A stretch of 64,000 bases of DNA, from positions 65,290-129,289 of the forward strand of contig CAYOZJ010000003.1 in the NCBI GenBank assembly GCA_964408485.1. Reading direction: 5' to 3'. The notes beneath the pieces were generated by a model. The model did not search any database and was not told where the DNA came from. It saw only the letters and a program-made list of their open reading frames with translations. Within the stretch, counting starts at the first letter, position 1; every line of letters starts with the position of its first letter. Made by a program: the position numbers and the translations under genes. This DNA is from an uncultured Gammaproteobacteria bacterium. Lineage in GTDB: Bacteria; Patescibacteriota; Microgenomatia; Levybacterales; UBA12049. Shown piece after piece: positions 1-64,000 of this stretch.

Positions 1-64
1 AAAAGCAGTACTTATCCCACTTCTTTTTGGACAAAAGGACGAGCAGTGGAAAAATGCAAAATTA

Positions 65-262
65 ATGGAGTCAGAAAAACTTGCAACAGTCATTCTTCAA
101 AAATCCCTTTCACCCAAAACACTTTTTCAGGCAATCCAACAAGAGCTTGCTAGAAAAGCGACAGATACAGCAAAATGGCAAATCCCTCTTATTAAAAATG
201 GGGCAGAAAACGTGGCAAAGGTGGTACTAGCATGCGTATCAACATCCCAAGCAGAAAAGTAA
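65..262 (+). CDS. hypothetical protein; the reading frame is open back to the window edge, so this is probably the 3' part of a longer gene that starts upstream
   Basis: 65-aa ORF in the track; no in-frame stop between position 2 and the first Met at 65; no recognisable motif. Confidence 0.25.
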   Translation: MESEKLATVILQKSLSPKTLFQAIQQELARKATDTAKWQIPLIKNGAENVAKVVLACVSTSQAEK

Positions 263-654
263 AATCTACTCTCCGGGCGCTTTCGCTTATGATAGCGCTT
301 TTTTTGGCAACAATTGTCGCGTGTGCTGTCTGTTTTGTTTTTTTCACTTTTTCAACAATTCGCATTATTTCTCCTCTTATGAGACTCTCCGGGGTAGTAA
401 ATAGTGACAATGCCATTGCGACTGTAAAGAATATGTGTAAAGATACTCACCTTTCCTGTGTAACAGTCGTTGCCCTTCCTGATGGATCTTTACAGATAAC
501 CTTGGATAGTGGAGCAGTTGCTATTCTCTCGACACAAAAAGACCTCAAAAAGCAACTCGCCTCTTTACAACAAGTAGCTTCCCAACTTACAATAAAAGGA
601 AAGCAACTGAAACGAGTAGACTTTCGGTTTGCTCAAGTCGTTGTTAGTTTTTAA
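232..654 (+). CDS. putative cell division protein FtsQ/DivIB-like (short; N-terminal TM helix)
   Basis: Sits directly upstream of ftsA in the classical ftsQ-ftsA-ftsZ order; single hydrophobic TM segment (LMIALFLATIVACAVCFVFF) followed by a soluble domain; no strong motif. Confidence 0.35.
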   Translation: MRINIPSRKVKSTLRALSLMIALFLATIVACAVCFVFFTFSTIRIISPLMRLSGVVNSDNAIATVKNMCKDTHLSCVTVVALPDGSLQITLDSGAVAILSTQKDLKKQLASLQQVASQLTIKGKQLKRVDFRFAQVVVSF

Positions 655-657
655 GAT

Positions 658-1929
658 ATGGCTGATGCAAAAATACTAGTAGGTGTTGATATAGGAAGTT
701 CTAAAATAGTAACGCTTATTGCAAAAGTAGATGACGAATCTGTTAATGTTTTGGGCGTATCAGAAGTAAAATCCAGCGGAATTAAAAAAGGGCAAATTGT
801 TGCCATTGAAGAGGCTGTACAAAGCATTAATGCGTCTCTAGAGTCCTCAGAGCGTATGGCAGGGTACTCCGCAAGTAAAGTTGTTGTCTCCATTGGCGGA
901 TCCCATATAGAATCCCAAAATTCACGTGGCGTTGTTGCGGTTGCTCAACCTGAAGGAGAAATAGCCCAACAAGACGTAACGCGTGTTATTGATGCAGCAA
1001 AAGCAGTAAGTTTTCCAACAAGTAGGGAAATTATTCACATTCTGCCTCGAAGCTTTATTGTTGATGGACAAGAGGGTATTAAAGCGCCTATTGGTATGAC
1101 TGGGGTTAGGCTAGAGGTAGAGACACATTTAATTACCGCTGGGACAACGAGTCTTAAGAATTTAGAAAAAGCGCTCTCTGAAGTTGGAGTAGATGTTGCG
1201 GGTATGGTATTTAATGGATACGCATCAAGTTTGGCAGTGCTCTCTGATACAGAAAAAGAATTAGGAGTTGTGTTGGTAGATATTGGAGCAGGGACAACAG
1301 ATATTGCTATTTATGTTGATGGAGCCTTAGCTCATTCGAGTGTGTTGCCAATTGGCGCGAGACATATTACCAATGATTTAGCAATTGGACTTCGCATCTC
1401 TTTGGAATCTGCAGAAAAACTCAAATTATTTTTAAGTAAGCCCAGAAGAAGATTATCAGAGGAAGATGGGTCACGAATTAGTGATGAAATGGATTTATCG
1501 AGCTTACAGCTGCCAGAAGAATTGAAAAAGGTGAGTTACAAAACACTTGTTGAAGGAATTATGCGACCACGCTTAAATGAAATATTCACTATGGTAGGAC
1601 TAGAGTTAAAGAAGTCAGGATGGGGTGGTCAAACACCGGCTGGTCTTGTTATTACCGGTGGAGGAGCCAAGACAGTTGGTATAGTAGATGCAGCAAAGCG
1701 AAGCCTTGCCATGCCGGTGAGAGTTGGCATTCCATCAGGGCTTAAGGGAATAATAGATGAGGTACAAGATCCAGCATTTTCTACAGCAGTTGGTCTTATT
1801 TTGTACGGCGCAACAGAAAGCCTCGCAACAGGTCCAGGATTTCATTTACCAATTCCCGCACTCAAGGGATTATCGTTTGGAAAATATGGAAAAAAAGTAA
1901 TTGATCTAATAAAATCCTTTATACCCTAA
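658..1929 (+). CDS. ftsA: cell division protein FtsA (actin-like ATPase)
   Basis: N-terminal VGVDIGSSKI phosphate-1 motif, DIGAGTTDIAIY phosphate-2 motif, length 423 aa, position next to ftsZ. Confidence 0.9.
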   Translation: MADAKILVGVDIGSSKIVTLIAKVDDESVNVLGVSEVKSSGIKKGQIVAIEEAVQSINASLESSERMAGYSASKVVVSIGGSHIESQNSRGVVAVAQPEGEIAQQDVTRVIDAAKAVSFPTSREIIHILPRSFIVDGQEGIKAPIGMTGVRLEVETHLITAGTTSLKNLEKALSEVGVDVAGMVFNGYASSLAVLSDTEKELGVVLVDIGAGTTDIAIYVDGALAHSSVLPIGARHITNDLAIGLRISLESAEKLKLFLSKPRRRLSEEDGSRISDEMDLSSLQLPEELKKVSYKTLVEGIMRPRLNEIFTMVGLELKKSGWGGQTPAGLVITGGGAKTVGIVDAAKRSLAMPVRVGIPSGLKGIIDEVQDPAFSTAVGLILYGATESLATGPGFHLPIPALKGLSFGKYGKKVIDLIKSFIP

Positions 1930-2168
1930 TATGAAAAGATCATCACAATCTCACAGACATAGAAGAACTAATCCAACTATGTTAAAGCAATCAGAACCAC
2001 TGGGAGAAGCTAACCTGAAGTTGTAGAAGGAGCTGGGAGTTTTGTTTCGCCATTTGCTTCTCAACTAGGATGGAGTCTTATTGAAGAACATGTTCGAAAA
2101 GGCGGAACGACTAGGCTTCCTAGTGGATACGTCCTTACAAAAGAAAATCTTAGAAATAAGTAATCTTG

Positions 2169-4196
2169 TTAGGTTTTTTCTTGCTCAATTGATTCTCCAA
2201 TGTTAATTGTTTCTGTAGGTGGTTCTACTATAGCTTGATTTCGTTGCCTTCTTCTCTCAGTTTTTGCTGCCCTAATCCTTTCTGTAAGTATTTCTAATTC
2301 TTCAGGCCAACCATTTTCAGGGTTTGGAAACTCTTCCGGATGTGCTTTTACATATCGCCAATTATCACGAAGTGCACGGAACTCATGCGGTTGCGCATCG
2401 TATTCGGCTTGTGTAACTTCATCCGGATTAAGAGGCGCAGATGACGAATTACCATGTTGTATATAATCATCAATGTGATTTATTTCCTCCCTTCCTGCTA
2501 ATAGAGTGCGTGATTTTGGCGTTAGTACCCCATAAGGAACTCGATCTACACGGGATATGAAGTAATAGAGCAGATCAGGCTCCATGAGACAATAATTTTC
2601 AAGGGCTGCGGTGTTTATACTGATAATATTATATTCAGGTACGGCAGCAGCGAGAGAATATCCTAGATCCTGATAGTTAAGCGATGTAAAACTTATTTTG
2701 GGAAGGGTCAGCTCCAGATTCGTTATGTTCAAATCCTCATATCCGCTAATGACACCTTTCATTAAACCAGTTATGTAAAGACCTAACCTCTCCTTAATTA
2801 TTTGCGACAAAACTTCTCTATCCTGCAGCGCATCTTGTTGCTTCTGTGAAAGATCCTGAAACAGGTCGCTTTGATAGAGACGCTCCGGATTTCCAAAGTC
2901 CGGAAAATTATCTGTTATCCAATCTATCCAATTCTCCTGACTAAATTGATAAGGAGACTCGATGGGACTTGTTACATCAACTGCTTCATTTTCAAATATC
3001 AGGTTTGCTGTCTGTGCTGTCGCAGGAATCGTTTCCCCATCTGGGCCGATGCGCGAAGGTAGGTTTTGCCATGTAACAACAGGGACTCCGTTCTCGTCAT
3101 ATTCTATATCTGAGTTGAATTCTGCTTGCTTTTGTTTTCTTCTTTCTGCGATTGCAGCATGGATTCTTGCATTAAGCACTTGTAGTTCGGTAGGTATATC
3201 GCCTCCTGGTGAAGGAAATTCTTCTGGGTGCGTCATGACATATCTTCTTTGGTCACGAAGAGATCGCAATTCATGCAGCTGGGCATCATATTGCGCTAAA
3301 GTTGCTCCTTGTAAATTCAACTCAGCTGGTACTCCGTATTGCATGATGCAGTCAATATGATTCATTTCTTCCCGACCGAATAAGTACATAAGGTTATCCG
3401 GTGTTGTTGCATGTAGCCTTTGTCCATCATGACTAAAAAATGCCGGAATTGTGTCAACGTCTGCAAGACAAAATGCTTCAAACATTGGCGTATTAACAAC
3501 AACTATATTCGAACCAGCAATGTTAAAAACGCCCGCATAACTTGCCTTATCAAAATCCATTGGAGCAAAAACAATTTGTGCAGCAGGTAAGTTGGGGTTA
3601 GTTTTTTCTAAATCATCCCACATATCTGAAATTCCATCTGCAAGAAATGTCATATTCTGTCCCGCACGTTCTTGAAAATTAGTTTTAAGTATCAGATCAT
3701 GGATAACTGATTTTTGTTCATCTGACATACTTTGGTAAGTTTGATCTTTTTCTAAGCGCTCTTCAAGCTGGCCAAACTCTGGAATATTTTCTCCAATCCA
3801 TTGTTCCCATTGTTCAGATGACATATCATATGGTGACTCTTTTGGTACAAGTACATCAAAAGCGTGTTCTTGACCGTCTATGAGCATAATGACTCTTTCA
3901 GCAAAAGCAGTTGAAGGTACTGTTTCGCCATTTGAATCAATTTTAGAAGGCAACTCTCTCAAAACACCTATTGGTATTCCGTCTGCGTCATATCGAATTT
4001 CTGGTTGAGATGGTTGTTCTGGAGAAGTTGGTTGTTGATCATCTATTGGTAAAGATTGTTCCGGGATTTCTTTTTGAGCAAGTGGGGGAGTTTGTTTTGC
4101 AGGCTCATCAACCTTTTTAACCACACTTTGTGAGCCCTCTCCTTTTGTAGGATTTATTTCCTTTGGTATCCCTTCAGATGGTGTTCCTGGCCCCAT
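2169..4196 (-). CDS. hypothetical protein with two tandem ~290-aa homologous halves and a Pro/Gln/Glu-rich N-terminus
   Basis: Long ORF. The two halves share motifs: YD(A/E)(D/N)G(I/V)P, LPS(K/R)I..GET(V/I)P, ESPY..S.E.W..WI, GREE(M/I)NHID, YDAQ.HE.R.LRD..RYV..HPEEFP.P, and a C-terminal ERR(K/R)Q(K/R). No TM segment and no known catalytic motif. Confidence 0.6.
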   Translation of the reverse strand: MGPGTPSEGIPKEINPTKGEGSQSVVKKVDEPAKQTPPLAQKEIPEQSLPIDDQQPTSPEQPSQPEIRYDADGIPIGVLRELPSKIDSNGETVPSTAFAERVIMLIDGQEHAFDVLVPKESPYDMSSEQWEQWIGENIPEFGQLEERLEKDQTYQSMSDEQKSVIHDLILKTNFQERAGQNMTFLADGISDMWDDLEKTNPNLPAAQIVFAPMDFDKASYAGVFNIAGSNIVVVNTPMFEAFCLADVDTIPAFFSHDGQRLHATTPDNLMYLFGREEMNHIDCIMQYGVPAELNLQGATLAQYDAQLHELRSLRDQRRYVMTHPEEFPSPGGDIPTELQVLNARIHAAIAERRKQKQAEFNSDIEYDENGVPVVTWQNLPSRIGPDGETIPATAQTANLIFENEAVDVTSPIESPYQFSQENWIDWITDNFPDFGNPERLYQSDLFQDLSQKQQDALQDREVLSQIIKERLGLYITGLMKGVISGYEDLNITNLELTLPKISFTSLNYQDLGYSLAAAVPEYNIISINTAALENYCLMEPDLLYYFISRVDRVPYGVLTPKSRTLLAGREEINHIDDYIQHGNSSSAPLNPDEVTQAEYDAQPHEFRALRDNWRYVKAHPEEFPNPENGWPEELEILTERIRAAKTERRRQRNQAIVEPPTETINIGESIEQEKT

Positions 4197-4268
4197 ATAA
4201 AAAGTATAACAAATTATTGCCTAAACAACTTGCAAATCGTGTAACCATCTGCTAGGATCACAGGAGTT

Positions 4269-5426
4269 ATGCTTATCAAGCCTCAGACAAATAATTTTGC
4301 AAAAATCCGCGTTGTTGGAGTTGGTGGTGGCGGTACAAATGCCTTGGCATCAATGATTGCCTCCCAAACAATTCAAGGAGTTGATTTTATTGCTGTTAAT
4401 ACAGATGCACAGGCTCTTTTACTCAATCCTGCGGAAGCAAAAGTCCAAATTGGTGAAAAATTAACAAAGGGATTAGGAAGTGGAGGAGATCCAGAAGTTG
4501 GCAAACAAGCAGCAGAGGAGTCTATTGAAAAAATCAAAGATAGCCTTAGAGGATCTGATATGGTTTTCGTTGCTGCTGGTATGGGTGGAGGTACTGGGAC
4601 AGGCGCTGCAGCAATTATCGCAGGTGTTGCAAAAGAAATTGGTGCACTCACTATTGCTGTTGTTACTAAACCATTTGCATTCGAAGGCACACGACGCATG
4701 GTAAATGCAGAAGATGGGATCGAAGCACTAAAAGATAAAGTTGATACGCTTATTGTTATTCCAAATCAGAGAATATTGGATGTTGTAGATAAAAAGGTAA
4801 GCCTTATGGAGGCATTTCGCGTTGCCGATAGTGTGTTAACGCAGGGCGTGCAGGGAATCTCTGATTTAATTACTGTCCCTGGTCTTATTAATGTGGACTT
4901 TGCTGATGTAAGAAGTATCATGACGAATGCTGGGTCATCTCTTATGGGTATTGGTACTGGGACCGGAGAAAATAAAGCACAAGTTGCAGCACGGGCTGCA
5001 GTGAGTAGTCCATTGCTTGAAATAAATATGGAAGGTGCACGGGGAGTCTTATTTAATATTACCGGTGGACCGGATATGTCCATGACAGAAGTCGATGAAG
5101 CAGCACGAATTATTTCTGAGGCTGCAGATCCTGATGCGAATATTATTTTTGGAACAACAATTGATGAAGAATTGCGAGATACAATAAAAATTACGCTTGT
5201 TGCAACAGGATTTGATTCAACACAGCAAAAATTATCTCAATTTGTCCCTGAGTCGTCTCAGTTTGTTAAGCAGCAAGAACCTGTTGAAAAAAGCCCAGAT
5301 GAGCAAGTATTACCGATTGTTCCACAAAATATGCAAAATTCTACAGGGACAACAACTGCGTCAACAGATGACGAACCAAATGAAGATATGTGGGATATTC
5401 CCGCTTTCTTGAGACATAAGAATTAA
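4269..5426 (+). CDS. ftsZ: cell division GTPase FtsZ
   Basis: Tubulin signature [11 protein letters not shown]-terminal [16 protein letters not shown] ribosome-binding site 6 nt upstream of ATG. Confidence 0.95.
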
Positions 5427-7015
5427 TTTTCTAGTAATTTACAATTTTTTCCAACAATTTCCCTCGTTAATCTTTCTCGTTCTTGATTTGTAATATTTTT
5501 CAATTTTCCTGGTACAATTGCTTCCCAGGCATAAATATGAGAAATTGGAACGTGTTTGTATTCTGTGCCAATAGCATCTTTGGGATGGTCGTAGCACACT
5601 TGATTAAATAGTAAGTCTCCATCAAAGGTAAATTGGGGAATATTGTCTCCATTTGGGTCTTTTGTGAGGAGTAAAAAATGAGATCCTCCAAAAAAAGTAA
5701 TACTATTGCCAAGCCAATCATAATTTCCTCGAAAAAAGAAAACGTCATTTGCCTCTCCTCGTGGTACTTGAGAGACAATGGTTTGCAATGCCTGCTCAAC
5801 AAGTACTGTTGAGCGGTATGGTGCTTCCAGAGAGAGAATAGTATTCACTTTGTATATATTCAGCATGATAAAACAGATACATAAGAGTAATAAAATCCAC
5901 TTATTTTTAATTCTACTCAGAATATATGCAACAACAGCGATAAATCCGATTGCCGAAATATAGAGATAGTGGTGTTGTGGATCCATAGGACGTCTTGGCT
6001 CGGCAAGGAAATTGGGTAAATACAGTAAAAATGTCCACAAGATAAAAAATCCAATCACGGCAAAGGTCTGAGATTTTTTCTTAATTCCATATATAAAACT
6101 TGCTACTGCAAAAATAAATGATACTATTCCCCCAACGCCAAAAATCCTTTGATAATCAAGCGTTTCATAGATTGGCTTAGTTGCAGTCATACTGTACAGT
6201 GGATAGATAAACAAATCTGCTATTGTTGCAAAATAATTACCAATATCTTTTGTTTTGCTGAGCGCAAGCATTGGATTGATATGAAGAATTCTTAGAAAGA
6301 CGCTAACCTGTGTATCTCCAATAGGTAAAACAAAATACCATATGGTAAGAAGGGGAATACATATTGCGAGAAAGGCAAAAAGAATAATCGTGAGTTGTCT
6401 TGTTATTTTTGTTTTGTTTTTTGACTTTGGAAAGAGAAAAAGAAATAACGGAATAATAAAAAGGATTGATAGGCCTCGAGCTGGATCAAAAACAATACCA
6501 AGGACAAAAAAGATGATAAATAACCATATTCTTTTTTGCTGTCCTTTTATAGCATCTACTAAGCAAATAAGTGACAAAAGAGCAAAGATTGCAACGAAGG
6601 CAGGGACGTGGAAATTAAATGCATTTACAATATACATTCCAGCGTAGCACGTAGCGAAAAATACTCCTGCTAAAAATCCAGCTAATTTGGAATTTGTTAT
6701 TTTGTATAGTAAAACTCCGGTTAGGAATGCAGTGATTGTTTTGATAGTTATCCCTAGTAATTCCCAAAGTGTAGAATTAAGGCCAAAAAGTCGTACAAAA
6801 ACAAGTGCTTCTAGAGGAGCTGCAGGATGACGAAAATTAAAGAGTTGCGCAAAGGGGTGATACAGAGCATTCCACAAAAAAATATAATCATCTTGAAAAA
6901 AATCAAATGATAATGCTTTCCAAAATGTAAGTAAAGAAAGGAGAAAAAGAAATGAAAAAAATAACAATTGCCTTGCTAATGGATAGTTGTTGAGAAATTG
7001 ATTAAACTTTTTCAT
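5423..7015 (-). CDS. polytopic membrane protein, putative GT-C-type glycosyltransferase (ArnT/PMT-like)
   Basis: 530 aa with more than ten predicted TM helices and an N-terminal DDY motif in the first loop (FFQDDYIF); family assignment is tentative. Confidence 0.45.
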
Positions 7016-7658
7016 ACACTAAAAAACTTTGTTTGCCAAATATTCTCCAAAGAAAGGGAAGTGATAGGTATACTTTAACAAAAAAAGGAGATTTGGGAAA
7101 TTTACTCTTTGTAGTAAATGGTAAAAATCTTTCAATTTTTTTCTGTAACGCAAATCCATTCATACTGAATACTTCTGTGAGCGCTCTGTCATCAATTGGC
7201 GTAATATGGTCAAAAAACATCCAATAGTCCTTTGCACAGTAACGGATATTCGGTTGTAACACTAATACGTTTCCGCCTGGTTTTAGCAGTCTATGGAGTT
7301 CATGGATTGTTGAAAGTATTTCCTCACGAGTAATATGCTCAAAAAAATTACTAATAAATATTTTGTCGACTGAATTATTTTTGAGAGGTATTTTACTTGA
7401 AGAAGACTTTAAAAATTGTACGTTGTTATCTAAATATTTTTTAGAATCTGGATTTATATCGCACGCTAATTTTTTCTTGCAGGAAATATTGTTAATAAAT
7501 TCACCATACCCCGTTGCAACATCGAGAACTATATCCTGAGTATTAATATATTTCTGAAAAAAATTAGAGCAAAGTACTTTCCACAGTGCATTTCTTTGTG
7601 CGTGATCTCTGTCAAAGCGCTGTGCATATAATTTTTTTTCAATTGGTGGCTTGTTCAT
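7002..7658 (-). CDS. class I SAM-dependent methyltransferase
   Basis: Motif I VLDVATGYGEF and motif post-II LLKPGGNVLV. Confidence 0.7.
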   Translation of the reverse strand: MNKPPIEKKLYAQRFDRDHAQRNALWKVLCSNFFQKYINTQDIVLDVATGYGEFINNISCKKKLACDINPDSKKYLDNNVQFLKSSSSKIPLKNNSVDKIFISNFFEHITREEILSTIHELHRLLKPGGNVLVLQPNIRYCAKDYWMFFDHITPIDDRALTEVFSMNGFALQKKIERFLPFTTKSKFPKSPFFVKVYLSLPFLWRIFGKQSFLVYEKV

Positions 7659-7704
7659 GTAACTTTCTGATTGTAGCTATTGGGTAAAGAATTTACCAGA
7701 TGCT

Positions 7705-8280
7705 TTAGTGCATAAAGCTATGGAAAAAAAGAAGCAGATGATTATAATTTCTGTAGATAATATATCCTGTTAGTAAAATAAGTCCTGGAAATAAAACATA
7801 CTTCTCCAAAAACCCTCCTGTTTTTATCCGAAATGCAGTAATCGGCGGTAATCCAAATTTAAATGGAATGGGAAAAAGCCAGGGTACTCCTTCCCTAGTG
7901 AAGCTATCCATAATCAAATGAGAAATATACCCAATCATAAATGCCCACCAGACAATATTCATATTAGTAAGAAGAGATTTACTCATAAGTACCAGGATAA
8001 AGTGTGCGAGAAAGCCAAACAAAACAATGCCAATAATTGAATGCGAAATAAATCGATGCCCTCCCATAAGTGGAGTAAAAAGTCTACTGTAAAATGTTCC
8101 ACCAGGCAATTTATGCCACAGGTCTGCTGTTGGCTGGTCGATGTCTGGAGTAAGTCCGCCAATAAGATTGGCAGTAAAAGCGCAGAGTGCTGTTGCCAGA
8201 CTCATATGAATAATAGGAGATGCAGCAACAATATAGGTAAGTGCAGAAAATGCAGCTAAATCATGAGTACGTCCAGTCAT
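7705..8280 (-). CDS. membrane-bound metal-dependent hydrolase, YdjM/DUF457-like
   Basis: N-terminal MTGRTHD, several TM helices and His-rich loops typical of the YdjM family. Confidence 0.5.
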   Translation of the reverse strand: MTGRTHDLAAFSALTYIVAASPIIHMSLATALCAFTANLIGGLTPDIDQPTADLWHKLPGGTFYSRLFTPLMGGHRFISHSIIGIVLFGFLAHFILVLMSKSLLTNMNIVWWAFMIGYISHLIMDSFTREGVPWLFPIPFKFGLPPITAFRIKTGGFLEKYVLFPGLILLTGYIIYRNYNHLLLFFHSFMH

Positions 8281-8307
8281 GAAATAAGTGTAGCAAAAAT
8301 GAAGAAA

Positions 8308-8745
8308 TTATTCGCCTTGATTCGTGGGTTCTGTTGGTGTTGGAGGTTCTGGTTGTCTGTTGCGAGAATATGGACCAAGTTCCCAACGCGATAATAATCT
8401 ATCTCCTGTTCTGCGAGCTGTATCTTGAGCTGTTGTAGCCAATGCTTCTGCTCTTTGTGGAACTTCATCTAAAAATTCTTGTGCTCTTTGTGCGCCTTCT
8501 GTTAATGCTGCTTGACCAGTTTGAGCTAGTTGTTGAACCTTTTCGGTTGTCGCATCTTTAAGTCTTTCAGCTTGATCTGCTGTGTGTGCACCTAAATTGT
8601 GAGCAAGTTGTTGAGAACTGTTAACTTCAGGATGACGCTTTCTTGTTAGAAGACCTGCAGCAAAATGTATTCCATGTTCTACTACTTTCTGTACTACTAC
8701 CTCCCATGCTACTCCTTTTTCTCGTTGGGGTCCTCTTTGTGCCAT
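8308..8745 (-). CDS. hypothetical protein, Ala/Gln/Glu-rich helical
   Basis: ORF with apolipoprotein/phasin-like low-complexity helical repeats; no motif. Confidence 0.35.
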   Translation of the reverse strand: MAQRGPQREKGVAWEVVVQKVVEHGIHFAAGLLTRKRHPEVNSSQQLAHNLGAHTADQAERLKDATTEKVQQLAQTGQAALTEGAQRAQEFLDEVPQRAEALATTAQDTARRTGDRLLSRWELGPYSRNRQPEPPTPTEPTNQGE

Positions 8746-8789
8746 ATGCTCGCACTATAGTCCTAGCTGAATTTTTTGTCAATGAGAAA

Positions 8790-9437
8790 TTAAAATTCTG
8801 TAGAAAGAGGAATAACTGCTTTGCTTGGAATTTCTACCCAATAGGACTGTGTGTTACTGTTGGGTGTTTTGGAATTAACTATAAGTAATGTCTCGGACGC
8901 CCACCCTGTTGTTGTGTCGTAGGTATTTCCCGTTGTGCGGGCAGTAAAAATATCTTTGACATTAAAATATTGGGAATTATCGCCTACTTGCTGTCCATCT
9001 GCGCGAAATACAAGCGGTTCGGTGTTGTTACTGGATACATGATCAATAAAAAGATATTTATCATCTGGTGAAAAAGTATTAAAGGGGATGCTCATATTCT
9101 CATCTGTTGGTAAATTCACCGAATAAATTTGTACAGAATTTGATCCATCTTCATTAGTGGTTGTAAAAGTATATGTTTTGTCGCTTGCTCGAGTCGTGAC
9201 AGTCATTGTTACCTTTTTAAGACCATTTGGAGCAACTTGAGAAAAATTTGCAACTTTTGATACCGGCGTAGGAGTTGCTGTTGGTGTTGGACTAACAAAT
9301 GGCGCAACAACAGGTAAATTAAATACAGTCCTAACCTTCGGTCCGTTATGGAAATACGTTGCCGCAATAACACCAGCAACTGCGGCAAAGGCAAAAAGGA
9401 CTAATGATTCTAATTCAAATGTATGTGCTCGTGTCAT
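8790..9437 (-). CDS. hypothetical exported or membrane-anchored protein
   Basis: N-terminal hydrophobic anchor (LVLFAFAAVAGVIAATYF), Thr/Pro-rich linker, beta-rich C-terminal region. Confidence 0.4.
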   Translation of the reverse strand: MTRAHTFELESLVLFAFAAVAGVIAATYFHNGPKVRTVFNLPVVAPFVSPTPTATPTPVSKVANFSQVAPNGLKKVTMTVTTRASDKTYTFTTTNEDGSNSVQIYSVNLPTDENMSIPFNTFSPDDKYLFIDHVSSNNTEPLVFRADGQQVGDNSQYFNVKDIFTARTTGNTYDTTTGWASETLLIVNSKTPNSNTQSYWVEIPSKAVIPLSTEF

Positions 9438-9444
9438 AGGGTTG

Positions 9445-10200
9445 CTAATTAACCGGATTATTCTGTATACACTGGTTACTACTCGTTATTTGGTCACAAA
9501 TACTAACTGCTGTCCCTAATTTATTTCCCACAGGTCCGTCTGCCCAATCAAAGACTGTCTTTGCATCGACCTGTCGCATATTCACACATCCATGAGACAT
9601 GACATGTCCAAAATTGTCATGCCAATATGCACCGTGTAATCCAAAGTCATGATAAAAGTACATAACATACGGGACATTGGGTAAATCATACGCATCAGCT
9701 CCTTCTCCTCCAGCCATACGCGTTGAAACAAGCTTTTCCCAAATATGAAAATTACCAGTTGGGGTTTTGTTCCATTTTCCTGTTGATACAAGTGTTTTGA
9801 AAAAAAGCGTTGTGCCTTGGTAGGCATAAAGCGTTTGTGCTGCTAAATCAACATAAATATGCTTTTCTCCTGACGCTGCACCCAAGACCGGTTGGTAGGC
9901 AATTTGTTGTGTCTCATCTATTTTTGGTGGAATCACTTTTTTCCCCTGAAACATACCAATAGCATTATTTTCTATTTTTACAGACAAATCTGATGTACAG
10001 GATTTTGAGTTAGCACAGGTTGTATTTTGTGCTGCATTCAGGAAATACGAGGTACCAGCAAAGAAAAGAAGAGCAATGCTAAAAAATAAAAAATATCTTG
10101 TTATCAAAAAGAAAAATCCTCGCCTTTTATTACTTGGTGTCTTTATAGAACCTTTCCTTGACTTTTTTAGCATATATCCAGCGTATGAAGAATAGTGCAA
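9445..10200 (-). CDS. L,D-transpeptidase (YkuD domain)
   Basis: N-terminal TM anchor; catalytic region HGAYWHDNFGHVMSHGCVNM carrying the conserved His and Cys of the YkuD fold. Confidence 0.75.
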   Translation of the reverse strand: MHYSSYAGYMLKKSRKGSIKTPSNKRRGFFFLITRYFLFFSIALLFFAGTSYFLNAAQNTTCANSKSCTSDLSVKIENNAIGMFQGKKVIPPKIDETQQIAYQPVLGAASGEKHIYVDLAAQTLYAYQGTTLFFKTLVSTGKWNKTPTGNFHIWEKLVSTRMAGGEGADAYDLPNVPYVMYFYHDFGLHGAYWHDNFGHVMSHGCVNMRQVDAKTVFDWADGPVGNKLGTAVSICDQITSSNQCIQNNPVN

Positions 10201-10244
10201 ATTTGCAAGAGGGAGTTCCGGATCTGTACCATCAAGACAAGAAA

Positions 10245-10332
10245 CTTGTCATTCTGGCACTCGATTCAGTACTTGCTTCGCCGAAGCGGCGCTTTCCAGA
10301 ATCTGGATTCCTGCCTTCGCAGGAATGACACT
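10245..10332. repeat. MITE-like palindromic repeat, GTCATTC...GAATGAC family, copy R1
   Basis: Reads gtcattctggcac...ccagaatctggattcctgccttcgcaggaatgacac; nested hairpins; shares the cttcgccgaagcgg motif with copy R5. Confidence 0.6.
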
Positions 10333-10358
10333 TGTTTTTCAAGGGATAAGTTCCGGAG

Positions 10359-11555
10359 TTAGGTTTTCTGGATAATATATATTTTTCCAGCTTTATCATC
10401 TGAAACATATAAATTTCCTTTGCTGTCAAAAGTAACATCCGCTGGTCTTCCAAGTGCTGCGCCTGCAAGATTACTTTGTAAAAAGCCGGTAAGAAAATCC
10501 TCGGACCCTGTAATCGTATTTCCTTGTACAGTAAGTCGTACTACTTTAAATCCTATTGGCGTTGAGCGGTTCCAGTCTCCGTGATACGCAACAAATAAGC
10601 TTCCTTGCCAACTTTTGGGAAATTGCGAACTTTCGATAAAGGTTAATCCTAACGGTGCGGAATGAGCAGGAACTTGATAAATAGGAGCAAGAGTCTGCGA
10701 GCAGTCATAGTTGCTTTTATCAAAGTTAGTATCATGAACTTTATCTCCATAACAATTAGGCCAGCCGTAGTTTTTTCCAGATGAAAGTATATTTATCTCA
10801 TCGGGAGGAAGATTGTCTCCTAAATAATCCCGTCCCATTTCTGTGTCCCACACAGCGCCATTCGTTGGATTAAGAGCAAGAAATGCAGCATTGCGAAGTC
10901 CTGTTGCAAAAACTTTTGGACTGTCCCCGTTGGCATTGGAAATAAGAACCGATCCGCCTGTTGTTGCAGGTTCTCTACAAACATTGCAGGTAGAACCAAG
11001 AGAAACATAAAGGCTGCCATTTTTATCAAAAACAAGCGTACGGTTGTTGTGGTCATTATTTCCAGGGAGAGAAAAAAGATCCTTGTCTTTTGTTGCCAGT
11101 TGAGAATTTTCATCCCAATTGTACCTAACAACTTTTGTTGTGTCAGCGATAAAGAGTTGGCCATTGTAAAATACTAGTCCGTGAACATGTGGTTCGTTGC
11201 TAATGATTTGCTTTGCAATATCTGCGACACCATCATTATTTTTATCGGGTAGAGCATAGACATGATTTGTAGAAGGACTAGAGACAAGTAACGTACCATC
11301 TTTCGTAAATTCCATATCACGAGCATTAGGAACATCACCAAAAACATGAATGCTATACCCATCTGGTAATTTAAAGGGAATTGTTGGCAATGATCCTTTG
11401 GAAATAGTTGCAGATTGGTTAGGAGCAGGTGTTATTGTAGGGTAGGCGGGAAGTAATTGCGTGGGAATACCCGAATGAAAATAAAGGTTTGCCCCAAAAT
11501 AGATAAAAATAACTACAGCAACAAAAATTCCAAGAAATGCTGTTATGCGTTTCAC
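10359..11555 (-). CDS. PQQ-dependent soluble sugar (glucose/sorbosone) dehydrogenase-like beta-propeller protein
   Basis: N-terminal TM/signal segment, NYGWP motif, HGLVFYNGQLFIADT and other propeller-blade motifs of the GSDH family. Confidence 0.7.
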   Translation of the reverse strand: MKRITAFLGIFVAVVIFIYFGANLYFHSGIPTQLLPAYPTITPAPNQSATISKGSLPTIPFKLPDGYSIHVFGDVPNARDMEFTKDGTLLVSSPSTNHVYALPDKNNDGVADIAKQIISNEPHVHGLVFYNGQLFIADTTKVVRYNWDENSQLATKDKDLFSLPGNNDHNNRTLVFDKNGSLYVSLGSTCNVCREPATTGGSVLISNANGDSPKVFATGLRNAAFLALNPTNGAVWDTEMGRDYLGDNLPPDEINILSSGKNYGWPNCYGDKVHDTNFDKSNYDCSQTLAPIYQVPAHSAPLGLTFIESSQFPKSWQGSLFVAYHGDWNRSTPIGFKVVRLTVQGNTITGSEDFLTGFLQSNLAGAALGRPADVTFDSKGNLYVSDDKAGKIYIIQKT

Positions 11556-11587
11556 TTTCTTAGTATATCACTGGCATATAAGAAATT

Positions 11588-11596
11588 TGCTATAAT
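11588..11596 (+). promoter_or_regulatory. extended -10 element (TGcTATAAT) 6 nt upstream of the ATG; predicted leaderless transcript
   Basis: tttgctataatcgttgcATG. Confidence 0.4.
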
Positions 11597-11602
11597 CGTT
11601 GC

Positions 11603-11881
11603 ATGATTACTCTCATTGCAATTGTTGGTTTTTTGACCACAACGCTTTCCATACTGGTTAAATTAGTTGGATTCCCAGATCAAATCAGAAAGAATTTTCA
11701 AAGAAAATCCACAGAAGGAATTTCTACTGCTTTTTATATTCTCTCATTTACTGTTTATCTGCTTTGGACGTTGTATGGATTTTTACAACATGATTGGGTT
11801 GTAATGCTCGGACAAGGTTTAGGAATTATTACTACCGGAGCAATCGTTTATCAAATCTATTTGTATAAAGAAAAGAAATAA
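11603..11881 (+). CDS. SemiSWEET-like (PQ-loop / MtN3) small sugar transporter
   Basis: 92 aa, three TM helices, motif FPDQIRKNFQRKSTEGIS resembling the PQ-loop and K-S-T-E-G-I-S signature of SemiSWEETs. Confidence 0.55.
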   Translation: MITLIAIVGFLTTTLSILVKLVGFPDQIRKNFQRKSTEGISTAFYILSFTVYLLWTLYGFLQHDWVVMLGQGLGIITTGAIVYQIYLYKEKK

Positions 11882-11882
11882 T

Positions 11883-12503
11883 ATGATTCCACACAGAATT
11901 GTTGCCATTGGAGCAAGCACATTTTTTGGTCTGTATGATGAGGATCACTTAGGTGGCTATATTGGAAGACTCAAGATGTGGCATGAAAGCTAACCCATAG
12001 ACAATGAAGTGTATAACCTAGGCGTTAGTAGAGAAAGTGCTGGTGAGTCAACAACAGAATTGTTGAAAAGAATTATAGTGGAAGCAAAAGTTAGAGAACC
12101 AAATCTTATTCTCCTTACATCAGGCATTAATGACATTCGTCGCATTGGAGGAAAAGATAATCCACCGCGGACGTCCCGTGATGAATTTGAAAAAAATATT
12201 CATGACATGATTGCGCAGACGCGAAGCGTGGTGCAAGAGATTCTTTTTATTAGTCCATGCCAGATTACAGATAAAGAAAGTAGCAAGGGAGACTTTTTTC
12301 TTAATACCGATTTAAAAGCGTATTCAGATATTACTAAGCGTGTTTGCGAAGAAGAAAAAGTGCCTTACCTTGATATCTTTCAGGAATGGGAAAATAAAGA
12401 CTACACAAGTCTTCTATGTCCAGATGGGGTTCATCCCAATAGCAAGGGGTACGAAGCTGTTTTTGAAAATCTTAAGACATTTCTCCTTTCTCTTTACGCA
12501 TAA
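11883..12503 (+). pseudogene. SGNH/GDSL-family hydrolase interrupted by an in-frame TAA at 11991-11993
   Basis: Block I IVAIGASTFFG (11883-11990) and block II NLGVSRESAGESTT, block III GINDIR and block V DGVHPNSKG (12009-12503) lie in the same frame, separated by a single TAA. Confidence 0.55.
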
Positions 12504-12515
12504 TCTTGCGCTTGC

Positions 12516-13172
12516 TTGCTTGAGTTTTTAATACTTCCACTCTATACTGCGGCTGCTATGGAACGGTTGCCTACAACCATGATAAAAGTAGGCGAAACAA
12601 TTCGCCACGAAGCAGGTATTGTGGTAAGTGCTGTTAAAAGACTTCGCAGACGTATTGCTCCAGGGAGGACAGCGTTTCACGAAGCAGCACACATAGAAGC
12701 TTCTCAACTTGATGAAGGTATAGATAGAGCAACTATTGTTGGTACATCAGAATATAACGGTGCAACATGGCCTCGTCGTATGACAGCAACAAGCGCTATG
12801 GCTGCTGCTGCGCTGGATATGGACGGAACAGGATGGGACGAATTTCTTACCGCACATATTTTGCATGTTAATCCAGATGGTGCAAAAAGCACAGTGCTTT
12901 CTATTCTGGCTGGAAGACAAGATTACATGTGGGCAGTTGCTGAAATATTGGAAGAAAAAAAGACTATTGGACAAGAAGATGTTAATAGAGCCCATGAGCA
13001 GGTGGATAACGAAAGACGGGGGGTCTGGCAAGTGGATGTGATGGTAAAGAACAAAGACGGAACAACATTCATTCACTCAACAGAGTCAGAAAATAATAAC
13101 GTTATGGTGCCAGGAGAATGGGTTGTACTGCATATACCAGAATCAAGAAAAGAAGAACAACAGCTTGCATAA
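12516..13172 (+). CDS. putative zinc metallopeptidase, standalone FtsH-protease-domain-like (HExxH)
   Basis: TAFHEAAHI motif matches the FtsH M41 zinc site (aYHEaGHa); no AAA domain and no TM segment; higher GC than neighbours. Confidence 0.35.
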   Translation: MLEFLILPLYTAAAMERLPTTMIKVGETIRHEAGIVVSAVKRLRRRIAPGRTAFHEAAHIEASQLDEGIDRATIVGTSEYNGATWPRRMTATSAMAAAALDMDGTGWDEFLTAHILHVNPDGAKSTVLSILAGRQDYMWAVAEILEEKKTIGQEDVNRAHEQVDNERRGVWQVDVMVKNKDGTTFIHSTESENNNVMVPGEWVVLHIPESRKEEQQLA

Positions 13173-13200
13173 GAATCCTGTAGTATGATAAACTATAAAT

Positions 13201-13440
13201 ATGACAACTAAAAATAAAGAGCTGCCATGGTTATCGCGTTTTGTAAAAGATATCTTTACGAATGCATCTCGAAGACGGGCTGCGGAGGAGTTTCATGCGC
13301 TTTTACATGCAGATCCTCAAAATGATTTTGAAAGAGATTTAATAAGTAGGCAACGGCCTGCAACTGTCAGAAGATTAGGTTTGAGTACTGCACAACAAAT
13401 GGAAGATGATCATATAGCGCAAGGTTTACATAGCTATTAA
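13201..13440 (+). CDS. hypothetical small protein
   Basis: 79-aa ORF only. Confidence 0.2.
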   Translation: MTTKNKELPWLSRFVKDIFTNASRRRAAEEFHALLHADPQNDFERDLISRQRPATVRRLGLSTAQQMEDDHIAQGLHSY

Positions 13441-13447
13441 AGGAAAT

Positions 13448-14266
13448 TTATTCTACTACTTTTCGTAGGCTTTCCACTTCTTTTTTTGACAATTCTCTGT
13501 ATTCTCCTCGTTTTAAACTTCCTAATTTGAGTGGACCAAAGGCAATGCGTTGTAAATCAAGAAGTTGTATTCCCATTTCTTCACACATCCGTCGAATTTG
13601 TCTATTCCGTCCTTCGTGAAGGGTTATGTCTAGGGTTGTTTTTTCCTTGTCATTCCCGCGCAGGCGGGAATCCAGATGGTCTATTTTTGTTTTAGAACCT
13701 GGATCCCGCATCAAGTGCGGGATGACACGTTGTGAGTTCGGGATGACTGTTTTAACGACAGTCACTTCTGCAGGCATTGTTATTCCATCTTCTAAAATAA
13801 CACCTATGCGAAGTTGCTCAAGTTGTCCTTTTGTTGGTTGTCCTGCAACAAGAATTCGGTACAGTTTGGGTACATGGTAGCGAGGATGAATAAGCTGATG
13901 AGTTAACTCTCCATCATTTGTTAACAAAACAAGCCCATGAGAATCTTTATCCAGTCTTCCAACAGGATAAATTCTGTAGGGAGTATCAATAAGAGAAGTC
14001 ACTGTGTCACGCGCAAATTCGTCTGCAGTTGAGGAAATAATGCCAATTGGTTTATTTAATATATAGTAAACAAAGCCAGGCTTTTGTACTTTTTCACCAT
14101 TTATCAAAACAAGTTGCTTACTACCTACCCGGATTCCAGATTCTGTTACTCGTTTGCCGTCAATAGTAACGTCATTATTTTTCAAAAATGACTTTACCCC
14201 TCGCCGGGAAATTATCCCAGCATTAGCTAAAAATTTATCCAAGCGGATTTTTATATCTTGCTGCAC
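13448..14266 (-). CDS. RluB/RsuA-family pseudouridine synthase (S4 domain plus catalytic domain) carrying a 35-aa in-frame insertion
   Basis: S4 region RLDKFLANAGIISRR, catalytic PVGRLDKDSHGLVLLTNDG, C-terminal LHEGRNRQIRRMCE; GTG start; the insertion IPNSQRVIPHLMRDPGSKTKIDHLDSRLRGNDKEK is encoded by repeat copy R2. Confidence 0.8.
   Translation of the reverse strand: MQQDIKIRLDKFLANAGIISRRGVKSFLKNNDVTIDGKRVTESGIRVGSKQLVLINGEKVQKPGFVYYILNKPIGIISSTADEFARDTVTSLIDTPYRIYPVGRLDKDSHGLVLLTNDGELTHQLIHPRYHVPKLYRILVAGQPTKGQLEQLRIGVILEDGITMPAEVTVVKTVIPNSQRVIPHLMRDPGSKTKIDHLDSRLRGNDKEKTTLDITLHEGRNRQIRRMCEEMGIQLLDLQRIAFGPLKLGSLKRGEYRELSKKEVESLRKVVE
13649..13747. repeat. MITE-like palindromic repeat copy R2, lying in-frame inside the pseudouridine synthase gene
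   Basis: Reads gtcattcccgcgcaggcgggaatccagatgg...cctggatcccgcatcaagtgcgggatgacacgttgtgagttcgggatgac; three hairpins; the insertion spans codons 175-209. Confidence 0.65.
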
Positions 14267-14272
14267 TGCAAT

Positions 14273-14278
14273 ATTATA
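14273..14278 (-). promoter_or_regulatory. -10 box TATAAT 6 nt upstream of the GTG start of the pseudouridine synthase gene (leaderless layout)
   Basis: Minus-strand sequence ctgcTATAATattgcaGTG. Confidence 0.35.
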
Positions 14279-14326
14279 GCAGGTTAGCCTTGCTTAAGAA
14301 CTAATATTATCCTATAATAGGAAAAT

Positions 14327-14590
14327 ATGACAGACAGAAAAGCTGCTAAAAATCATATTGAAACTGGTTTGACAGATGTTTTGGGCAGATCGCCTTCTCA
14401 TGAAGAGCAAATAGCGGGAGAGGGATATCATCATTTCGTTCAGCATGGCGAAACACAAGCAAGAAGACACAGAAGAACAAGAGAGGTATATCGGATTGCA
14501 GCTCGAGAACACGCCAAAAGAGTTCTTCCTCAAGATGCAATAGACCATTTGGATAGTATACATAGTCCAGATCATTTTTTTGAGGATTAA
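14327..14590 (+). CDS. hypothetical small protein
   Basis: 87-aa ORF preceded by TATAATaggaaaat; no motif. Confidence 0.3.
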   Translation: MTDRKAAKNHIETGLTDVLGRSPSHEEQIAGEGYHHFVQHGETQARRHRRTREVYRIAAREHAKRVLPQDAIDHLDSIHSPDHFFED

Positions 14591-14629
14591 TAAGCGCTAT
14601 TTGGTTATTTTTGCTATACTAGCCATAAC

Positions 14630-15511
14630 ATGCCCCACAATAAAAAACCAGATCTTTGGGTAAGTCACTCCTCAATACATGATTACCTGACATGTCCTCG
14701 TGCATATTGGATTCGTCATTTGTATAGAAATCCTAAAACAAATAATAAAGTAAATATTATTAATCCCGCCTTGGCGCTAGGGTCTATTGTTCATCAAGTG
14801 TTGGAGGCTCTTTCTGTTGTAAAAGTAGAGGATAGACTTAAGCAGCCGCTTCTTGAGCAGTACGAAAAAGCATGGGAGCAAATACGTGGGGAAAAAGGAG
14901 GATTTGAAAGTCCCGAACAAGAGTTGGAGTATAAAAATCGTGGTGCGATTATGATCAATCGTGTGTTATTTCATCCGGGTCCAATAGAGCAAAAAGCAGT
15001 CAAATTAGCTTCTCCTGACAGCTTGCCTCCGCGATATTATTTATCTCCAGAAGAGGGGATTATTTTATGCGGAAAAATAGACTGGCTTGAGTATGCCCCA
15101 CAGGATGATAGTGTGCATATTATCGATTTTAAGACAGGCAAAAATGAAGAAGACGAGGATTCTTTGCAGTTACCAATTTATGCGCTTCTGGTAAAGAATT
15201 GTCAGAATAGGAAGGTAAGTAAAATTAGTTATTGGTATTTAGAATCAGATAACGAGCCTAAGGAAATGCCTTTTCCGAATTTAGATACTGCGCATGAAAA
15301 AATCTTAACAATTGCTAGGGAAATTCGTGCAGCACGGGAAAAAGGTCATATGGTATGTCCAAAGGGTGGTTGTTTTGCGTGTCGAGGACTTGAGCAAATT
15401 GTTGCAGGAAAAGCAAAATTTATTGCGACTGAAGGATATCAGGATATATTTACTATTCCAAAAGCCGAGACCACGGCAGATTATAAAAAAGAAGACATTA
15501 CCCCCTTTTAA
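14630..15511 (+). CDS. PD-(D/E)XK nuclease, RecB/Cas4-like with Fe-S cysteine cluster
   Basis: N-terminal Cys (DYLTCPRAYW), motif HIIDFKTGK (the D-x-K of the PD-(D/E)XK core), QLPIYALL (a Q-h-x-x-Y motif), C-terminal CPKGGCFAC three-Cys cluster. Confidence 0.65.
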   Translation: MPHNKKPDLWVSHSSIHDYLTCPRAYWIRHLYRNPKTNNKVNIINPALALGSIVHQVLEALSVVKVEDRLKQPLLEQYEKAWEQIRGEKGGFESPEQELEYKNRGAIMINRVLFHPGPIEQKAVKLASPDSLPPRYYLSPEEGIILCGKIDWLEYAPQDDSVHIIDFKTGKNEEDEDSLQLPIYALLVKNCQNRKVSKISYWYLESDNEPKEMPFPNLDTAHEKILTIAREIRAAREKGHMVCPKGGCFACRGLEQIVAGKAKFIATEGYQDIFTIPKAETTADYKKEDITPF

Positions 15512-15657
15512 AATCCCTCTTGCAAAGTAATTAAAATTATTACTATATTGTAAACATACGGTAAGAATACATAGCTTACTAGTTGTAGAACAAAATTTAT
15601 CCCCCTTTATTTTTTGCCCCCATTTTTCGACTTCTGTATGTATGTTTCTAGCTGTTT

Positions 15658-16005
15658 ATGATAACAGAAGAGAGGCGTGAAGGGGATTTTTCAAGGGGTC
15701 AGAAAAAAGCTGCGAGAAGACGCGCGGATCATCGTTGTGAAGCCTGTGGAAGTGCTCATGACGCATTGTATGTGCATCACGACCCACCAATTTCCATGGG
15801 CGGAGGGAAAAATTCAAGAGCGTGGGCCCTTGACTTACAATGTCATAAAGTTGCGGACAAACTCGCTTTAGAGCATGGTATTTCTTTAACTGAAGTAAGA
15901 GAAAGATGGGGAACAAGGCCCCTAGAGCCATATGCGCAAAGTCTTGATAAAGGGAAAGTAAGACACATTGTAAAACGGGTAAGGCAGCGGATAAGAGCAA
16001 CCTAG
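15658..16005 (+). CDS. HNH endonuclease
   Basis: HRCEACG...LYVHHDPPISMGGG...NSRAWALDLQCHKV is the canonical CxxC / HH / N / CH arrangement of the HNH fold. Confidence 0.7.
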   Translation: MITEERREGDFSRGQKKAARRRADHRCEACGSAHDALYVHHDPPISMGGGKNSRAWALDLQCHKVADKLALEHGISLTEVRERWGTRPLEPYAQSLDKGKVRHIVKRVRQRIRAT

Positions 16006-16030
16006 AAAAACTTATTCGGAGATGAAAATT

Positions 16031-17308
16031 TTATGCTGCAAGAGTAAATTCTTCTTGTCTTCTTTGTCGTCGTGGATACCTATTAATTTTACTAAGACGT
16101 TGATATTCGTGCTCAAATCCTGGACTCATAGACTTTGCCAACTCTCCCAGAGGTTGACGATTTTCAATTCTCTTAATTACCTCGACAATAAGCGGGTCGA
16201 TAGAAACAACCTGTATCTTTGGATGATTTAATACTGCATCTGACGGCTGAATACTATTTGTTATCATGACAAAATCAATTGCTGGATCATCTACAATATC
16301 CAATCCTGATACTTCTTTTTTTGGATCCTTAGAGAAAAGGCCATGTGTTGCAATAACTCGGACGCTTCGAGCGCCTTGGTCTTTAAATCTTCTTGCTGCT
16401 TGCAAGACACTTCCGCCTGTATCAATGATGTCATCAAACATAACAACATCTCTTCCTGCAACAAGGTTTGTTGTATCTTCTTGTTGGTCAGAAATTTTAA
16501 CGACATTATTTTGGTCCACGGGACGCTCTTTATGGATAATTGCTGGAGGTCTTCCATTACCAAACAATGTAAGATAGTCTTTATATTTCCCTTCTGCGCT
16601 GGCATCGGGAAACGCAATTGTTACATGTAACTTATTTTTATCAATCATCTCCTGCACTTTTGGTGCCATCACAAATGACGGGTCAAGATTAACCCATTGA
16701 ATATGATTACTCGTGGTTAAGGCATCAAGTGGCTTGCGTGAGTGAACATCGAAGAGAATAAGGGAGGCGGGTGCCCGTAATTTTGATTCATGCTGCCAAC
16801 GTCTTTTCTGAGGATCATGCGAACCTGCTCGCGCAATCTCTCGACCAAAAAGTCGAGCTGCCTCAGTTGCGCCATCTTGATCGCGTCTATCCTGTCTACT
16901 ATATGCTAAATGAGTAATAATAGGATAGACCCTGTTGGCTCCTTTGCCTTTTGCAGCTTCTTCTAGAAGGCGAAGTTGGGTAAGATCTGAATCCGGTTGT
17001 CCATTTACGGATTGGATAATATAGACATCCTTTGTTGCGATGGGGATTTCTTTTGGAATAACAACCTTTAGCTCATGGTTGGCAAAAGAGGGAAAGTTAT
17101 CTGGAATTTTTTGTCCAAATGCTGCGCCGACCTTGCGGGCCAAATACATTCCTGCATCGCCAGCAATAATAGTGAAGTTAGGAGAGCCGTATATTTTCTC
17201 TTTTACTTTTTGGGCAAGGTGGGATTGTTGAAATCTTTCAGAAATAGGTTGCAAAAAGCGTTGAGGGGAAAATTTTCTGTATCCTGGTGGTCTCAGCTTA
17301 TCGGCCAT
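16031..17308 (-). CDS. prs: ribose-phosphate pyrophosphokinase (PRPP synthetase), long form with a C-terminal extension
   Basis: PRPP-binding loop VVMFDDIIDTGGS; N-domain NFTIIAGDAGMYLARKVG; YSRQDRRD. Start chosen at MADKLRPPGY (17306-17308); the ORF in the track runs on to 17491. Confidence 0.75.
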   Translation of the reverse strand: MADKLRPPGYRKFSPQRFLQPISERFQQSHLAQKVKEKIYGSPNFTIIAGDAGMYLARKVGAAFGQKIPDNFPSFANHELKVVIPKEIPIATKDVYIIQSVNGQPDSDLTQLRLLEEAAKGKGANRVYPIITHLAYSRQDRRDQDGATEAARLFGREIARAGSHDPQKRRWQHESKLRAPASLILFDVHSRKPLDALTTSNHIQWVNLDPSFVMAPKVQEMIDKNKLHVTIAFPDASAEGKYKDYLTLFGNGRPPAIIHKERPVDQNNVVKISDQQEDTTNLVAGRDVVMFDDIIDTGGSVLQAARRFKDQGARSVRVIATHGLFSKDPKKEVSGLDIVDDPAIDFVMITNSIQPSDAVLNHPKIQVVSIDPLIVEVIKRIENRQPLGELAKSMSPGFEHEYQRLSKINRYPRRQRRQEEFTLAA

Positions 17309-17401
17309 CAGCAGAAATACTATAACATCCAAAAATGTTTTCTTGCAATGGATGTAACTGCATACAACTATCTCAGTGTTGAAAGTCATGGGTATTTGGA
17401 T

Positions 17402-17407
17402 TACAAT
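17402..17407 (+). promoter_or_regulatory. -10-like TACAAT 7 nt upstream of the second in-frame ATG of ileS (leaderless layout)
   Basis: tTACAATtgaagctATG. Confidence 0.3.
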
Positions 17408-17414
17408 TGAAGCT

Positions 17415-20231
17415 ATGTTTGCACCAGTACAACAAGTCAGTAATTTCTCCGAAATCGAGGAGCGACTCATTGCGTATTGGAAGAAAAACAAAACATTTGA
17501 AAAATCTATTTCCAGCAGAGATCCGCATAAAAAATGGACATTTTTAGATGGCCCTCCCTTTATTACGGGTCTTCCTCACTACGGTACGCTTCTTGCAAGT
17601 ATTCCTAAAGATCTCTTCCCTCGCTATTGGACAATGAAAGGATATCAGGTGCGACGTGTTTGGGGATGGGATGTGCACGGTCTTCCTGCGGAAAATAAAG
17701 TAGAAAATAAATTAGGACTTAAGCGCAAAAAAGATATAGAGGAAAAAGTAGGAGTTAAGCAATTTATTGAGGAGTGTAAAAAATATGTGTCAGAGTCGTC
17801 CAAAGAATGGGAGTGGTATGTAGATCATATTGCGCGTTGGGTTGATTTTGAGCACGCTTACAAAACTATGGATATGACCTACATGGAGACTGTTATGTGG
17901 GTCTTTAAGCAAATGTATGATAAAGGACATATTTATAAAGGTCTTCGGGTAAGCCTGTATTGTCCACATTGCTCAACACCAATCTCCAATTTTGAAGTTG
18001 CAATGGATCCAGATAATTATCAGGATTTTACAGAGGAAGCAACAACCTATAAATATCAATTGGTGGATCAACCAGAAACATACATCTTAGCATGGTCCAC
18101 AACGCCATGGAATAAAATTGCCACGCCAGTGTTGGCGGTTAATCCAAGTTTGGAATACGTAAAAGTAAAGCAAGGAAAAGAAAATTATATTTTAGCTAAC
18201 ACAACATTAAAAATGCTCACAAATGAGCCGTACGAAGTTTTGGAAAAGATGAAAGGAAAGGATTTGGTTGGAAAGAAATTTGTCCCGCATTATGACTATT
18301 ACAAAGAAAATGTGGAAAGTGGACAAAAGGTTTTTGAAATTATTCCAGGAGATTTTGTTACAGCAGATGAAGGTACAGGCGTTGTTACGATTGGCGCGTA
18401 TGGAGAAGAAGATTTAAAAGTAATGAAAGAACAAAATACGTATATAGAGCTTCATTTGGATGATGAAGGAATTGTTAAAAAACATATTCCACTTTTTGGA
18501 GGCCAGTATTATTTAAAGGCAAATAAATTAGTAAATGAAGATTTGGACAAAAGGGGACTTATCTATAAAAACGATCCAATTACTCACAGACTTCCAACCT
18601 GTTGGCGATGCCACACGCGGCTCTACTATGCGCCACAAGATGCATGGTTTGTGAATGTGCAAGCACTTAAGCCTGCAATGAAGAAAACAAATGAATCTAT
18701 TAATTGGTTTCCAAAGCATTTTAAGTACGGTAGATTTCTTAAGTCTATGGAACACGCGCCGGATTGGAATATCTCACGGTCCAGATACTGGGGAAGTCCT
18801 GTTCCTGTTTGGGAATGTGAATGCGGAGAGCGATTCGTCCCTGGGAGTATTGCAGAATTGGAAAAAGCATCAGAACAAAAAATTACAGAACTCCATAAGC
18901 CAGAAATAGACGAAGTTACTATAACCTGCGCAAAGTGTAGTAAACGGGCGCATAGAGTCCCTGAGGTATTAGATAGCTGGATTGAGGCTGGTAGTGCATC
19001 TTTTGCTGAAAGACATTTCCCTTTTAACCAAACAGAAAAATTAGAAGAATTTTTCCCGCCTGATTTTATTGTTGAGTATACTGGGCAAATTCGGGCATGG
19101 TTTTATGTACTCCATGTTATTGGCGCAGCGTTATACGACAGCCCATCATTTAAAAATGTTGTGACAACAGGAGTAATTCTTGGGACAGATGGGAGAAAGA
19201 TGAGTAAAAACTATGGTAATTACCCAGATCCTAAAGAAATGCTTACAAAATACGGCGGAGATGCCCTGCGACTGTATCTTATGGGAAGTCCAATTATGCA
19301 TGGAGAGGATATTCTTATTTCAGAGCTTGCGTACAGAAATCAGGTAAGAGGATTTCTTCTTATTTTATGGAATTCCTACAATTATTTTATTACGTATGCG
19401 AATGAGTACGGATGGACTGCAAAGAGCAAAGAGCTTAGAGCAAAGAGTTCGAACGTTTTGGATCGATGGATTATCTCACGTTTAAATACTTTGAATAGAG
19501 TAGTTTCTGCTGCTATCGAAAGATACGATACTGTTGCAGGAATTGAAGCAGCGCAGGGTTTTGTTACCGAACTTTCAACATGGTACATACGACGAAGTCG
19601 CGATAGGGTATCTTTTTTGTCCGAGGATAAAGAAGATAAAGAAGCATTTTTTGAAACAACTCATCATGTGCTAGCCATACTTTCTCAAATATTAGCTCCT
19701 CTTGTCCCCTTTATAACAGAAGAAATATATAGAAATCTTACCAATGAAGAGTCGGTACATTTGACGTATTGGCCTGATGTTGAAGAAAAGCTCATTGATG
19801 AAAAATTAGAAGAGGAAATGGTAATTGCTCGAAAAATTGTAGAAATAACGCATGGACAAAGAAAAGAGGCAAATATCAAGCTTCGTCAGCCTTTGGGAAG
19901 TATAACAGTCACTGTCCCAACTGGTTTATCAAAGGAAGTTGCAGATGTTATTGCAGCTGAAGTAAACGTAAAGACGGTTACTGTGGATCCAGGAGAACAA
20001 TTAAGCGTTGTCTTAAATACAGATCTTACTTCTGAGCTTAAAGCAGAGGGAGAGGCAAGGGATATTGCCAGGTCAATTCAGGAAGAGCGAAAAAAACTTG
20101 GCACATCACTTACCGAAAAAGTTGTTGTTACCCTTCCTTCTTGGCCAAAGGAATATGAGGAATACATTTTAAAAAAAGCGGTTGTGGCAAAATTGACAAA
20201 AGGCGAGAAATTTAGTGTACAAAAAGCATAA
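17415..20231 (+). CDS. ileS: isoleucyl-tRNA synthetase (type 2-like)
   Basis: N-terminal FSEIEERLIAYWKK...FLDGPPFITGLPHYGT (the HIGH-region variant), KMSKN (KMSKS), WRCHTRLYY and WECECGERF zinc knuckles, DWNISRSRYWGSPVP. The ORF begins at 17376; 17415 is preferred as the start. Confidence 0.85.
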   Translation: MFAPVQQVSNFSEIEERLIAYWKKNKTFEKSISSRDPHKKWTFLDGPPFITGLPHYGTLLASIPKDLFPRYWTMKGYQVRRVWGWDVHGLPAENKVENKLGLKRKKDIEEKVGVKQFIEECKKYVSESSKEWEWYVDHIARWVDFEHAYKTMDMTYMETVMWVFKQMYDKGHIYKGLRVSLYCPHCSTPISNFEVAMDPDNYQDFTEEATTYKYQLVDQPETYILAWSTTPWNKIATPVLAVNPSLEYVKVKQGKENYILANTTLKMLTNEPYEVLEKMKGKDLVGKKFVPHYDYYKENVESGQKVFEIIPGDFVTADEGTGVVTIGAYGEEDLKVMKEQNTYIELHLDDEGIVKKHIPLFGGQYYLKANKLVNEDLDKRGLIYKNDPITHRLPTCWRCHTRLYYAPQDAWFVNVQALKPAMKKTNESINWFPKHFKYGRFLKSMEHAPDWNISRSRYWGSPVPVWECECGERFVPGSIAELEKASEQKITELHKPEIDEVTITCAKCSKRAHRVPEVLDSWIEAGSASFAERHFPFNQTEKLEEFFPPDFIVEYTGQIRAWFYVLHVIGAALYDSPSFKNVVTTGVILGTDGRKMSKNYGNYPDPKEMLTKYGGDALRLYLMGSPIMHGEDILISELAYRNQVRGFLLILWNSYNYFITYANEYGWTAKSKELRAKSSNVLDRWIISRLNTLNRVVSAAIERYDTVAGIEAAQGFVTELSTWYIRRSRDRVSFLSEDKEDKEAFFETTHHVLAILSQILAPLVPFITEEIYRNLTNEESVHLTYWPDVEEKLIDEKLEEEMVIARKIVEITHGQRKEANIKLRQPLGSITVTVPTGLSKEVADVIAAEVNVKTVTVDPGEQLSVVLNTDLTSELKAEGEARDIARSIQEERKKLGTSLTEKVVVTLPSWPKEYEEYILKKAVVAKLTKGEKFSVQKA

Positions 20232-21307
20232 TGGGTGGATTTTTACGACGCATTGACCTTCAGTTAGTTATTCCTGTCGTTGTTTTGATACTCCTCAGTC
20301 TAACAACTCTTTTTTCCGTGAACCTCTCCTATTTTCGTAACCAGCTCCTCTTCTTTCTGTTATCGTTTGGTGTTTTTATTTTCTTTACTAATGTTGATTT
20401 CTCTTTTCTTAAAGAGTTGCAAAAGCCCATTTATATTATTTCCTTTTTAGGACTTTTATTTCTCCTTTTCTTGGGTTACGAGGCTCGGGGTGCTGCTCGG
20501 TGGTTGGATTTTTTTGGCCTCAGGCTTCAATTTTCTGAAGTCTTTAAGCCATTTCTGGCAATTGCATTAAGTGGATTTTTGGCAACACACAAAAAAAACA
20601 TGAGTAGTTTGGGAGTACTTCTTCTTTTCCTTCTTCCCATTGTTTTTCTTATTTATAAGCAGCCTGATTTGGGAAGTGCGCTTATGTATGCCTTTACAGC
20701 GTTTCTGACTCTTATGATTGTTGGTTTTCCTTTATGGTGGTTTGGCGCATTAGCAGCCGCTTCTGTTGCGCTTATTCCTCTTATTTTTCGCTTTCTTCAT
20801 GGATATCAACAGCAACGAATACTCACTTTTCTCCATCTTACCAATGATCCACTGGGTAGCTCATACAATAGTATTCAGGCAATTATTGCTGTAGGGTCGG
20901 GTATGCTTTTGGGAAAGGGACTTGGACAGGGGACACAGTCCAGCCTTCGCTTCCTGCCTGAGCAACATACAGATTTTATTTTTGCAACGCTTGCAGAGAG
21001 CTTAGGGTTTGTGGGTGCAGCTTTGGTAATCGTGGCTTTCGGATTCTTACTTTACCGGTTATACAAGATCGCTAAGCATACTGGGGACAAAACAGAGAAA
21101 ATCTTTGTGATTACTACATTTAGCCTGCTTTTCTTGCAATTTTTTATTAATGTAGGCATGAATATTGGTCTCTTGCCAATTGTTGGTGTCCCACTTCCTT
21201 TTGTTTCGTATGGAGGCAGCTCGCTTTTATCGAACGCTATTTTTCTGGGAATTGCCTCAAATATCGGCACCAACCGCCGTAATAACCTGACCCTGGAAAT
21301 AGGCTGA
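20231..21307 (+). CDS. SEDS-family peptidoglycan glycosyltransferase (RodA/FtsW)
   Basis: Polytopic protein; motif QHTDFIFATLAESLGFVGA is typical of SEDS proteins. Confidence 0.8.
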   Translation: MGGFLRRIDLQLVIPVVVLILLSLTTLFSVNLSYFRNQLLFFLLSFGVFIFFTNVDFSFLKELQKPIYIISFLGLLFLLFLGYEARGAARWLDFFGLRLQFSEVFKPFLAIALSGFLATHKKNMSSLGVLLLFLLPIVFLIYKQPDLGSALMYAFTAFLTLMIVGFPLWWFGALAAASVALIPLIFRFLHGYQQQRILTFLHLTNDPLGSSYNSIQAIIAVGSGMLLGKGLGQGTQSSLRFLPEQHTDFIFATLAESLGFVGAALVIVAFGFLLYRLYKIAKHTGDKTEKIFVITTFSLLFLQFFINVGMNIGLLPIVGVPLPFVSYGGSSLLSNAIFLGIASNIGTNRRNNLTLEIG

Positions 21308-21313
21308 AAGCTT

Positions 21314-21322
21314 TGCTATAAT
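21314..21322 (+). promoter_or_regulatory. extended -10 (TGcTATAAT) 7 nt upstream of the rplU ATG (leaderless layout)
   Basis: tttgctataataagacacATG. Confidence 0.4.
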
Positions 21323-21329
21323 AAGACAC

Positions 21330-21653
21330 ATGAAATACGCAGTCGTCTTAAGTGGAGGCAAGCAATATAAAGTTTCTGAAGGGGATACCCTCGCTGTCGA
21401 AAAATTGAGCGCAAAACCCAATGATTCCTACACATTTGAACAGGTTTTGCTTGTTGTGGATGGAGATAAAAAGCAAGTCGGTACACCAAACGTTGCAGGC
21501 GTTAGTGTTGTTGCAACTGTTATTGCAGACAAAAAAACACCAAAGGTGCGGGTTGCTAAATTTAAAGCAAAGGCAAAGTATAGACGTGTCACAGGACACA
21601 GACAAATTATGACTCATGTGAAGATAGAAAAAATTTCGTCCAAAGGACGATAG
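21330..21653 (+). CDS. rplU: 50S ribosomal protein L21
   Basis: MKYAVVLSGGKQYKVSEGDTL is the canonical L21 N-terminus. Confidence 0.9.
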   Translation: MKYAVVLSGGKQYKVSEGDTLAVEKLSAKPNDSYTFEQVLLVVDGDKKQVGTPNVAGVSVVATVIADKKTPKVRVAKFKAKAKYRRVTGHRQIMTHVKIEKISSKGR

Positions 21654-21729
21654 GCCTTTGGCCTAGGTGAAAGTAAAACTTGACAGGCTGTGAAAAATCC
21701 TGTAAAACTAAAATAGTTTTCACAAACAT

Positions 21730-21975
21730 ATGGCACATACAAAAGCAGGTGGATCAACAAATAATAATAGAGACTCAGTTGCAAAGCGCTTAGGCGTAAA
21801 GATTTATGGTGGACAACAGACAAAAGTTGGCAGTATTATTGTCCGCCAAAAAGGTACTAAATTTCACCCAGGGAAAAATGTAAAACTTGGAAAAGACTAC
21901 ACTATTTACGCAATGACAGAAGGAAAAGTGGCATTTCGAGCAGCAAAAGGTAAAGCAGTTGTTGATGTAGTATAA
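21730..21975 (+). CDS. rpmA: 50S ribosomal protein L27
   Basis: [24 protein letters not shown] is the canonical L27 N-terminus. Confidence 0.9.
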
Positions 21976-22808
21976 TGGACGAAGAAAGAATTTACGAATT
22001 AGAAGCAAGTGTTATTCAGTTTAACCCCCTTCAGCCACGAGGCGCTATTTCACCAGATTCTCTTAATGAGTTAGTTGATTCCATTCGTGAGCAAGGAATT
22101 CTTGAGCCCTTAGTTGTTGCTAAGACACCAGCTGGATATCAATTGATTGCAGGAGAGCGTCGTCTTCGAGCAGCGAAGGTATTGGGTCTTGAGAAAGTAC
22201 CTGTTGTTGTTAAGGTTACTACTCCTCAAGGCATACTCGAAATGTCTATTGTTGAAAACGTACAGCGTGAAGACCTTAATCCAATAGAAAAAGCTTTAGC
22301 ATACAAGAGGCTTATCGATGAATTTGGTCTTGGGACAAATGAAGTAGCGCGTCGTGTTGGTAAATCTGCGCCTGCAGTCAGCAATACAATTCGCCTTCTC
22401 TCATTGCCCGATGCAATTAAAGATGCGCTTGTTGCAGGAGTAATTACCGAAGGACACGTACGACCACTTATTTCTCTTGGAGATCCAACCCTTATGCTGG
22501 ATTTATTTAAGAAAATCCTCAGGGAAAATAGTACAGTGCGCCAAACAGAAGAAATGGCACGAAAAATTAAGGCAACAGTTGAGAAAAAAGATCCACATTC
22601 GGTAAAGACAAAAATCTATATTCCTGAGCTTTTAGAAATGGCAGAGCAACTTAAGAAGACATTAGAATTGGACGCTGTTGACCTCTTTCAGACTCAGAAA
22701 AAGGCTAGATTTGTTATAGAAATGAAAGGGACACCTGAGCTGACAACACCAAAAATAAAAGATTTAGTTGCAAAGTTAGGTGGAGAAGTTAAAGAAACTT
22801 CAGTATAA
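21975..22808 (+). CDS. parB: ParB/Spo0J-like partition protein
   Basis: ParB box LIAGERRLRAAK and an HTH region (NEVARRVGKSAPAVSNTIRLL); TAATG overlap with rpmA. Confidence 0.8.
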   Translation: MDEERIYELEASVIQFNPLQPRGAISPDSLNELVDSIREQGILEPLVVAKTPAGYQLIAGERRLRAAKVLGLEKVPVVVKVTTPQGILEMSIVENVQREDLNPIEKALAYKRLIDEFGLGTNEVARRVGKSAPAVSNTIRLLSLPDAIKDALVAGVITEGHVRPLISLGDPTLMLDLFKKILRENSTVRQTEEMARKIKATVEKKDPHSVKTKIYIPELLEMAEQLKKTLELDAVDLFQTQKKARFVIEMKGTPELTTPKIKDLVAKLGGEVKETSV

Positions 22809-23390
22809 CTATTTGTTTGCTGCCACAGGATTATTTACTCCTCGGATTTCATTAAGCGGCCAGTAGACAAGCATGGACTTGCCAATAATATTTGCTGTAG
22901 GGACAAATCCCCATTCACGCGAATCAGAGCTATATGGTCTATTGTCTCCCATAACAAAATATTCATTGTCTGGGACGGTTACTGTTTCACTGTCTTTTAA
23001 GAATGTGCCGCCATATGTCTTCACAGACTCGTCTAAATAACTGCTTTCATCGTATAAATTTCCATTTACATAGACGCTGCCATTATTTACCATAATCGTA
23101 TCGCCTGGTAGTCCTACAACGCGCTTAATAAAGTCTTTGTCAGGTTCTGGCGGTGCCTTAAAAACAATAACATCACCTTTTGCAACTGGGCCAAAGCGAA
23201 GGGTAATAAGATTGGTTAGGACGTATTCTTTATCATGAAAATTAGGAAACATGGATTGTCCACTTACTTCAAATGGTCTAAAAAGGAAGATATAAATAAC
23301 CAAAAAAACAGCAGCTGCAATAAGAATGCTTTGGAGTGTGTCAACAAGAAAAAACCACAGTTTTTTGAGCAAAAACATAGACTTATCCAT
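22809..23390 (-). CDS. lepB: signal peptidase I
   Basis: N-terminal TM helix, catalytic SGQSM box, GDNRPYSSDSREWGFV box E. Confidence 0.85.
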   Translation of the reverse strand: MDKSMFLLKKLWFFLVDTLQSILIAAAVFLVIYIFLFRPFEVSGQSMFPNFHDKEYVLTNLITLRFGPVAKGDVIVFKAPPEPDKDFIKRVVGLPGDTIMVNNGSVYVNGNLYDESSYLDESVKTYGGTFLKDSETVTVPDNEYFVMGDNRPYSSDSREWGFVPTANIIGKSMLVYWPLNEIRGVNNPVAANK

Positions 23391-23410
23391 TGTCGCAACT
23401 CATATTAGCT

Positions 23411-23439
23411 TTGTCAACGATGGTTATTTCTGGTAAAAT
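23411..23439 (+). promoter_or_regulatory. sigma70-like promoter for tRNA-Val: TTGTCA, 17-nt spacer, TAAAAT
   Basis: TTGTCAacgatggttatttctggTAAAAT ends 10 nt before the tRNA 5' end; its -35 box overlaps a face-to-face TTGACA on the minus strand. Confidence 0.5.
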
Positions 23440-23449
23440 CGAAGCTATT

Positions 23450-23523
23450 GGATCTGTAGTTCAGTTGGTTAGAACGTTCGATTCACATTCGAAAGGTCAG
23501 AGGTTCGAGTCCTCTCAGGTCCA
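23450..23523 (+). tRNA. tRNA-Val (anticodon CAC); CCA not encoded
   Basis: Hand-folded: acceptor GGATCTG/CAGGTCC, D-arm GTTC-AGTTGGTTA-GAAC, anticodon arm TTCGA-TTCACAT-TCGAA, T-arm AGAGG-TTCGAGT-CCTCT. Confidence 0.8.
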
Positions 23524-23529
23524 CTGAAA

Positions 23530-23563
23530 AAGTTTTTTGCCCTTGGGCAAGAAACTTTTTATT
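23530..23563 (+). terminator. rho-independent terminator-like hairpin after tRNA-Val
   Basis: agttttttgccc ttg ggcaagaaact forms a 12-bp stem with one mismatch, followed by TTTTTATT. Confidence 0.5.
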
Positions 23564-23645
23564 AGCACTTAGGACTCGAATGGCGGACTGAAGCGAAGCG
23601 TAAGGAGCCGGGGTCGCGAGGGTCGCCGCTGCGACAACTTGTGAC

Positions 23646-23665
23646 CGAGTCCTCTCAGGTCCACT
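23646..23665 (+). repeat. 20-bp perfect direct repeat of the tRNA-Val 3' end (CGAGTCCTCTCAGGTCCACT); att-like
   Basis: Identical to 23506-23525 within the tRNA; the copies are separated by the terminator hairpin and a GC-rich structured segment (23566-23640) containing a gaagcgaagcg motif. Confidence 0.65.
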
Positions 23666-23733
23666 TGTCTCAGGCTTTCCGCCGTAGTTTTAGCAAAGGA
23701 GGATTCGAGGCCTGATTGGTCCACAGAAAGCTA

Positions 23734-24231
23734 TTATGTTTTGGGATTAGGTTTCTTACCCCGTTTCCCTGGCAAGTCATAGTCCCTTCGTAGCCTATAC
23801 CTTGTTGTCGGAGGCATAGGCGTGGTGTTGACGAAGGCTGCTCTTTCATCCTGAGGAAGTGCGTCTAGTGCATTGTGCAATCTTTGGATTTCTCCTCTTT
23901 TGGGTAGTCCAGGCGGTTTGGGAGTAAATCCATATTCCCTAAGTAACCTTGTTCTTAGGGTGGAAGGAGCATGCGCACTATAAATATATGCCTCTTTTTC
24001 ATCTTGAGGAAGTGCATCTAGCGTTTCTCGCAATTCTTGGGTTTTCCCCCTTCTCGGGCTACCCCTTCTTGGCCTAACATCAATCTCATATTGTCTACTT
24101 AACCTTCTTCTGGTCTCATGATGCAATGGAAGTGTAGCAAGTATTTGTCTTCTTTCATCCTCTGATTTTCCAACAAGAAGTGCCTCAGCCTCGCTTTTAG
24201 ACATATATGGAGATTCAAGATTATCTGTCAT
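23734..24231 (-). CDS. hypothetical basic protein with two internal ~45-aa repeats
   Basis: Repeats ELRETLDALPQDEKEAY...LRTRLLREYGF and RLHNALDALPQDERAAF...RYRLRRDYDL; TATAAT 7 nt upstream of the ATG. Confidence 0.4.
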   Translation of the reverse strand: MTDNLESPYMSKSEAEALLVGKSEDERRQILATLPLHHETRRRLSRQYEIDVRPRRGSPRRGKTQELRETLDALPQDEKEAYIYSAHAPSTLRTRLLREYGFTPKPPGLPKRGEIQRLHNALDALPQDERAAFVNTTPMPPTTRYRLRRDYDLPGKRGKKPNPKT

Positions 24232-24303
24232 TTTGGGAATTATACTTCACCCATAATGTTGTTGCAACAAACGTTAAAGATAATTTACGATTGAATCCAA
24301 ATA

Positions 24304-24375
24304 TCCATAAGAGTTCAGTTGGTAGAGGCTTCATTCACATTGAAGAGGTCTCAGGTTCGAGTTCTGATGGGACCA
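24304..24375 (+). tRNA. tRNA-like sequence, Val-like (CAC anticodon loop); the 5' acceptor strand cannot be paired, so this may be a pseudo or partial tRNA
   Basis: D-loop GTTCAGTTGGTAGAGG, anticodon arm CTTCA-TTCACAT-TGAAG, T-arm TCAGG-TTCGAGT-TCTGA, 3' acceptor TGGGACC-A. The stems differ from the tRNA at 23450 by compensatory changes, but there is no complementary 5' strand. Confidence 0.3.
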
Positions 24376-24377
24376 CA

Positions 24378-26114
24378 CTAATGAGTAAGAAGGTATGTAA
24401 TATCACTAACAAGTGTTTGGTAGACTGTATCAGAAATTGTGTGATTACCATTCCAAATAATAAGCTTTATTAGTAGTTCTGCAAGTTCTATTTTCTCTTG
24501 AACAATGTGGTGTTTGTCATATTGATTTTTTGCATCATTAATTTGATCAAGCAGTTCATGACAAGTATTCTTCTTGATTTGATTTTGTTGGCAAAAAGTA
24601 TTTATGTCAGTATACATATTGTCAAAAACACTCTGTTTCTTAATTGAATCTTGTTTGTCATTGGTTTTGGTGTAGTTGATGGTGAAGTTGTCGGGATTAT
24701 TCTGATTGCCAGAACCTGCAAGATCAAAAACCTGGACATTTCCTGACGTGTCATAAACGTATGCCTGCGCATCGTACGGGGTGTTAGAAGCATTAGTAAT
24801 TGTTAGATTGTAGATATCGTTTCCAGGTTGAGTTAGATAAAAAAGCTTTATTGGTAAACCGCTTAAAAGTGACGGATTTGTTGGGTTACTTAGGGGTTGT
24901 TGTACGAATTCTTCACCAACTGCGCTTCCTGAGGAATTTTTCATACTAAAGTCTAATCCCAAAGGTCCAACAAGTAAAATATAAGAAAGATCTGTGTGAG
25001 AAGGAATAAAACGTCCTAAAGTTAAAAAGGTATTATTGTATCCATCATTGAGAGTATTCCTGGAGAAATATGGGTCATTAATTGTAAAGGTTGTTCCACT
25101 TGTGCCTGTTGCAACAACAAAATGCCCAGGTTGCTCGAGAATATCTGGATGATTATTCTGTAAGTCACTGAGCAAGGTAACTTTATCTGCATTTTTTACC
25201 CTTTTATATTCCAACGCATCAGCAGTAAATCCTGGGTTATTAAAAGCAAGTTTGACAAGTTGGGTAAAACGTTGGAGTGCAAGCCAGTTAACAAGTCCAT
25301 TGCCAACATATCCGTCTTTTTGTGACTTAAGCCATGTATTAAGTGTTCCGGGATTAAGAGGGCTATTGTCTGGCATCTTGGTAATGCCGTTATATTGTAA
25401 AACCATTGCAGCAGATGTAACAGCACATCCCCAGATATTAATACTTGAATTACCTGGAGACCACTTATTTGCGCTGTCATATAATTGTGATTGCCAGGGG
25501 TTAGATGTCTGCTTAAGAGAGGGAACAGAGAGATGAATGTCAGAGATTGGAAGCGTATCAATAACCAGCATATTAGTAATTATTGTTCCGGATTTTGCCT
25601 CAAAACCAAAATATCCTCCTGTATGACCTGAATAAACTTTAGTACCGATCAATGAAGAATCTAGATAGAATGAATATGTGTCAGTGTTTTTGCAAATCTT
25701 GTAATTATGAAAACTTCCCATGCCTGGAGTATTAACTCCGAGATCAATGTCGGTAGAATTTGATGCATATGCATGCAGATGTCCATCACTTACACCTAGA
25801 GTTCCTGATGCTGCAAAACCAACCCATGATGTATAGTTTCCATCTGCGAAAAATATACCATCCCTAATATTATGTATATCTATATTTGCCGAAATACACT
25901 TCATGGTTGGGAGAGTCGTAGTGTAGAAAGCGTCAGTTCCTGTACATGTTAAACCAGATGCGCTGGGTGAACATGTACCAAATGTTTCGCTGAAACCTGA
26001 ATAGTTTAATGTAAAATCATTGGAGTATAGGGTTGCAGCTAGTGACGTTGAAGGAAAAGTAAGAAACAGAACGAATAGTAAAAGTATCTTTGGTAGCAGA
26101 TAATTTTTTTTCAC
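24378..26114 (-). CDS. secreted protein with an N-terminal ConA/LamG-like lectin domain and a central papain-like (C39-like) cysteine peptidase domain
   Basis: Signal peptide MKKNYLLPKILLLFVLFLTFPSTSLA; Cys motif WGCAVTSAAMVL typical of the C39-like peptidase fold; beta-rich Asn/Thr-rich C-terminus. Domain calls are tentative. Confidence 0.45.
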   Translation of the reverse strand: MKKNYLLPKILLLFVLFLTFPSTSLAATLYSNDFTLNYSGFSETFGTCSPSASGLTCTGTDAFYTTTLPTMKCISANIDIHNIRDGIFFADGNYTSWVGFAASGTLGVSDGHLHAYASNSTDIDLGVNTPGMGSFHNYKICKNTDTYSFYLDSSLIGTKVYSGHTGGYFGFEAKSGTIITNMLVIDTLPISDIHLSVPSLKQTSNPWQSQLYDSANKWSPGNSSINIWGCAVTSAAMVLQYNGITKMPDNSPLNPGTLNTWLKSQKDGYVGNGLVNWLALQRFTQLVKLAFNNPGFTADALEYKRVKNADKVTLLSDLQNNHPDILEQPGHFVVATGTSGTTFTINDPYFSRNTLNDGYNNTFLTLGRFIPSHTDLSYILLVGPLGLDFSMKNSSGSAVGEEFVQQPLSNPTNPSLLSGLPIKLFYLTQPGNDIYNLTITNASNTPYDAQAYVYDTSGNVQVFDLAGSGNQNNPDNFTINYTKTNDKQDSIKKQSVFDNMYTDINTFCQQNQIKKNTCHELLDQINDAKNQYDKHHIVQEKIELAELLIKLIIWNGNHTISDTVYQTLVSDITYLLTH

Positions 26115-26902
26115 AATTAAACAACTTAGTTTATATTACCATCACTTTTGTGTTTAATGTCAAGTGGTATTCATTATTGTGTAGATACTATGGATACTGT
26201 ATTATTTCCTCTATGATTAAATACCAAGGTTTATCTACATTGGAAATTCTTGAAGTTGCAAAAAATTATAATAAGTGGATTGCGGAGCAGTGTCTACAAC
26301 ATATTAAATCACCGCTTTTAGAAGTTGGGTCTGGTACTGGAAATATTAGCAAATTCTTTTTGAGTAAGAAGGGAGTGACGCTAAGCGATATTGATGCAGG
26401 ACTTGTAAAAACGTTAAAAAAGAAGTTTTCTCAGAAATCTGTATCTATTCAAAAAATAGATATTTCAAAAAAATTAACAAAAAGAAATAAATATCAGACA
26501 ATAGTTGCCATTAATGTGTTAGAGCACATCCAAGATGACAAAAAAGCAATTAAAAATATGCATGCGCTTTTACAAAAAGGAGGAAAAATAATACTTCTCG
26601 TGCCAGCTAAAAAGTTTGCTTATACAGAATTTGATAGACTTCTTGGACATCATCGCAGATACGAAAAAGAAAAGTTAAAAAAGTTAACTGAAAAATCCGG
26701 ATTTATTACAGAAAAGATTTATTACTTTAACTTTGTTGGGCTGTGGAGTTGGATACTTCGTAGTAAGATGGAAAAATCACATAGTCTAAAACCATACCAA
26801 GTTGCTATATTCGATAAAATTGTTCCATATCTAAAAGTTATAGAAAAAGTAATACCGGTTCCGGTTGGTGTATCGCTTATTCTAGTTGGAGTTAAGAAGT
26901 AA
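26090..26902 (+). CDS. class I SAM-dependent methyltransferase (true start probably near 26212)
   Basis: Motif I LLEVGSGTGNIS, motif II IVAINVLEHI, motif post-II LLQKGGKIILLVP. Confidence 0.6.
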   Translation: MVADNFFSQLNNLVYITITFVFNVKWYSLLCRYYGYCIISSMIKYQGLSTLEILEVAKNYNKWIAEQCLQHIKSPLLEVGSGTGNISKFFLSKKGVTLSDIDAGLVKTLKKKFSQKSVSIQKIDISKKLTKRNKYQTIVAINVLEHIQDDKKAIKNMHALLQKGGKIILLVPAKKFAYTEFDRLLGHHRRYEKEKLKKLTEKSGFITEKIYYFNFVGLWSWILRSKMEKSHSLKPYQVAIFDKIVPYLKVIEKVIPVPVGVSLILVGVKK

Positions 26903-27214
26903 TTATTTTAGTTTTTTAAGGAGAAAAGGAATAAGAGCTATTTGTGTGACAGTAGCTATAATTAAAAGATTTCCCATTCCACTCTGAAGACTATTTGTAT
27001 CTGTAATTATTTGTTGAATTAATTGTGTTCCATTAATTCTTTCATGTCCTCTAAAACAATCAAAAAATTGTTTGGTATTTCCTAATTGGTAGCATCTGCT
27101 TGTGACACGTGTTGTACTAGTAGTATTTTGTTTTATCCCTTCTATAGGATATCCAATAAAAAGAAACAAAAGTGGAGAAATTAAAAATAAAACAAGAAAT
27201 ATTTTTTTATACAT
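26903..27214 (-). CDS. hypothetical small membrane protein
   Basis: 103-aa ORF with N- and C-terminal hydrophobic segments. Confidence 0.25.
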   Translation of the reverse strand: MYKKIFLVLFLISPLLFLFIGYPIEGIKQNTTSTTRVTSRCYQLGNTKQFFDCFRGHERINGTQLIQQIITDTNSLQSGMGNLLIIATVTQIALIPFLLKKLK

Positions 27215-28541
27215 AATATCTTGGAATTAACACAAAAATAAGAATAAAGTAGTAATACCAAATTGCAAAATAACCAAAATATATTGCTATTTGTTCTGTC
27301 TTCTTTTTCAAGACAACAGAAAATCCTTTAATCGTAAATAGAAGTAAAGGAAGATAAATTAGAAGTGCGTCACGCCCTCCTGTTTCCCATGCTTGATGAG
27401 AATGAATTTTTCGTCCAACGTCTAATATAAAGAATAAAAGGAATAAAAAAATTGTGCTTGTAATCATAAGTTTATTTTTGTTATTCCTCCATAAGTAAAA
27501 AATACCAATGCTTGAGAAGAGTATAAAAATAACAGTGTATGTAATAAAAATTGGCGGAAAAGGAAATGCCTCATTCCAACCCAAGAATCCCGAAAAGTGC
27601 ATATAGACATGTCGTAAGTTCCAGACTGTTAATAAGATAGCTTCTGGAAGTGATACATAAATCCCTTGAGAAATAGCTGCTCCAAATGCCGGGATAGCCA
27701 TAACGGGTGTGTGATACCGAATAAAATTCAGCAGAAACCAGGGAACTTGAATGAGAAGGAATATGCTTCCAAAGAGAAGTGCGTATTTGAGGAAAAGCTT
27801 TTTATCTTTTTCTTGAAAGAAAAGATAAACAATAAAACCAGGAATAAGAATAAGTCCTGTTGCTCGAGATAAGCATGCAAGTCCTGCCACGAGACCGAGT
27901 AATACCACACTCTTAAAAGAAAGTTCAAGTTTAGCCGTTAAGTAAAAAAATACTGCTGAGAAAAAAACAACGGCAATATCCGAACTAATTCCAATGCCAG
28001 ACTGCATAAGTAAAGGATTGAGTCCAAAAAGAAGCGTAAAGGAATTTGCCATTTTTTCCTTTTTAAACAAGAAAAGAAATGTCTTATAAACAACAAAAAT
28101 TGTCGCAAAGTAAAATAATCCGGACGTAAGCCTTGTAACATAAAATTGAGTGAGAATACTTGTGTGGAATAACCGTGCAACTTGAAGAAAAACTGAGCCT
28201 ATCATGTAATAGATAGGTGGATTGTATGATTGGATTGCAAAAGGAGTGAATTGTTGCTTTTCGCTTTTTGGGTAATCTACTAGCTTTTGCATTTTACTGT
28301 TCTTTATAGCTGTAAAATTTGGAATAATTCCCGTATGCTGTACGACTTCTGCAAAAGGTTCTTGAAGCGACTCGCCGGGTTGGATATGCGTTGTGGGTTC
28401 CATAGTTAGCTTAGGATACTGAAAATACGATGTCCAGTAGATAACTTCAAAATGTGCCTGTTCATCTGGCGTTTGAAACGGAGGCAACAAAAAGAAAAAA
28501 ATAAAATAAGACAGTGCGATAAAAGCGAATACTTTTTTCAT
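27207..28541 (-). CDS. GT-C-type membrane glycosyltransferase (GT39/GT83 ArnT/PMT-like)
   Basis: First periplasmic loop PDEQAHFEVIYW resembles the DE..H/Y catalytic motif of ArnT/PMT; 11 or more TM helices. Confidence 0.5.
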   Translation of the reverse strand: MKKVFAFIALSYFIFFFLLPPFQTPDEQAHFEVIYWTSYFQYPKLTMEPTTHIQPGESLQEPFAEVVQHTGIIPNFTAIKNSKMQKLVDYPKSEKQQFTPFAIQSYNPPIYYMIGSVFLQVARLFHTSILTQFYVTRLTSGLFYFATIFVVYKTFLFLFKKEKMANSFTLLFGLNPLLMQSGIGISSDIAVVFFSAVFFYLTAKLELSFKSVVLLGLVAGLACLSRATGLILIPGFIVYLFFQEKDKKLFLKYALLFGSIFLLIQVPWFLLNFIRYHTPVMAIPAFGAAISQGIYVSLPEAILLTVWNLRHVYMHFSGFLGWNEAFPFPPIFITYTVIFILFSSIGIFYLWRNNKNKLMITSTIFLFLLFFILDVGRKIHSHQAWETGGRDALLIYLPLLLFTIKGFSVVLKKKTEQIAIYFGYFAIWYYYFILIFVLIPRYYV

Positions 28542-28542
28542 A

Positions 28543-29568
28543 TTATGTTGAGTAGTCTATTCTTTTTTGTCTAAATGTATTTAATGGTCTATCAATGAAT
28601 TTATATAGTACGTAAGAAGTAGTAAGTATAGAGAATATTGAAATGATAATAAAGAGAGGATAATTGTAGTTATTTAACTTCATATACTCGAATAATTCGA
28701 GTATGAGCAAATGGGTAATATACATTGGATAGGATAGGTCGCCCAGTAACCTGTCAAAAGAAAACCGTTGGGTTATATTAAAAAGAGTTGGTATTACAGT
28801 AAAAATAGTTAAGAAAAATATAACTTCCCGAAGTGGTATTGAAAGAAAGAATATATTTGGCATAAATCCCCAGAAAACAATTTGAGAGAGCAGGAAAATA
28901 ATTAAAAATGAAAACAATTTCTTACTTTTAATAAATATTTTTTTATTAAAGAGTCTGTATGCAAGAATGCCCATGCAGAAGAATCCCATATTTGCTGGGA
29001 AAAATCCTAAGAGATATCCTGCATGTGTGTTGTTTTGCTGAATCAATAGGATATAGCGAATAATAAAGCTAGCTATTAGTATGCTGAGAATGACAAAGGT
29101 CTTCCTCCTTATAAAAAGTGGCGCCGTAATATAAAACATAACCTCAACAACTAAAGACCATGCTGGAGCAACAATAGGTTGGTGCATGGAATAAACTGTT
29201 AAATATCCACGAGGTATGATTAGAGTTAATTCCTTCAGGAGAAGAGTGGGTTCTGGATATTGAACAATGAAATAATGAATTAAATTGGATATATTAATTT
29301 GAGAAGAATAATGGCTATAGAATATAAAGACAAAAGTTGCTATGTACACAATCCAATACAAAGGGTAAATGCGAAGAAATCTATTTGAAATATATATCCA
29401 GTAACTTGAGTGAATGTATTTACTATCCAAAATAAGCGCTATATAAAACCCTGAAATAATAAAAAATGCATCGACTGCAATAAGCCCGTTAAGTGAAAAG
29501 TTATTTTGTACAGCAATAAAATGAAACCATAAGACAGCTAAGGCAAGAATAAATCTGAGTGTTCCCAT
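28543..29568 (-). CDS. acyltransferase family 3 (OafA-like O-acyltransferase) membrane protein
   Basis: LRFILALAVLWFH, GLIAVDAFFIISGFYI and NRFLRIYPLYW motifs of Acyltransferase_3. Confidence 0.65.
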   Translation of the reverse strand: MGTLRFILALAVLWFHFIAVQNNFSLNGLIAVDAFFIISGFYIALILDSKYIHSSYWIYISNRFLRIYPLYWIVYIATFVFIFYSHYSSQINISNLIHYFIVQYPEPTLLLKELTLIIPRGYLTVYSMHQPIVAPAWSLVVEVMFYITAPLFIRRKTFVILSILIASFIIRYILLIQQNNTHAGYLLGFFPANMGFFCMGILAYRLFNKKIFIKSKKLFSFLIIFLLSQIVFWGFMPNIFFLSIPLREVIFFLTIFTVIPTLFNITQRFSFDRLLGDLSYPMYITHLLILELFEYMKLNNYNYPLFIIISIFSILTTSYVLYKFIDRPLNTFRQKRIDYST

Positions 29569-29622
29569 AGAAGAAGTATAGTATATTTTAGCTTAAAAGT
29601 TGTATACTGCAGAAGCTAAAAC

Positions 29623-30441
29623 ATGGCAAATAAAAAGATTACAGTTATTGTTCCTGCATATAATGAAGAAAAGCATTTAGAAGAATGTCTTTTGTCTATA
29701 AAAAATCAAACATACCATCCCATTGAGCTTATTGTTGTTGATGATGGATCAACAGACAAAACAGCAGTAGTTTCTAAAAAATATGCCGATGTTTTTATAC
29801 AGCAGAAACATCAAGGTCCTGCAGTTGCAAGAAATAAGGCAGTGAAAGCTGCAAAAGGAAAGATATTGGTATTCATAGATGCTGATATGTATTTAGATAT
29901 AAACTACATTAAAAAAATTATTGCCCCAATTCTTGCAGAAAAGTCTCAAGTAACATTTACAAAAGAGGAATACGTTGCAAATAAAGACAATATTTGGTCT
30001 CAGTGCTTTCAAATAGATAATAATTTACCTATGAATAAAAGAATTAGACCATCTCAAGGCAATATAAGCAATCGTTTTCGCGCAATTACAAAAAAGAGGT
30101 TTTTAAGAACGAATGGATACTTAGTAAAGAGAGGTTATGGTGAAGATGAGGTGCTGCAGGCTTCGGAAGCTGTCGTTGCACCCGGGGCAATTTGTTACCA
30201 TTATAATCCAGATTCCCTCAAAGACGTATTCCTGTCTGCGAGATGGGTTGGAAGAAGTACGCTTATGACCCAAAACTTAAAAAATTTTCTAAGATATTCC
30301 ATACTTAATTCAATAGTAATTAGCCTCAAAAAAATATATAATGGATCTCCTGCCAGTTTTTTCATATATAAAATTGTTTTTGATTTAGGAGTGATGAATG
30401 GAATACTACTTAAAAAGTTAGGGAGTAATCATTCAAAATAA
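29623..30441 (+). CDS. glycosyltransferase family 2
   Basis: ITVIVPAYNEEKHL...ELIVVDDGSTDKT and a DAD (DxD) at FIDADMY. Confidence 0.8.
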   Translation: MANKKITVIVPAYNEEKHLEECLLSIKNQTYHPIELIVVDDGSTDKTAVVSKKYADVFIQQKHQGPAVARNKAVKAAKGKILVFIDADMYLDINYIKKIIAPILAEKSQVTFTKEEYVANKDNIWSQCFQIDNNLPMNKRIRPSQGNISNRFRAITKKRFLRTNGYLVKRGYGEDEVLQASEAVVAPGAICYHYNPDSLKDVFLSARWVGRSTLMTQNLKNFLRYSILNSIVISLKKIYNGSPASFFIYKIVFDLGVMNGILLKKLGSNHSK

Positions 30442-30460
30442 AAGAAAAGAATCTCAAAAT

Positions 30461-31270
30461 ATGAGAAAAAAAATTGCTACTATAATCATCACATATAAAT
30501 TTCCAAAAGAGAAATTAAGAAAGCTTCTGTCAAGTTTAGAAAGAATAGGATTGAGTAAAAAAACAATCTTTGTTAAAGATAACACGAACAACAATATTGG
30601 CTATGCTGGAGGGATAAACAAGATAATTAAATCAAAACTGAAAAATTTCGACTATTTTCTAATTTTAAACCCGGATATTCAAATAAAGAATAATTTTGTT
30701 AAGCCTTTAGTTAGTATTTTGGATAAAAATCAAGCTGATATAGTGGGCCCCATGATATTTACAGATAACGGAAAAGTATGGGGTACGGGAGGGATTATTG
30801 ATAAAAAGCGATACTCAGCATCAATGTCCATAAAGATATTAAAACATTTAACCTTTGTGGATTTTGTCTTGGGTACAGCATTTATGGTGAGAAAAGACGT
30901 GTTCGAAAAAATTGGCCTTCTTGATGAAGATTATTTTTTATATTACGACGAAGTTGACTTTTGTATGAGAGCAAGAAAAAGCGGTTTTAGATTAGCAATG
31001 AGTCCTGAATCATCCATTTACCATTATGGTTCTTTTAGTGTTGGTAAGGATTCTAATGCGATGCTATATTATATGGCCAGGAGCCATATGTATTTTCTTG
31101 AAAAGTATGCTCCACTCAGAATTAAGATTAGAGAGCTTATTAGGTTTCCTAGAACCATATGGCAGGCAAGGAAAAGTAAATATGAAGTTCTTGGTATTAT
31201 CGATTACTTTTTGAGAAAAAAGGGAAGAAATGACGGTATTTTTGTAAAAGCTGATAAGGATTACAAATAG
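30461..31270 (+). CDS. glycosyltransferase family 2 (rhamnosyltransferase-like)
   Basis: GT2-A fold motifs; C-terminal DEDYFLYYDEVDFCMRARKSGF is typical of WbbL-like GT2 enzymes. Confidence 0.7.
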   Translation: MRKKIATIIITYKFPKEKLRKLLSSLERIGLSKKTIFVKDNTNNNIGYAGGINKIIKSKLKNFDYFLILNPDIQIKNNFVKPLVSILDKNQADIVGPMIFTDNGKVWGTGGIIDKKRYSASMSIKILKHLTFVDFVLGTAFMVRKDVFEKIGLLDEDYFLYYDEVDFCMRARKSGFRLAMSPESSIYHYGSFSVGKDSNAMLYYMARSHMYFLEKYAPLRIKIRELIRFPRTIWQARKSKYEVLGIIDYFLRKKGRNDGIFVKADKDYK

Positions 31271-32136
31271 TTTTTGTCTTTTAAGTATTCTTTTAGGCTT
31301 ACTCGCCAGTTGGGCATTATATCTATTCCAAGACGTTTTAGATTTGAGTTTTCCAGTACAGAATACTTGGGTCTCATTGCGTTTGATGGAAAATAATTTG
31401 AATTAACTTTTCTACAATTAATATCCTTATCAAGTATTGAAAATATTTCTTTAGCAAATTGCCACCAGCTACATTTACCTTGAGATGTCATGTGATAAAT
31501 ACCATATTTGTCTGTCTTAAGGAGCATTATTAAGTTTTTAGCAACACTTTTTGTATGAGTAGGGGAACATACTTGATCATTGACTACGAAAACATCCTTC
31601 TTCTCTTTGCTCAGATCAATCATTTGTTCAATAAAATTTTTACCTTTTCCTGAAGGACCTTTCATTCCAAATAATCCGGACACTCTAACAATAAAATGTT
31701 TAGGTGAAATATATTGCGTAAAATTTTCTGCCGCTACTTTAGTTATCCCATAGATATTAATTGGAGCTGTTATATCCTTCTCTTTATAAGGCTTACTTCG
31801 TTTATCATCTAAGCCAAAAACATAATCTGTGCTAATGAATACATTGGTCCAATCGTTCATTGAAGATAAAAGTGACAAATTCCTTTGCCCAAATGTATTA
31901 ACATTAAATCCTTTCTGAATATCTTTTTCTACATCCTCGAGTTTATGAAATGAAGCAGTGTTGATAACAATGTTAGGTGAGATTTGTTTTAGAACTGCTT
32001 CTAGTTGCTCCATGTCAGTGACGTCTATTTCTCGATGGGTCAATCCAACAACATTAAAAAAAGAATCTTCTGAAAAGACTTTTACTATATCATTTCCCAA
32101 TTGTCCATTTGAACCTATAACAACAACATTTTTCAT
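31261..32136 (-). CDS. dTDP-4-dehydrorhamnose reductase-like (RmlD family) NAD(P)-dependent reductase
   Basis: N-terminal VVVIGSNGQLG Rossmann motif and YGITK (YxxxK); length 291 aa. Confidence 0.6.
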   Translation of the reverse strand: MKNVVVIGSNGQLGNDIVKVFSEDSFFNVVGLTHREIDVTDMEQLEAVLKQISPNIVINTASFHKLEDVEKDIQKGFNVNTFGQRNLSLLSSMNDWTNVFISTDYVFGLDDKRSKPYKEKDITAPINIYGITKVAAENFTQYISPKHFIVRVSGLFGMKGPSGKGKNFIEQMIDLSKEKKDVFVVNDQVCSPTHTKSVAKNLIMLLKTDKYGIYHMTSQGKCSWWQFAKEIFSILDKDINCRKVNSNYFPSNAMRPKYSVLENSNLKRLGIDIMPNWRVSLKEYLKDKNYL

Positions 32137-33152
32137 AAATTTTTAAGTATAGGTCGGAGCCATTCAATATTATAGTATTTTTTATTTTCAAAATCGCTAT
32201 TTATTCCTTTCTTTATTTTCTTAACTAGATTTATTACAGATTTTTCAATTGATGTGTGTGCTCTAAAGCCTAGAAGTTGTTTAGCTTTTAAATTTGTAAC
32301 TCTGTAAGTTCGATTCCCTACAACTTTCTTTTCTGATGAAATCTTTACATCGATATCAAAATTTTCCCGCAAGGTTTTCTGAATTATAAATGCAACATCT
32401 TTAACAAGAAAATTGTCTAGAGAAATGTTAATAACTTGTTTATTAATTTTTTTTGAGCTATTCCTGAATGTTAAAAGATATGCATTGGTAACATCGCTTA
32501 TGCTTACGAGTGGTCTCCATTGTAAGCCATCAGAAAATATTTTTATCTCACCACTGGAAAGCGCATCTCTAACCATAGAATTAATAACCAAATCGTATCT
32601 CATTCTATGAGAGAATCCAAAAACAGTTCCCATCCGAAGAATAGTTACCATAAAGTTTTCATCAGCTAATTTCAGTAATTCCTTTTCCGCTTGGTATTTT
32701 GATAGTGAATATGCTTTCGTTGGATTTACATAACTTTCTTCATTTTTAATGTCATCATCTTGACCGCCATCATAAATAGAGCAGCTAGAAGCAAATATAA
32801 ACTTTTTAACTCCCGCTTTTTTCGCTTTTGCAGCTATATTACTTGTTGCTTTGGTATTAATTGCGAAGTTGGCTTGAGGGTTGAAGTCTGCTGTTGGGTC
32901 GTTAGATAGTCCTGCAAGATGAATAATGGTGTGGACGTTTGTGAAAAGTTTATCAGGGAGTTCTCTTACGTCACCTTTAACGAGTTCAACATCTTTTAAT
33001 TTTTTAATAAAATTGCCAAAGTAAAATGTGTCAAAAACCCTAACGGAGAATCCTGTTTTTACAATTTTTTCAACAAGCTCAGTGCCAATATATCCCCCTC
33101 CACCGGTCACCAAAACAACGTTTTTCATTATTAATGTATTTTTACTTCCCAA
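32133..33152 (-). CDS. NAD-dependent sugar epimerase/dehydratase (extended SDR)
   Basis: VLVTGGGGYIG Rossmann motif and catalytic YSLSKYQAE (YxxxK). Confidence 0.8.
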   Translation of the reverse strand: MGSKNTLIMKNVVLVTGGGGYIGTELVEKIVKTGFSVRVFDTFYFGNFIKKLKDVELVKGDVRELPDKLFTNVHTIIHLAGLSNDPTADFNPQANFAINTKATSNIAAKAKKAGVKKFIFASSCSIYDGGQDDDIKNEESYVNPTKAYSLSKYQAEKELLKLADENFMVTILRMGTVFGFSHRMRYDLVINSMVRDALSSGEIKIFSDGLQWRPLVSISDVTNAYLLTFRNSSKKINKQVINISLDNFLVKDVAFIIQKTLRENFDIDVKISSEKKVVGNRTYRVTNLKAKQLLGFRAHTSIEKSVINLVKKIKKGINSDFENKKYYNIEWLRPILKNL

Positions 33153-33646
33153 TCTTCATCGAAAGAACCTATTTCAGCTCTCTCTTCATCTGGATTTGAT
33201 GAATCATACTTTTTGGTAATCCAATACATGAGTATACATTCTTCGCCTGAAATATTTTTCCAACCGTGCCATATTTTAGGTGGAATTCGTAGAGCTTTTC
33301 TTTCCCTGTCATGTAGATATACCCACATTAGCTTTTTCTGTTCCTCATCATATAGGCCAACTTTTAATGAGCCTTTTACAACAAACCAATAATCGAATTG
33401 TTTTTCGTGACGATGCCAAGCAACGGTTCTCCCAGGATAGATATAGCTTATATTTAGATCACCAAAATTTTCTGGGGTACTAAAAACATCATTAATAGAT
33501 CTTCGTCTGTCGTCGTCGTGTGTTCTCGGATAAATGGTGTTCTTTTTAAGAAATGCTTTTGCGTTTAACTCCTCTTTTTTTACTTTAAACTTTGTAGTGC
33601 TCATGGATAATCCACTGATTGTAAAAAAAACACATTGACATGTCAA
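33131..33646 (-). CDS. cupin-fold protein, dTDP-sugar 3,5-epimerase (RmlC)-related
   Basis: Cupin beta-barrel region VAWHRHEKQFDYWFVVKGSLKV...KIWHGWKNISGEECILMYW; sits among Rml-like genes. Confidence 0.45.
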   Translation of the reverse strand: MTCQCVFFTISGLSMSTTKFKVKKEELNAKAFLKKNTIYPRTHDDDRRRSINDVFSTPENFGDLNISYIYPGRTVAWHRHEKQFDYWFVVKGSLKVGLYDEEQKKLMWVYLHDRERKALRIPPKIWHGWKNISGEECILMYWITKKYDSSNPDEERAEIGSFDEDWEVKIH

Positions 33647-33713
33647 TGTTTCTAATTCAATTACAATTCATATTTAAGAATAAATCCAAGTGTATTTGCT
33701 ATAATTACAAATT

Positions 33714-34817
33714 ATGTATATAGCTGTTGATGCTGGGTGTTTGGGAGTAAAGGACAAAAGATTAAAGGTTGGAGTATATACCGTTGTTAAGAATTTCCTT
33801 ATAGAGTTAGGAAAGATAGACAAGAATAATAAATATCTTCTCTATAGCTTTCATCCAATAGAAAAAAGTCTTCTAAAAGAGTTTGGTTTGCAAATGCAAA
33901 ATATTGTATTACCTGCAATTGGGTGGTTGAAAGTTGGTTTACCAATTCGACTTCTTTTAGATAAGCCAGATATTTTTATTGCTGCAAATCAAGCAATTCC
34001 ATTTAAATTACCCCTTTCGTCATACAAAACCCTTGGAATATTCTATGACATAGCGTTTGAAAAATATCCAGAACTATATTCCTATGCTGCATCTGTTAGC
34101 AAGCATAGAATAAATAGTAGGTATTTAGCAGAAAATGCAGAATCGCTTATAGCGATCTCTGAAAGTACAAAAAAAGATTTAGTAGATCTCTATAAAATTC
34201 CTAAAGGAAGAATTACTGTTGCCTATCCTGGGATAAATCCAGAAGTAAGAAGTAAGAAGCAAGAAGCAAGAAGGGAAAATCCTTATTTCCTTTTTGTTGG
34301 TGCTTTTAAGAAGTCAAAAAATATTTCTACACTTTTACTCGGATTTAATATATTCTTGCAATCACAAGCCAAGAAGTATGACCTGCTTTTGGTTGGAGGA
34401 GATAAATGGCTTGATCCTGAAATAGAGCGTGTTATGAGCACTTTTTCTGCAGAGACGAAAAAGCATGTCAAAAATCTTGGATTTGTAGATAATAAAAAAC
34501 TTGCATCACTCTATAAAAGCGCTGTTGCTTTTGTGAGCCCAAGTCTTTATGAGGGATTTGGATTGCCTTTTATAGAAGCACAAAGCCTAGGATGCCCAAT
34601 TATTGGGTCACAGAGGGGATCACTGCCTGAAATTATTGGCAAGAGTGGTATTCTTATAGATCCAAAAAATTCTAACCAACTTGCACAAGCATTAAAAACT
34701 ATGACAAACTCTTCCAGTAGGAAGAGATATATACAGCAAGGAAAAATAAATGCTAAAAAATACTCTTGGAAATCATTTGCAAAACAAGTACAATCTGCTC
34801 TGCAAAGCTTGTCATGA
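33714..34817 (+). CDS. glycosyltransferase family 4 (GT-B)
   Basis: E-x7-E motif: VSPSLYEGFGLPFIEAQSLGCPIIGS. Confidence 0.8.
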   Translation: MYIAVDAGCLGVKDKRLKVGVYTVVKNFLIELGKIDKNNKYLLYSFHPIEKSLLKEFGLQMQNIVLPAIGWLKVGLPIRLLLDKPDIFIAANQAIPFKLPLSSYKTLGIFYDIAFEKYPELYSYAASVSKHRINSRYLAENAESLIAISESTKKDLVDLYKIPKGRITVAYPGINPEVRSKKQEARRENPYFLFVGAFKKSKNISTLLLGFNIFLQSQAKKYDLLLVGGDKWLDPEIERVMSTFSAETKKHVKNLGFVDNKKLASLYKSAVAFVSPSLYEGFGLPFIEAQSLGCPIIGSQRGSLPEIIGKSGILIDPKNSNQLAQALKTMTNSSSRKRYIQQGKINAKKYSWKSFAKQVQSALQSLS

Positions 34818-35638
34818 CACGCTCACAAATTCTTACTTATATCTCCAATCTCGATGGGTGGCTTTCTCTTCACGAAGGTTTTTTTCTGTATGAATCAGCG
34901 AGGAATGGAAAAGGGAAAGGGGAAATTGTTGAAATAGGCAGTTGGATGGGGAAGTCAACAATTTGTCTTGCAGGAGGTTCTGAATCCAAAAAAAGAGAAC
35001 GGGTTTTTGCTATAGATCCACACAAAGGTCAATATACAAGGAATAATGGTATTGGTAAAAAATCACCAACCTTTAAAAAATTTCTTAGCAACATTCAAGT
35101 AACTGGATTACTGTCATACATAAAGCCTTTAGTGACTACATCTAAAAATGCAGCTAAGAATTGGAAAAAGCCAATACGACTTCTTTTTATTGATGGGCTG
35201 CATGATTATAAAAATACCGTGCAAGATTTTACTCTCTGGTCACCCTTTGTTAGTACAAATGGCATTATTGCTTTCCATGATGCATTTTGTGGACATATAG
35301 GACCAGAAAGAGTAATTCTAGAAAATGTTTTACAGTCTGAATGGAGAGATATTGGCGTTGTTGGATCTATTATTTTTGTGCAGAAAGGTAAACCAAAAGA
35401 CATTATGCAGTACCTTAATCTTTTTCGACATAGAATACTTATTCCCCTTGCACTCAAACTGAATAAGAGCGACATGTCAAAGGGAATTAAATTTTTTCTC
35501 ATTCACCGAATTATTAAGCTACTCCTTCTCAATCCTTACACGCTTCTATTCCAAGAAAGCGATGCAATTCTGTTTTTTAACAGAATTGTGAGCAATATCA
35601 GTAATTTTTTCAGTGCGGAACGAAAACCGTGGCTTTAG
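34814..35638 (+). CDS. class I SAM-dependent methyltransferase (CmcI/O-methyltransferase-like)
   Basis: EIVEIGSWMGKSTICLAGG glycine-rich motif and LLFIDGLHDY; ATGA start/stop overlap with the upstream GT4 gene. The ORF in the track begins at 34766. Confidence 0.5.
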   Translation: MTRSQILTYISNLDGWLSLHEGFFLYESARNGKGKGEIVEIGSWMGKSTICLAGGSESKKRERVFAIDPHKGQYTRNNGIGKKSPTFKKFLSNIQVTGLLSYIKPLVTTSKNAAKNWKKPIRLLFIDGLHDYKNTVQDFTLWSPFVSTNGIIAFHDAFCGHIGPERVILENVLQSEWRDIGVVGSIIFVQKGKPKDIMQYLNLFRHRILIPLALKLNKSDMSKGIKFFLIHRIIKLLLLNPYTLLFQESDAILFFNRIVSNISNFFSAERKPWL

Positions 35639-37209
35639 GCCACGTGTTTTGTATTACAATTAGAAAGAGAATGAGAAAAATAATTCTTTTGTTGTTGGGA
35701 GGCGCGCTCCTTTTGTGTTTGCCTTTTTTCCTCAATGTCCAACACACGTTTCCTCGACTCGACTCAGATTATGATTCCGAAATGGGTATGTATCAATATA
35801 TAGGGTCGTATATACGTATGCGTCACGTGATTCCATCAACGATCCCATTTGTTGGTACAGGGATTCCTGTGGTTGGTGACCCACTAAATGCCGTACTCGA
35901 TCCATTTTTTTCGTTGCCTTTTGTTTTCTTTGGTGCAAATGTGGCAATTCGCGTTGCAATTTTTATTAATGCATTTCTATCGGGACTGGGAATGTTTTTT
36001 CTTCTAAAAAGCATAAAAGTATCAAAATTCTTGCAATTTGCAGGATCTTTTCTCTATATGTCTTCTGGCTCATTTGTTTCGTCTGTTGCAGCAGGGCATA
36101 TAACAGAAAAATTCTTAGTGTATCCCGTTATTCCAATATTCTTTATGATGATTTTGCGAAAGAAATTATCTGTTAAGACTATTTTTGGCGCAGGAGTTGC
36201 TCTTGGAGCAACGTTGTACTGTGGTGATATCTATGCAGCATGGTTTTTAACCCTTTTTCTTGTAGTTGTGCGAGCGTATTATTTTGTTGTTGCAAAAGGG
36301 AAATTGCGAGAAGTTTTTGTAACGTGTTGTATTGGATTTATTGCTCTTCTTGTTGCTTCTCCCAAGTTATTTTACTTTTTTAGCGATGTTGTGCCAATTC
36401 TTAAAAGAACAAACATCGTCAATCCATTTTTAGGATCTATTCAATTTTTTCTTTTCCCCTTTCAATTTCTCATGCCACTTCAAGTAAATTTTTACGATAG
36501 ACCGTTTTTTCAAAGACACTTAGGGTTTTACTACAATTGGTATGAATACTATGCATTTATTGGACTGTTGCCAGTAATTTTCTTGAGAAATATCAAGCCA
36601 CTTATTAAAAATGACCTTGTAAGAATATGTGTGCTTCTTCTTATTGTTGGCGCTTTGTATGTATCCAATGCGTATTGGTACTCACCATTCCATTATTTGT
36701 TTCTTTTTGTCAAACCACTTGATGTTTTTCGCGTGCCTCAGAGAATAGGCATACCCTTAAGCAGTATTGTCATTGTTCTTTTGTGTCTTTGTGCAAATAC
36801 ATGGAAAAATAAGAAAACGCTTTACTTACTCTGGTTGGGGGGTTTGGTATGGACGTATGCTGTTGCATGGTTTACCTTTTCTTATACGTTTGTCCCGATT
36901 CCAAAAGATCAATTACATCTTGCATCTTATGTGCAGCAGATAAATGCTAAAAAAGTACCGGTAATAAATATTGATGCAATTCCAGAATATCTACTTGCAA
37001 CAAGCAATATGCCTGTTATTAATTACTATTATGGTTGGGTACCCAAAAATACTCCGGATATTTTTGGAGATAACGCAGTTATTCGAATGAGTGAAATTGC
37101 CAAAACGCATGCTCTCTACATTCTTTCTTCCAATAAGTACGATTTTGAGCAATTAGGGTATAAAAAAATTCAAGTTAGCCCCAATAAAATAGTTTGGGAA
37201 AAACTATAG
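35629..37209 (+). CDS. polytopic membrane protein, putative GT-C/YfhO-like glycosyltransferase
   Basis: 526 aa, more than 12 TM helices, loop motif GIPVVGDPLNAVLDPFF; weak assignment. Confidence 0.45.
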   Translation: MALGHVFCITIRKRMRKIILLLLGGALLLCLPFFLNVQHTFPRLDSDYDSEMGMYQYIGSYIRMRHVIPSTIPFVGTGIPVVGDPLNAVLDPFFSLPFVFFGANVAIRVAIFINAFLSGLGMFFLLKSIKVSKFLQFAGSFLYMSSGSFVSSVAAGHITEKFLVYPVIPIFFMMILRKKLSVKTIFGAGVALGATLYCGDIYAAWFLTLFLVVVRAYYFVVAKGKLREVFVTCCIGFIALLVASPKLFYFFSDVVPILKRTNIVNPFLGSIQFFLFPFQFLMPLQVNFYDRPFFQRHLGFYYNWYEYYAFIGLLPVIFLRNIKPLIKNDLVRICVLLLIVGALYVSNAYWYSPFHYLFLFVKPLDVFRVPQRIGIPLSSIVIVLLCLCANTWKNKKTLYLLWLGGLVWTYAVAWFTFSYTFVPIPKDQLHLASYVQQINAKKVPVINIDAIPEYLLATSNMPVINYYYGWVPKNTPDIFGDNAVIRMSEIAKTHALYILSSNKYDFEQLGYKKIQVSPNKIVWEKL

Positions 37210-37256
37210 ATTCCTGCCTCGGATGTATGTATACTTCAACCTAGTTAACGCTCAGT

Positions 37257-37979
37257 ATGCAAAAGCAATTATCAATTATTATTCCTGTTTACCGGGAAGA
37301 AGAAAATATTCAAATAACCCTTGAAAGGATTGAAAAAAAGGTACGGACTCCACATGAGATTCTTCTTATTTATCATTATAAATCAGATCCGACTGTTGCT
37401 GTAATAAAAGCGTACATGAAACATCACAAAAATATTTCCATTCACCTTCTTCAGAATGCAGACAAAAGCAATAATCGCGTCATGAAGTCTATTAAAAAAG
37501 GATTTAGTCACGCAAAAGGAAAAGCAGTTGTTGTCCTTATGGCAGATTTATCTGATGATATATCTCAGATTGACAGAATGTTTCGACTCTTTACCAAAGG
37601 GTACGATATTGTGTGCGCATCTAGGTACATGAAAGGCGGTAAGAAAATCGGTGGACCATTTGTGAAGACGATTCTTTCCAAGGCTGCAGGATTATCTCTT
37701 CATTATTTTTTTCACATCCCAACACATGATGCAACAAATGCCTTTAAGTTATATAACAGAAAAATTTTTACCCAGATAACTATTGAAAGCGTTGGAGGAT
37801 TTGAGTATTCATTAGAAATTATCTTGAAAGCACATACGTTGGGCTTTTCTATTACAGAAATTCCAACGACTTGGAAAGACAGAATGAATGGGTCATCAAA
37901 TTTTAAAATTCTTGCATGGATTCCCGAGTATAGTAAGTGGTATATACGGTCGTTTAGATTATTTCTTGCAAAGAGATGA
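37257..37979 (+). CDS. glycosyltransferase family 2, polyprenyl-phosphate sugar synthase (DPM1/GtrB-like)
   Basis: LSIIIPVYREEENI, VVLMADLSDD (DxD) and the short single-domain architecture of Dpm1-like enzymes. Confidence 0.75.
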   Translation: MQKQLSIIIPVYREEENIQITLERIEKKVRTPHEILLIYHYKSDPTVAVIKAYMKHHKNISIHLLQNADKSNNRVMKSIKKGFSHAKGKAVVVLMADLSDDISQIDRMFRLFTKGYDIVCASRYMKGGKKIGGPFVKTILSKAAGLSLHYFFHIPTHDATNAFKLYNRKIFTQITIESVGGFEYSLEIILKAHTLGFSITEIPTTWKDRMNGSSNFKILAWIPEYSKWYIRSFRLFLAKR

Positions 37980-39115
37980 GTATGAAAAAATTAGCAATTG
38001 TTCGAGGAAAGTTTTTGAATGCATATGAAATGCAGATTTTTGAGCCACTGCATAAGAAATATGACATTACTGCCTTTGGCTCAAAGACCGCTTATCATAG
38101 TACGTTTGCTTTTCCAACCGTACAACTTGCAAGTCCCATGGATATTTCTGACTTCCCTTTTAAAATGCCTGTTTTAAATAGAGCATTTATTGACGCGCAC
38201 TACTTATATGGTCTGGAAGAGAAACTACGGGGATTCGATATTGTCCATAGTGCTGAGACATATTTTAATTACACCCAACAAGCGATTAATGCGAGAGAAA
38301 AAGGATATGTTAAACGTGTAGTTGCAACGATTTTGGAAAACATACCTTTTAATAATGAAGGGATTTGGGGAAGAACATATTTTAAGAAAAGAGCGCGAGA
38401 AAAATTAGATCACATGATTGCACTTACAAAAAGAACACGGGATACGCTTATCTTGGAAGGTGCAGATCCAGAAAAGATTACCGTTATTTCCCATGGAATT
38501 GATACAAAACGTTTTACGCCAGGAAAAAATTGGTTGCGAAACGAAGGAGGTAAAAGAAAATTTACCATCCTTTTCTCAGGAAGATTTGAAATATATAAGG
38601 GAGTCCAAGAAATTCTTTATGCAGCAAAACTTCTTTTAGAAGACAAAAGTCTTTCACAATTTGACTTGCGGTTTGTCTTGGTTGGTGAGGGGAGTGAAAG
38701 AGAGAATATGTATGACTTGGAGAAAAAATTGGAAATAAAGCGATTTGTTAGTCATAAAAGTGTTACCTATACGCAAATGCCAGATATATATAGGAGTGCA
38801 GATCTTTTTTGGGCACCCAGTAAGCCAACAGTAACGTATCAAGAACAATACTGCACAGCGCTTTTGGAGGCACAAGCAGCAGGACTCCCTATTGTCACAA
38901 CTTTCTCTGGGGGAATACCCGAAAACGTAGGAGATGTAGCACAAATTATTGGCCCTGGAGATTTTTACTCACTTAAGGAGGCAATGAAAAAGTTTATTCT
39001 TAGTCCAAAGCTTCGTATCGCATATGCCAAGCGTGCGCGGAAGCGGGCAGAGATGGTCCATGATACAAGAATTATTGCAAAGCAACTTGACAATTTATAC
39101 AAAAAACTATTATGA
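37976..39115 (+). CDS. glycosyltransferase family 4 (GT-B)
   Basis: C-terminal LLEAQAAGLPIVTTFSGGIPENV (E-x7-E). Confidence 0.75.
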   Translation: MSMKKLAIVRGKFLNAYEMQIFEPLHKKYDITAFGSKTAYHSTFAFPTVQLASPMDISDFPFKMPVLNRAFIDAHYLYGLEEKLRGFDIVHSAETYFNYTQQAINAREKGYVKRVVATILENIPFNNEGIWGRTYFKKRAREKLDHMIALTKRTRDTLILEGADPEKITVISHGIDTKRFTPGKNWLRNEGGKRKFTILFSGRFEIYKGVQEILYAAKLLLEDKSLSQFDLRFVLVGEGSERENMYDLEKKLEIKRFVSHKSVTYTQMPDIYRSADLFWAPSKPTVTYQEQYCTALLEAQAAGLPIVTTFSGGIPENVGDVAQIIGPGDFYSLKEAMKKFILSPKLRIAYAKRARKRAEMVHDTRIIAKQLDNLYKKLL

Positions 39116-41349
39116 AGTTTTTGAAAAATTATTATCCAATTATTTTTCTTGGGCTTATTACCTGCATCCTTTTTTATAAAATACTTTTCTTTGGGCAAAT
39201 AATGTACGGAGCATTTGATAATTTTGATTATGTTACTCCGCTAAAATATTTTCTTGTTAATGAAATTCACCACGGAAATTTTCCTCTTTGGAATCCGTAT
39301 ATAGATATCGGAGTACCCTATCTTGCCGACATGACCATTGGGACATTTAGTATTTTTAATGTATTTTATTTTCTTTTTCCTGTTCCCTATGCAGTAGGAG
39401 TTATTGCTGCCATAGGAATATTCTTGCTGTCATTTTTTCACTATCTCTATTTACGCGCTCTTACTATATCGAAAATAGGAAGTCTTTTTGGCGCGATGGT
39501 ACTGGCACTCAGTGGAACAATTTTCCAGATTACTGGTGCTGTTGATACGCTTCCTGTTGTTGTCTATATTCCACTTATTTTTTTAGCCCTTCATCTATTT
39601 GTTATGAAAAAACAACTAAAATATTTGTTGTTATTAATTCTTTTCCAGACACTACAGATCCTTGCCGGACATCCACGGCCAACGTATTACACTATTCTTT
39701 TTGTTGCGTCATTTCTTTTATTTTGGAGCTCTTTCCAACTCAAGAAAAGATTAGTAATAATTGTCACCTATATAGTTGGTTTTCTTTCTCTATCCGCAGT
39801 GCAGCTCATGCCACTTATTGAAGGAGTTTTTCATTCAACGCGTCCTCTGTCCAGCATAGCGTACGCAAGTTCAGGAAATTTAACACCTGCGCATCTTCTG
39901 ACGTTTCTTTTTCCCACATTTTTTGGGTCTCATATGTATGGAACATGGTGGGGTCCACAAATTGAATTATATGGGTATTTGAGTGTTCCGGGTTTAATCT
40001 TTTTAGTCTACGGGATAGTAAAAGGGAAAGTCATTCATAAATCATTTTATCTTGTTTCACTCTTTCTTGCATTTTTTCTCGCACTTGGGAAAATTTCTCC
40101 TCTCTATGTTTTGTTTTATTACATAATTCCTGGATGGAAACAATTTCGTGATCCAATAGACATTCTCATTTTATTTATGATTTTTGCGAGTATTCTTATT
40201 GCAGCAGGATTTGATTACGCTATTAAAAATTCACGCAAGAGTTTTGTCAGAGCAAAAAAAGTACTTCCTGTAGCACTTGGTAGCACTGTTTTACTACTTG
40301 GATGGTACGTAGTGTCTGCAAGATCAAATTTTTGGAGTAATTTTTTGAATGGGTTGTACAAGACGTATCACATACACGTGTTAGGAAAACTGCTTATTTA
40401 TGACAGCAATAAATTACAAGTGATTTTTTCGGGAATCACCCAAAATGTGTTACTTTTTTTCTTTTTTTGGGCTGTGACAGCGGGAATCTTTGTACTTTTT
40501 TCAAGAAGAAAGAGTCTATTAGCATGGAGCTTTCTTTTATTCACAACGGCAGTATTTATTTATTTTGATAGCAGTATTGTAATGGTATCGTCAGCAAATC
40601 TTTACAAAACAACAAATCCTACGCGTAGTCTTACAGATGTTGCGAGTGGAAGCTATAGAATTCTTTCATTGCCCATTGACCTTCATCAGAATAGAAGAAG
40701 TCTCGCTATACCTGATTTTTTCTATAAGGAGTCTCAAGCAAAGCTATCAACCCTTCAGGCAAATTTCAATAGTATGTCTGGTATGTATCAAATAAGAGGA
40801 TTTACCACACTTACTCCCGGATCATTTGCAAAATTTATTCAAGAAAATCCCAAAAATATTATTGACATTGATTTCTCACACGTGACGGAGGAGCAGCTCA
40901 ATGAAACAAGTGTTAAATATATAATTTCCTATGATAGATTGTCTTCATTTTCCAATCATTTTTCTCCTATTTTAGAGAAACCTCATGCATATTATGTGTA
41001 TGAAAATCCTTCTGCATATAAAAGAGCGTATCTTCTGCATAATCCTTTAAAAGATCTAACAATAACATCAATTGATACACAGAAAATAAAAGTTGACGTT
41101 ACCTCGCCTTCCTCAGATAATCTTATTGTTACCGATTGGTACTATCCTGGATGGAGGGCAACGGTAAATGGTAGTAGTGTGGTCATTAAAGAGTATCACG
41201 GGACATTCCAGATGGTTGCAATTCCAAAAGGAAAATCCGTTGTTGTCCTGACCTACCAGTCCATACCATTTACCATAGGTCTTTGGATAACGATATTGTC
41301 CTTAGGATTAGGATGTGTTCTCTTTCTAGTAAGGAACAAGCACATATGA
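39112..41349 (+). CDS. YfhO-family membrane protein (putative glycosyltransferase)
   Basis: YfhO N-terminal signature FPLWNPYIDIGVPYLAD, about 14 TM helices, large C-terminal extracytoplasmic domain. Confidence 0.7.
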   Translation: MKFLKNYYPIIFLGLITCILFYKILFFGQIMYGAFDNFDYVTPLKYFLVNEIHHGNFPLWNPYIDIGVPYLADMTIGTFSIFNVFYFLFPVPYAVGVIAAIGIFLLSFFHYLYLRALTISKIGSLFGAMVLALSGTIFQITGAVDTLPVVVYIPLIFLALHLFVMKKQLKYLLLLILFQTLQILAGHPRPTYYTILFVASFLLFWSSFQLKKRLVIIVTYIVGFLSLSAVQLMPLIEGVFHSTRPLSSIAYASSGNLTPAHLLTFLFPTFFGSHMYGTWWGPQIELYGYLSVPGLIFLVYGIVKGKVIHKSFYLVSLFLAFFLALGKISPLYVLFYYIIPGWKQFRDPIDILILFMIFASILIAAGFDYAIKNSRKSFVRAKKVLPVALGSTVLLLGWYVVSARSNFWSNFLNGLYKTYHIHVLGKLLIYDSNKLQVIFSGITQNVLLFFFFWAVTAGIFVLFSRRKSLLAWSFLLFTTAVFIYFDSSIVMVSSANLYKTTNPTRSLTDVASGSYRILSLPIDLHQNRRSLAIPDFFYKESQAKLSTLQANFNSMSGMYQIRGFTTLTPGSFAKFIQENPKNIIDIDFSHVTEEQLNETSVKYIISYDRLSSFSNHFSPILEKPHAYYVYENPSAYKRAYLLHNPLKDLTITSIDTQKIKVDVTSPSSDNLIVTDWYYPGWRATVNGSSVVIKEYHGTFQMVAIPKGKSVVVLTYQSIPFTIGLWITILSLGLGCVLFLVRNKHI

Positions 41350-43538
41350 ATACAAAAGTAATTAGAAACTTGTTTTACCATATTTGGCCATTTTTATTTT
41401 TGGGACTTCTGTTAGTTATTTTATTTTGGCAGGTATTTTTTAAGGGATACGTATTTATTGATGGCGATAATTTTCATCTCAATATTCCCCTTAAGTATTT
41501 TTTGGTCGATGCGCTCAGTCATGGCTATTTCCCTTTTTGGAATCCCTATGTACTTGGAGGTATGCCATATGCTGCAGTTATCAATCTTGCAGTCTTTAAC
41601 TGGTTGAATGTGTTGTATGTTTTCTTTCCCGTTCCAAGAGCACTAACGGTGCAAGTAATAGTTGATTTGTTTCTTATTGGTAGCTTTCACTTTCTTTTTC
41701 TGCGAAGTAAGCAGATGTCCAAAGTGGTTAGCCTTATTGGTGGAGTTATCTTTATGCTTTCAGGAACAGTATTTGCATTTGTAGATCATGTAGCAATTTT
41801 GGATACGATTGTGTACATACCAGTCCTTTTTTTGCTATTTGGCTTGTTTTTTAGGAAAAATAAATTGCGGTTTCTATTCCTGGGAATCCTAGCTCAATTT
41901 CTTCAAATTCTTTCAGGTCACCCTCAGATAACCTATTACACGATATTTTTTATTCTCTTGTATATACTATTTCAAAGACAATTGTCACTAGGGATGAGAC
42001 TGAAATATGGTTTGGTCTATATACTTTTTTCCATTGGACTCGCATCTTTTCAATTAGTTCCTTTTGTTGAATTGGTGCTTCGTGCAAATAGACCTGTGGG
42101 ATCTTTATCATATGCAACTTCTGGTAGTTTTGATTTTGCTCATCTCCTCACAATTTTCTTTCCAACCTTTTTTGGTACGAAATTGTTAGGTAATTGGTGG
42201 GGAAGTCAAACAATGTTGGTCGGATATATAGGTGTAGCTCCGTTACTATTTCTCTTTCTTGGAATCAGGTATGCAAAATTTAGAGAAAAGACGTATTTCC
42301 TTTTTGGTCTTATTCTTTCATTTGTATTATCACTGGGAAAAGTTGGTCTTATTTATTTTTTGTTTTATTTTTTTGTTCCAGGATGGTCGTCTTTCCGATC
42401 ACCCTTTGATCTTTTCATTTTTACGACATTTTTTGCCACACTATTTGTTGCCCAAGGATTAGAGATAGCTATCAAAAAGAATAATTCATTTAACTTTCTT
42501 GGTAAAAAAATAGGTATTGTTTCCTCGATCCTACTTGCTTTTTCAATACTTATTTTAGTGTTAACGAATACAGTTACTTCATGGACACGTATAGGTATAT
42601 TCCTGTCTGCGTATCAGGTACCAGTTGTTAGCAAAATACTTTTCTATGATCCCTCCAAAATTCAGGAGGTAGCAACATGGATAAATGGCAATGTGGGCTT
42701 TTTCCTTCTATTTACTTTTCTTACAGGTTGTATTATTTGGAAATTCCTAAAATACAAAATAGTTAGCTTTATATTCCTTGTATGTATTGCGATAAATTTA
42801 CTTATCATAAATTTTTCCTATCTTCAGTTTGCTCCTCTAAAGTTTTATAACAGAATTCTTCCCTCATCTCTATATGCTTCCAAAAGTGGTATGTATAGAG
42901 TCTTTGCAAAAGAAACGAGCGTAAAACAGGATAGAAAATTTCTCCCAGGACCTAACTTTTTTTATGATGAAGGAGAGCGTAACATGATTGGCATTACGGA
43001 TAATAGGGCAGTGCCACTAAAAATATATTCAATAACCGGATATTCATCTCTTATTCTCAAAAATTATGCAGCTTTTCTCTCAAGCGAAAATATTACCGGA
43101 ATCACTCAATCATCCATTACAAGTCAAATGCTAAATGAATTAGGAGCAAAATATATCCTTAATGTAAATCCAGATGCTTCACTTTCTGTTACAGAGAATT
43201 CGTCTGCACTGCCAAGAGTAAGACTTTTGGATACGAATGGTATGGTACGTATTTTGCAAATGAAACCAAATAGCATTACCCTTTCTGTACAATCAAAGAA
43301 AGAAAATACTGTTATTCTTGCAGACTCGTATTATCCTGGATGGAAAGCGTATGTAAATGGAAAAGAGATGATAATACAAACCTATCATCATATGTTTAGG
43401 TCTGTGTCAGTCCCGAGTGGTTTTTCGACAGTTATTTTTGTGTATGATCCACTGAGCTGGAAAGTAGGTTTGGCGCTTTTTTTCTTTTTTCTTGCTGTAC
43501 TTGGGATTAGTATATATCGATTTAAAAAATATGTATAA
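41346..43538 (+). CDS. YfhO-family membrane protein, tandem paralog
   Basis: FPFWNPYVLGGMPYAA; same architecture as the upstream gene; ATGA overlap. Confidence 0.7.
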   Translation: MNTKVIRNLFYHIWPFLFLGLLLVILFWQVFFKGYVFIDGDNFHLNIPLKYFLVDALSHGYFPFWNPYVLGGMPYAAVINLAVFNWLNVLYVFFPVPRALTVQVIVDLFLIGSFHFLFLRSKQMSKVVSLIGGVIFMLSGTVFAFVDHVAILDTIVYIPVLFLLFGLFFRKNKLRFLFLGILAQFLQILSGHPQITYYTIFFILLYILFQRQLSLGMRLKYGLVYILFSIGLASFQLVPFVELVLRANRPVGSLSYATSGSFDFAHLLTIFFPTFFGTKLLGNWWGSQTMLVGYIGVAPLLFLFLGIRYAKFREKTYFLFGLILSFVLSLGKVGLIYFLFYFFVPGWSSFRSPFDLFIFTTFFATLFVAQGLEIAIKKNNSFNFLGKKIGIVSSILLAFSILILVLTNTVTSWTRIGIFLSAYQVPVVSKILFYDPSKIQEVATWINGNVGFFLLFTFLTGCIIWKFLKYKIVSFIFLVCIAINLLIINFSYLQFAPLKFYNRILPSSLYASKSGMYRVFAKETSVKQDRKFLPGPNFFYDEGERNMIGITDNRAVPLKIYSITGYSSLILKNYAAFLSSENITGITQSSITSQMLNELGAKYILNVNPDASLSVTENSSALPRVRLLDTNGMVRILQMKPNSITLSVQSKKENTVILADSYYPGWKAYVNGKEMIIQTYHHMFRSVSVPSGFSTVIFVYDPLSWKVGLALFFFFLAVLGISIYRFKKYV

Positions 43539-45144
43539 GACGTTTAAAAACAATTTTTTTCTATTACTTTTTCTTATTATTTTTCTTGTTATTTCAGTAG
43601 CGAGTATTTTTAGACAATCATTAGGCTTCGATGAAATAGTTGACTTGCAAGAGGGGAGAAATGCAATTCTTTATCATACATTTAATATCGATCCATACAA
43701 CACACCGCTTACCCGTGAAATTGGTGTATTGCCATATGTTTTTACAAAGGATTTTTACAAAAGCGAGAGGTATGTTTTGGATAATCCACTTCCTGGAAGA
43801 TTGGGAATTACTATTTTAGGAGCTTTGCTCTTAGTGAGTACATATTTTTTTACTAAAAAGTTTTTTGGTAAATCTGTTGCAATCTTTGCTACATTTCTCC
43901 TTACTTTTGAGCCAACATTCCTGGCAAATAGTCATTTACTCACTATGGATACAAGTGCTACTTTATTTTTTCTTTTAAGTATTTGGATGGCCATTAATTT
44001 TTTAGAAAAACCAACGAAAAAAAATCTATTCTTTCTTGGCGTTGCTATTGGTCTAGGATGCGCAAGTAAAATATCATTCATTCCCTTTTTTGCTGTTTCG
44101 ATACTTGGTATCTTTGTGTATCGATATATAAAAACAAAAAAACATACTCCAATTAAATTTTGGAATACATTGTCTTTGGTAGTAATAATACTCATAACAA
44201 TTTGGTCAACATACTTTTTTAATTGGCATGTAGTAATAAAGGAAAGAACCGACTCAAATAGAGTGTCAGAAAAAATTCTTACCTATTCTAAGGAGCACAA
44301 TGTACCTGTCTTTGCGACCCTTGTTACATTTGGGAAAACGCAGCCTATTCCGCTCGGGGATTTTTTAGCAACAATTAAAAATAATGCGTTGCGAAGTAGT
44401 GCACCAAAGTGTTTTTTCTTGGGAACATACTATGCTTCGTGCAAATGGTATTTTATTCTTATTAATTTTCTTTTAAAGATTCCAATCATCTTTATTATTC
44501 TTATTATTAGTAGCATAGGTACATTACATGTATCAAAAAACAAAAATCTTTATATTATAGGTATTCCTATTATTGCTCTTTTTGTTATTGCTATGGCTAC
44601 TGATAAAGTGTATCCATTTGTCAGATACCTTCTCCCCATGTATCCTTTTCTTGCAATACTCAGTGCAATAACATGGCCGTTGTGGCAGAAAAAAATAGGG
44701 ACAAAAATACTTCTTGCTGGATTATGCTTGTGGTATGTTGTCTCAACATTTTTTACCTTCCCCAATTTCTTAGGGTATGCAAATGAGTTTGCCGGTAATC
44801 CAAACGCGCGGTACCTTATCCTTACAGACAATAATTTGGATTGGGGACAGAATTTACCAGCAGTTAAGAAATATATTGACGAAAATAGGCCTCATATGGT
44901 TAGATTTTCATACTTTGGTCGAGATAACGCAGATTTGTACGGGTTGCAAAGTACCATGCCATACGGAAGTTATAAAAATAATGAAATTTGTGAATTCCAC
45001 GCAATACTGACTTCTCATAATACGGGTAAAGACATTACTATCATAAGCTCTTCTAATTGGTGGTTTTGTGGATATTACAAACAAAAACAATTTGCAAAAA
45101 ATAACATTAAAGATGTGATTGCTCAGACAATACTCGTTTTTTAA
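43531..45144 (+). CDS. GT-C membrane glycosyltransferase (GT39/ArnT/PMT-like)
   Basis: PMT_2-like region FFTKKFFGKSVAIFATFLLTFEPTFLANSHLLTMDT; multiple TM helices; start at MYKTFKNNFF overlaps the upstream stop. Confidence 0.55.
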   Translation: MYKTFKNNFFLLLFLIIFLVISVASIFRQSLGFDEIVDLQEGRNAILYHTFNIDPYNTPLTREIGVLPYVFTKDFYKSERYVLDNPLPGRLGITILGALLLVSTYFFTKKFFGKSVAIFATFLLTFEPTFLANSHLLTMDTSATLFFLLSIWMAINFLEKPTKKNLFFLGVAIGLGCASKISFIPFFAVSILGIFVYRYIKTKKHTPIKFWNTLSLVVIILITIWSTYFFNWHVVIKERTDSNRVSEKILTYSKEHNVPVFATLVTFGKTQPIPLGDFLATIKNNALRSSAPKCFFLGTYYASCKWYFILINFLLKIPIIFIILIISSIGTLHVSKNKNLYIIGIPIIALFVIAMATDKVYPFVRYLLPMYPFLAILSAITWPLWQKKIGTKILLAGLCLWYVVSTFFTFPNFLGYANEFAGNPNARYLILTDNNLDWGQNLPAVKKYIDENRPHMVRFSYFGRDNADLYGLQSTMPYGSYKNNEICEFHAILTSHNTGKDITIISSSNWWFCGYYKQKQFAKNNIKDVIAQTILVF

Positions 45145-45145
45145 T

Positions 45146-45979
45146 ATGAAAGTTTTTATTATTATTCTCCATTTCGGTGATATACAAATTACTCAGGAGT
45201 GTGTTGCGAGTTTGTATAAAAATGAGAAATATCCATTCACCATAGTTATTGTGAATAATATGCCAGCTATCTATACGCCAAATACTTTTTCAAAAAGAAG
45301 CGTTGTAGTAATAAATAACAAAAAAAATCTTGGATTCTCTGGTGGAGTAAATGTTGGAATACGCTACGCATTAAAAAATAAAGCAGAAGCAATTTGTCTG
45401 TTGAATAATGATACTCATATTCAAAAACCTTTTCTACAAACGTTGCTTGTTGCATTGCAAGATAAATCAGTTGGAATTGTTGGCCCTGCAATTGAGTTTA
45501 AGAAAAATAAAAAAAGACTTTTTGACATTGGTGGGAAAATAAATAAATTGTTTTTCCGAACGTCGCATACTGAAGTATCAAAGATTACTACTAAAGTCGC
45601 GCATCAGGTCGAATACGTCTCAGGTTGCTGCATGCTTATTAAAAAAGATGTTTTTGCAAAGTCCGGATTATTTGATGAGAAATTCTTTCTTTATTATGAG
45701 GATACAGATTTTTGCTTGAGAGCAAAAAAGAATGGATTGTTTTCGGTTGTTGTTCCATCGGTTGTTATACAACATGAATTAAGTAAGTCTGCGGGAAAAA
45801 TGTCTCAATTGGCAATATTTCACTTGGTCAGAAGTAGTATTATTTTTGGAAAAAAGTATGCAAAGACGCCGTTTCAGAAATTGGCAAATAGAATCTTCAT
45901 TCTTTTCCAATGTGTGCTTTTTTTTAAGGCGAATCCTCATGCAGGAATTGGTATTGCGAAAGCGCTCTTGCATGCGTAG
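45146..45979 (+). CDS. glycosyltransferase family 2
   Basis: FIIILHFGD...YEDTDFCLRAKKNG pattern of WbbL-like GT2 enzymes. Confidence 0.7.
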   Translation: MKVFIIILHFGDIQITQECVASLYKNEKYPFTIVIVNNMPAIYTPNTFSKRSVVVINNKKNLGFSGGVNVGIRYALKNKAEAICLLNNDTHIQKPFLQTLLVALQDKSVGIVGPAIEFKKNKKRLFDIGGKINKLFFRTSHTEVSKITTKVAHQVEYVSGCCMLIKKDVFAKSGLFDEKFFLYYEDTDFCLRAKKNGLFSVVVPSVVIQHELSKSAGKMSQLAIFHLVRSSIIFGKKYAKTPFQKLANRIFILFQCVLFFKANPHAGIGIAKALLHA

Positions 45980-46006
45980 TTAAGTGCTTGTTAGAATAAA
46001 GAAGCA

Positions 46007-46750
46007 ATGAGCATTTCTGCTGTTATCCTTACCCACAACGAAGAGAATAATATTAGTGATTGTCTAAAAAGTCTTTCTTGGTGCGATGAACAGATTGTTG
46101 TTGATGACGATTCAACAGATAAAACAATTGAGATAGCTAAAAAACATGTCGCAACTGTTTACATGCGTGGGCTTGGGGATGATTTTGCAATGCAGCGCAA
46201 TTTTGGATTGGAAAAAGCAAAATATGATTGGATATTATTTGTTGATGCAGACGAGAGAGTGACCACAACGCTTAAAGGCGAGATCCTGAAACAGATTGAG
46301 AATGACAAGGTGAATGGGTACTATATAAAACGGGAAGACACAATGTGGGGGAAAGTCTTCAAACATGGTGAGCAGGGAGAGGTTCAATTACTGAGATTGG
46401 GAAGAAAAGGAAAAGGGAAGTGGACAGGAAAAGTTCATGAGACATGGAGTATAGAAGGTCCAAAAGATAGTCTTGAAAATCCCCTTTCGCACTTCCCTCA
46501 CCCGACTCTTAAAGAGTTTCTCATAAAAATTAATTTTTATTCAACACTTCGTGCGAATGAATTGCATAATCAGGGTGTTAGAGCAAATTGGTTGTCAATT
46601 ATTGCACATCCAAAAGTAAAATTTTTTCAAGACTACTTCGTAAAGTTAGGATTTTTAGATGGGATTGAGGGATTTATCGTTGCAATGCTCATGAGCATGC
46701 ACGCATTTTTGGTGCGAGGGAAATTATGGCAACTAGACAAAAAATCATAA
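46007..46750 (+). CDS. glycosyltransferase family 2 (LPS-core/KdtX-like)
   Basis: MSISAVILTHNEENNISDCLKSL...VVDDDSTDKT...VDADERV. Confidence 0.8.
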   Translation: MSISAVILTHNEENNISDCLKSLSWCDEQIVVDDDSTDKTIEIAKKHVATVYMRGLGDDFAMQRNFGLEKAKYDWILFVDADERVTTTLKGEILKQIENDKVNGYYIKREDTMWGKVFKHGEQGEVQLLRLGRKGKGKWTGKVHETWSIEGPKDSLENPLSHFPHPTLKEFLIKINFYSTLRANELHNQGVRANWLSIIAHPKVKFFQDYFVKLGFLDGIEGFIVAMLMSMHAFLVRGKLWQLDKKS

Positions 46751-46823
46751 GCTTGGCACTTCTTGTGTGGGTCATTTTTGTCCTTTGTAATTATGTGGCA
46801 TTTCTGCTTTGTAGAGGAGGGAT

Positions 46824-48416
46824 ATGTTGGAGATAGCATTTGCCATTGGTATTTTTTCCTATGTTATTTATTTTTTGGGACTTGTTGGACTTTTTTATAA
46901 TCCTATTCTTATTGCAACGACTCTTTTGTATTGGGGGGCATTTTTCTTTTGGAAGAGGCATAGAATCTGGGACATACTTAAGAGAGGTATATTTTTTGTA
47001 AAAAAGCCATTCGCATTTCTTGCTGTAGGGTATATTTTTCTTCAGGCCATTATTAATGTAATTGGACTTTTTGGTCCTGAAATTGGATTTGACGCGACAT
47101 GGTATCACTTAACGCTTCCTAAGTTATATCTAATGTGGCATAGCATTGTGCATATTCCAGGAGGCGTATTGTATTACTCAGATATGCCCAAGCTTACCGA
47201 AATGTTGTATGCAGTAGGACTTTCTTTTGGAAGTGATTTTTTTGCCCGGGGAATTCATTTTGTCTTTGGTCTTCTCACATGCATTGTTGTCTATAAACTA
47301 GGTCGTAAATTCTTTTCGTGGCAATGGGCTCTCCTTCTTCCAATTATTTTTTACAGTAATTTAGTTGTTGATTGGGAATCAGTGAGTGGATATATTGACT
47401 TGTCACGTACATTCTTCTTCGCAACGTCTCTTTTGGCTTTTTTTACATGGTTTGAGAGAAAAGAAAAGAAATATCTTATTTACTCAGGGATTTTAGTTGG
47501 GTTAACAATTTCAACCAAACTTCTTTCATTGCCTGATATTGCGCTCTATTGTGCAGCACTCCTTTTTATTGATTATAAAACACTCTCTCTTTCAAGAAGA
47601 CTCAAACGAATTGGCACATTTCTTCTGTATGTTTTTCTTTGTCTTTTGCCCTGGATGACTTTTTCTTTTATTCATACTGGCAATCCGATTTACCCAATGA
47701 TTACGTCGTATTATGTGGGTAACTATTGGGCAATTTTGAGTCCGCTCTTTCTCATTATGTCTGTGTGGAATACATTTGCAACGTCATCTGACCCAATAAA
47801 TCCGATCTTTCTTGCATTACTGCCATTTTTTATAATCTATGCAAAAAAGCTGTGGCATCAGGTGCCACTTGTTGTGCTCTTTGCCGTGGGAGGAATTATT
47901 ATTTGGTACATAACGCCCCAAACAGGCGGTGGAAGATATATTCTGCCATATCTTATTCCACTTTCTGTGGTAGGTGTATGGGTAATTCAGCAATTGTCCA
48001 AGAAGTGGCAGAGGGTGTTTATTTTCTTTTTAGCTCTTGTCGCCTGTGTTTCTGTGGGATATAGAGCAATGGCTGCAGAGAAATTTATCCCCCTTTTCTC
48101 AGGGAAGGAAAGCAAAGCAGAATTTATGGCGACTCACTTGCAATACAATTTAGGAGATTTTTATGATACAGATGGGTACTTTGCTCACCATATAAAACCA
48201 ACAGATAGAGTCCTTCTCTATAATTTCCATAATTTATATTATGTAGATTTTTCTTTTGTTGATAGCACGTGGGTTAAAAAAGGTGACACATTCAACTATA
48301 TTGCGGTTCAGGGGAATGGTATGCCAGAGCGATTTATGTATTGGCAACTTGTGTATACGAATCCACTTACGCAGGTGCGGCTATACAATTTTAAAGGACA
48401 AACATGGTATTACTAG
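46824..48416 (+). CDS. GT-C-type polytopic membrane glycosyltransferase (putative)
   Basis: 530 aa, more than 12 TM helices, Asp-containing first loop FGPEIGFDATWYH. Confidence 0.45.
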   Translation: MLEIAFAIGIFSYVIYFLGLVGLFYNPILIATTLLYWGAFFFWKRHRIWDILKRGIFFVKKPFAFLAVGYIFLQAIINVIGLFGPEIGFDATWYHLTLPKLYLMWHSIVHIPGGVLYYSDMPKLTEMLYAVGLSFGSDFFARGIHFVFGLLTCIVVYKLGRKFFSWQWALLLPIIFYSNLVVDWESVSGYIDLSRTFFFATSLLAFFTWFERKEKKYLIYSGILVGLTISTKLLSLPDIALYCAALLFIDYKTLSLSRRLKRIGTFLLYVFLCLLPWMTFSFIHTGNPIYPMITSYYVGNYWAILSPLFLIMSVWNTFATSSDPINPIFLALLPFFIIYAKKLWHQVPLVVLFAVGGIIIWYITPQTGGGRYILPYLIPLSVVGVWVIQQLSKKWQRVFIFFLALVACVSVGYRAMAAEKFIPLFSGKESKAEFMATHLQYNLGDFYDTDGYFAHHIKPTDRVLLYNFHNLYYVDFSFVDSTWVKKGDTFNYIAVQGNGMPERFMYWQLVYTNPLTQVRLYNFKGQTWYY

Positions 48417-49612
48417 TATTCTTCTTATTTTTATTTTGTATTGTTCTTCCTTTGGGTGAAGTATCGCGAATCACCCTTGGTCTTAATGTGTCTTTCACAT
48501 TTGTTGATATTACTGTTTTGGTAGGAAGCATGATTTGGCTCATCAGGCATTTGTTGCAAAAATACTCTTTATCGCTTCAAGCAAAAGGATTCGTGTTTAT
48601 AACAGGAGTATTTGTGTTGTCTCTCCTTTGCAACCTGACAACGTTATCAGAATCTCAATTTTTAATAGCAGGGCTGTATATTCTTCGATTTGTATCTCTT
48701 ACAACACTTTTTTTTCTAATCAAGAATAGCTCGAAAAATATAAAGCAAAGCGTTTCACGATTTCTTCTTATTGGGGGGAGTATTTTGGTTGCGAGTGGAT
48801 ATATTCAGTATTTCTTCTACCCATCACTTCGCAATTTAATTTACTTTGGATGGGATGAGCATTTTTATCGTATGTTTGGGACCTTTTTTGATCCGAATTT
48901 TTTTGGACTTTTCTTGGTGCTCTTTTTCCTTTTTGTTTTGTCAAAATTATTTACTATTTCACCAGAGAAGAAAAAGTATCTGTTTGTTTTCTTTCTTGCA
49001 TTAAGCGTTGCAACATTTATTGGAATTTTTCTTTCCTACTCACGTACTGCACTTATTGCACTTTCTGTAGGTGTAATTATTCTTTTTTGGAATAAAAAAA
49101 TCTGGAAACTCTTTGCTATTTTATTTACTATTGCTGCGTTAAGTGGAATATTATTTTTTATATCTCGAAGCACCCGTTTGGGTATGAATACCTTAGAAAT
49201 GAATAGCCTTTTTCGGGCAACTTCAACAAGTGCAAGACTTGGTAGTGCAAGAGATGCGTTAATAATCTTTCAGGATAATCCACTTATTGGCGTAGGATTT
49301 AATGCGTATCGATATGCCATGTATCGACATCATTTTCAGCCTGGGACCAGTATTCAGGAAGATCACGGTGCATCAGGTGCAGACAGTAGCGTACTATTAG
49401 TACTGGCAACAAGTGGTATCGTTGGACTTGCTGCTTACGTACTTTTCCTAGGAGGTTTTTATTTTCCTTTACTCAGGAAAAGAAATAAGCTAGGGTTAGC
49501 AACACTCAGTGCGCTTTTTGTCGGAAGTTTTTTTGTAAATGGCCTTTTTTATCCATTCCTTCTTGTGTGGGTGTGGGGAGTATTAGGGACTACGACTGGT
49601 GATGAACAGTAA
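48404..49612 (+). CDS. O-antigen ligase/polymerase-like (Wzy_C) membrane protein
   Basis: Polytopic; large periplasmic loop YFGWDEHFYRMFGTFFDPNFFG and NAYRYAMYRHH resemble O-antigen ligase family loops. Confidence 0.55.
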   Translation: MVLLVFFLFLFCIVLPLGEVSRITLGLNVSFTFVDITVLVGSMIWLIRHLLQKYSLSLQAKGFVFITGVFVLSLLCNLTTLSESQFLIAGLYILRFVSLTTLFFLIKNSSKNIKQSVSRFLLIGGSILVASGYIQYFFYPSLRNLIYFGWDEHFYRMFGTFFDPNFFGLFLVLFFLFVLSKLFTISPEKKKYLFVFFLALSVATFIGIFLSYSRTALIALSVGVIILFWNKKIWKLFAILFTIAALSGILFFISRSTRLGMNTLEMNSLFRATSTSARLGSARDALIIFQDNPLIGVGFNAYRYAMYRHHFQPGTSIQEDHGASGADSSVLLVLATSGIVGLAAYVLFLGGFYFPLLRKRNKLGLATLSALFVGSFFVNGLFYPFLLVWVWGVLGTTTGDEQ

Positions 49613-50288
49613 GCTCTTGCTTAGTGGTATTACCAGCTGCGTCTGTTGCAACAACAGTTATATGCGTATCTCCATTCTGAAGGCTTAATGAGTAAGAGTA
49701 ATTACCATTAGAGTCGACTATTGCCCAGAAGTCATTCACTGTCACTCGTACATCTGGATCTGTTTTACCTTTTACGACAACACTTCCACCCAATGTATCG
49801 CCGTCGTGGGGATTATCAACAGTTAAGGACGGTGCTTTTTGAATATACACAATATTCCATGAGTCAGAATAATCACTAACCTTGTCTGTTGTCTTAGCTT
49901 TTGTTTGGATAGTGTTTTGTTGTTGGGTTAGATGGACGCCACTAAATGAAAATGTTCCATCTGATTTAGTGTCTTGAGAATCAACAAGGCTGCTATTTAC
50001 AAAAAGTTGAATTGTTTGCTTTACTCCTGCAGTGCCACTAACAGTAATTGTTGCGCTATTGGTTGCATTAAAGCTCTCATTCATTACCGGTGGGACAAGG
50101 ACAGATTTGGAATTTGCAACTTCATCTGCTGTCACGCCATTTTTGCTAGAAAGGAAAAGACTTAAATTGGTGAGTGCTGGGATACCAAATTTGAAGAGCA
50201 CAAAAATAATAGCAATAATGCCAACAATATATAAAATGAGCTGGCGTTTTGTTTTTCTTTCTGATGATCGTGAAAGTCGTGATTGCAT
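49590..50288 (-). CDS. membrane-anchored protein with Ig-like (Big) beta-sandwich repeats
   Basis: N-terminal TM anchor; Thr/Ser/Val-rich beta repeats (TITVSGTAGVKQTIQLFVNSSLVDS; VVVKGKTDPDVRVTVND). Confidence 0.4.
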   Translation of the reverse strand: MQSRLSRSSERKTKRQLILYIVGIIAIIFVLFKFGIPALTNLSLFLSSKNGVTADEVANSKSVLVPPVMNESFNATNSATITVSGTAGVKQTIQLFVNSSLVDSQDTKSDGTFSFSGVHLTQQQNTIQTKAKTTDKVSDYSDSWNIVYIQKAPSLTVDNPHDGDTLGGSVVVKGKTDPDVRVTVNDFWAIVDSNGNYSYSLSLQNGDTHITVVATDAAGNTTKQELTVHHQS

Positions 50289-50325
50289 AGTTTTATTGCA
50301 TAACCAGGCGCAGGATTGTGTCTAG

Positions 50326-50398
50326 AGCCGATGGTGAGGATCGAACTCACTACCTACGCTTTACGAAAGCGCCGCTCTGCCAATTGAGCTACATCGGC
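50326..50398 (-). tRNA. tRNA-Thr (anticodon CGT); CCA not encoded
   Basis: Minus-strand fold: acceptor GCCGATG/CATCGGC, D-arm GCTC-AATTGGCA-GAGC, anticodon arm GCGCT-TTCGTAA-AGCGT, T-arm GTGAG-TTCGATC-CTCAC. Confidence 0.85.
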
Positions 50399-50456
50399 AC
50401 TTTCTTATTATATAGTATTCTACTTTTAAGATCATGTCTAGATTTTTATCTTACTC

Positions 50457-51211
50457 CCGATATGCATACCTATTCCATCTCCGAAGTGGATTAGGTTGAC
50501 ACATCGGGAATTTGATGTTTAGCTAAAGTCATGCCATATAGACAAACGGTTTTGGCAACTGGAGAGTTTTACCATATTTTTAATAGAGGTGTAGCAAGGA
50601 TGCCAACTTTTGTTACCTCTCGGGATTATAGTAGGTTTACTCAAGCACTCCAGTATTATATGAATGCGAATGCCAAACCAAAGTTCTCTGCTGCACACGA
50701 ACTATCTATTTTACATTCAGCAACAAAAAATTTAATTGATATTATTGCGTATTGTCTGATGCCAAATCATTTTCATCTATTGTTAAAACAAAAGACTGAG
50801 AATGGAATCTCTCAATATATGAAAAATATTAGCATAAGTTATACAAAATATTTCAACATTAAAAATGATAGAGTAGGTCCATTGTTTCAAGGTGCATTTA
50901 AGGCTGTTCGTATTGAAACAACTGAGCAGTTACTTCATGTGCATAGGTATATTCACATAAATCCAACAGTTGGTTTTGTAACGAAATCCTTAGAGGATTA
51001 TCCATGGTCGTCATTCCATGAGTATGCAAAGAGGAAAATTGGTTTTTGTGAGAAAGAGCTAATTCTAAGTAATTTTTCAAATCCTAAACAATATCGACAG
51101 TTTCTTTTGGATCAGGAAGATTATGGAAAACAACTTAAAGGTATACAGCATCTTCTCCTTGATCTAGAGAAATAATTCCGATGTGCGAAGCTGTTCCATC
51201 TCCGAAGTGGA
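50457..51211 (+). mobile_element. IS200/IS605-family-like minimal element: Y1 (HUH) transposase flanked by 34-bp imperfect direct repeats, each with a TTCCA-TCTCCGAAG-TGGAA hairpin
   Basis: Left repeat 50457-50490 ccgatatgcatacctattccatctccgaagtgga; right repeat 51178-51211 ccgatgtgcgaagctgttccatctccgaagtgga; both in the same orientation, as expected for IS200 left and right ends. Confidence 0.6.
50531..51175 (+). CDS. tnpA: IS200-like / REP-associated tyrosine (Y1, HUH) transposase
   Basis: HUH motif CLMPNHFHLLL, catalytic-Tyr region HVHRYIHINP, and the YPWSS motif typical of the RAYT/COG1943 group. Confidence 0.75.
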   Translation: MPYRQTVLATGEFYHIFNRGVARMPTFVTSRDYSRFTQALQYYMNANAKPKFSAAHELSILHSATKNLIDIIAYCLMPNHFHLLLKQKTENGISQYMKNISISYTKYFNIKNDRVGPLFQGAFKAVRIETTEQLLHVHRYIHINPTVGFVTKSLEDYPWSSFHEYAKRKIGFCEKELILSNFSNPKQYRQFLLDQEDYGKQLKGIQHLLLDLEK

Positions 51212-51288
51212 AGAAAGCATAGTAAGTATCCAGAATCTTAATATTTAATTATTTCACTCACAATTTTCAGGATTATATAAGTTCCCCA

Positions 51289-53823
51289 TTGACAACATTT
51301 CATAAATATTTATATGCTGGATATATGAGTGTAGGAGGACCAGGAAGAGGAGCAGGACCAGAGGCAGCAGGAGCTCCAGTACATGAAATACAAAAAAAAC
51401 CAAAGAGGACTTTTGGTGAAAATGTAGCACAAGGTATTGCAAGATTTGCAAAGCTTCATACTGTTCACAGAATAGGGGAAGTTGCTGGTAGGAATCTTCG
51501 TGGTGTAGCATCCAATGGACAAGAAAGAAACATAGAGGATGCATTACTTGTCTCTCCGAGACTTAATACGATGTGGAGAAATTTTCAAGAAAGATTTGGA
51601 GTTGGAGCAGCAAGACTCGGTGGTGTAGATATTGTTTATAAAGGACAAGGCCAGGAAGCATTTAAAGTTGATTATACGACCCCTGATGTGTTGCCTAAAA
51701 ATGCAACACCAGAGCAACAGCAAGATCATAGAATGCGTTCTGTCTTTAGGGATGTTGCTATGGCTGCAGATAGAGTAGGTGCAGCGGAGATAGCAGCAAT
51801 GATGCCAGACGAAGAACAGAGAACAAGAGGGCACGAGAGGCAGGAACATAGGATAGAAAGAGAGCATCCTGATCTTTGGGTTGGTCAGGATAGAAATGGG
51901 TACGTAATGGAAGTTTTGCGCTATGATTCTGATAAAGCAAGCGATCATGTAAGGCTTAACCCCAACACTGGGCAACCTGAATTTTTTGTTAGCGGTCAGG
52001 TTGAAGATAAGGTTGATCCTACGGTAACACGTGTTTCTATAGCAAAGTATAGATATGTTCCAGGTGTTTATGATGCAACGACTGGCCGTTGGACAGATAG
52101 ACTTGTTAGGTTTGGAGATGAAAATACTCCTGAAAATGATTTATTAAATAGAGATGCCTCTCGTGGGCAATTAAATGTTTCTTCAGAGCAGCATATGCGA
52201 TTTGTAAACTCCATGGCTTCTCGGCTTGCATCTGATTCTACAGACATAGCAGCTCTTCAGGCAGCGTATGGAATTTCGGGAAATGTAGCGACGTATATAG
52301 AGGCAGTACAAGGTGGGGGTGACGCAACGCTTCGAGGTCAATCTGATGAGCAAGTAAGACAAAGGATGCAGCAGCGAATTTCTAATGAAAGAGCAGAGAA
52401 TCTTAATGATTTTGATGAATCAGGTCATAAAGTTGTACTTTTAAGAGGATTAGGATCTGTAGAGTCGGGTAGAATGCAGGAACAAGATGCATTACGAATT
52501 AATGGTATTGACTTGCCTAGAAATACAATGACAACGCATAGAGAAACGATTGAAGGTAGAGAATATGCTGTTGCTCAAGAAGATAAGCAGCTTAGTCCGC
52601 GAACAGCCCAATTACTCAGAGAACTTCCAACAGAATATGCGAGGCAAAAGTATATGGCAGAATTTGGAGAAGAACTCGATCCAGAATCCGGTGAACAGCT
52701 AACAAGAGTAAGAATAGTAGAGACAAGATTTCCAGATGGATCCGCAGAAGCAGAACAAGATGGTAATTTGCATGCACGGCTGAATACAGAAAATGAATTA
52801 AATAGAGAGCACGAGCGTGCAATTATTAGAGGAAGTTTTGATGAAGTACCATCGAGTGCTCTAAAAGATCCTGCAGTGAACTTACTTTTCCTTGCTCCTC
52901 ATAATGCAGATGGTCGAATTCCTGGTACACTTAATAGTCTAAGACAAGCAGACGCGGCAATTAGGGGAATTGAAGAAAGAATTGCAAATAGGCCAACAGG
53001 TCAAAATAGTCCAACAGAATTCGCGTATGCGATGCAGTTATATGAATCAATTCTTTTGGATGGCGCAGAAGGAACAAGTGTTAACAGGAGTGCATTAGAA
53101 GGTTTTGTTATGCGTCAGGGTCATATGAGAGATGCTGGAGAAGTTTTGGCATATGTTAGAGAAAGACAATTAGATCAAGATGGAGAAGAAAGACTATCTG
53201 ATGTAGCAACGGACTTGATACAACAATTGAGTGGTGTTAGGAGCATTAGACCGGAGGATGTACAAATTGATGTAGCAAGAAGACTTGTTGATATTGTTGC
53301 AGAGAGCGGCGATTTGGATTTAAAAGCTCAATTAGATCAATTATACAGTACAGCGGATTTAAATGGCATTGATAGAGATTTGGTAAGAAGACTGAATGAA
53401 GCTTTTCCTCCAGTTATTAATAATCCTTTGGAATTTGCCCCTAGGTATGCTGCAGCTCTTGGGAATCCAGAGTTGGCGAGTCAACTGCTTAATGAATTTG
53501 GACCTGGTCTTCCGGAACAAATGAGAGCAGCTTTGCAGGAAGCAACACGTGCTAATCCAACAACAGATGAGATTGCAGCAGTAAGAACAGTTCAGGATGC
53601 AGCTAATTTACATGCACGTTATGAGCATATGACTGAGTCAGCAGCAATGTTGGTTGATTCTCGTCCTGCTACGGTTACACCGGCCGAGAGTTTCCAGAGA
53701 GCAGTTGAACCTTTACAGTCTATATTACCATCATTAACTCAAATGGCAGCAATGATAACAGCATTAACCAGTCAGCAAGCGAATAATGGGAATAATGGAA
53801 ATGGCTCAACAAACACTCCTTAG
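51289..53823 (+). CDS. large (844 aa) hypothetical soluble protein, highly charged, with no recognisable domain
   Basis: Long ORF with higher GC than its neighbours; TTG at 51289 and the first ATG at 51322; no TM or signal peptide; ends in an Asn/Gly-rich tail. Confidence 0.55.
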   Translation: MTTFHKYLYAGYMSVGGPGRGAGPEAAGAPVHEIQKKPKRTFGENVAQGIARFAKLHTVHRIGEVAGRNLRGVASNGQERNIEDALLVSPRLNTMWRNFQERFGVGAARLGGVDIVYKGQGQEAFKVDYTTPDVLPKNATPEQQQDHRMRSVFRDVAMAADRVGAAEIAAMMPDEEQRTRGHERQEHRIEREHPDLWVGQDRNGYVMEVLRYDSDKASDHVRLNPNTGQPEFFVSGQVEDKVDPTVTRVSIAKYRYVPGVYDATTGRWTDRLVRFGDENTPENDLLNRDASRGQLNVSSEQHMRFVNSMASRLASDSTDIAALQAAYGISGNVATYIEAVQGGGDATLRGQSDEQVRQRMQQRISNERAENLNDFDESGHKVVLLRGLGSVESGRMQEQDALRINGIDLPRNTMTTHRETIEGREYAVAQEDKQLSPRTAQLLRELPTEYARQKYMAEFGEELDPESGEQLTRVRIVETRFPDGSAEAEQDGNLHARLNTENELNREHERAIIRGSFDEVPSSALKDPAVNLLFLAPHNADGRIPGTLNSLRQADAAIRGIEERIANRPTGQNSPTEFAYAMQLYESILLDGAEGTSVNRSALEGFVMRQGHMRDAGEVLAYVRERQLDQDGEERLSDVATDLIQQLSGVRSIRPEDVQIDVARRLVDIVAESGDLDLKAQLDQLYSTADLNGIDRDLVRRLNEAFPPVINNPLEFAPRYAAALGNPELASQLLNEFGPGLPEQMRAALQEATRANPTTDEIAAVRTVQDAANLHARYEHMTESAAMLVDSRPATVTPAESFQRAVEPLQSILPSLTQMAAMITALTSQQANNGNNGNGSTNTP

Positions 53824-53856
53824 GAAATAGCCTTATCTTCATTTAAGGCAATTTAG

Positions 53857-53862
53857 TATAAT
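53857..53862 (+). promoter_or_regulatory. -10 TATAAT 6 nt upstream of the dus ATG (leaderless layout)
   Basis: tagTATAATtgtacaATG. Confidence 0.35.
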
Positions 53863-53868
53863 TGTACA

Positions 53869-54987
53869 ATGCAAAATCTTTGGCAGACACTTCCTAAGCC
53901 TATTTTTTCTTTGGCTCCGATGGAGGATGTAACAGATACTGTCCTTCGCCAAATCTTTTGTATTACTGGTAAGCCAGATGTTTTCTTTACAGAGTTTACT
54001 AATGTCGATGGAATACAGTCTCAGGGTCACGACGTTGTTGCAAGGCGCCTTCAATTTACTAATACCGAACATCCAATCGTTGCACAGATTTGGGGTATGA
54101 TTCCGGAGAATTTTTATAAGACAGCAAAAGACTTAGTAGAAAGAGGATTTGATGGAATAGATATAAATATGGGGTGTCCCCAGCATGATGTAACAAGTCA
54201 TGGTGCATGTAGTGCGCTTATTAAAAATCCTTCCCTTGCTCAGGAAATAATCCAGGCCACAAAAGAGGGAGCCCATTCGACAAGTTCAGAACAAACACAA
54301 AACTTACCCGTTAGTGTTAAGACAAGAATTGGATTTAAAACAATTGCAACAGATGAATGGATAGGATTTTTACTCGGGCAAAAATTGAGTCTTATTACTG
54401 TTCATGGTCGTACAGCGGCAGAAATGTCTAAAGTTCCGGCTCATTGGGATGAAATTGGCAATGCTGTAAGGTTGAGAGATGAATTTGAAAAGAAAAACGC
54501 CCTCACCCTTGACCCTCCCGCGCTTGTCAAGCAAGCAGCCTCCCTCACTTCGTTCAGTCCGGCCCCAGAGGGCGAGGGAAAACATGGTAGTGCTTTGCAC
54601 ACACTAATAATGGGCAATGGAGATGTGCAAAGCTTAGAGGAAGCAAAAGAAAAAATTGCCACATATCATGTTGATGGCGTTATGATAGGTCGTGGAATAT
54701 TCCATAACCCATGGATTTTTGCAGGAATTGATCCCAAGACCAAATCGCTTCAGGAAAGACTTGAATTACTTAAGACTCATGTTGCGCTGTATCAAAAAAC
54801 ATGGGGAGCACAAAAATCATTCCAGATCTTAAAGAAATATTTTAAAGTGTACCTATCAGACTTTGATGGAGCAAATGAAATGAGGCAGCAATTTATGAAT
54901 ACTAACTCTTATGAGGAAGCTCTTTCCCTTGCTGACAAGTTCCTTTTGTCATCCCGGACTGCGCTGCTTCGGGGAAGCAAGTACTGA
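53869..54987 (+). CDS. dus: tRNA-dihydrouridine synthase (Dus) carrying an in-frame insertion of about 39 aa
   Basis: LAPMEDVTDTVLRQI, GIDINMGCPQ, GNGDV and GVMIGRG motifs; the inserted segment FEKKNALTLDPPALVKQAASLTSFSPAPEGEGKHGSALH is encoded by repeat copy R4. Confidence 0.85.
   Translation: MQNLWQTLPKPIFSLAPMEDVTDTVLRQIFCITGKPDVFFTEFTNVDGIQSQGHDVVARRLQFTNTEHPIVAQIWGMIPENFYKTAKDLVERGFDGIDINMGCPQHDVTSHGACSALIKNPSLAQEIIQATKEGAHSTSSEQTQNLPVSVKTRIGFKTIATDEWIGFLLGQKLSLITVHGRTAAEMSKVPAHWDEIGNAVRLRDEFEKKNALTLDPPALVKQAASLTSFSPAPEGEGKHGSALHTLIMGNGDVQSLEEAKEKIATYHVDGVMIGRGIFHNPWIFAGIDPKTKSLQERLELLKTHVALYQKTWGAQKSFQILKKYFKVYLSDFDGANEMRQQFMNTNSYEEALSLADKFLLSSRTALLRGSKY
54497..54580. repeat. palindromic repeat copy R4, in-frame inside dus
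   Basis: gccctcacccttgaccctcccgcgcttgtcaagcaagcagcctccctcacttcgttcagtccggccccagagggcgaggg has outer inverted arms CCCTCACCC/GGGCGAGGG and shares cttcacttcgtt(c/t)ag with copies R5 and R6. Confidence 0.55.
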
Positions 54988-55014
54988 GTCGAGTGATCCG
55001 GGATCAAGGAATTA

Positions 55015-55107
55015 GATTCTTCACTTCGTTCAGAATGACGAGAAGACTGGATTTCCCCCAAGGGGATTAGCTTCGCCGAAGCGGTCCCGCCCTGCGCGGG
55101 AATGACT
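55015..55107. repeat. MITE-like repeat copy R5 (composite)
   Basis: cttcacttcgttcagaatgac...gcttcgccgaagcgg...cccgccctgcgcgggaatgac combines the motifs seen in R1, R2, R4 and R6. Confidence 0.55.
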
Positions 55108-55156
55108 GTTTGTTTTTATTCTGTTACTCTAGCACTCAGATGAATGCTGTGCCAAT

Positions 55157-55185
55157 TTGGACGTTCGTGTTTTATTTGATATACT
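55157..55185 (+). promoter_or_regulatory. sigma70-like promoter TTGGAC, 17-nt spacer, TATACT, 6 nt before the nudix ATG (leaderless layout)
   Basis: TTGGACgttcgtgttttatttgaTATACTaattgtATG. Confidence 0.45.
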
Positions 55186-55191
55186 AATTGT

Positions 55192-55608
55192 ATGAAACAA
55201 GGTGTTGCTGTTGGTGCATTTATTCAAAATAGTAAAAAAGAATTTTTAGTTGTTAAGCGGTCTGACTCAGATGAGTACATGGCAGGTAAATGGGAATTAC
55301 CGGGAGGCGGTATCGAAGACGAAGAGCCTCAGGAGGGACTGACGAGAGAAGTAAAAGAAGAAACAGGTCTTGATATTCTGGCTCTGAAGCCACTTTCGGT
55401 TGATGCGTATATCTATGACAAAGGACTCGAGCCAATTCAAAGAATTGAAATTACCTTTTTATGTTCAATCAAGGCTACAGAGAAAATACATTTAAGTCCC
55501 GAACACTCTGCGTACCAGTGGATTACGCCTGATGGAGTGAATGAATTTGATTTTTCTGACTATATGCTAAATGTCATTAAAAAGTCTTTAGAAGCTCTTG
55601 AGCAATAA
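55192..55608 (+). CDS. NUDIX hydrolase
   Basis: Nudix box GKWELPGGGIEDEEPQEGLTREVKEETGL. Confidence 0.85.
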   Translation: MKQGVAVGAFIQNSKKEFLVVKRSDSDEYMAGKWELPGGGIEDEEPQEGLTREVKEETGLDILALKPLSVDAYIYDKGLEPIQRIEITFLCSIKATEKIHLSPEHSAYQWITPDGVNEFDFSDYMLNVIKKSLEALEQ

Positions 55609-55654
55609 ATTTGTTCAGAGAAATAGTCTAGCAATCGCAGTCCATGAAATTACC

Positions 55655-55730
55655 GTCCTGGCCTGTCGGCACTAAAGTGCGCAGGCAAGCTCCTTCACTT
55701 CGTTTGTCCGCTCCTTTCTCCCGCCAAGGT
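55655..55730. repeat. repeat copy R6 (ctccttcacttcgtttgtcc motif)
   Basis: Shares the cttcacttcgtt core with R4 and R5; intergenic between nudix and lexA. Confidence 0.4.
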
Positions 55731-55900
55731 GCATTTTCAAAAATAGTTGTCTTATCCAGTCAAAAGTAATGCGAAATTCTGGTTCGGTGCTTTTACTGCG
55801 CTCTAATTTAGGCAAAAGAGAAGTCTCCCATCCGTTTCCTGAAAAAGAGGGAGTAAAGCTAACAACTGTGTTTTTTAAATTTATTTCTTCCATATATTTT

Positions 55901-55957
55901 GTCATTCTGGCTTGTCCAGAATCTAGATCCTGGATGCGCTACGCTTACCAGGATGAC
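55901..55957. repeat. MITE-like repeat copy R7, immediately 3' of lexA
   Basis: gtcattctggcttgtccagaatctagatcctggatgcgctacgcttaccaggatgac: two hairpins (attctgg/ccagaat and atcctgg/ccaggat) and GTCAT/ATGAC termini; the first 37 nt are identical to R8. Confidence 0.7.
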
Positions 55958-55964
55958 GGTTAAA

Positions 55965-56531
55965 TTAATGATACTTTCTTATGACACTTACGACTACTCC
56001 ACCAATTTCCAAGGACTCACGGGGCTTGATAACAGGGTAATTTTTATTGGCAGGGACAAGCGTTACGTCGCCATATTTTTCTTGAAAGTATTTTACTGTC
56101 CACTCGCCATCTACTTGCGCTGCAACAACGTCTCCATTTCTTGGCTCACGCTCTCTTTCTATAATAACAATATCCCCTTCATGAATCCCCTCATCTATCA
56201 TAGAATCCCCCTTAACCGTTAAGGAGAAAACTGTGCCTGTTCTATTTAATAGATAGTCATAGACGTCTATTGCGTCTCGCTGCATATCTGCGACTGTTGG
56301 ATAGCCTGCTTTAATAATGCCTAAGTTGGGTATAGTAAAAAGGTTTTTAGGTACTAATTTACCATTTTCATCTTTATCCAAAACACCTATCTCGCAAAGC
56401 TTTTTTACCAAATGTTGGCTAGATGCTTTTGTTGAATAGTGAAACAAAAAAGCTATTTCCTGATAGCTCGGCATCCTTTTGTGTTGGACGAAGAATTTTC
56501 TAATTGTTTCTATAGCCTTTGTGAGATCCAT
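55965..56531 (-). CDS. lexA: LexA repressor (S24 peptidase plus winged HTH)
   Basis: GDSMIDEGIHEGDIVIIE Ser-Lys dyad region, AG cleavage-site context (IIKAGYPT), N-terminal HTH. Confidence 0.85.
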   Translation of the reverse strand: MDLTKAIETIRKFFVQHKRMPSYQEIAFLFHYSTKASSQHLVKKLCEIGVLDKDENGKLVPKNLFTIPNLGIIKAGYPTVADMQRDAIDVYDYLLNRTGTVFSLTVKGDSMIDEGIHEGDIVIIEREREPRNGDVVAAQVDGEWTVKYFQEKYGDVTLVPANKNYPVIKPRESLEIGGVVVSVIRKYH

Positions 56532-56545
56532 ACTATGTATTACAA

Positions 56546-56561
56546 TAGTACGATCGTACTA
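56546..56561. promoter_or_regulatory. perfect 16-bp palindrome TAGTACGATCGTACTA, 15-30 nt upstream of the lexA start codon; candidate LexA operator (SOS box)
   Basis: Seen directly; an AGTAC-N4-GTACT architecture similar to the GTAC-type LexA boxes known in some phyla. Confidence 0.45.
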
Positions 56562-56574
56562 ACCAGTCAAGAGA

Positions 56575-56937
56575 TCAGAAGGTATCAAAACGTCGTCTAC
56601 GAGGACGAAGAGTTCGCTCAGGTTGTTTTTGGCCTCTGTCATAATGTTGTCTCAGTGTTTTAGAATCATTTGAATTGCCTATCATTTCTCCAACATGATG
56701 TTGAGTTAATTCGTCTGCACCCCTAAGGACAACAGAATCAAGTAAGGGAAATGGTCTTGACAAGACAGACTCTTTTGTTGCTTCATCGGGTCGTTGTATG
56801 TTCTCTGCAATAGAAGCACCTGGCATGCCTCGGGGTGAGGGTTCTAGGATGAGCGCGGTTTCATCTGGGGAAAAATCGTCAAGTGTTTTTCTCTGAACCA
56901 CTTTCCCAGCGCGCAATGTTACTTCTTCTTCAACCAT
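56575..56937 (-). CDS. hypothetical protein upstream of and co-oriented with lexA
   Basis: 120-aa ORF; TATAAT 7 nt upstream of its ATG (minus-strand -10 at 56945-56950); basic C-terminus RPRRRRFDTF. Confidence 0.35.
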   Translation of the reverse strand: MVEEEVTLRAGKVVQRKTLDDFSPDETALILEPSPRGMPGASIAENIQRPDEATKESVLSRPFPLLDSVVLRGADELTQHHVGEMIGNSNDSKTLRQHYDRGQKQPERTLRPRRRRFDTF

Positions 56938-57337
56938 GGGATCAATTATATCCCATAGAAATGTATTTTAAAATATGGTAAAATTTTCCTATGGCAGGAA
57001 GAGCAGATAGATCCCAGTGGTGCGGCAATGCAGTATGCCCATTTCCCGATAGAGGACCATGTGCACTTCGTAATGTAATGCAGCACCCAACACAAGGAGG
57101 ACCGGATGAAAGGCAAAGTTTGAGGCGTATGTTGGGTCCTAAATGTAAAATAATTGATGAGGTGGACAGAGATTTTCCACAGTTTAAACCAACTCAATAA
57201 TTGGACTCTTTTCATATATTTTTTATTACAGTGCAAGCACTTCCTGAATAGTATCTGCGGAGCAGATTCAAAAAGTAAAAGTCTGCCCTGGCGCTTTGCG
57301 ATTGGCAAAGCCAGACTTATTTTAGTATCATTGTTAC

Positions 57338-58039
57338 ATGTTAAAAGACAGACCAGTAACAACACTTTTTCTTCTCCAATCTGTTGATGGGAAGATATCT
57401 ACAGGAGATGTAGACGAGCGTGATGTAGATAAAGACTTCTCCAAAATCCCTGTTGTGAAAGATGGATTGTATCAATACTACGAGATAGAGAGTCATACAG
57501 ACAGGGTTTCGCTTAACACAGGGCGAGTTATGGCAAAAGTAGGGGTGAATACCCGAATAACAGAACCTAAGAAAATGAGTGTGGATTTTGTGATAATCGA
57601 TAGTAAGCCACATCTCACAGAAAAAGGTGTTGAATATCTGGCAAAGTGGGTAAAGACATTGTATTTAGTGACGACGAATAAAAATCATCCAGCATTTACC
57701 GTTCAAAATAAGTACAAAAACCTTACTTCTATCCTTTTTGATAAAGAGATTAACCTGTTTAGTTTACTTGTTGAGTTAAAACAAAAGCACGGTGTAAAAC
57801 GCATTACTATCCAATCTGGTGGAACACTTAATGCCTCTTGGATACGAGAAGGTCTTATTGATAGAGTAAAAATTGTTGTTGCGCCGTGTCTAATTGGAGG
57901 AGGTAATACCCAAAGTCTTATTGGTGGAGAATCGCTCAGGACAGAGGAGGATTTGAAAAAGATAAAATCACTTGAGCTGCTCACTATTAGAAAATTAAAA
58001 CATTCATACCTTGAGGTAATCTATAAGATAGTAAATTAG
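57338..58039 (+). CDS. dihydrofolate reductase-family protein (RibD C-terminal reductase domain)
   Basis: LFLLQSVDGKIS...ITIQSGGTLNASWIREGLIDRVKIVVAPCLIGGG matches the RibD_C pattern. Confidence 0.65.
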   Translation: MLKDRPVTTLFLLQSVDGKISTGDVDERDVDKDFSKIPVVKDGLYQYYEIESHTDRVSLNTGRVMAKVGVNTRITEPKKMSVDFVIIDSKPHLTEKGVEYLAKWVKTLYLVTTNKNHPAFTVQNKYKNLTSILFDKEINLFSLLVELKQKHGVKRITIQSGGTLNASWIREGLIDRVKIVVAPCLIGGGNTQSLIGGESLRTEEDLKKIKSLELLTIRKLKHSYLEVIYKIVN

Positions 58040-58113
58040 ATTGTTCTTTTGCTATCCCCAATATCATAATATACTCTTTGACAATTAGGCTTGTAGTATG
58101 ATACTATTCTCAA

Positions 58114-58536
58114 ATGCCTCATTTTGATGGACCATGTAATTGTGTTGCAGAGAAAGTAAATTCACAGGGTGGTCCTCGTGTCCGAATACGATGTGCAAAG
58201 GGATTGAGTGTTAGTGAGGATGTACTCCCTTTTCTGGCTATCCTTAGTGATGAACCTGATATAAAGCCAGAAGAGCTTGCTCAAAGAACAGGTTTTTCTA
58301 CACTGAAGATAAGTTCTTTGCTTTCTGCTGCCAAAAAGGCAAGTAGTGTGCCCCCAGGAGACAGAAAAGGATATGATCCTACTCAAAGCTTTGGAAAAGC
58401 AAGTATTTCTCTTGCAAGAAGATTAGAGCGATGTGGAATAGTGGAGAATGGACAAATTGCGCAACCTGTAAGAACAGCGATTGAATCTGCACGAAATGGG
58501 CCTAATAAAACACCTCAAGGGGAAAGAAGAAAATAA
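58114..58536 (+). CDS. hypothetical protein (possible HTH)
   Basis: 140-aa ORF; EELAQRTGFSTLKISSLLSAAKK is helix-turn-helix-like; no other motif. Confidence 0.3.
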   Translation: MPHFDGPCNCVAEKVNSQGGPRVRIRCAKGLSVSEDVLPFLAILSDEPDIKPEELAQRTGFSTLKISSLLSAAKKASSVPPGDRKGYDPTQSFGKASISLARRLERCGIVENGQIAQPVRTAIESARNGPNKTPQGERRK

Positions 58537-58538
58537 TC

Positions 58539-58949
58539 CTAGATTGTCCCTTTTTGTCTTTTGGCAACTTTTAATTCAAGAATAGCTCTTCTAAATTCTG
58601 CTTCAGCTGTAGCAAAATCAACATCAGACTTTTTCTCCTTCATTGCTTTTTCTGCCCTATCTTTTGCCTGTTGAGCTTGTGCTTCGGAAATATCTTTTCC
58701 ATGGACTGCATAATCTGCCAAAATAGAGACAATATTATTTCCTACCTCCATAAAACCACCCACAACAACCAAATGCTCGGTTTTATTTCCTTTTTTAATA
58801 ATTAATTCTCCTGGAGTGAGTTGTACTAAAAGCGCTGCGTGTTGGGGAAGAATAGACAATTCTCCAGAGGTTGTGGGAGCTGTTATTTCGTCTACCTCCT
58901 CGGATAATAATTCTTTTTCAGGGGTAACAACAGTAAGGTGTAATGGCAT
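58539..58949 (-). CDS. atpC: F1 ATP synthase epsilon subunit
   Basis: LTVVTPEKELLSEEVDEITAPTTSGELSILPQHAALL is the canonical epsilon N-terminal beta-sandwich. Confidence 0.85.
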   Translation of the reverse strand: MPLHLTVVTPEKELLSEEVDEITAPTTSGELSILPQHAALLVQLTPGELIIKKGNKTEHLVVVGGFMEVGNNIVSILADYAVHGKDISEAQAQQAKDRAEKAMKEKKSDVDFATAEAEFRRAILELKVAKRQKGTI

Positions 58950-59029
58950 AAATATGTATTATGTATTAAGTAGTATGTATTATGTAGGAAATCGAGATGT
59001 TTAGAAATATACGTAATACTTACTACATG

Positions 59030-60469
<1,440 letters not shown>

Positions 60470-60571
60470 TCATTTGTTGCCAACCATGAATTAAGAAGTA
60501 AGAATAATGAATTATGGTTTCAAGGTACTTTATTTATAGTTTCCTTGATTCTTAACTCCTGATTCTTGATT

Positions 60572-61429
60572 CTACCCGTTACTCAGCGCTACTGCTGCCG
60601 ATGAGATATCAAGAATTTCGTTTGTAATTTTTTCCTGACGTACCTTATTGTATAACAAAGTCAGATCAGCCACAATATCCTTTGCATTATTTGTCGCATT
60701 TTGCATAGCAATCATTTGCGCTGCTTGGAATGATGCATAATTTTCTAAAAGCTGCTGAAAAATAGTCATGTCAACGTAGCGCTTGAGTACTGCGGGTAGC
60801 AATTCATCTGTTGATGGCTCAATAAGTCTGTCTCCTGAGATTTGCTTACTCTCTTCAGGTAAAATAATAGGGAGAAGTTGCGTAACGTGTGGGGTTTGGG
60901 AAAAAACACTGGCAAATTGTGTTGAAATAAGAAAAACCTTATCTACTTTACCTGCAACAAAATATTCATCAATAATTCCAGAGATAGGTGCAATCATCTC
61001 GTAATTGGGAAGGGTAGTTCCGGCATGAAAACTTGCAATAAGGTTTTTTGTTGTGGATCCTGCAATAGTCTCTATCTTTTTGCCTATCGCAACAAAATAA
61101 TTCTTATCGTCCTTATTAAATTTTAAATACTCACGGAAAATATTGGTATTTAGTCCTCCACAAAGACCTTTATCTGGTGAAATAACAATATATAAATTCT
61201 TTCCAGAGATTTGCTTTGTCCTAAGAAGTGGATGCATATCATCACTTTCTTCCTTAGGCGTTAGATTTTGAGAAAGTGTTGTTAACTTTTCAACGTATGG
61301 ACGGGAAGATAATGCTGCATGTTGGGCCCGTTTTAGCTTACTTGCTGCAATCATCTGCATGGCACGAGTTGTTTTGGAAATATTTTGCGCTGTCTTGATG
61401 CGTCGTCGTAAAGCTAGTGTACTTGGCAT
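60572..61429 (-). CDS. atpG: F1 ATP synthase gamma subunit
   Basis: LRRRIKTAQNISKTTRAMQMIAASKLKRAQ N-terminus and C-terminal helix. Confidence 0.9.
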   Translation of the reverse strand: MPSTLALRRRIKTAQNISKTTRAMQMIAASKLKRAQHAALSSRPYVEKLTTLSQNLTPKEESDDMHPLLRTKQISGKNLYIVISPDKGLCGGLNTNIFREYLKFNKDDKNYFVAIGKKIETIAGSTTKNLIASFHAGTTLPNYEMIAPISGIIDEYFVAGKVDKVFLISTQFASVFSQTPHVTQLLPIILPEESKQISGDRLIEPSTDELLPAVLKRYVDMTIFQQLLENYASFQAAQMIAMQNATNNAKDIVADLTLLYNKVRQEKITNEILDISSAAVALSNG

Positions 61430-61444
61430 AGTGTTAATAAAAAT

Positions 61445-61528
61445 GTCATTGTGAAGAGCTTGCGACGTGGCAATCTTACTTATATGAGATCCTCACGTCG
61501 GTCGCCTAGGCGACCTCCTCAGGATGAC
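61445..61528. repeat. MITE-like repeat copy R9, in the atpA-atpG intergenic region
   Basis: gtcattgtgaagagcttgcgacgtgg...cctcacgtcggtcgcctaggcgacctcctcaggatgac has GTCATT/AGGATGAC termini and an internal ggtcgcctaggcgacc palindrome. Confidence 0.6.
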
Positions 61529-61540
61529 AGACCATATTCA

Positions 61541-63061
61541 TCAATTAGAAAAAACTTTCTTAAAAGCAGCAGTTACTTTTTTTAAGTCTTCAGTTAGCTC
61601 GTCTGTCACTTTTTTACCAGATGAAAGGCGTTCTATGAGTTTTTTATCGTGGGTTTTTACGTATGCATGATATTCTTTTTCAAATTGTAAGATATTTTCT
61701 ACTTTTACATCGTCTGTAAATCCATTAGTAACAACCCAAATAGACAGTACCTCCTGTGCTTCTGTAAGAGGCTGATATTGTGACTGCTTGAGCATTTCTG
61801 TTAGCCTTTTCCCTCTTTCAAGCTGCTGCAGTGTTGCTGCGTCTAATTCTGAGCCAAATTGGGCAAAAACAGCTAATTCTCGATATTGTGCAAGTTCTAG
61901 CTTAATTCGACCAGACACAGATTTCATTGCTCCAGTTTGTGCAGCGCCGCCTACTCTGGATACTGAATTTCCAACATCAACTGCTGGTCTAATGCCAGAG
62001 TTGAAAAGATCAGACACTAAGAAAATTTGACCATCGGTAATAGAAATAACATTTGTTGGAATGTATGCGGAAATGTCATTTGCCTGGGTTTCAATAACAG
62101 GGAGAGCGGTAATAGAACCGCCACCAAGCTTATCAGAAAGTCTTACTGCTCGTTCCAAAAGTCGTGAATGAAGATAGAAAACATCTCCCGGGTATGCTTC
62201 TCGTCCTGCAGGGCGTTTTAAAACAAGGGACAAATTTCTCCATGCCCATGCATGTTTGGTGAGATCGTCATAGACAATAAGGACATCTTCACCCTTTTCC
62301 ATAAAGTATTCAGCAATAGCAACACCCGCATATGGAGCCAAGTATTGAAGGGATGCAGGATCTGCTGCTCCTGCATTAACAATAATTGTGTAATCAAGAG
62401 CTCCTGTTTCTTTAAGTTTTTCAACAACTTGTGCAACGGTTGATTGTTTTTGTCCAATTGCAACATAGACACAGAGTACTCTTTTGCCGCCTTCTTTTTC
62501 TGCATTTTTTTGATTAATGATCGTATCAATTGCAACGGCAGTTTTTCCAAGACCGCGGTCTCCAATAATAAGCTCTCTTTGGCCTCGTCCAACTGGAATA
62601 AGTGAGTCAATTGCTTTAATACCGGTCTTTAAAGGCTTATCAACAGGTTGTCTATCAATAACACCGGCAGCAATTCTTTCAAGTGCCATATCTTTCCCTT
62701 TTTTAACCTCTCCCTTACCATCGAGTGCTTTTCCAACTGGGTTAATAACACGGCCTAGTAAGTCTTCGTGCGCTTTAATAGTAAGAAGTTGACCTGTTGT
62801 TTTGACTTGATGTCCTTCGGTCAAGTTGTCTGATCTGTCCAAAAGGACAATAGAAACACTGTCTTCGTCTAAGTTAAGAATAAGTCCAGGAGTACCATCT
62901 TGAAAAACAACTTGTTCTCCCATTTGTGCTTTGGAAAGACCGGATGCAACGACGACATTATCGCCAATGGATTCAACAATGCCAACATTTTGTGCTTTAC
63001 CACTTGTTTGGAAAGAGTCCAGTTTATTTTCTAAGTTTTTTAAAATATCTTCACTTTTCAT
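61541..63061 (-). CDS. atpA: F1 ATP synthase alpha subunit
   Basis: Walker A GDRGLGKTA, length 506 aa. Confidence 0.95.
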   Translation of the reverse strand: MKSEDILKNLENKLDSFQTSGKAQNVGIVESIGDNVVVASGLSKAQMGEQVVFQDGTPGLILNLDEDSVSIVLLDRSDNLTEGHQVKTTGQLLTIKAHEDLLGRVINPVGKALDGKGEVKKGKDMALERIAAGVIDRQPVDKPLKTGIKAIDSLIPVGRGQRELIIGDRGLGKTAVAIDTIINQKNAEKEGGKRVLCVYVAIGQKQSTVAQVVEKLKETGALDYTIIVNAGAADPASLQYLAPYAGVAIAEYFMEKGEDVLIVYDDLTKHAWAWRNLSLVLKRPAGREAYPGDVFYLHSRLLERAVRLSDKLGGGSITALPVIETQANDISAYIPTNVISITDGQIFLVSDLFNSGIRPAVDVGNSVSRVGGAAQTGAMKSVSGRIKLELAQYRELAVFAQFGSELDAATLQQLERGKRLTEMLKQSQYQPLTEAQEVLSIWVVTNGFTDDVKVENILQFEKEYHAYVKTHDKKLIERLSSGKKVTDELTEDLKKVTAAFKKVFSN

Positions 63062-63390
63062 AGGCTTTGAATAAATTCATCCAAACTATTTTTAAGACTT
63101 ATGTCATATATCATGTCATTATCAATAATTTTTGCTCCCAGAAGAAGAGATGTATCTTCAACAACGACAACACTTTTTTTTGTTTTGCCTAACAATGCTT
63201 TATTATAAAGCCTACCATCTGGTAACACAAGAGAAATCGTGCGGGATTTCTCGGCAAGCTTAAGACCTCGTACATACAACTTCAAATCTGCACGTGATAG
63301 AAGAGTTGCAATTTTACTTACCCGTTTATCATCGAGTTTGTCTTTTGTGTAGCTTACCTGTACCAACTGACTAATTTGTTTTTTGTTCAT
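63058..63390 (-). CDS. atpH: F1 ATP synthase delta (OSCP) subunit, short form
   Basis: Position between atpF and atpA; 110 aa with a C-terminal LLLGAKIIDNDMIYDISL pattern; shorter than the canonical ~180 aa. Confidence 0.55.
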   Translation of the reverse strand: MNKKQISQLVQVSYTKDKLDDKRVSKIATLLSRADLKLYVRGLKLAEKSRTISLVLPDGRLYNKALLGKTKKSVVVVEDTSLLLGAKIIDNDMIYDISLKNSLDEFIQSL

Positions 63391-63399
63391 ACTTAAAGT

Positions 63400-63468
63400 G
63401 TCATTCTGGCTTGTCCAGAATCTAGATCCTGGATGCCTCCACGCTTCGCTCTGAGTTACCAGGATGAC
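63400..63468. repeat. MITE-like repeat copy R8, in the atpF-atpH intergenic region
   Basis: gtcattctggcttgtccagaatctagatcctggatgcctccacgcttcgctctgagttaccaggatgac is near-identical to R7, with an extra cacgcttcgctctgag segment. Confidence 0.7.
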
Positions 63469-63475
63469 GAAAAAA

Positions 63476-63973
63476 TTATGCTTTTAGTTTTTTCGTCACT
63501 TTACCTACAATTTCTTTCTCTGCCTTTTTATCTACCATACCTGAAAGTGATTTTTTCAAAAGCTCCACAGCAAGAAGGGCTGTATGCTTGGAAAGCTGGT
63601 GTTGTGCTTCTACTGTTTGCTCTTCTATTTCTTTTTTTGCATCCTCAAGCATCTTTGCAACTCTATCTTTTGTTTGCTCTTCCGCTGTTGTCAAAATCTC
63701 TTGGGCTTGTTTTTGTGAGTCAGCGAGGACTTCTTGGGAAGCGACTTGAGCCTTTTTAAGGATTTCTTTTTCTTTTTCTTCGGCCTTCGCAAGTGCTTCC
63801 TCTGCCTTTTGTGAATTTGTTACTGTTTCAACGACCATTTTGCGACGCTTTTCAAGCATTGCCAAGATTGGTTTGTACGCAAAACGCTTTAGCAGCCAAA
63901 AGATAATCAAAAAATTAACTATTTGCGCTGCAAGAAGTATCCAATTTACTCCAAAACTATGTAAAATTTCCAT
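63476..63973 (-). CDS. atpF: Fo ATP synthase b subunit
   Basis: N-terminal TM helix NWILLAAQIVNFLIIFWLL followed by a long charged coiled coil (AEEA..KAEE..). Confidence 0.75.
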   Translation of the reverse strand: MEILHSFGVNWILLAAQIVNFLIIFWLLKRFAYKPILAMLEKRRKMVVETVTNSQKAEEALAKAEEKEKEILKKAQVASQEVLADSQKQAQEILTTAEEQTKDRVAKMLEDAKKEIEEQTVEAQHQLSKHTALLAVELLKKSLSGMVDKKAEKEIVGKVTKKLKA

Positions 63974-64000
63974 ATCTTAAATATAAGAATAACAAGTCCT

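Follow-up and report, generated by a model that had tools for sequence, protein, structure and literature searches.

What is a large protein without recognisable motifs doing beside a tRNA gene and a transposase gene in the chromosome of an episymbiont? The gene, here called X, lies in a stretch of 64,000 nucleotides (the window). The initial annotation took it for an orphan, for horizontally acquired cargo, and for a candidate host-interaction or effector protein. The determinants of host attachment by episymbiotic Patescibacteria, and of phage attack on them, are largely unknown, and candidates are hard to spot among the many hypothetical proteins.

The open reading frame is certainly there, running from 51289 to 53823 on the forward strand, 844 amino acids if counted from a TTG, and it is close to the window's maximum as had been claimed: second-longest, behind one reading frame of 951 amino acids. 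It cannot be a chance occurrence, because an open frame of 2.5 kb at 41% GC is very improbable and because six other lineages, for all their saturating divergence, have kept 687 to 846 codons open at this locus. The start needs correction. Two candidates had been offered, and the TTG at 51289 exists, but the supposed ATG at 51322 is a TAT codon; the in-frame ATG is at 51325. The TTG is the first half of the TTGACA hexamer of a -35 element, and the database protein P0001 is the form that begins with ATG, so the true start is most likely ATG 51325, giving 832 amino acids. Since the -10 element ends 6 nt upstream of this ATG, the mRNA of X is predicted to be leaderless or nearly so. The next gene, dus, has a promoter with TATAAT at 53857-53862, then 6 nt, then the ATG at 53869. 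The features of the locus are collected in Table 1.

Table 1. Features of X and its surroundings (positions within the window)
Feature	Position	Strand	Basis or remark
tRNA-Thr(CGU), conserved left border of the variable slot	50325..50398	-	adjoins X in L002 too
RAYT/IS200-like insertion: Y1 transposase gene (50531-51175) inside 39-nt direct repeats	50452..51211	+	absent from relatives
sigma-70-like promoter of X: TTGACA, 18 nt, TATGCT	51289..51318	+	consensus scan, 10/12 matches
X coding sequence (832 aa + stop), window member of a clade-restricted hyper-divergent family	51325..53823	+	open reading frame, P0001
polar Gly/Pro/Ala-rich N-terminal segment MSVGGPGRGAGPEAAGAPVHEIQKKPKR of X	51325..51408	+	not a Sec, Tat or lipoprotein signal
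X motif GAARLGGVDIVYK	51604..51642	+	alignment A4: pairs with A[HR]xMG[VI] of relatives
predicted beta-rich module of X, residues 181-263, with VRLNPNTGQPEFF	51865..52113	+	strands in both AlphaFold2 runs, low confidence
X motif LRINGID	52492..52512	+	L001 LKINGID, L101 LRITGIN, L100 LHIEGID
X motif FDEVPSSALKDPAVNLLFLAP, including invariant D515	52837..52899	+	DPA-h-x-L-h in 6/7 family members
C-terminal half of X, predicted all-alpha, about 12-14 helices of 10-35 residues	52900..53772	+	DSSP of both AlphaFold2 models
polar Asn/Gly/Ser/Thr tail QQANNGNNGNGSTNTP of X	53773..53820	+	sequence
weak hairpin GCCTTATCTTCATTTAAGGC past the X stop codon	53830..53849	+	dus promoter directly after
dus (tRNA-dihydrouridine synthase), conserved right border	53869..54987	+	Pfam Dus, E 4.5e-49; 75-82% identical to relatives' Dus

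Is X a newcomer? The initial annotation read its position, behind a tRNA and a transposase, as the mark of imported cargo, and pointed to a GC content above that of the adjacent island. The GC content of X (41.6%) does exceed that of the transposase gene (33%) and of the window (37.4%), but it equals that of dus downstream (42%). The extra GC is confined to codon positions 1 and 2 (GC1 0.59, GC2 0.43) and stems from amino-acid choice there. At the third position it is 0.23, the minimum in the window, and AGA provides 45 of the 78 Arg codons, from which it follows that the codon usage of X is native.

Then there is the evidence of the neighbourhood. The order tRNA-Thr, X, dus, with dus beginning 45 nt downstream of X in the window, recurs in 7 of 7 lineages whose contigs cover the slot, and in six of them (L002, L098, L100, L101/L102, L104 and L001) the slot holds a counterpart of X of 687 to 846 amino acids and no transposase; further contigs from the lexA cluster end before they get to X. 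A Y1-transposase gene, specifically, was not found within this arrangement in L002, L098, L101 and L104. The insertion in the window amounts to about 770 nt, and its 39-nt direct repeats (50452-50490 and 51173-51211, each bearing the hairpin TTCCATCTCCGAAGTGGA) enclose the transposase gene only, not X. The gap between the tRNA and the start of X is 926 nt in the window versus 153 nt in L002. Islands usually integrate at the 3' end of a tRNA gene, whereas X faces the 5' side. The immediate neighbours of X are genes for envelope glycosylation and housekeeping, and a second fast-evolving small reading frame lies in the same chromosomal stretch.

It is hardly credible, then, that X arrived as cargo with the IS200-like element. 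X does adjoin the tRNA and the Y1 transposase gene, and it is richer in GC than the latter, but slots occupied in six lineages without the element, repeats that surround the transposase gene alone, the low GC3 with its AGA codons, and the lack of any match to X in collections of phages, plasmids and viruses all contradict that view. From the transposase-free slots of the relatives, the extent of the repeats, the side of the tRNA and the native codons it is clear that the transposase is the newcomer and X a resident chromosomal gene.

The counterparts of X at the slot resemble one another in composition more than in sequence. The seven (W, the window's X, and those of L002, L098, L100, L101/L102, L104 and L001) share a composition: relative to background, Arg is enriched 2.2-fold, Glu 1.9-fold and Ala 1.6-fold, Asp is plentiful as well, Arg is preferred to Lys, and Phe, Tyr, Trp, Ile and Lys are depleted, so that aromatics are few. 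Cysteine does not occur once in 5154 residues, against 35 expected. The composition claimed for the window protein holds within this picture (A 10.6, R 9.4, E 8.5, D 6.5, Q 6.1 and K 1.8%). Upstream, the geometry of TTGACA, TATGCT and ATG has been kept in L002, L098 and L101, with a weaker -10 element in L100, up to a coding sequence that is not conserved.

The coding sequences are nonetheless not wholly unalike. Semi-global alignment scores exceed those of shuffled sequences in all 21 family pairs (mean z 3.6); the controls with reversed sequences have their centre at 0.05 (Wilcoxon p 3e-6). A phmmer search with --max among the seven connects W with L104 (1.5e-4) and with L098 (4.8e-4), L100 with L001 (8e-5), and L098 with L104 (5e-16). 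Set against 2302 decoy reading frames, jackhmmer recovers only the last of these links. The similarity is weak and reaches significance only in restricted comparisons: homology is statistically firm at database scale for L098 and L104 only, and what ties L101 to the others is no more than its position, promoter, composition and a single short motif. Alignment of the counterparts brings out a few collinear motifs, but only two columns, D515 and L577, are invariant (alignment A4), and a test for 12-residue motifs common to all seven was not significant as a whole.

The promoter conserved up to the ATG, the common composition, the collinear motifs, the alignment scores above shuffles and the phmmer matches speak for the counterparts of X being one family, not previously described, whose clade is a small group of soil Patescibacteria. 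X is present in every close relative that covers the slot and is restricted to that clade; no reading frame similar to X precedes dus in the more distant loci L003-L097, whose Dus proteins are at most 53% identical. The initial annotation had named, as the case contrary to its own reading, a housekeeping family present in all relatives. The presence in all close relatives covering the slot is real, but the family is no housekeeping family.

Outside the clade, X deserves the name of orphan that it was given. By sequence there is no credible match to the window protein in Pfam, NCBIfam, PHROGs, PADLOC or PDB, nor any recognisable motif, and when all seven members were run against the same libraries, along with a PDB profile search using alignment A4, only weak isolated matches came up, each in a single member. 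PADLOC gave one weak match, to the 844-residue form (E 0.008), and none shared by two members. In a word-indexed search of 5.8 billion proteins, W, the counterpart in L002 and a profile of three sequences each recovered nothing beyond the query. Neither back-translated scans of genome, metagenome and viral contigs nor tblastn against phages and plasmids turned up anything for X. An exhaustive phmmer search of 1.84 billion representatives yielded no credible relative and one extra match, P0002 (E 5e-8). P0002 is a lipoprotein of 2009 residues with about 25 copies of a 74-residue helical repeat; its E-value is the sum of 21 weak stretches, and it also matches a number of unrelated Pfam families, there without one stretch above threshold. 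It was treated as a case of repeat inflation.

Effector domains (NTPase, nuclease, TIR, protease or other) were found in no member of the family. With only two invariant columns and no consistent match in Pfam, PDB, PHROGs or PADLOC, X would most likely have a binding or structural role, not an enzymatic one.

What the protein looks like can be sketched. It is hydrophilic and acidic, with a net charge of -32 and no cysteine, and it is soluble as had been claimed: averaged over 19 residues, the Kyte-Doolittle value peaks at 1.11, and the opening 30 residues are hydrophilic, leaving no stretch hydrophobic enough for a transmembrane helix or a signal peptide. By hydrophobicity, N-terminus and anchoring domains, none of the seven members has a recognisable signal peptide, transmembrane helix, lipobox or known anchoring domain. 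The N-terminal segment, within which there is a short repeat of 6/12 nt, has polar equivalents that open the proteins of relatives (e.g. MPEG...), and these likewise end in short polar tails rich in Ser, Thr, Asn and Pro. Two AlphaFold2 runs, one from the single sequence and one from an alignment of five, each gave a pLDDT of 38, at which level the models are usable for secondary-structure tendency only. X is predicted from them to be mostly alpha-helical with one beta-rich module. That module is also the best-conserved stretch between W and L098 (BLASTP, 30% over 93 residues, E 0.001), and the same residues of W mark where L098 aligns with L104.

What sets X apart from its surroundings is its divergence. 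Between relatives, LexA is 87-98% identical, Dus 75-93% and an Ig-domain protein 67-92%, whereas identity in X is at the level of shuffled sequences; blastn similarity stops at the edges of the slot, with borders at tRNA-Thr and dus. The closest pair is L098 and L104. Their X proteins are about 30% identical despite a dS of 0.04 in the far flank, a hint that several alleles might co-exist within one population or species. In this one pair of contigs, synonymous divergence climbs towards X on both sides: the far half of wzy has a dS of 0.04 (this lowest value from 150 codons), its near half 0.22 and the Ig gene 0.29, and on the other side dus stands at 0.36 and lexA at 0.35. X itself is saturated, even in its best-aligned stretches (dS about 1.9, pS 0.69, dN 0.69). 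The variation covers the whole 2.5 kb, with many indels, and the N-terminal part varies no less than the remainder. The X locus is hyper-polymorphic in the relatives, and from them I infer the same of the window allele.

Nor do the alleles of X keep company with their flanks. L101 is closest in its flanks to L098 and L104 (Dus 84%), yet its X has no detectable similarity to either; W is farther from both (Dus 79-80%), yet its X matches both. Similarity between alleles therefore does not follow similarity between flanks. L101 and L102, which come from two samples, are identical at every nucleotide, so alleles are stable within a population. With flank dS rising from 0.04 to 0.36 towards a saturated X, old allelic lineages swapped by recombination fit the pattern better than either drift or hypermutation in place.

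Consider drift. X might be a cytoplasmic, largely disordered or loosely helical protein (a scaffold, a hydrophilin-like protectant or a nucleic-acid chaperone) of which only the bulk properties are selected, leaving the sequence free to wander. This would explain why composition is kept and sequence is not, why disorder-promoting residues are enriched and aromatics and Cys depleted, why AlphaFold2 has so little confidence in the models, and why there is no export signal. It is too much to ask of free drift, though, that it exceed the neutral rate, and a dS of about 1.9 between flanks at 0.04 to 0.36 would require just that. Drift confined to X would also leave the flanking genes alone, and their divergence climbs towards X; the collinear motifs and the beta-rich module, moreover, have been retained. 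I regard this explanation as unlikely.

Hypermutation in place, by a diversity-generating retroelement (DGR) or some other targeted mutator, is very improbable. DGRs are common in Patescibacteria, and their targets in that phylum are, like X, diversified proteins with a presumed role in interaction; the borders of divergence, sharp at the gene and its upstream region, would also suit a mutator aimed at X. But a DGR confines its changes to adenine-templated positions within a short C-terminal region, and it depends on a template repeat and on a reverse transcriptase. All of X differs, over 2.5 kb and with many indels; the 64-kb window contains no copy longer than 24 nt of any part of X that could serve as template, and no reverse transcriptase was found among the 16 window reading frames scanned against Pfam. 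Identical alleles in two samples and raised dS in the flanking genes are likewise not what a mutator would leave behind.

I propose instead that the population has retained allelic lineages of X of great age, that homologous recombination in the conserved flanks moves them between genomes, and that diversifying (negative frequency-dependent) selection maintains them. In bacteria, hyper-divergence of this sort is typical of molecules recognised directly by an antagonist or a partner, and for that reason X would most likely be a contact or interaction protein of the episymbiont, facing the host cell or phages. Its path to the place where it acts would then bypass Sec; otherwise it would work within the cell, as direct target or sensor of a foreign protein. 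That X is a mostly helical interaction protein, not an enzyme, and that hosts or phages exert diversifying selection on it, has about an even chance of being right. The extreme allelic divergence at this one gene lends indirect support to the host-interaction or effector role put forward at the outset; the lack of a recognisable export signal counts against that role.

A rival reading keeps X inside the cell and makes it an anti-phage sensor or decoy, which would bind a protein of the phage directly, the two co-evolving. Defence proteins that work by direct recognition do diversify fast, as X has; X lacks an export signal, and the second fast-evolving small frame in the same stretch would be in keeping with such a role. 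However, its members have neither an effector domain nor a consistent PADLOC match, there is no partner gene, the conserved dus following directly, and the slot always holds the same family, whereas defence hotspots hold unrelated systems. On balance this rival is distinctly unlikely.

The interaction reading can also be carried further, at the price of becoming tentative and rather unlikely in its full form. X might be a determinant of strain specificity in episymbiotic Patescibacteria, a protein of contact or translocation whose export bypasses Sec, for instance through a monoderm-type type IV secretion system, with ancient alleles kept by hosts or phages through negative frequency-dependent selection. 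The avoidance of Cys, and in part of Lys, might then be due to an existence outside the producing cell or to evasion of covalent tagging within the recipient. Monoderm-type systems of this kind are widespread in the phylum (PMC12102498).

X is a concrete candidate that can be put to the test: a single gene, in a tRNA-Thr/dus slot that is fixed and easily amplified. If the pattern holds in population data, X could be used as a strain marker and as an entry to experiments on host range and phage sensitivity. It also shows that what looks like an orphan can be a core gene, conserved in position, with homologues that sequence searches miss, even one of 1.8 billion representative proteins.

How does X compare with loci already understood? 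Colicins and S-type pyocins are hydrophilic, free of Cys, without a signal peptide, Gly-rich and disordered at the N-terminus, and diversified. X resembles them in these traits and, like colicins, is large, and might accordingly be thought a bacteriocin or translocated toxin, released without a signal peptide and aimed at host or competitor cells. But colicins and S-type pyocins come with an immunity or lysis gene, and X has neither beside it; it has no recognisable cytotoxic domain; and its variation runs the whole length rather than residing in one C-terminal module. Colicins are under SOS control through a LexA operator; the putative operator of the clade, TAGTACGATCGTACTA, occurs once in the window, at lexA (56546-56561), and not at X. 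A bacteriocin is therefore quite improbable. Unlike the polymorphic toxins (LXG, Rhs, CdiA), X has no conserved N-terminal part and no downstream immunity gene.

Pneumococcal PspA and staphylocoagulase are hyper-variable, charged, helical host-binding proteins of Gram-positive bacteria, and the streptococcal M protein is described in similar terms (PMC2749438). Those three have Sec signals and in many cases also LPXTG or choline-binding anchors and conserved C-terminal parts, all of which X lacks, and no heptad or coiled-coil repeat was demonstrated in it. Like them, X is hydrophilic, rich in charge, predicted to be mostly helical and poor in Cys, and its alleles have diversified strongly.

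The slpA S-layer cassette of Clostridioides difficile and the fliC H-antigen alleles of E. coli and Salmonella are single-gene antigen loci replaced by recombination. Their products have conserved domains for anchoring or polymerisation and are marked for export, by a signal peptide or another dedicated signal; X has none of these and varies from end to end. As at loci of the slpA, fliC and rfb type, X occupies a fixed chromosomal slot with conserved flanks, its alleles diverge far above background, and the divergence spills over into flanking genes, pointing to recombination breakpoints there.

In ectosymbiotic Nanoarchaeota, hypothetical proteins have the highest density of non-synonymous variation, which the authors link to the host interface (PMC6142677). 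The external candidates in that study were chosen by an N-terminal transmembrane helix, and the variation there is at the level of SNPs (PMC6142677), whereas X has no such helix and its alleles lie beyond alignment. The common ground is the setting: X, too, is a fast-diversifying hypothetical protein in a small-genome ectosymbiont.

The large orphan gene between tRNA-Thr and dus, called X here, is resident and belongs to a positional family. Its allelic divergence is extreme and sharply bordered, synonymous divergence is raised in its flanks, and its protein has neither catalytic-type conservation nor classical export signals. It is an orphan by sequence, not by position: its slot is conserved yet invisible to sequence searches. 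A word-indexed search of 5.8 billion proteins matches window X to itself only, and phmmer, run exhaustively on 1.84 billion representatives, contributes one further protein, P0002, a 2009-aa lipoprotein with about 25 copies of a helical repeat. P0002 is discounted as a homologue: its E-value sums 21 weak stretches, and it also draws inflated matches to unrelated Pfam families. Two slot loci (L001 and L002) were found by searching with Dus, and further contigs through the lexA-like gene, which has an 18-member cluster at 90% identity. On every contig covering the slot the gene order is constant: glycosyltransferases, PMT_2, Wzy_C, an Ig-domain protein, tRNA-Thr(CGU), X as a large ORF with no Pfam match, dus, NUDIX, lexA and ATP synthase genes. 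The counterparts of X measure 690 aa (L002), 687 aa (L098), 839 aa (L100), 846 aa (L101/L102), 800 aa (L104) and >460 aa (L001, truncated). More distant dus loci (Dus ≤53% identical) have no X-like ORF upstream of dus; on present evidence, a narrow clade is all the family extends to. Soil is the origin of all slot contigs that name a source.

The initial annotation saw in X horizontally acquired cargo, placed as it is after a tRNA and a transposase. The slots of all relatives, which hold X, lack the Y1 transposase gene; 39-nt direct repeats, each carrying the hairpin TTCCATCTCCGAAGTGGA and present in just two copies in 64 kb, bound that gene and not X; and the gap from tRNA to X start is 926 nt in the window, as against 153 nt in L002. 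All this makes the transposase a recent insertion ahead of a resident X, and it is scarcely credible that X is cargo of the insertion sequence. The best match of the 214-aa IS200-like gene is the REP-associated tyrosine transposase model NF047646 (53.8 bits, cut-off 80). In L100 the same spacer holds an 81-aa GIY-YIG ORF instead, so it seems to attract selfish elements.

Positions of features in the window, or in the related contig named
Feature	Position	Strand	Remark
X, ORF from TTG	51289-53823	+	844 codons
X, coding from in-frame ATG	51325-53823	+	832 aa (database entry P0001)
X, -10 to ATG	51313-51327	+	-10 exactly 6 nt before ATG, no Shine-Dalgarno
dus, -10 to ATG	53857-53871		-10 exactly 6 nt before ATG, no Shine-Dalgarno
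IS200-like unit	50452-51211		
39-nt direct repeats	50452-50490; 51173-51211		
GIY-YIG ORF	L100 7897-8142		
Extra Dus segment	54481-54597		around ...LDPPALVKQAASLTSFSPAPEGEGKHGS...
NUDIX gene	L098 5794-6378; L104 1552-2136		between dus and lexA
Putative LexA operator	56546-56561		TAGTACGATCGTACTA, perfect palindrome
ORF upstream of lexA	56575-56937	-	120 aa
Variable segment	56590-58528		lexA to ATP synthase genes
RibD_C-domain gene	57338-58039		within variable segment
40-57-nt element	55901-55957; 63397-63436		downstream of lexA; between atpA and atpF
Same element, inverted	L001 2663-2721		after lexA

The ORF exists as described and is, as claimed, the second-longest in the window, behind one of 951 aa. 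Of the two starts offered for it, the TTG is in frame and supplies the first three bases of a TTGACA hexamer; the ATG placed at 51322 is a TAT codon, the in-frame ATG lying 3 nt further on. The promoter is near-consensus: TTGACA, an 18-nt spacer, TATGCT, 6 nt, ATG. It is kept in the window, L002, L098 and L101 (with 6-9 nt before the ATG) and has a weaker -10 in L100, and upstream conservation ends at the start codon. The dus gene reads TATAAT, 6 nt, ATG in the window and TAGTATAAT, 6-7 nt, ATG in six relatives. Since dus shares the geometry of X, the two promoters suggest that leaderless mRNAs are common in this organism and its clade. The higher GC attributed to X holds against the transposase gene (41.6% versus 33%; window mean 37.4%), but dus downstream has an equal GC. 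The excess is confined to codon positions 1 and 2 (0.59 and 0.43), GC3 is the lowest in the window (0.23) and AGA is the commonest Arg codon; codon usage is therefore native, and the oddity is amino-acid composition. R/(R+K) is 0.83 in X and 0.13-0.70 in all other ORFs of the window.

That composition is as first described (A 10.6, R 9.4, E 8.5, D 6.5, Q 6.1, K 1.8%), with no Cys, 3 Trp and a net charge of -32; helix-forming and charged residues are favored, aromatics and Cys avoided. The C-terminal tail, QQANNGNNGNGSTNTP, is there too, and solubility is borne out by a hydrophilic N-terminus and the lack of any hydrophobic segment (top 19-residue Kyte-Doolittle mean 1.11). Signal peptides and transmembrane segments are absent from all seven members of the family. 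Searches of Pfam, NCBIfam, PDB by sequence, PHROGs and PADLOC yield nothing usable, in line with the absence of a recognizable motif. Assignment as IS cargo, DGR target, polymorphic toxin or colicin, or known defense protein failed its test in each case. A catalytic site is improbable, because only D515 and L577 are invariant among the seven sequences. Two AlphaFold2 runs, both at pLDDT 38 and unusable for fold comparison, concur in giving an N-terminus that is polar and unstructured, a beta-rich module spanning residues 181-263 or so, and many short helices in the C-terminal half.

Are the counterparts related at all? By BLASTP and jackhmmer at ordinary thresholds the sole link is L098-L104, two collinear stretches of 29-33% identity (E 3e-10 and 8e-10). 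Semi-global scores exceed those of shuffles in 21/21 pairs (mean z 3.6; window-L104 7.7, window-L098 4.2), with reversed-sequence controls centering on zero (Wilcoxon p 3e-6). Unfiltered phmmer confined to the seven candidates gives 1.5e-4 for window-L104, 4.8e-4 for window-L098, 8e-5 for L100-L001 and 5e-4 for L100-L098. The seven-sequence alignment has, in collinear order, A[HR]xMG[VI], a beta-rich stretch ending TGxxxF, L[RK]IxGI[DN], DPA-h-x-L-h and L..h..MYP.E. Against 17,617 background residues of the window, R, E and A are enriched 2.2-, 1.9- and 1.6-fold and F, Y, W, I and K depleted; Cys is found 0 times in 5154 residues, 35 being expected. From promoter, composition, collinear motifs and pairwise statistics I therefore conclude that the counterparts form one homologous family, though for L101 the ties are limited to position, promoter, composition and one motif.

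Among the seven lineages, identity is 87-98% for LexA, 75-93% for Dus and 67-92% for the Ig-domain protein, while in X it is indistinguishable from that of shuffled sequences. Window DNA is 66-80% identical to L001/L002 up to 50298 and again from about 53850, with no similarity between save the promoter. Between L098 and L104 the flanks are 85-100% identical, and identity drops to the unrelated level exactly over X and its upstream spacer. In this one contig pair, on which the gradient toward X rests, the Nei-Gojobori dS of wzy is 0.04 in its half away from X (150 codons) and 0.22 in the half next to X; the Ig gene has 0.29, dus 0.36 and lexA 0.35. Within X, the two stretches that align best give pS 0.69, dS about 1.9 and dN 0.69. 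X exceeds the neutral divergence of its surroundings by a wide margin, which relaxed constraint alone cannot explain; that X is a cytoplasmic protein in which only composition counts is rather unlikely. Because positive selection on amino acids leaves dS unraised, the alleles must long predate the genomic background now around them, and the rise of dS toward X is what one expects if recombination, its breakpoints scattered over the flanks, has moved old alleles. Nor does allele similarity track flank similarity: L101 is closest to L098/L104 in its flanks, yet its X is unrelated to theirs in every test, whereas the window, more distant in its flanks, has an X that matches theirs. For the window genome itself, no close relative occurs in the collections. 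Where it can be checked, the allele is stable: L101 and L102 come from two samples and do not differ at a single nucleotide.

Diversification by hypermutation in place is very improbable, and targeted hypermutation is unlikely: the window has no template-like copy of any part of X, X has no repeats beyond tiny ones in its two tails, and the differences include many indels along the whole 2.5 kb.

Other parts of the region vary too. NUDIX has a dS of 0.83 between L098 and L104, more than twice that of dus and lexA on its two sides, so flank divergence is mosaic. The window Dus has 372 aa, as against 317-337 in relatives, with about 39 extra residues at which blastn alignments to L001/L002 break; the rest is 75-82% identical. 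Just upstream of lexA lies a second fast-evolving ORF (Arg 11.7%, no Cys, no Pfam or NCBIfam match); between L098 and L104 its counterparts share just 44% identity, as against 98% for the adjoining LexA. A second variable segment extends from lexA to the ATP synthase genes: L001 and L002 have nothing corresponding at this place, which in other relatives is taken by different genes (methyltransferase, His_Phos_1, NUDIX). A 40-57-nt element found in two places is probably a shared palindromic terminator or small repeat element.

The palindrome in the lexA promoter, located between -35 and -10, is kept in ten related loci and probably serves as the clade's LexA operator. Its single copy in the window is the one at lexA; X has none, so SOS control of X is not expected. 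This weakens the case for a colicin-like protein, and a bacteriocin-like toxin is quite improbable.

I propose that diversifying or negative frequency-dependent selection may preserve the allelic lineages of X, with homologous recombination exchanging them between genomes. Bacterial loci of this kind nearly always encode molecules that an antagonist recognizes directly; flagellin, S-layer proteins, O-antigen, M protein and coagulase are examples. For that reason the favored reading is that X would be an episymbiont interaction protein facing the host cell or phages, a statement to which, taken whole, I give about an even chance. An intracellular phage sensor or decoy, consistent with the lack of export signals, is a good deal less likely, a little behind the cytoplasmic protein of biased composition. 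As an interaction protein X would have a parallel: in the ectosymbiotic Nanoarchaeota, hypothetical and surface proteins were reported to be similarly enriched in variation (PMC6142677). One possible route out of the cell would be the monoderm-type T4SS, which is widespread in Patescibacteria (PMC12102498). In a phylum with no known specificity determinant, X offers a candidate for one that is concrete and can be tested. The locus holds no new principle, and its protein family is without a described relative; it illustrates that a conserved core slot can appear orphan to sequence searches.

Among known systems the nearest are the slpA and fliC loci, antigen loci replaced by recombination. Like them, X diverges far above its flanks and, in the one contig pair, has flank divergence rising toward it; unlike them, it has no export or anchoring signal. 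The locus therefore behaves like a recombination-replaced antigen locus, and I do not call it a member of the slpA/fliC families.

What the first reader, a model, noticed from the sequence alone, without database searches (positions are those of the whole stretch)
54484..54600. Second in-frame repeat insertion, inside tRNA-dihydrouridine synthase (dus)
Between the conserved AHWDEIGNAVRLRDE and TLIMGNGDV blocks, Dus carries about 39 extra residues (FEKKNALTLDPPALVKQAASLTSFSPAPEGEGKHGSALH). These are encoded by a palindromic element with CCCTCACCC...GGGCGAGGG arms that also contains the cttcacttcgttcag module shared with R5 (55015) and R6 (55691). Two independent housekeeping genes with in-frame repeat-derived inserts, in a 64 kb window, argue for a systematic process rather than coincidence.
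Basis: partly seen in the sequence, partly recalled or inferred. Interest (0 to 1): 0.7.

Follow-up and report, generated by a model that had tools for sequence, protein, structure and literature searches.

The report
Nested palindromic-repeat insert inside dus gene
A tRNA-modifying enzyme gene (dus) in a candidate-phyla-radiation bacterium carries a 105-base, GC-rich, in-frame insert made of two small palindromic repeat elements, one inside the other; this is the pattern known from Rickettsia, seen here in a new bacterial group.

Summary
The Dus ORF (53869-54987) has 35 extra residues, N210-H244 (window 54496-54600). These are absent from 108 of 120 close homologs and from solved Dus structures. 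The segment is 60% GC against 40% for the rest of the gene, and it is stop-free in 4 of 6 frames.

It is two nested elements, not one palindrome:
- **Outer element:** a roughly 60-nt C-tract hairpin (CCCTCACCC / CCCTCNCCC / GGGNGAGGG). The same family sits at the same Dus loop in other Patescibacteria, in both orientations and in two frames.
- **Inner element:** 45 nt, splitting the outer hairpin. Its core (CTTGTCAAGCAAGC...TCCYTCACTTCGTTCAGTCCG) recurs almost identically in unrelated low-GC metagenome contigs, and in the window at R6 and at 23581.

AlphaFold puts the insert in a low-confidence alpha-to-beta loop on the face of the TIM barrel opposite the catalytic face. Other lineages carry canonical CGTC-tagged REPs at this loop and at a second one. 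In this window, a REP also supplies the last 13 Dus codons and the stop codon. A REP dimer lies in-frame in a pseudouridine synthase.

This matches Rickettsia palindromic elements and intragenic REPs in a new host phylum. How the elements move was not shown. Novelty: new member of a known kind. Interest is moderate.

The parts
53869..54987 (+). dus (tRNA-dihydrouridine synthase) ORF, 372 aa. It appears intact and all family-invariant residues are present.
   Evidence: Pfam PF01207, E 4.5e-49. Alignment invariants include the NMGCP Cys103, K151, H179 and R181. AF2 model has pLDDT 92.7. Top Foldseek PDB hits are Dus structures 1vhn, 3b0p, 6ei9 and 4yco.
54496..54600 (+). Whole in-frame insert: 105 nt, 35 codons (N210-H244), peptide NALTLDPPALVKQAASLTSFSPAPEGEGKHGSALH.
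   Evidence: Absent from 108 of 120 homologs and from PDB Dus structures. GC is 0.60 against 0.40 for the rest of the gene; 4 of 6 frames are open. pLDDT is 70/61/48 across residues 211-240.
54499..54517 (+). Outer element, left part: GCCCTCACCC TTG ACCCTC. This is the extra C-tract arm plus the 5' half of the hairpin's left arm.
   Evidence: Aligns with L002 (the P0015 locus), GCCCTCACCCCAAACCCTC. The same architecture is seen in L011, L086, L024, L085 (reverse orientation), L075 and L071.
54518..54562 (+). Inner nested element, 45 nt (15 codons): CCGCGCTTGTCAAGCAAGCAGCCTCCCTCACTTCGTTCAGTCCGG. It is REP-related and carries the TCACTTCGTTCAG module.
   Evidence: Exactly 45 columns are gapped in L002, which has the outer element alone. 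Near-identical copies occur in unrelated low-GC contigs L108 (about 40 of 42 nt), L128, L167 and L157. The core is shared with R5 and R6.
54563..54578 (+). Outer element, right part: the rest of the left arm, the loop and the right arm (CCCC AGA GGGCGAGGG).
   Evidence: Alignment to L002, TCCCAAAGGGCGAGGG. With the inner element removed in silico, the outer element folds into a hairpin at -9.0 kcal/mol, z -2.9.
54579..54600 (+). 3' tail of the outer element (AAAACATGGTAGTGCTTTGCAC, encoding KHGSALH).
   Evidence: Shared with L002 (GATCAAGGAGCTGCTTTGCAT, encoding DQGAALH) and with P0050 (DHGGASH), but absent from homologs that lack the insert.
54274..54303 (+). Second variable loop (site 1): HSTSSEQTQN replaces the baseline G-E, adding 8 residues. 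It is probably an old, AT-decayed remnant of an RSASSGQA-type insert.
   Evidence: About 20 of 120 homologs carry 4-30 extra residues here. P0001 has GTCCGTTCGGCAAGCTCAGGACAAG. P0011/L215 has a canonical CGTC-REP dimer at this site. For the window copy itself, a repeat origin is inferred, not shown.
54947..55008 (+). Long-loop CGTC-tagged REP (TGTCATCCCGGA...TCCGGGATCAAG) that supplies the last 13 Dus codons (LSSRTALLRGSKY) and the stop codon.
   Evidence: Tagged-hairpin scan. It is 84% complementary to 10258-10302 (pair I1). Homologs end about 10 residues earlier.
55012..55040 (-). R5: a CGTC-tagged REP unit, CGTCATTCTGAACGAAGTGAAGAATC, which carries the shared module.
   Evidence: The same REP type, as dimers, is widespread in metagenome contigs.
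55681..55714 (+). R6: an intergenic copy of the inner-element family (GCAGGCAAGCTCCTTCACTTCGTTTGTCCGCTCC).
23581..23609 (-). Another copy of the inner-family core, read on the opposite strand (TGGCGGACTGAAGCGAAGCGTAAGGAGCC).
   Evidence: Read directly from the sequence and compared by eye with the reverse complements of L128 and L167. No alignment was run.
13648..13727 (-). Companion case: a CGTC-REP dimer in-frame inside a pseudouridine synthase ORF of the RsuA/RluF family (peptide ...VIPHLMRDPGSKTKIDHLDSRLRGND...).
   Evidence: Solved RluF and RluE structures lack about 36 residues at this point.

Best explanation
The segment is the translated remnant of two successive insertions of small, non-autonomous, hairpin-forming repeat elements (REP/MITE-like) into the dus coding sequence.

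**Order of events (inferred).** First, a roughly 60-nt C-tract hairpin element landed in the codons of the loop between helix 193-212 and strand 246-250. This element has three arms (CCCTCACCC, CCCTCNCCC, GGGNGAGGG) plus a short tail. Later, a 45-nt REP-related element landed inside the left arm of that hairpin and destroyed the hairpin.

**Why the gene survived.** Both pieces are multiples of three and stop-free in the Dus frame, so the ORF stayed intact. The 35 extra residues are read through as a flexible Pro/Ala/Ser/Gly-rich loop. The loop lies on the alpha-to-beta face of the (beta/alpha)8 barrel. That is the face opposite the C-terminal strand ends that carry the FMN and catalytic residues.

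**Why it recurs.** Survival is a selection filter. GC-rich elements in an AT-rich genome rarely contain stop codons, and only copies in permissive surface loops persist. Sequence that has already been inserted is itself a safe place for the next insertion, which explains the nesting and the hot-spot pattern.

**What is shown:** that the segment is an insertion, that it is composite, that both parts belong to dispersed repeat families, and its predicted structural position.

**What is inferred:** the order of events, that the insert is translated and tolerated rather than functional, and the means of mobilisation. My best guess for mobilisation is single-strand hairpin transposition by a trans-acting HUH/Y1 enzyme. 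I put that at about 25%.
For: - **It is an insertion.** The interval is 20 aa in 108 of 120 homologs and 55 aa here. The closest homologs P0001, P0002 and P0006 are 80-84% identical outside the insert and have no counterpart to it. Solved Dus structures lack it.
- **It has foreign composition.** GC is 0.60 against 0.40 for the rest of the gene, and 4 of 6 frames are open.
- **It is nested.** L002/P0015 has the outer element alone at the same site, and the window differs by exactly 45 nt inside the hairpin arm. The outer element without the inner one folds at z -2.9, and the intact L011 copy at z -2.6.
- **The outer family recurs.** It appears in L011 (Doudnabacteria, same site), L086, L085 (reverse orientation), and L024 and L019 (a third site). 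Intergenic copies occur in the Gastranaerophilales/Melainabacteria locus L075 (three copies) and the cyanobacterial locus L071.
- **The inner family recurs.** The metagenome scan gave more than 120 hits. L108, L128, L167 and L157 also match 16 further flanking bases beyond the seed pattern.
- **It sits in a disordered surface loop.** The model has pLDDT 92.7 overall, but 48-70 in the insert, which lies between H193-212 and E246-250.
- **The same loops are hit in other lineages.** Canonical CGTC REPs occupy them in L214 and L215. Site-2 inserts are scattered across the NJ tree.
- **The insert diverges faster than the rest of the protein.** Against P0050 it is 24/35 (69%) identical, compared with 80% outside the insert.
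- **Intragenic REPs and RPEs are a known phenomenon** (PMC3733652, PMC10969869).
Against: - No empty or filled site polymorphism was seen within one population, and no target-site duplication was found. The exact element ends and the insertion event itself are therefore reconstructed, not observed.
- The composite does not fold better than shuffled sequence (z -0.7 to -0.8). The inner element has neither a CGTC tag nor a complementary stem, so it is a partial or decayed copy.
- Only one outer-type copy exists in the 64-kb window. The outer family was not found in 251 kb of low-GC metagenome loci, so its copy number in this genome is unknown.
- WIN, P0050 and P0015 share the outer element and its tail but do not group together on the NJ tree. 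That requires repeated loss, gene conversion, or repeated insertion at the same place.
- Translation of the insert was not tested.
- The source genome was not recovered, so no genome-wide census was possible.
Confidence: 0.85

Rival explanations
1. The loop is a selected, functional addition to Dus, for example an extra tRNA- or partner-binding arm, or an mRNA hairpin with a regulatory role. On this view its repeat origin is incidental, or it was recruited.
For: - The nested insert is kept, 69% identical, in P0050, which is as diverged from the window protein as homologs that lack the insert.
- The same loops carry inserts in many lineages.
- On a crude count, GC-rich islands are about twice as dense in Dus genes as in their flanks: 0.86 against 0.44 per kb.
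- RNA-modification enzymes are recurrent hosts of REPs in other bacteria (PMC3733652).
Against: - Inserts at this site have unrelated sequences, lengths, frames and orientations.
- 108 of 120 homologs do without any insert here.
- The region is predicted to be disordered and lies on the non-catalytic face of the barrel.
- The insert evolves faster than the core of the protein.
- The mRNA segment is no more stable than shuffled sequence.
Confidence: 0.1
2. Ordinary lineage-specific indel growth, from slippage, local duplication or template switching that creates hairpins de novo, with no mobile repeat involved.
For: The outer element contains an internal direct repeat of its own arm (CCCTCACCC and CCCTCNCCC), a pattern template switching can produce. 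No transposition hallmarks such as a target-site duplication or terminal inverted repeats were found.
Against: Near-identical 40-nt copies of the inner element lie in unrelated contigs and elsewhere in the window. The outer architecture recurs in different genes, phyla, orientations and frames. The GC content is foreign to the gene.
Confidence: 0.03
3. Assembly artefact: a metagenome assembler joined reads through repeats and produced a chimeric dus.
For: The window comes from an uncultured Patescibacteria-type genome. Its exact Dus protein is not on record elsewhere.
Against: The insert keeps the reading frame. A homologous nested insert is present in an independent read set (P0050, from SRR5579872). 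The outer element at the same site appears in two further samples (L002 and L003).
Confidence: 0.02

Closest known systems
Rickettsia palindromic elements (RPEs; Ogata et al. 2000 and 2002, as summarised in PMC10969869)
   Same: Both are short palindromic repeats found in intergenic DNA and also inside housekeeping ORFs. Both are inserted in-frame, read through, and placed where the fold tolerates them. In both cases the host is a small, AT-rich, host-dependent genome.
   Different: The host is Patescibacteria/CPR, not Rickettsia. The elements here are shorter (45-60 nt, against about 100-150 bp for RPE-1). No sequence homology to RPE consensus sequences was tested. Here two elements are nested, and the same loop is hit repeatedly in many lineages.
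CGTC-tagged REPs, including intragenic REPs (Di Nocera et al. 2013, PMC3733652; these include RPE-4, RPE-6 and Neisseria dRS3)
   Same: The window's units at 13648-13727, 10247-10330, 55900-55958 and 63399-63469 match the published definition: a TGTC/CGTC tag, an 8-9 bp stem starting with AT, a short loop and a CCAG tail, arranged as dimers. That paper also reports REPs inside genes, including tRNA pseudouridine synthase genes. The TCACTTCGTTC module in the Dus insert is the core of one widespread REP of this type.
   Different: The Dus inner element has lost, or never had, the tag and the complementary stem. The Dus outer element belongs to a different, untagged C-tract hairpin family. CPR hosts were not among the phyla surveyed in that study.
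Bacterial MITEs that make in-frame fusions (Coxiella QMITEs, intragenic ERIC and BOX elements; PMC10969869, PMC5896051)
   Same: They are small, non-autonomous, dispersed, and sometimes translated as part of host proteins.
   Different: No terminal inverted repeats or target-site duplication could be defined for the Dus elements, and no parent IS was identified.
REP/RAYT (REPIN) systems and IS200/IS605 hairpin transposition
   Same: Both involve hairpin repeats together with a Y1/HUH transposase gene in the same genome. The window encodes one at 50531-51175, with HUH (HFH) and RYIH motifs.
   Different: The repeats flanking that gene (50452-50490 and 51173-51211) are not the families found in dus. 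There is no GTAG tag. The NCBIfam RAYT model scores below its cutoff (53.8 against 80 bits). The literature states that CGTC REPs have no known dedicated transposase.
GC-rich hairpin elements in AT-rich mitochondrial genomes (yeast GC clusters, Allomyces double-hairpin elements). This comparison is from my own knowledge and was not checked here.
   Same: GC-rich palindromes spread in AT-rich genomes and sometimes sit in-frame in protein genes.
   Different: These are organellar systems with unrelated sequences.

Membership tests
Rickettsia palindromic elements (RPE) | Dispersed repeat family with copies both in intergenic DNA and inside ORFs | tested here: met
   The inner family has intergenic copies at R6 and 23581 in the window and in L108, L128, L167 and L157. 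The outer family occurs in Dus genes and in intergenic DNA in L075, L071 and upstream in L086.
Rickettsia palindromic elements (RPE) | In-frame insertion that preserves the host ORF | tested here: met
   The insert is 105 nt (60 + 45) and the ORF is continuous, with all invariant residues present.
Rickettsia palindromic elements (RPE) | Insert lies at the protein surface, away from the active site | tested here: met
   In the AF2 model the insert is a low-pLDDT loop between H193-212 and E246-250, which is an alpha-to-beta loop. That this is the non-catalytic face follows from general TIM-barrel topology, so it is an inference.
Rickettsia palindromic elements (RPE) | Sequence homology to the RPE-1 to RPE-10 consensus sequences; Rickettsia host | not tested
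The host here is a Patescibacteria-type genome (source names), so it is not a member in the taxonomic sense.
CGTC-tagged REPs (PMC3733652) | Terminal CGTC/TGTC tag next to the hairpin | tested here: not met
   The Dus inner element reads CCGG where the tag would be, and the outer element has no tag. The feature is met by R5, by 54947-55008 and by 13648-13727.
CGTC-tagged REPs (PMC3733652) | Complementary 8-9 bp stem starting with AT, short loop, CCA-type tail | tested here: not met
   The inner element forms only a 5-bp GCTTG/CAAGC hairpin (z -1.5). The feature is met exactly by TGTC-ATTCCCGC-GCAG-GCGGGAAT-CCAG at 13648-13675.
CGTC-tagged REPs (PMC3733652) | Shares the core sequence of a recognised REP subfamily | tested here: met
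   TCACTTCGTTCAG is identical to the core of GATCCYTCACTTCGTTCRGGATGACA REP dimers found in many contigs, and to R5.
MITE | Terminal inverted repeats and a target-site duplication | tested here: inconclusive
   No duplication of 3 bp or more is visible at either junction. Without an empty site in a close relative, the ends cannot be fixed.
REP/RAYT (REPIN) | RAYT gene flanked by the same REPs that populate the genome | tested here: not met
   A Y1 transposase gene is present (PF01797, E 4.3e-9; NF047646 below cutoff). Its 39-nt flanking repeats occur only twice in the window and differ from the repeats in dus.
Intein / self-splicing intron | Splicing motifs, or a structured-RNA family match, and sufficient length | tested here: not met
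   Rfam gave no hit other than two tRNAs. At 105 nt and 35 aa the segment is too short for either. No intein motif search was run.

The most novel reading that the evidence does not exclude
The alpha-to-beta loops of Dus, and of other RNA-modification enzymes such as the pseudouridine synthase in this window, may be more than passively tolerant. They may be preferred landing pads for hairpin repeats across Patescibacteria. The cause could be a target preference of an unidentified single-strand (Y1/HUH-type) mobilisation system, or selection for new flexible loops in these enzymes. Either would make repeat capture a regular route of protein-loop evolution in CPR bacteria.
Probability: 0.12. Interest if true: 0.65.

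Novelty: new member of a known kind. Interest (0 to 1): 0.4.

Why it matters
This extends the 'selfish DNA inside protein-coding genes' phenomenon to the candidate phyla radiation. Until now it is best documented in Rickettsia and in a few REP-rich Proteobacteria and Verrucomicrobia.

It also gives a clean example of nested colonisation, and of the same protein loops being hit independently in many lineages by at least three repeat families.

There are practical consequences. Such inserts inflate and distort CPR protein alignments and annotations, and they split Pfam matches. Their six-frame translations show up as open frames across the repeats, which gene callers may report as spurious ORFs. 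The inserts also mark naturally permissive sites in the Dus TIM barrel.

My searches of the held literature found no report of REP-type repeats in CPR genomes or in Dus.

Tried and rejected
- **Folding the whole insert.** As DNA and as RNA it is no better than shuffled sequence (z -0.8 and -0.7). I dropped the idea of a single intact palindrome.
- **Rfam scan of the window.** It found only two tRNAs, so there is no intron or known RNA family.
- **Exact look-up of the window's Dus protein.** It is not on record. P0050 has no contig. The NCBI contig for P0121 was not returned. The source genome and a whole-genome census were therefore out of reach.
- **Genome-collection scan for Dus relatives.** It was still useful as an unbiased sample of CPR Dus loci.
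- **Protein word search with the 40-aa insert peptide.** It returned nothing, although P0050 shares six 5-mers with it. I treat this as uninformative.
- **Dus-exclusive targeting of the outer family.** A strict pattern found 5 of 6 hits inside Dus and none in 251 kb of other low-GC loci. A looser GC-island scan then found variants outside Dus, in L086 upstream, L021 and L024. I rejected exclusivity; only a crude twofold enrichment remains.
- **A link between the Y1 transposase's flanking hairpins and the Dus repeats.** They share only CGAAGTGRA, with 4 matches against 0.73 expected and 1 of 100 shuffles reaching that. This is too weak to use.
- **A stem in the inner family (GCGGGC/GUCCGC).** I considered it, but it is not conserved in the Dus copy or in L108.
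Full report
**Context.** The window is 37% GC. The closest relatives of its proteins are named Patescibacteria group, Levybacteria, Daviesbacteria or Curtissbacteria by their sources. It is therefore a candidate-phyla-radiation (CPR) type genome. ORF 53869-54987 (+, 372 aa) is a tRNA-dihydrouridine synthase. Pfam PF01207 matches at E 4.5e-49, but the match is split into two stretches. The locus is syntenic with two homolog loci, L001 and L084 (large protein, Dus, small ORF, S24 LexA-like).

**Checking the observation.** I aligned the protein with the 120 best homologs. The interval from AVxLR to GNGDV is exactly 20 residues in 108 of them and 55 in the window protein. The insert is therefore 35 residues, N210-H244, at window 54496-54600.
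- The nearest homologs, P0001, P0002 and P0006, are 80-84% identical outside the insert and have no counterpart to it.
- The solved Dus structures 1vhn and DusC 3w9z have 5-13 residues in this interval.
- The segment is 59.8% GC against 39.6% for the rest of the gene, and it is stop-free in four of six frames.
The 12-mer module occurs three times in the window against 0.30 expected.

**Anatomy.** A DNA alignment with L002 (the P0015 locus, seen in two samples) resolves the structure.
- L002 has, at the same codon position, AAGCCCTCACCCCAAACCCTC|TCCCAAAGGGCGAGGGAGATCAAGGAGCTGCTTTGCAT.
- The window has the same sequence, with exactly 45 extra bases at the bar: CCGCGCTTGTCAAGCAAGCAGCCTCCCTCACTTCGTTCAGTCCGG (54518-54562).
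- The insert is therefore an outer element (54499-54517 plus 54563-54600) interrupted by an inner one.
- The outer element is a 9-bp, 3-nt-loop hairpin (CCCTCNCCC / GGGNGAGGG), preceded by a third copy of the arm (CCCTCACCC) and followed by a short tail.
- Intact copies fold as expected: L011 at -10.3 kcal/mol (z -2.6), and the window copy with the inner element removed at -9.0 kcal/mol (z -2.9).
- The composite as it stands is no more stable than shuffled sequence.
GGGCGAGGG pairs with the split ACCCTC|CCC, not with CCCTCACCC.

**Both components are dispersed repeats.**
- *Outer family.* The same architecture occurs in other Dus genes. It is at the same loop in L086/P0113 (CCTCACCCTAACCCTTTCCTGAAAGGAGAGGG), in L011 (a Doudnabacteria MAG, only 47% identical, a different frame from L002), and in L085/P0006 (reverse orientation). 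It is at a third loop in L024 and L019.
- It also occurs in intergenic DNA: three copies in a Gastranaerophilales/Melainabacteria locus (L075), one in a cyanobacterial locus (L071), and one upstream of dus in L086.
- Many hits are canonical REP dimers of the form TGTCATCCCGAACGAAGTGAGGGATC...GATCCCTCACTTCGTTCGGGATGACA. This shows that the cttcacttcgttcag module is the core of a widespread REP.
- A subset from low-GC contigs (L108, L128, L167, L157) also matches the Dus inner element across 16 further bases beyond the seed. L108 is about 40 of 42 nt identical.
- In L128 and L167 this core lies inside a long-loop REP bounded by TGTCATCCTGAAC...GTTCRGRATGAC.
- Within the window, R6 (55681-55714) belongs to the same family. 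So, by eye, does 23581-23609 on the other strand.

**Structure.** An AlphaFold2 model built on 109 sequences has mean pLDDT 92.7 and pTM 0.89. The ten-residue blocks covering 211-240 drop to 70, 61 and 48.
- Foldseek against the PDB returns Dus structures first.
- The insert lies between helix 193-212 and strand 246-250, which makes it an alpha-to-beta loop.
- In (beta/alpha)8 barrels, catalytic and cofactor residues lie at the C-terminal ends of the strands. Here these are NMGCP after strand 96-101, K151, H179/R181, and GNGD after strand 246-250. Alpha-to-beta loops are on the opposite face.
- That the insert is remote from the FMN and tRNA sites is therefore an inference from topology. I did not measure a distance.
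- The second variable loop (site 1, residues 136-145) is also an alpha-to-beta loop, between H121-136 and E148-155.

**Recurrence.**
- Twelve of 120 homologs have inserts of 5-66 residues at site 2. About 20 have 4-30 extra residues at site 1. Carriers are scattered over a neighbour-joining tree built from the conserved columns.
- The inserts are unrelated to one another. L214/P0054 has three canonical CGTC-tagged REP units at site 2. L215/P0011 has a REP dimer at site 1, nested in an older RSASSGQA-type insert. L216/P0027 has a decayed REP-like pair.
- P0050 shares the window's nested insert (24 of 35 residues, against 80% identity elsewhere). It has a further 31 residues next to it, and another C-tract element nested at site 1.
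- This pattern fits frequent insertion, survival only in permissive loops, and reuse of already-inserted sequence as a safe target.
- WIN, P0050 and P0015 share the outer element and its tail but do not group together on the tree. Whether that reflects loss, gene conversion or repeated insertion remains open.

**Other cases in the window.** A scan for tagged hairpins found about 14 GC-rich units, by my count, of the type described by Di Nocera et al. (PMC3733652), in eight clusters. That type has a TGTC/CGTC tag, an 8-9 bp stem starting with AT, a short loop and a CCAG tail, usually as dimers.
- One dimer (13648-13727) is in-frame in a pseudouridine synthase ORF of the RsuA/RluF family. Solved RluF and RluE structures lack about 36 residues there.
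- One long-loop unit (54947-55008) provides the last 13 Dus codons and the stop codon. Homologs end about 10 residues earlier.

**Mechanism.** The way these elements move was not established.
- The window encodes a Y1/HUH transposase at 50531-51175 (PF01797, E 4.3e-9). The NCBIfam REP-associated tyrosine transposase model scores 53.8 bits, below its cutoff of 80. HFH and RYIH motifs are present.
- The gene is flanked by 39-nt direct repeats, each containing a hairpin. The same layout appears around a 55%-identical homolog.
- More than 4,000 relatives exist, many on very short contigs.
- Its flanking repeats are not the families found in dus, and the only shared string is a 9-mer. It is a candidate mobilising enzyme and nothing more.
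- The literature states that CGTC REPs lack a known dedicated transposase (PMC3733652).

**Comparison with known systems.** Functionally this matches Rickettsia palindromic elements and intragenic REPs (PMC10969869, PMC3733652). These are palindromic repeats inserted in-frame in housekeeping genes and tolerated at the protein surface.
- The window's tagged units meet the published definition of CGTC REPs.
- The two Dus elements do not. The inner one lacks both tag and stem, and the outer one belongs to another family. I do not file them as CGTC REPs, but as REP-related and as a C-tract hairpin repeat.
- My searches of the held library found no description of REP-type repeats in CPR genomes or in Dus.

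**Verdict.** Novelty: a new member of a known kind. Interest is moderate (0.4). The most novel reading still open is that these enzyme loops are preferred targets rather than merely tolerant ones. My small-sample tests neither establish nor exclude that.

Noticed in passing
window 50452-51211: A compact IS200/IS605-like or RAYT-like unit. It has a 214-aa Y1/HUH transposase gene (50531-51175; HFH and RYIH motifs) flanked by 39-nt direct repeats, each with a hairpin (50452-50490 and 51173-51211). It sits next to tRNA-Thr (50325-50398). A 55%-identical homolog has the same layout, and more than 4,000 relatives exist, mostly in Microgenomates-type CPR genomes.
   Followed up: partly
window 13640-13745 (- strand ORF 13448-14266): A pseudouridine synthase of the RsuA/RluF family carries a canonical CGTC-REP dimer in-frame (TGTCATTCCCGCGCAGGCGGGAATCCAG ... 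CTGGATCCCGCATCAAGTGCGGGATGACA). This adds about 36 residues that solved RluF and RluE structures lack.
   Followed up: partly
window 54947-55008: A long-loop REP overlaps the 3' end of dus and encodes its last 13 residues (LSSRTALLRGSKY) and the stop codon. It is an inverted copy (84% complementary) of the element at 10258-10302, and the stem sequences differ between the two copies while pairing is kept in each (ATTCTGG/CCAGAAT against ATCCCGGA/TCCGGGAT).
   Followed up: partly
window 23525-24376: After tRNA-Val (23450-23524) the 3' end of the tRNA is repeated. GAGTCCTCTCAGGTCCAC recurs at 23648-23665, preceded by GC-rich repeat material, and a 75%-similar copy of the tRNA 3' half lies at 24333-24376. 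Between them is a 165-aa ORF with a weak sigma-70 region 4 match (23734-24231). This looks like the scar or ends of an element integrated at the tRNA. Neither ARAGORN nor Rfam calls the extra copies.
   Followed up: no
window 55900-55937 and 63399-63436: A 38-nt exact repeat that forms the first unit, and the start of the second, of two REP dimers. The second units have the same stems (CATCCTGG/CCAGGATG) but different loop contents.
   Followed up: no
window 55192-55608: A NUDIX gene lies between dus and the 76-aa/LexA-like pair and is bracketed by repeat clusters (54947-55115 and 55650-55958). The syntenic locus L084 has no gene at this position, while L001 has a longer NUDIX gene there. This suggests repeat-associated gene gain, loss or replacement.
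   Followed up: no
L024 10100-10820, L011 10095-10702 (Dus genes of Nomurabacteria and Doudnabacteria MAGs): Single Dus genes carry several separate GC-rich hairpin inserts: about four in L024 and at least two in L011. Sites include one near the N-terminus (after ...GK|PD) and one in the linker after NPW(L/F)F. Dus therefore has at least four permissive sites.
   Followed up: partly
L091, L125, L138, L163, L173, L176, L189 (metagenome contigs, GC 0.32-0.41): A conserved stretch of about 110 nt that contains the same TCCTTCACTTCGTT core (…TTTTGTCATGGTTTTTGTAAAGCC…GCAAGCATAGCTCCTTCACTTCGTTCCGCTCCACCTCGACAGTCCGCTGCGC…) recurs nearly unchanged in seven low-GC contigs. It may be a longer element or a structured RNA. 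It was not examined.
   Followed up: no
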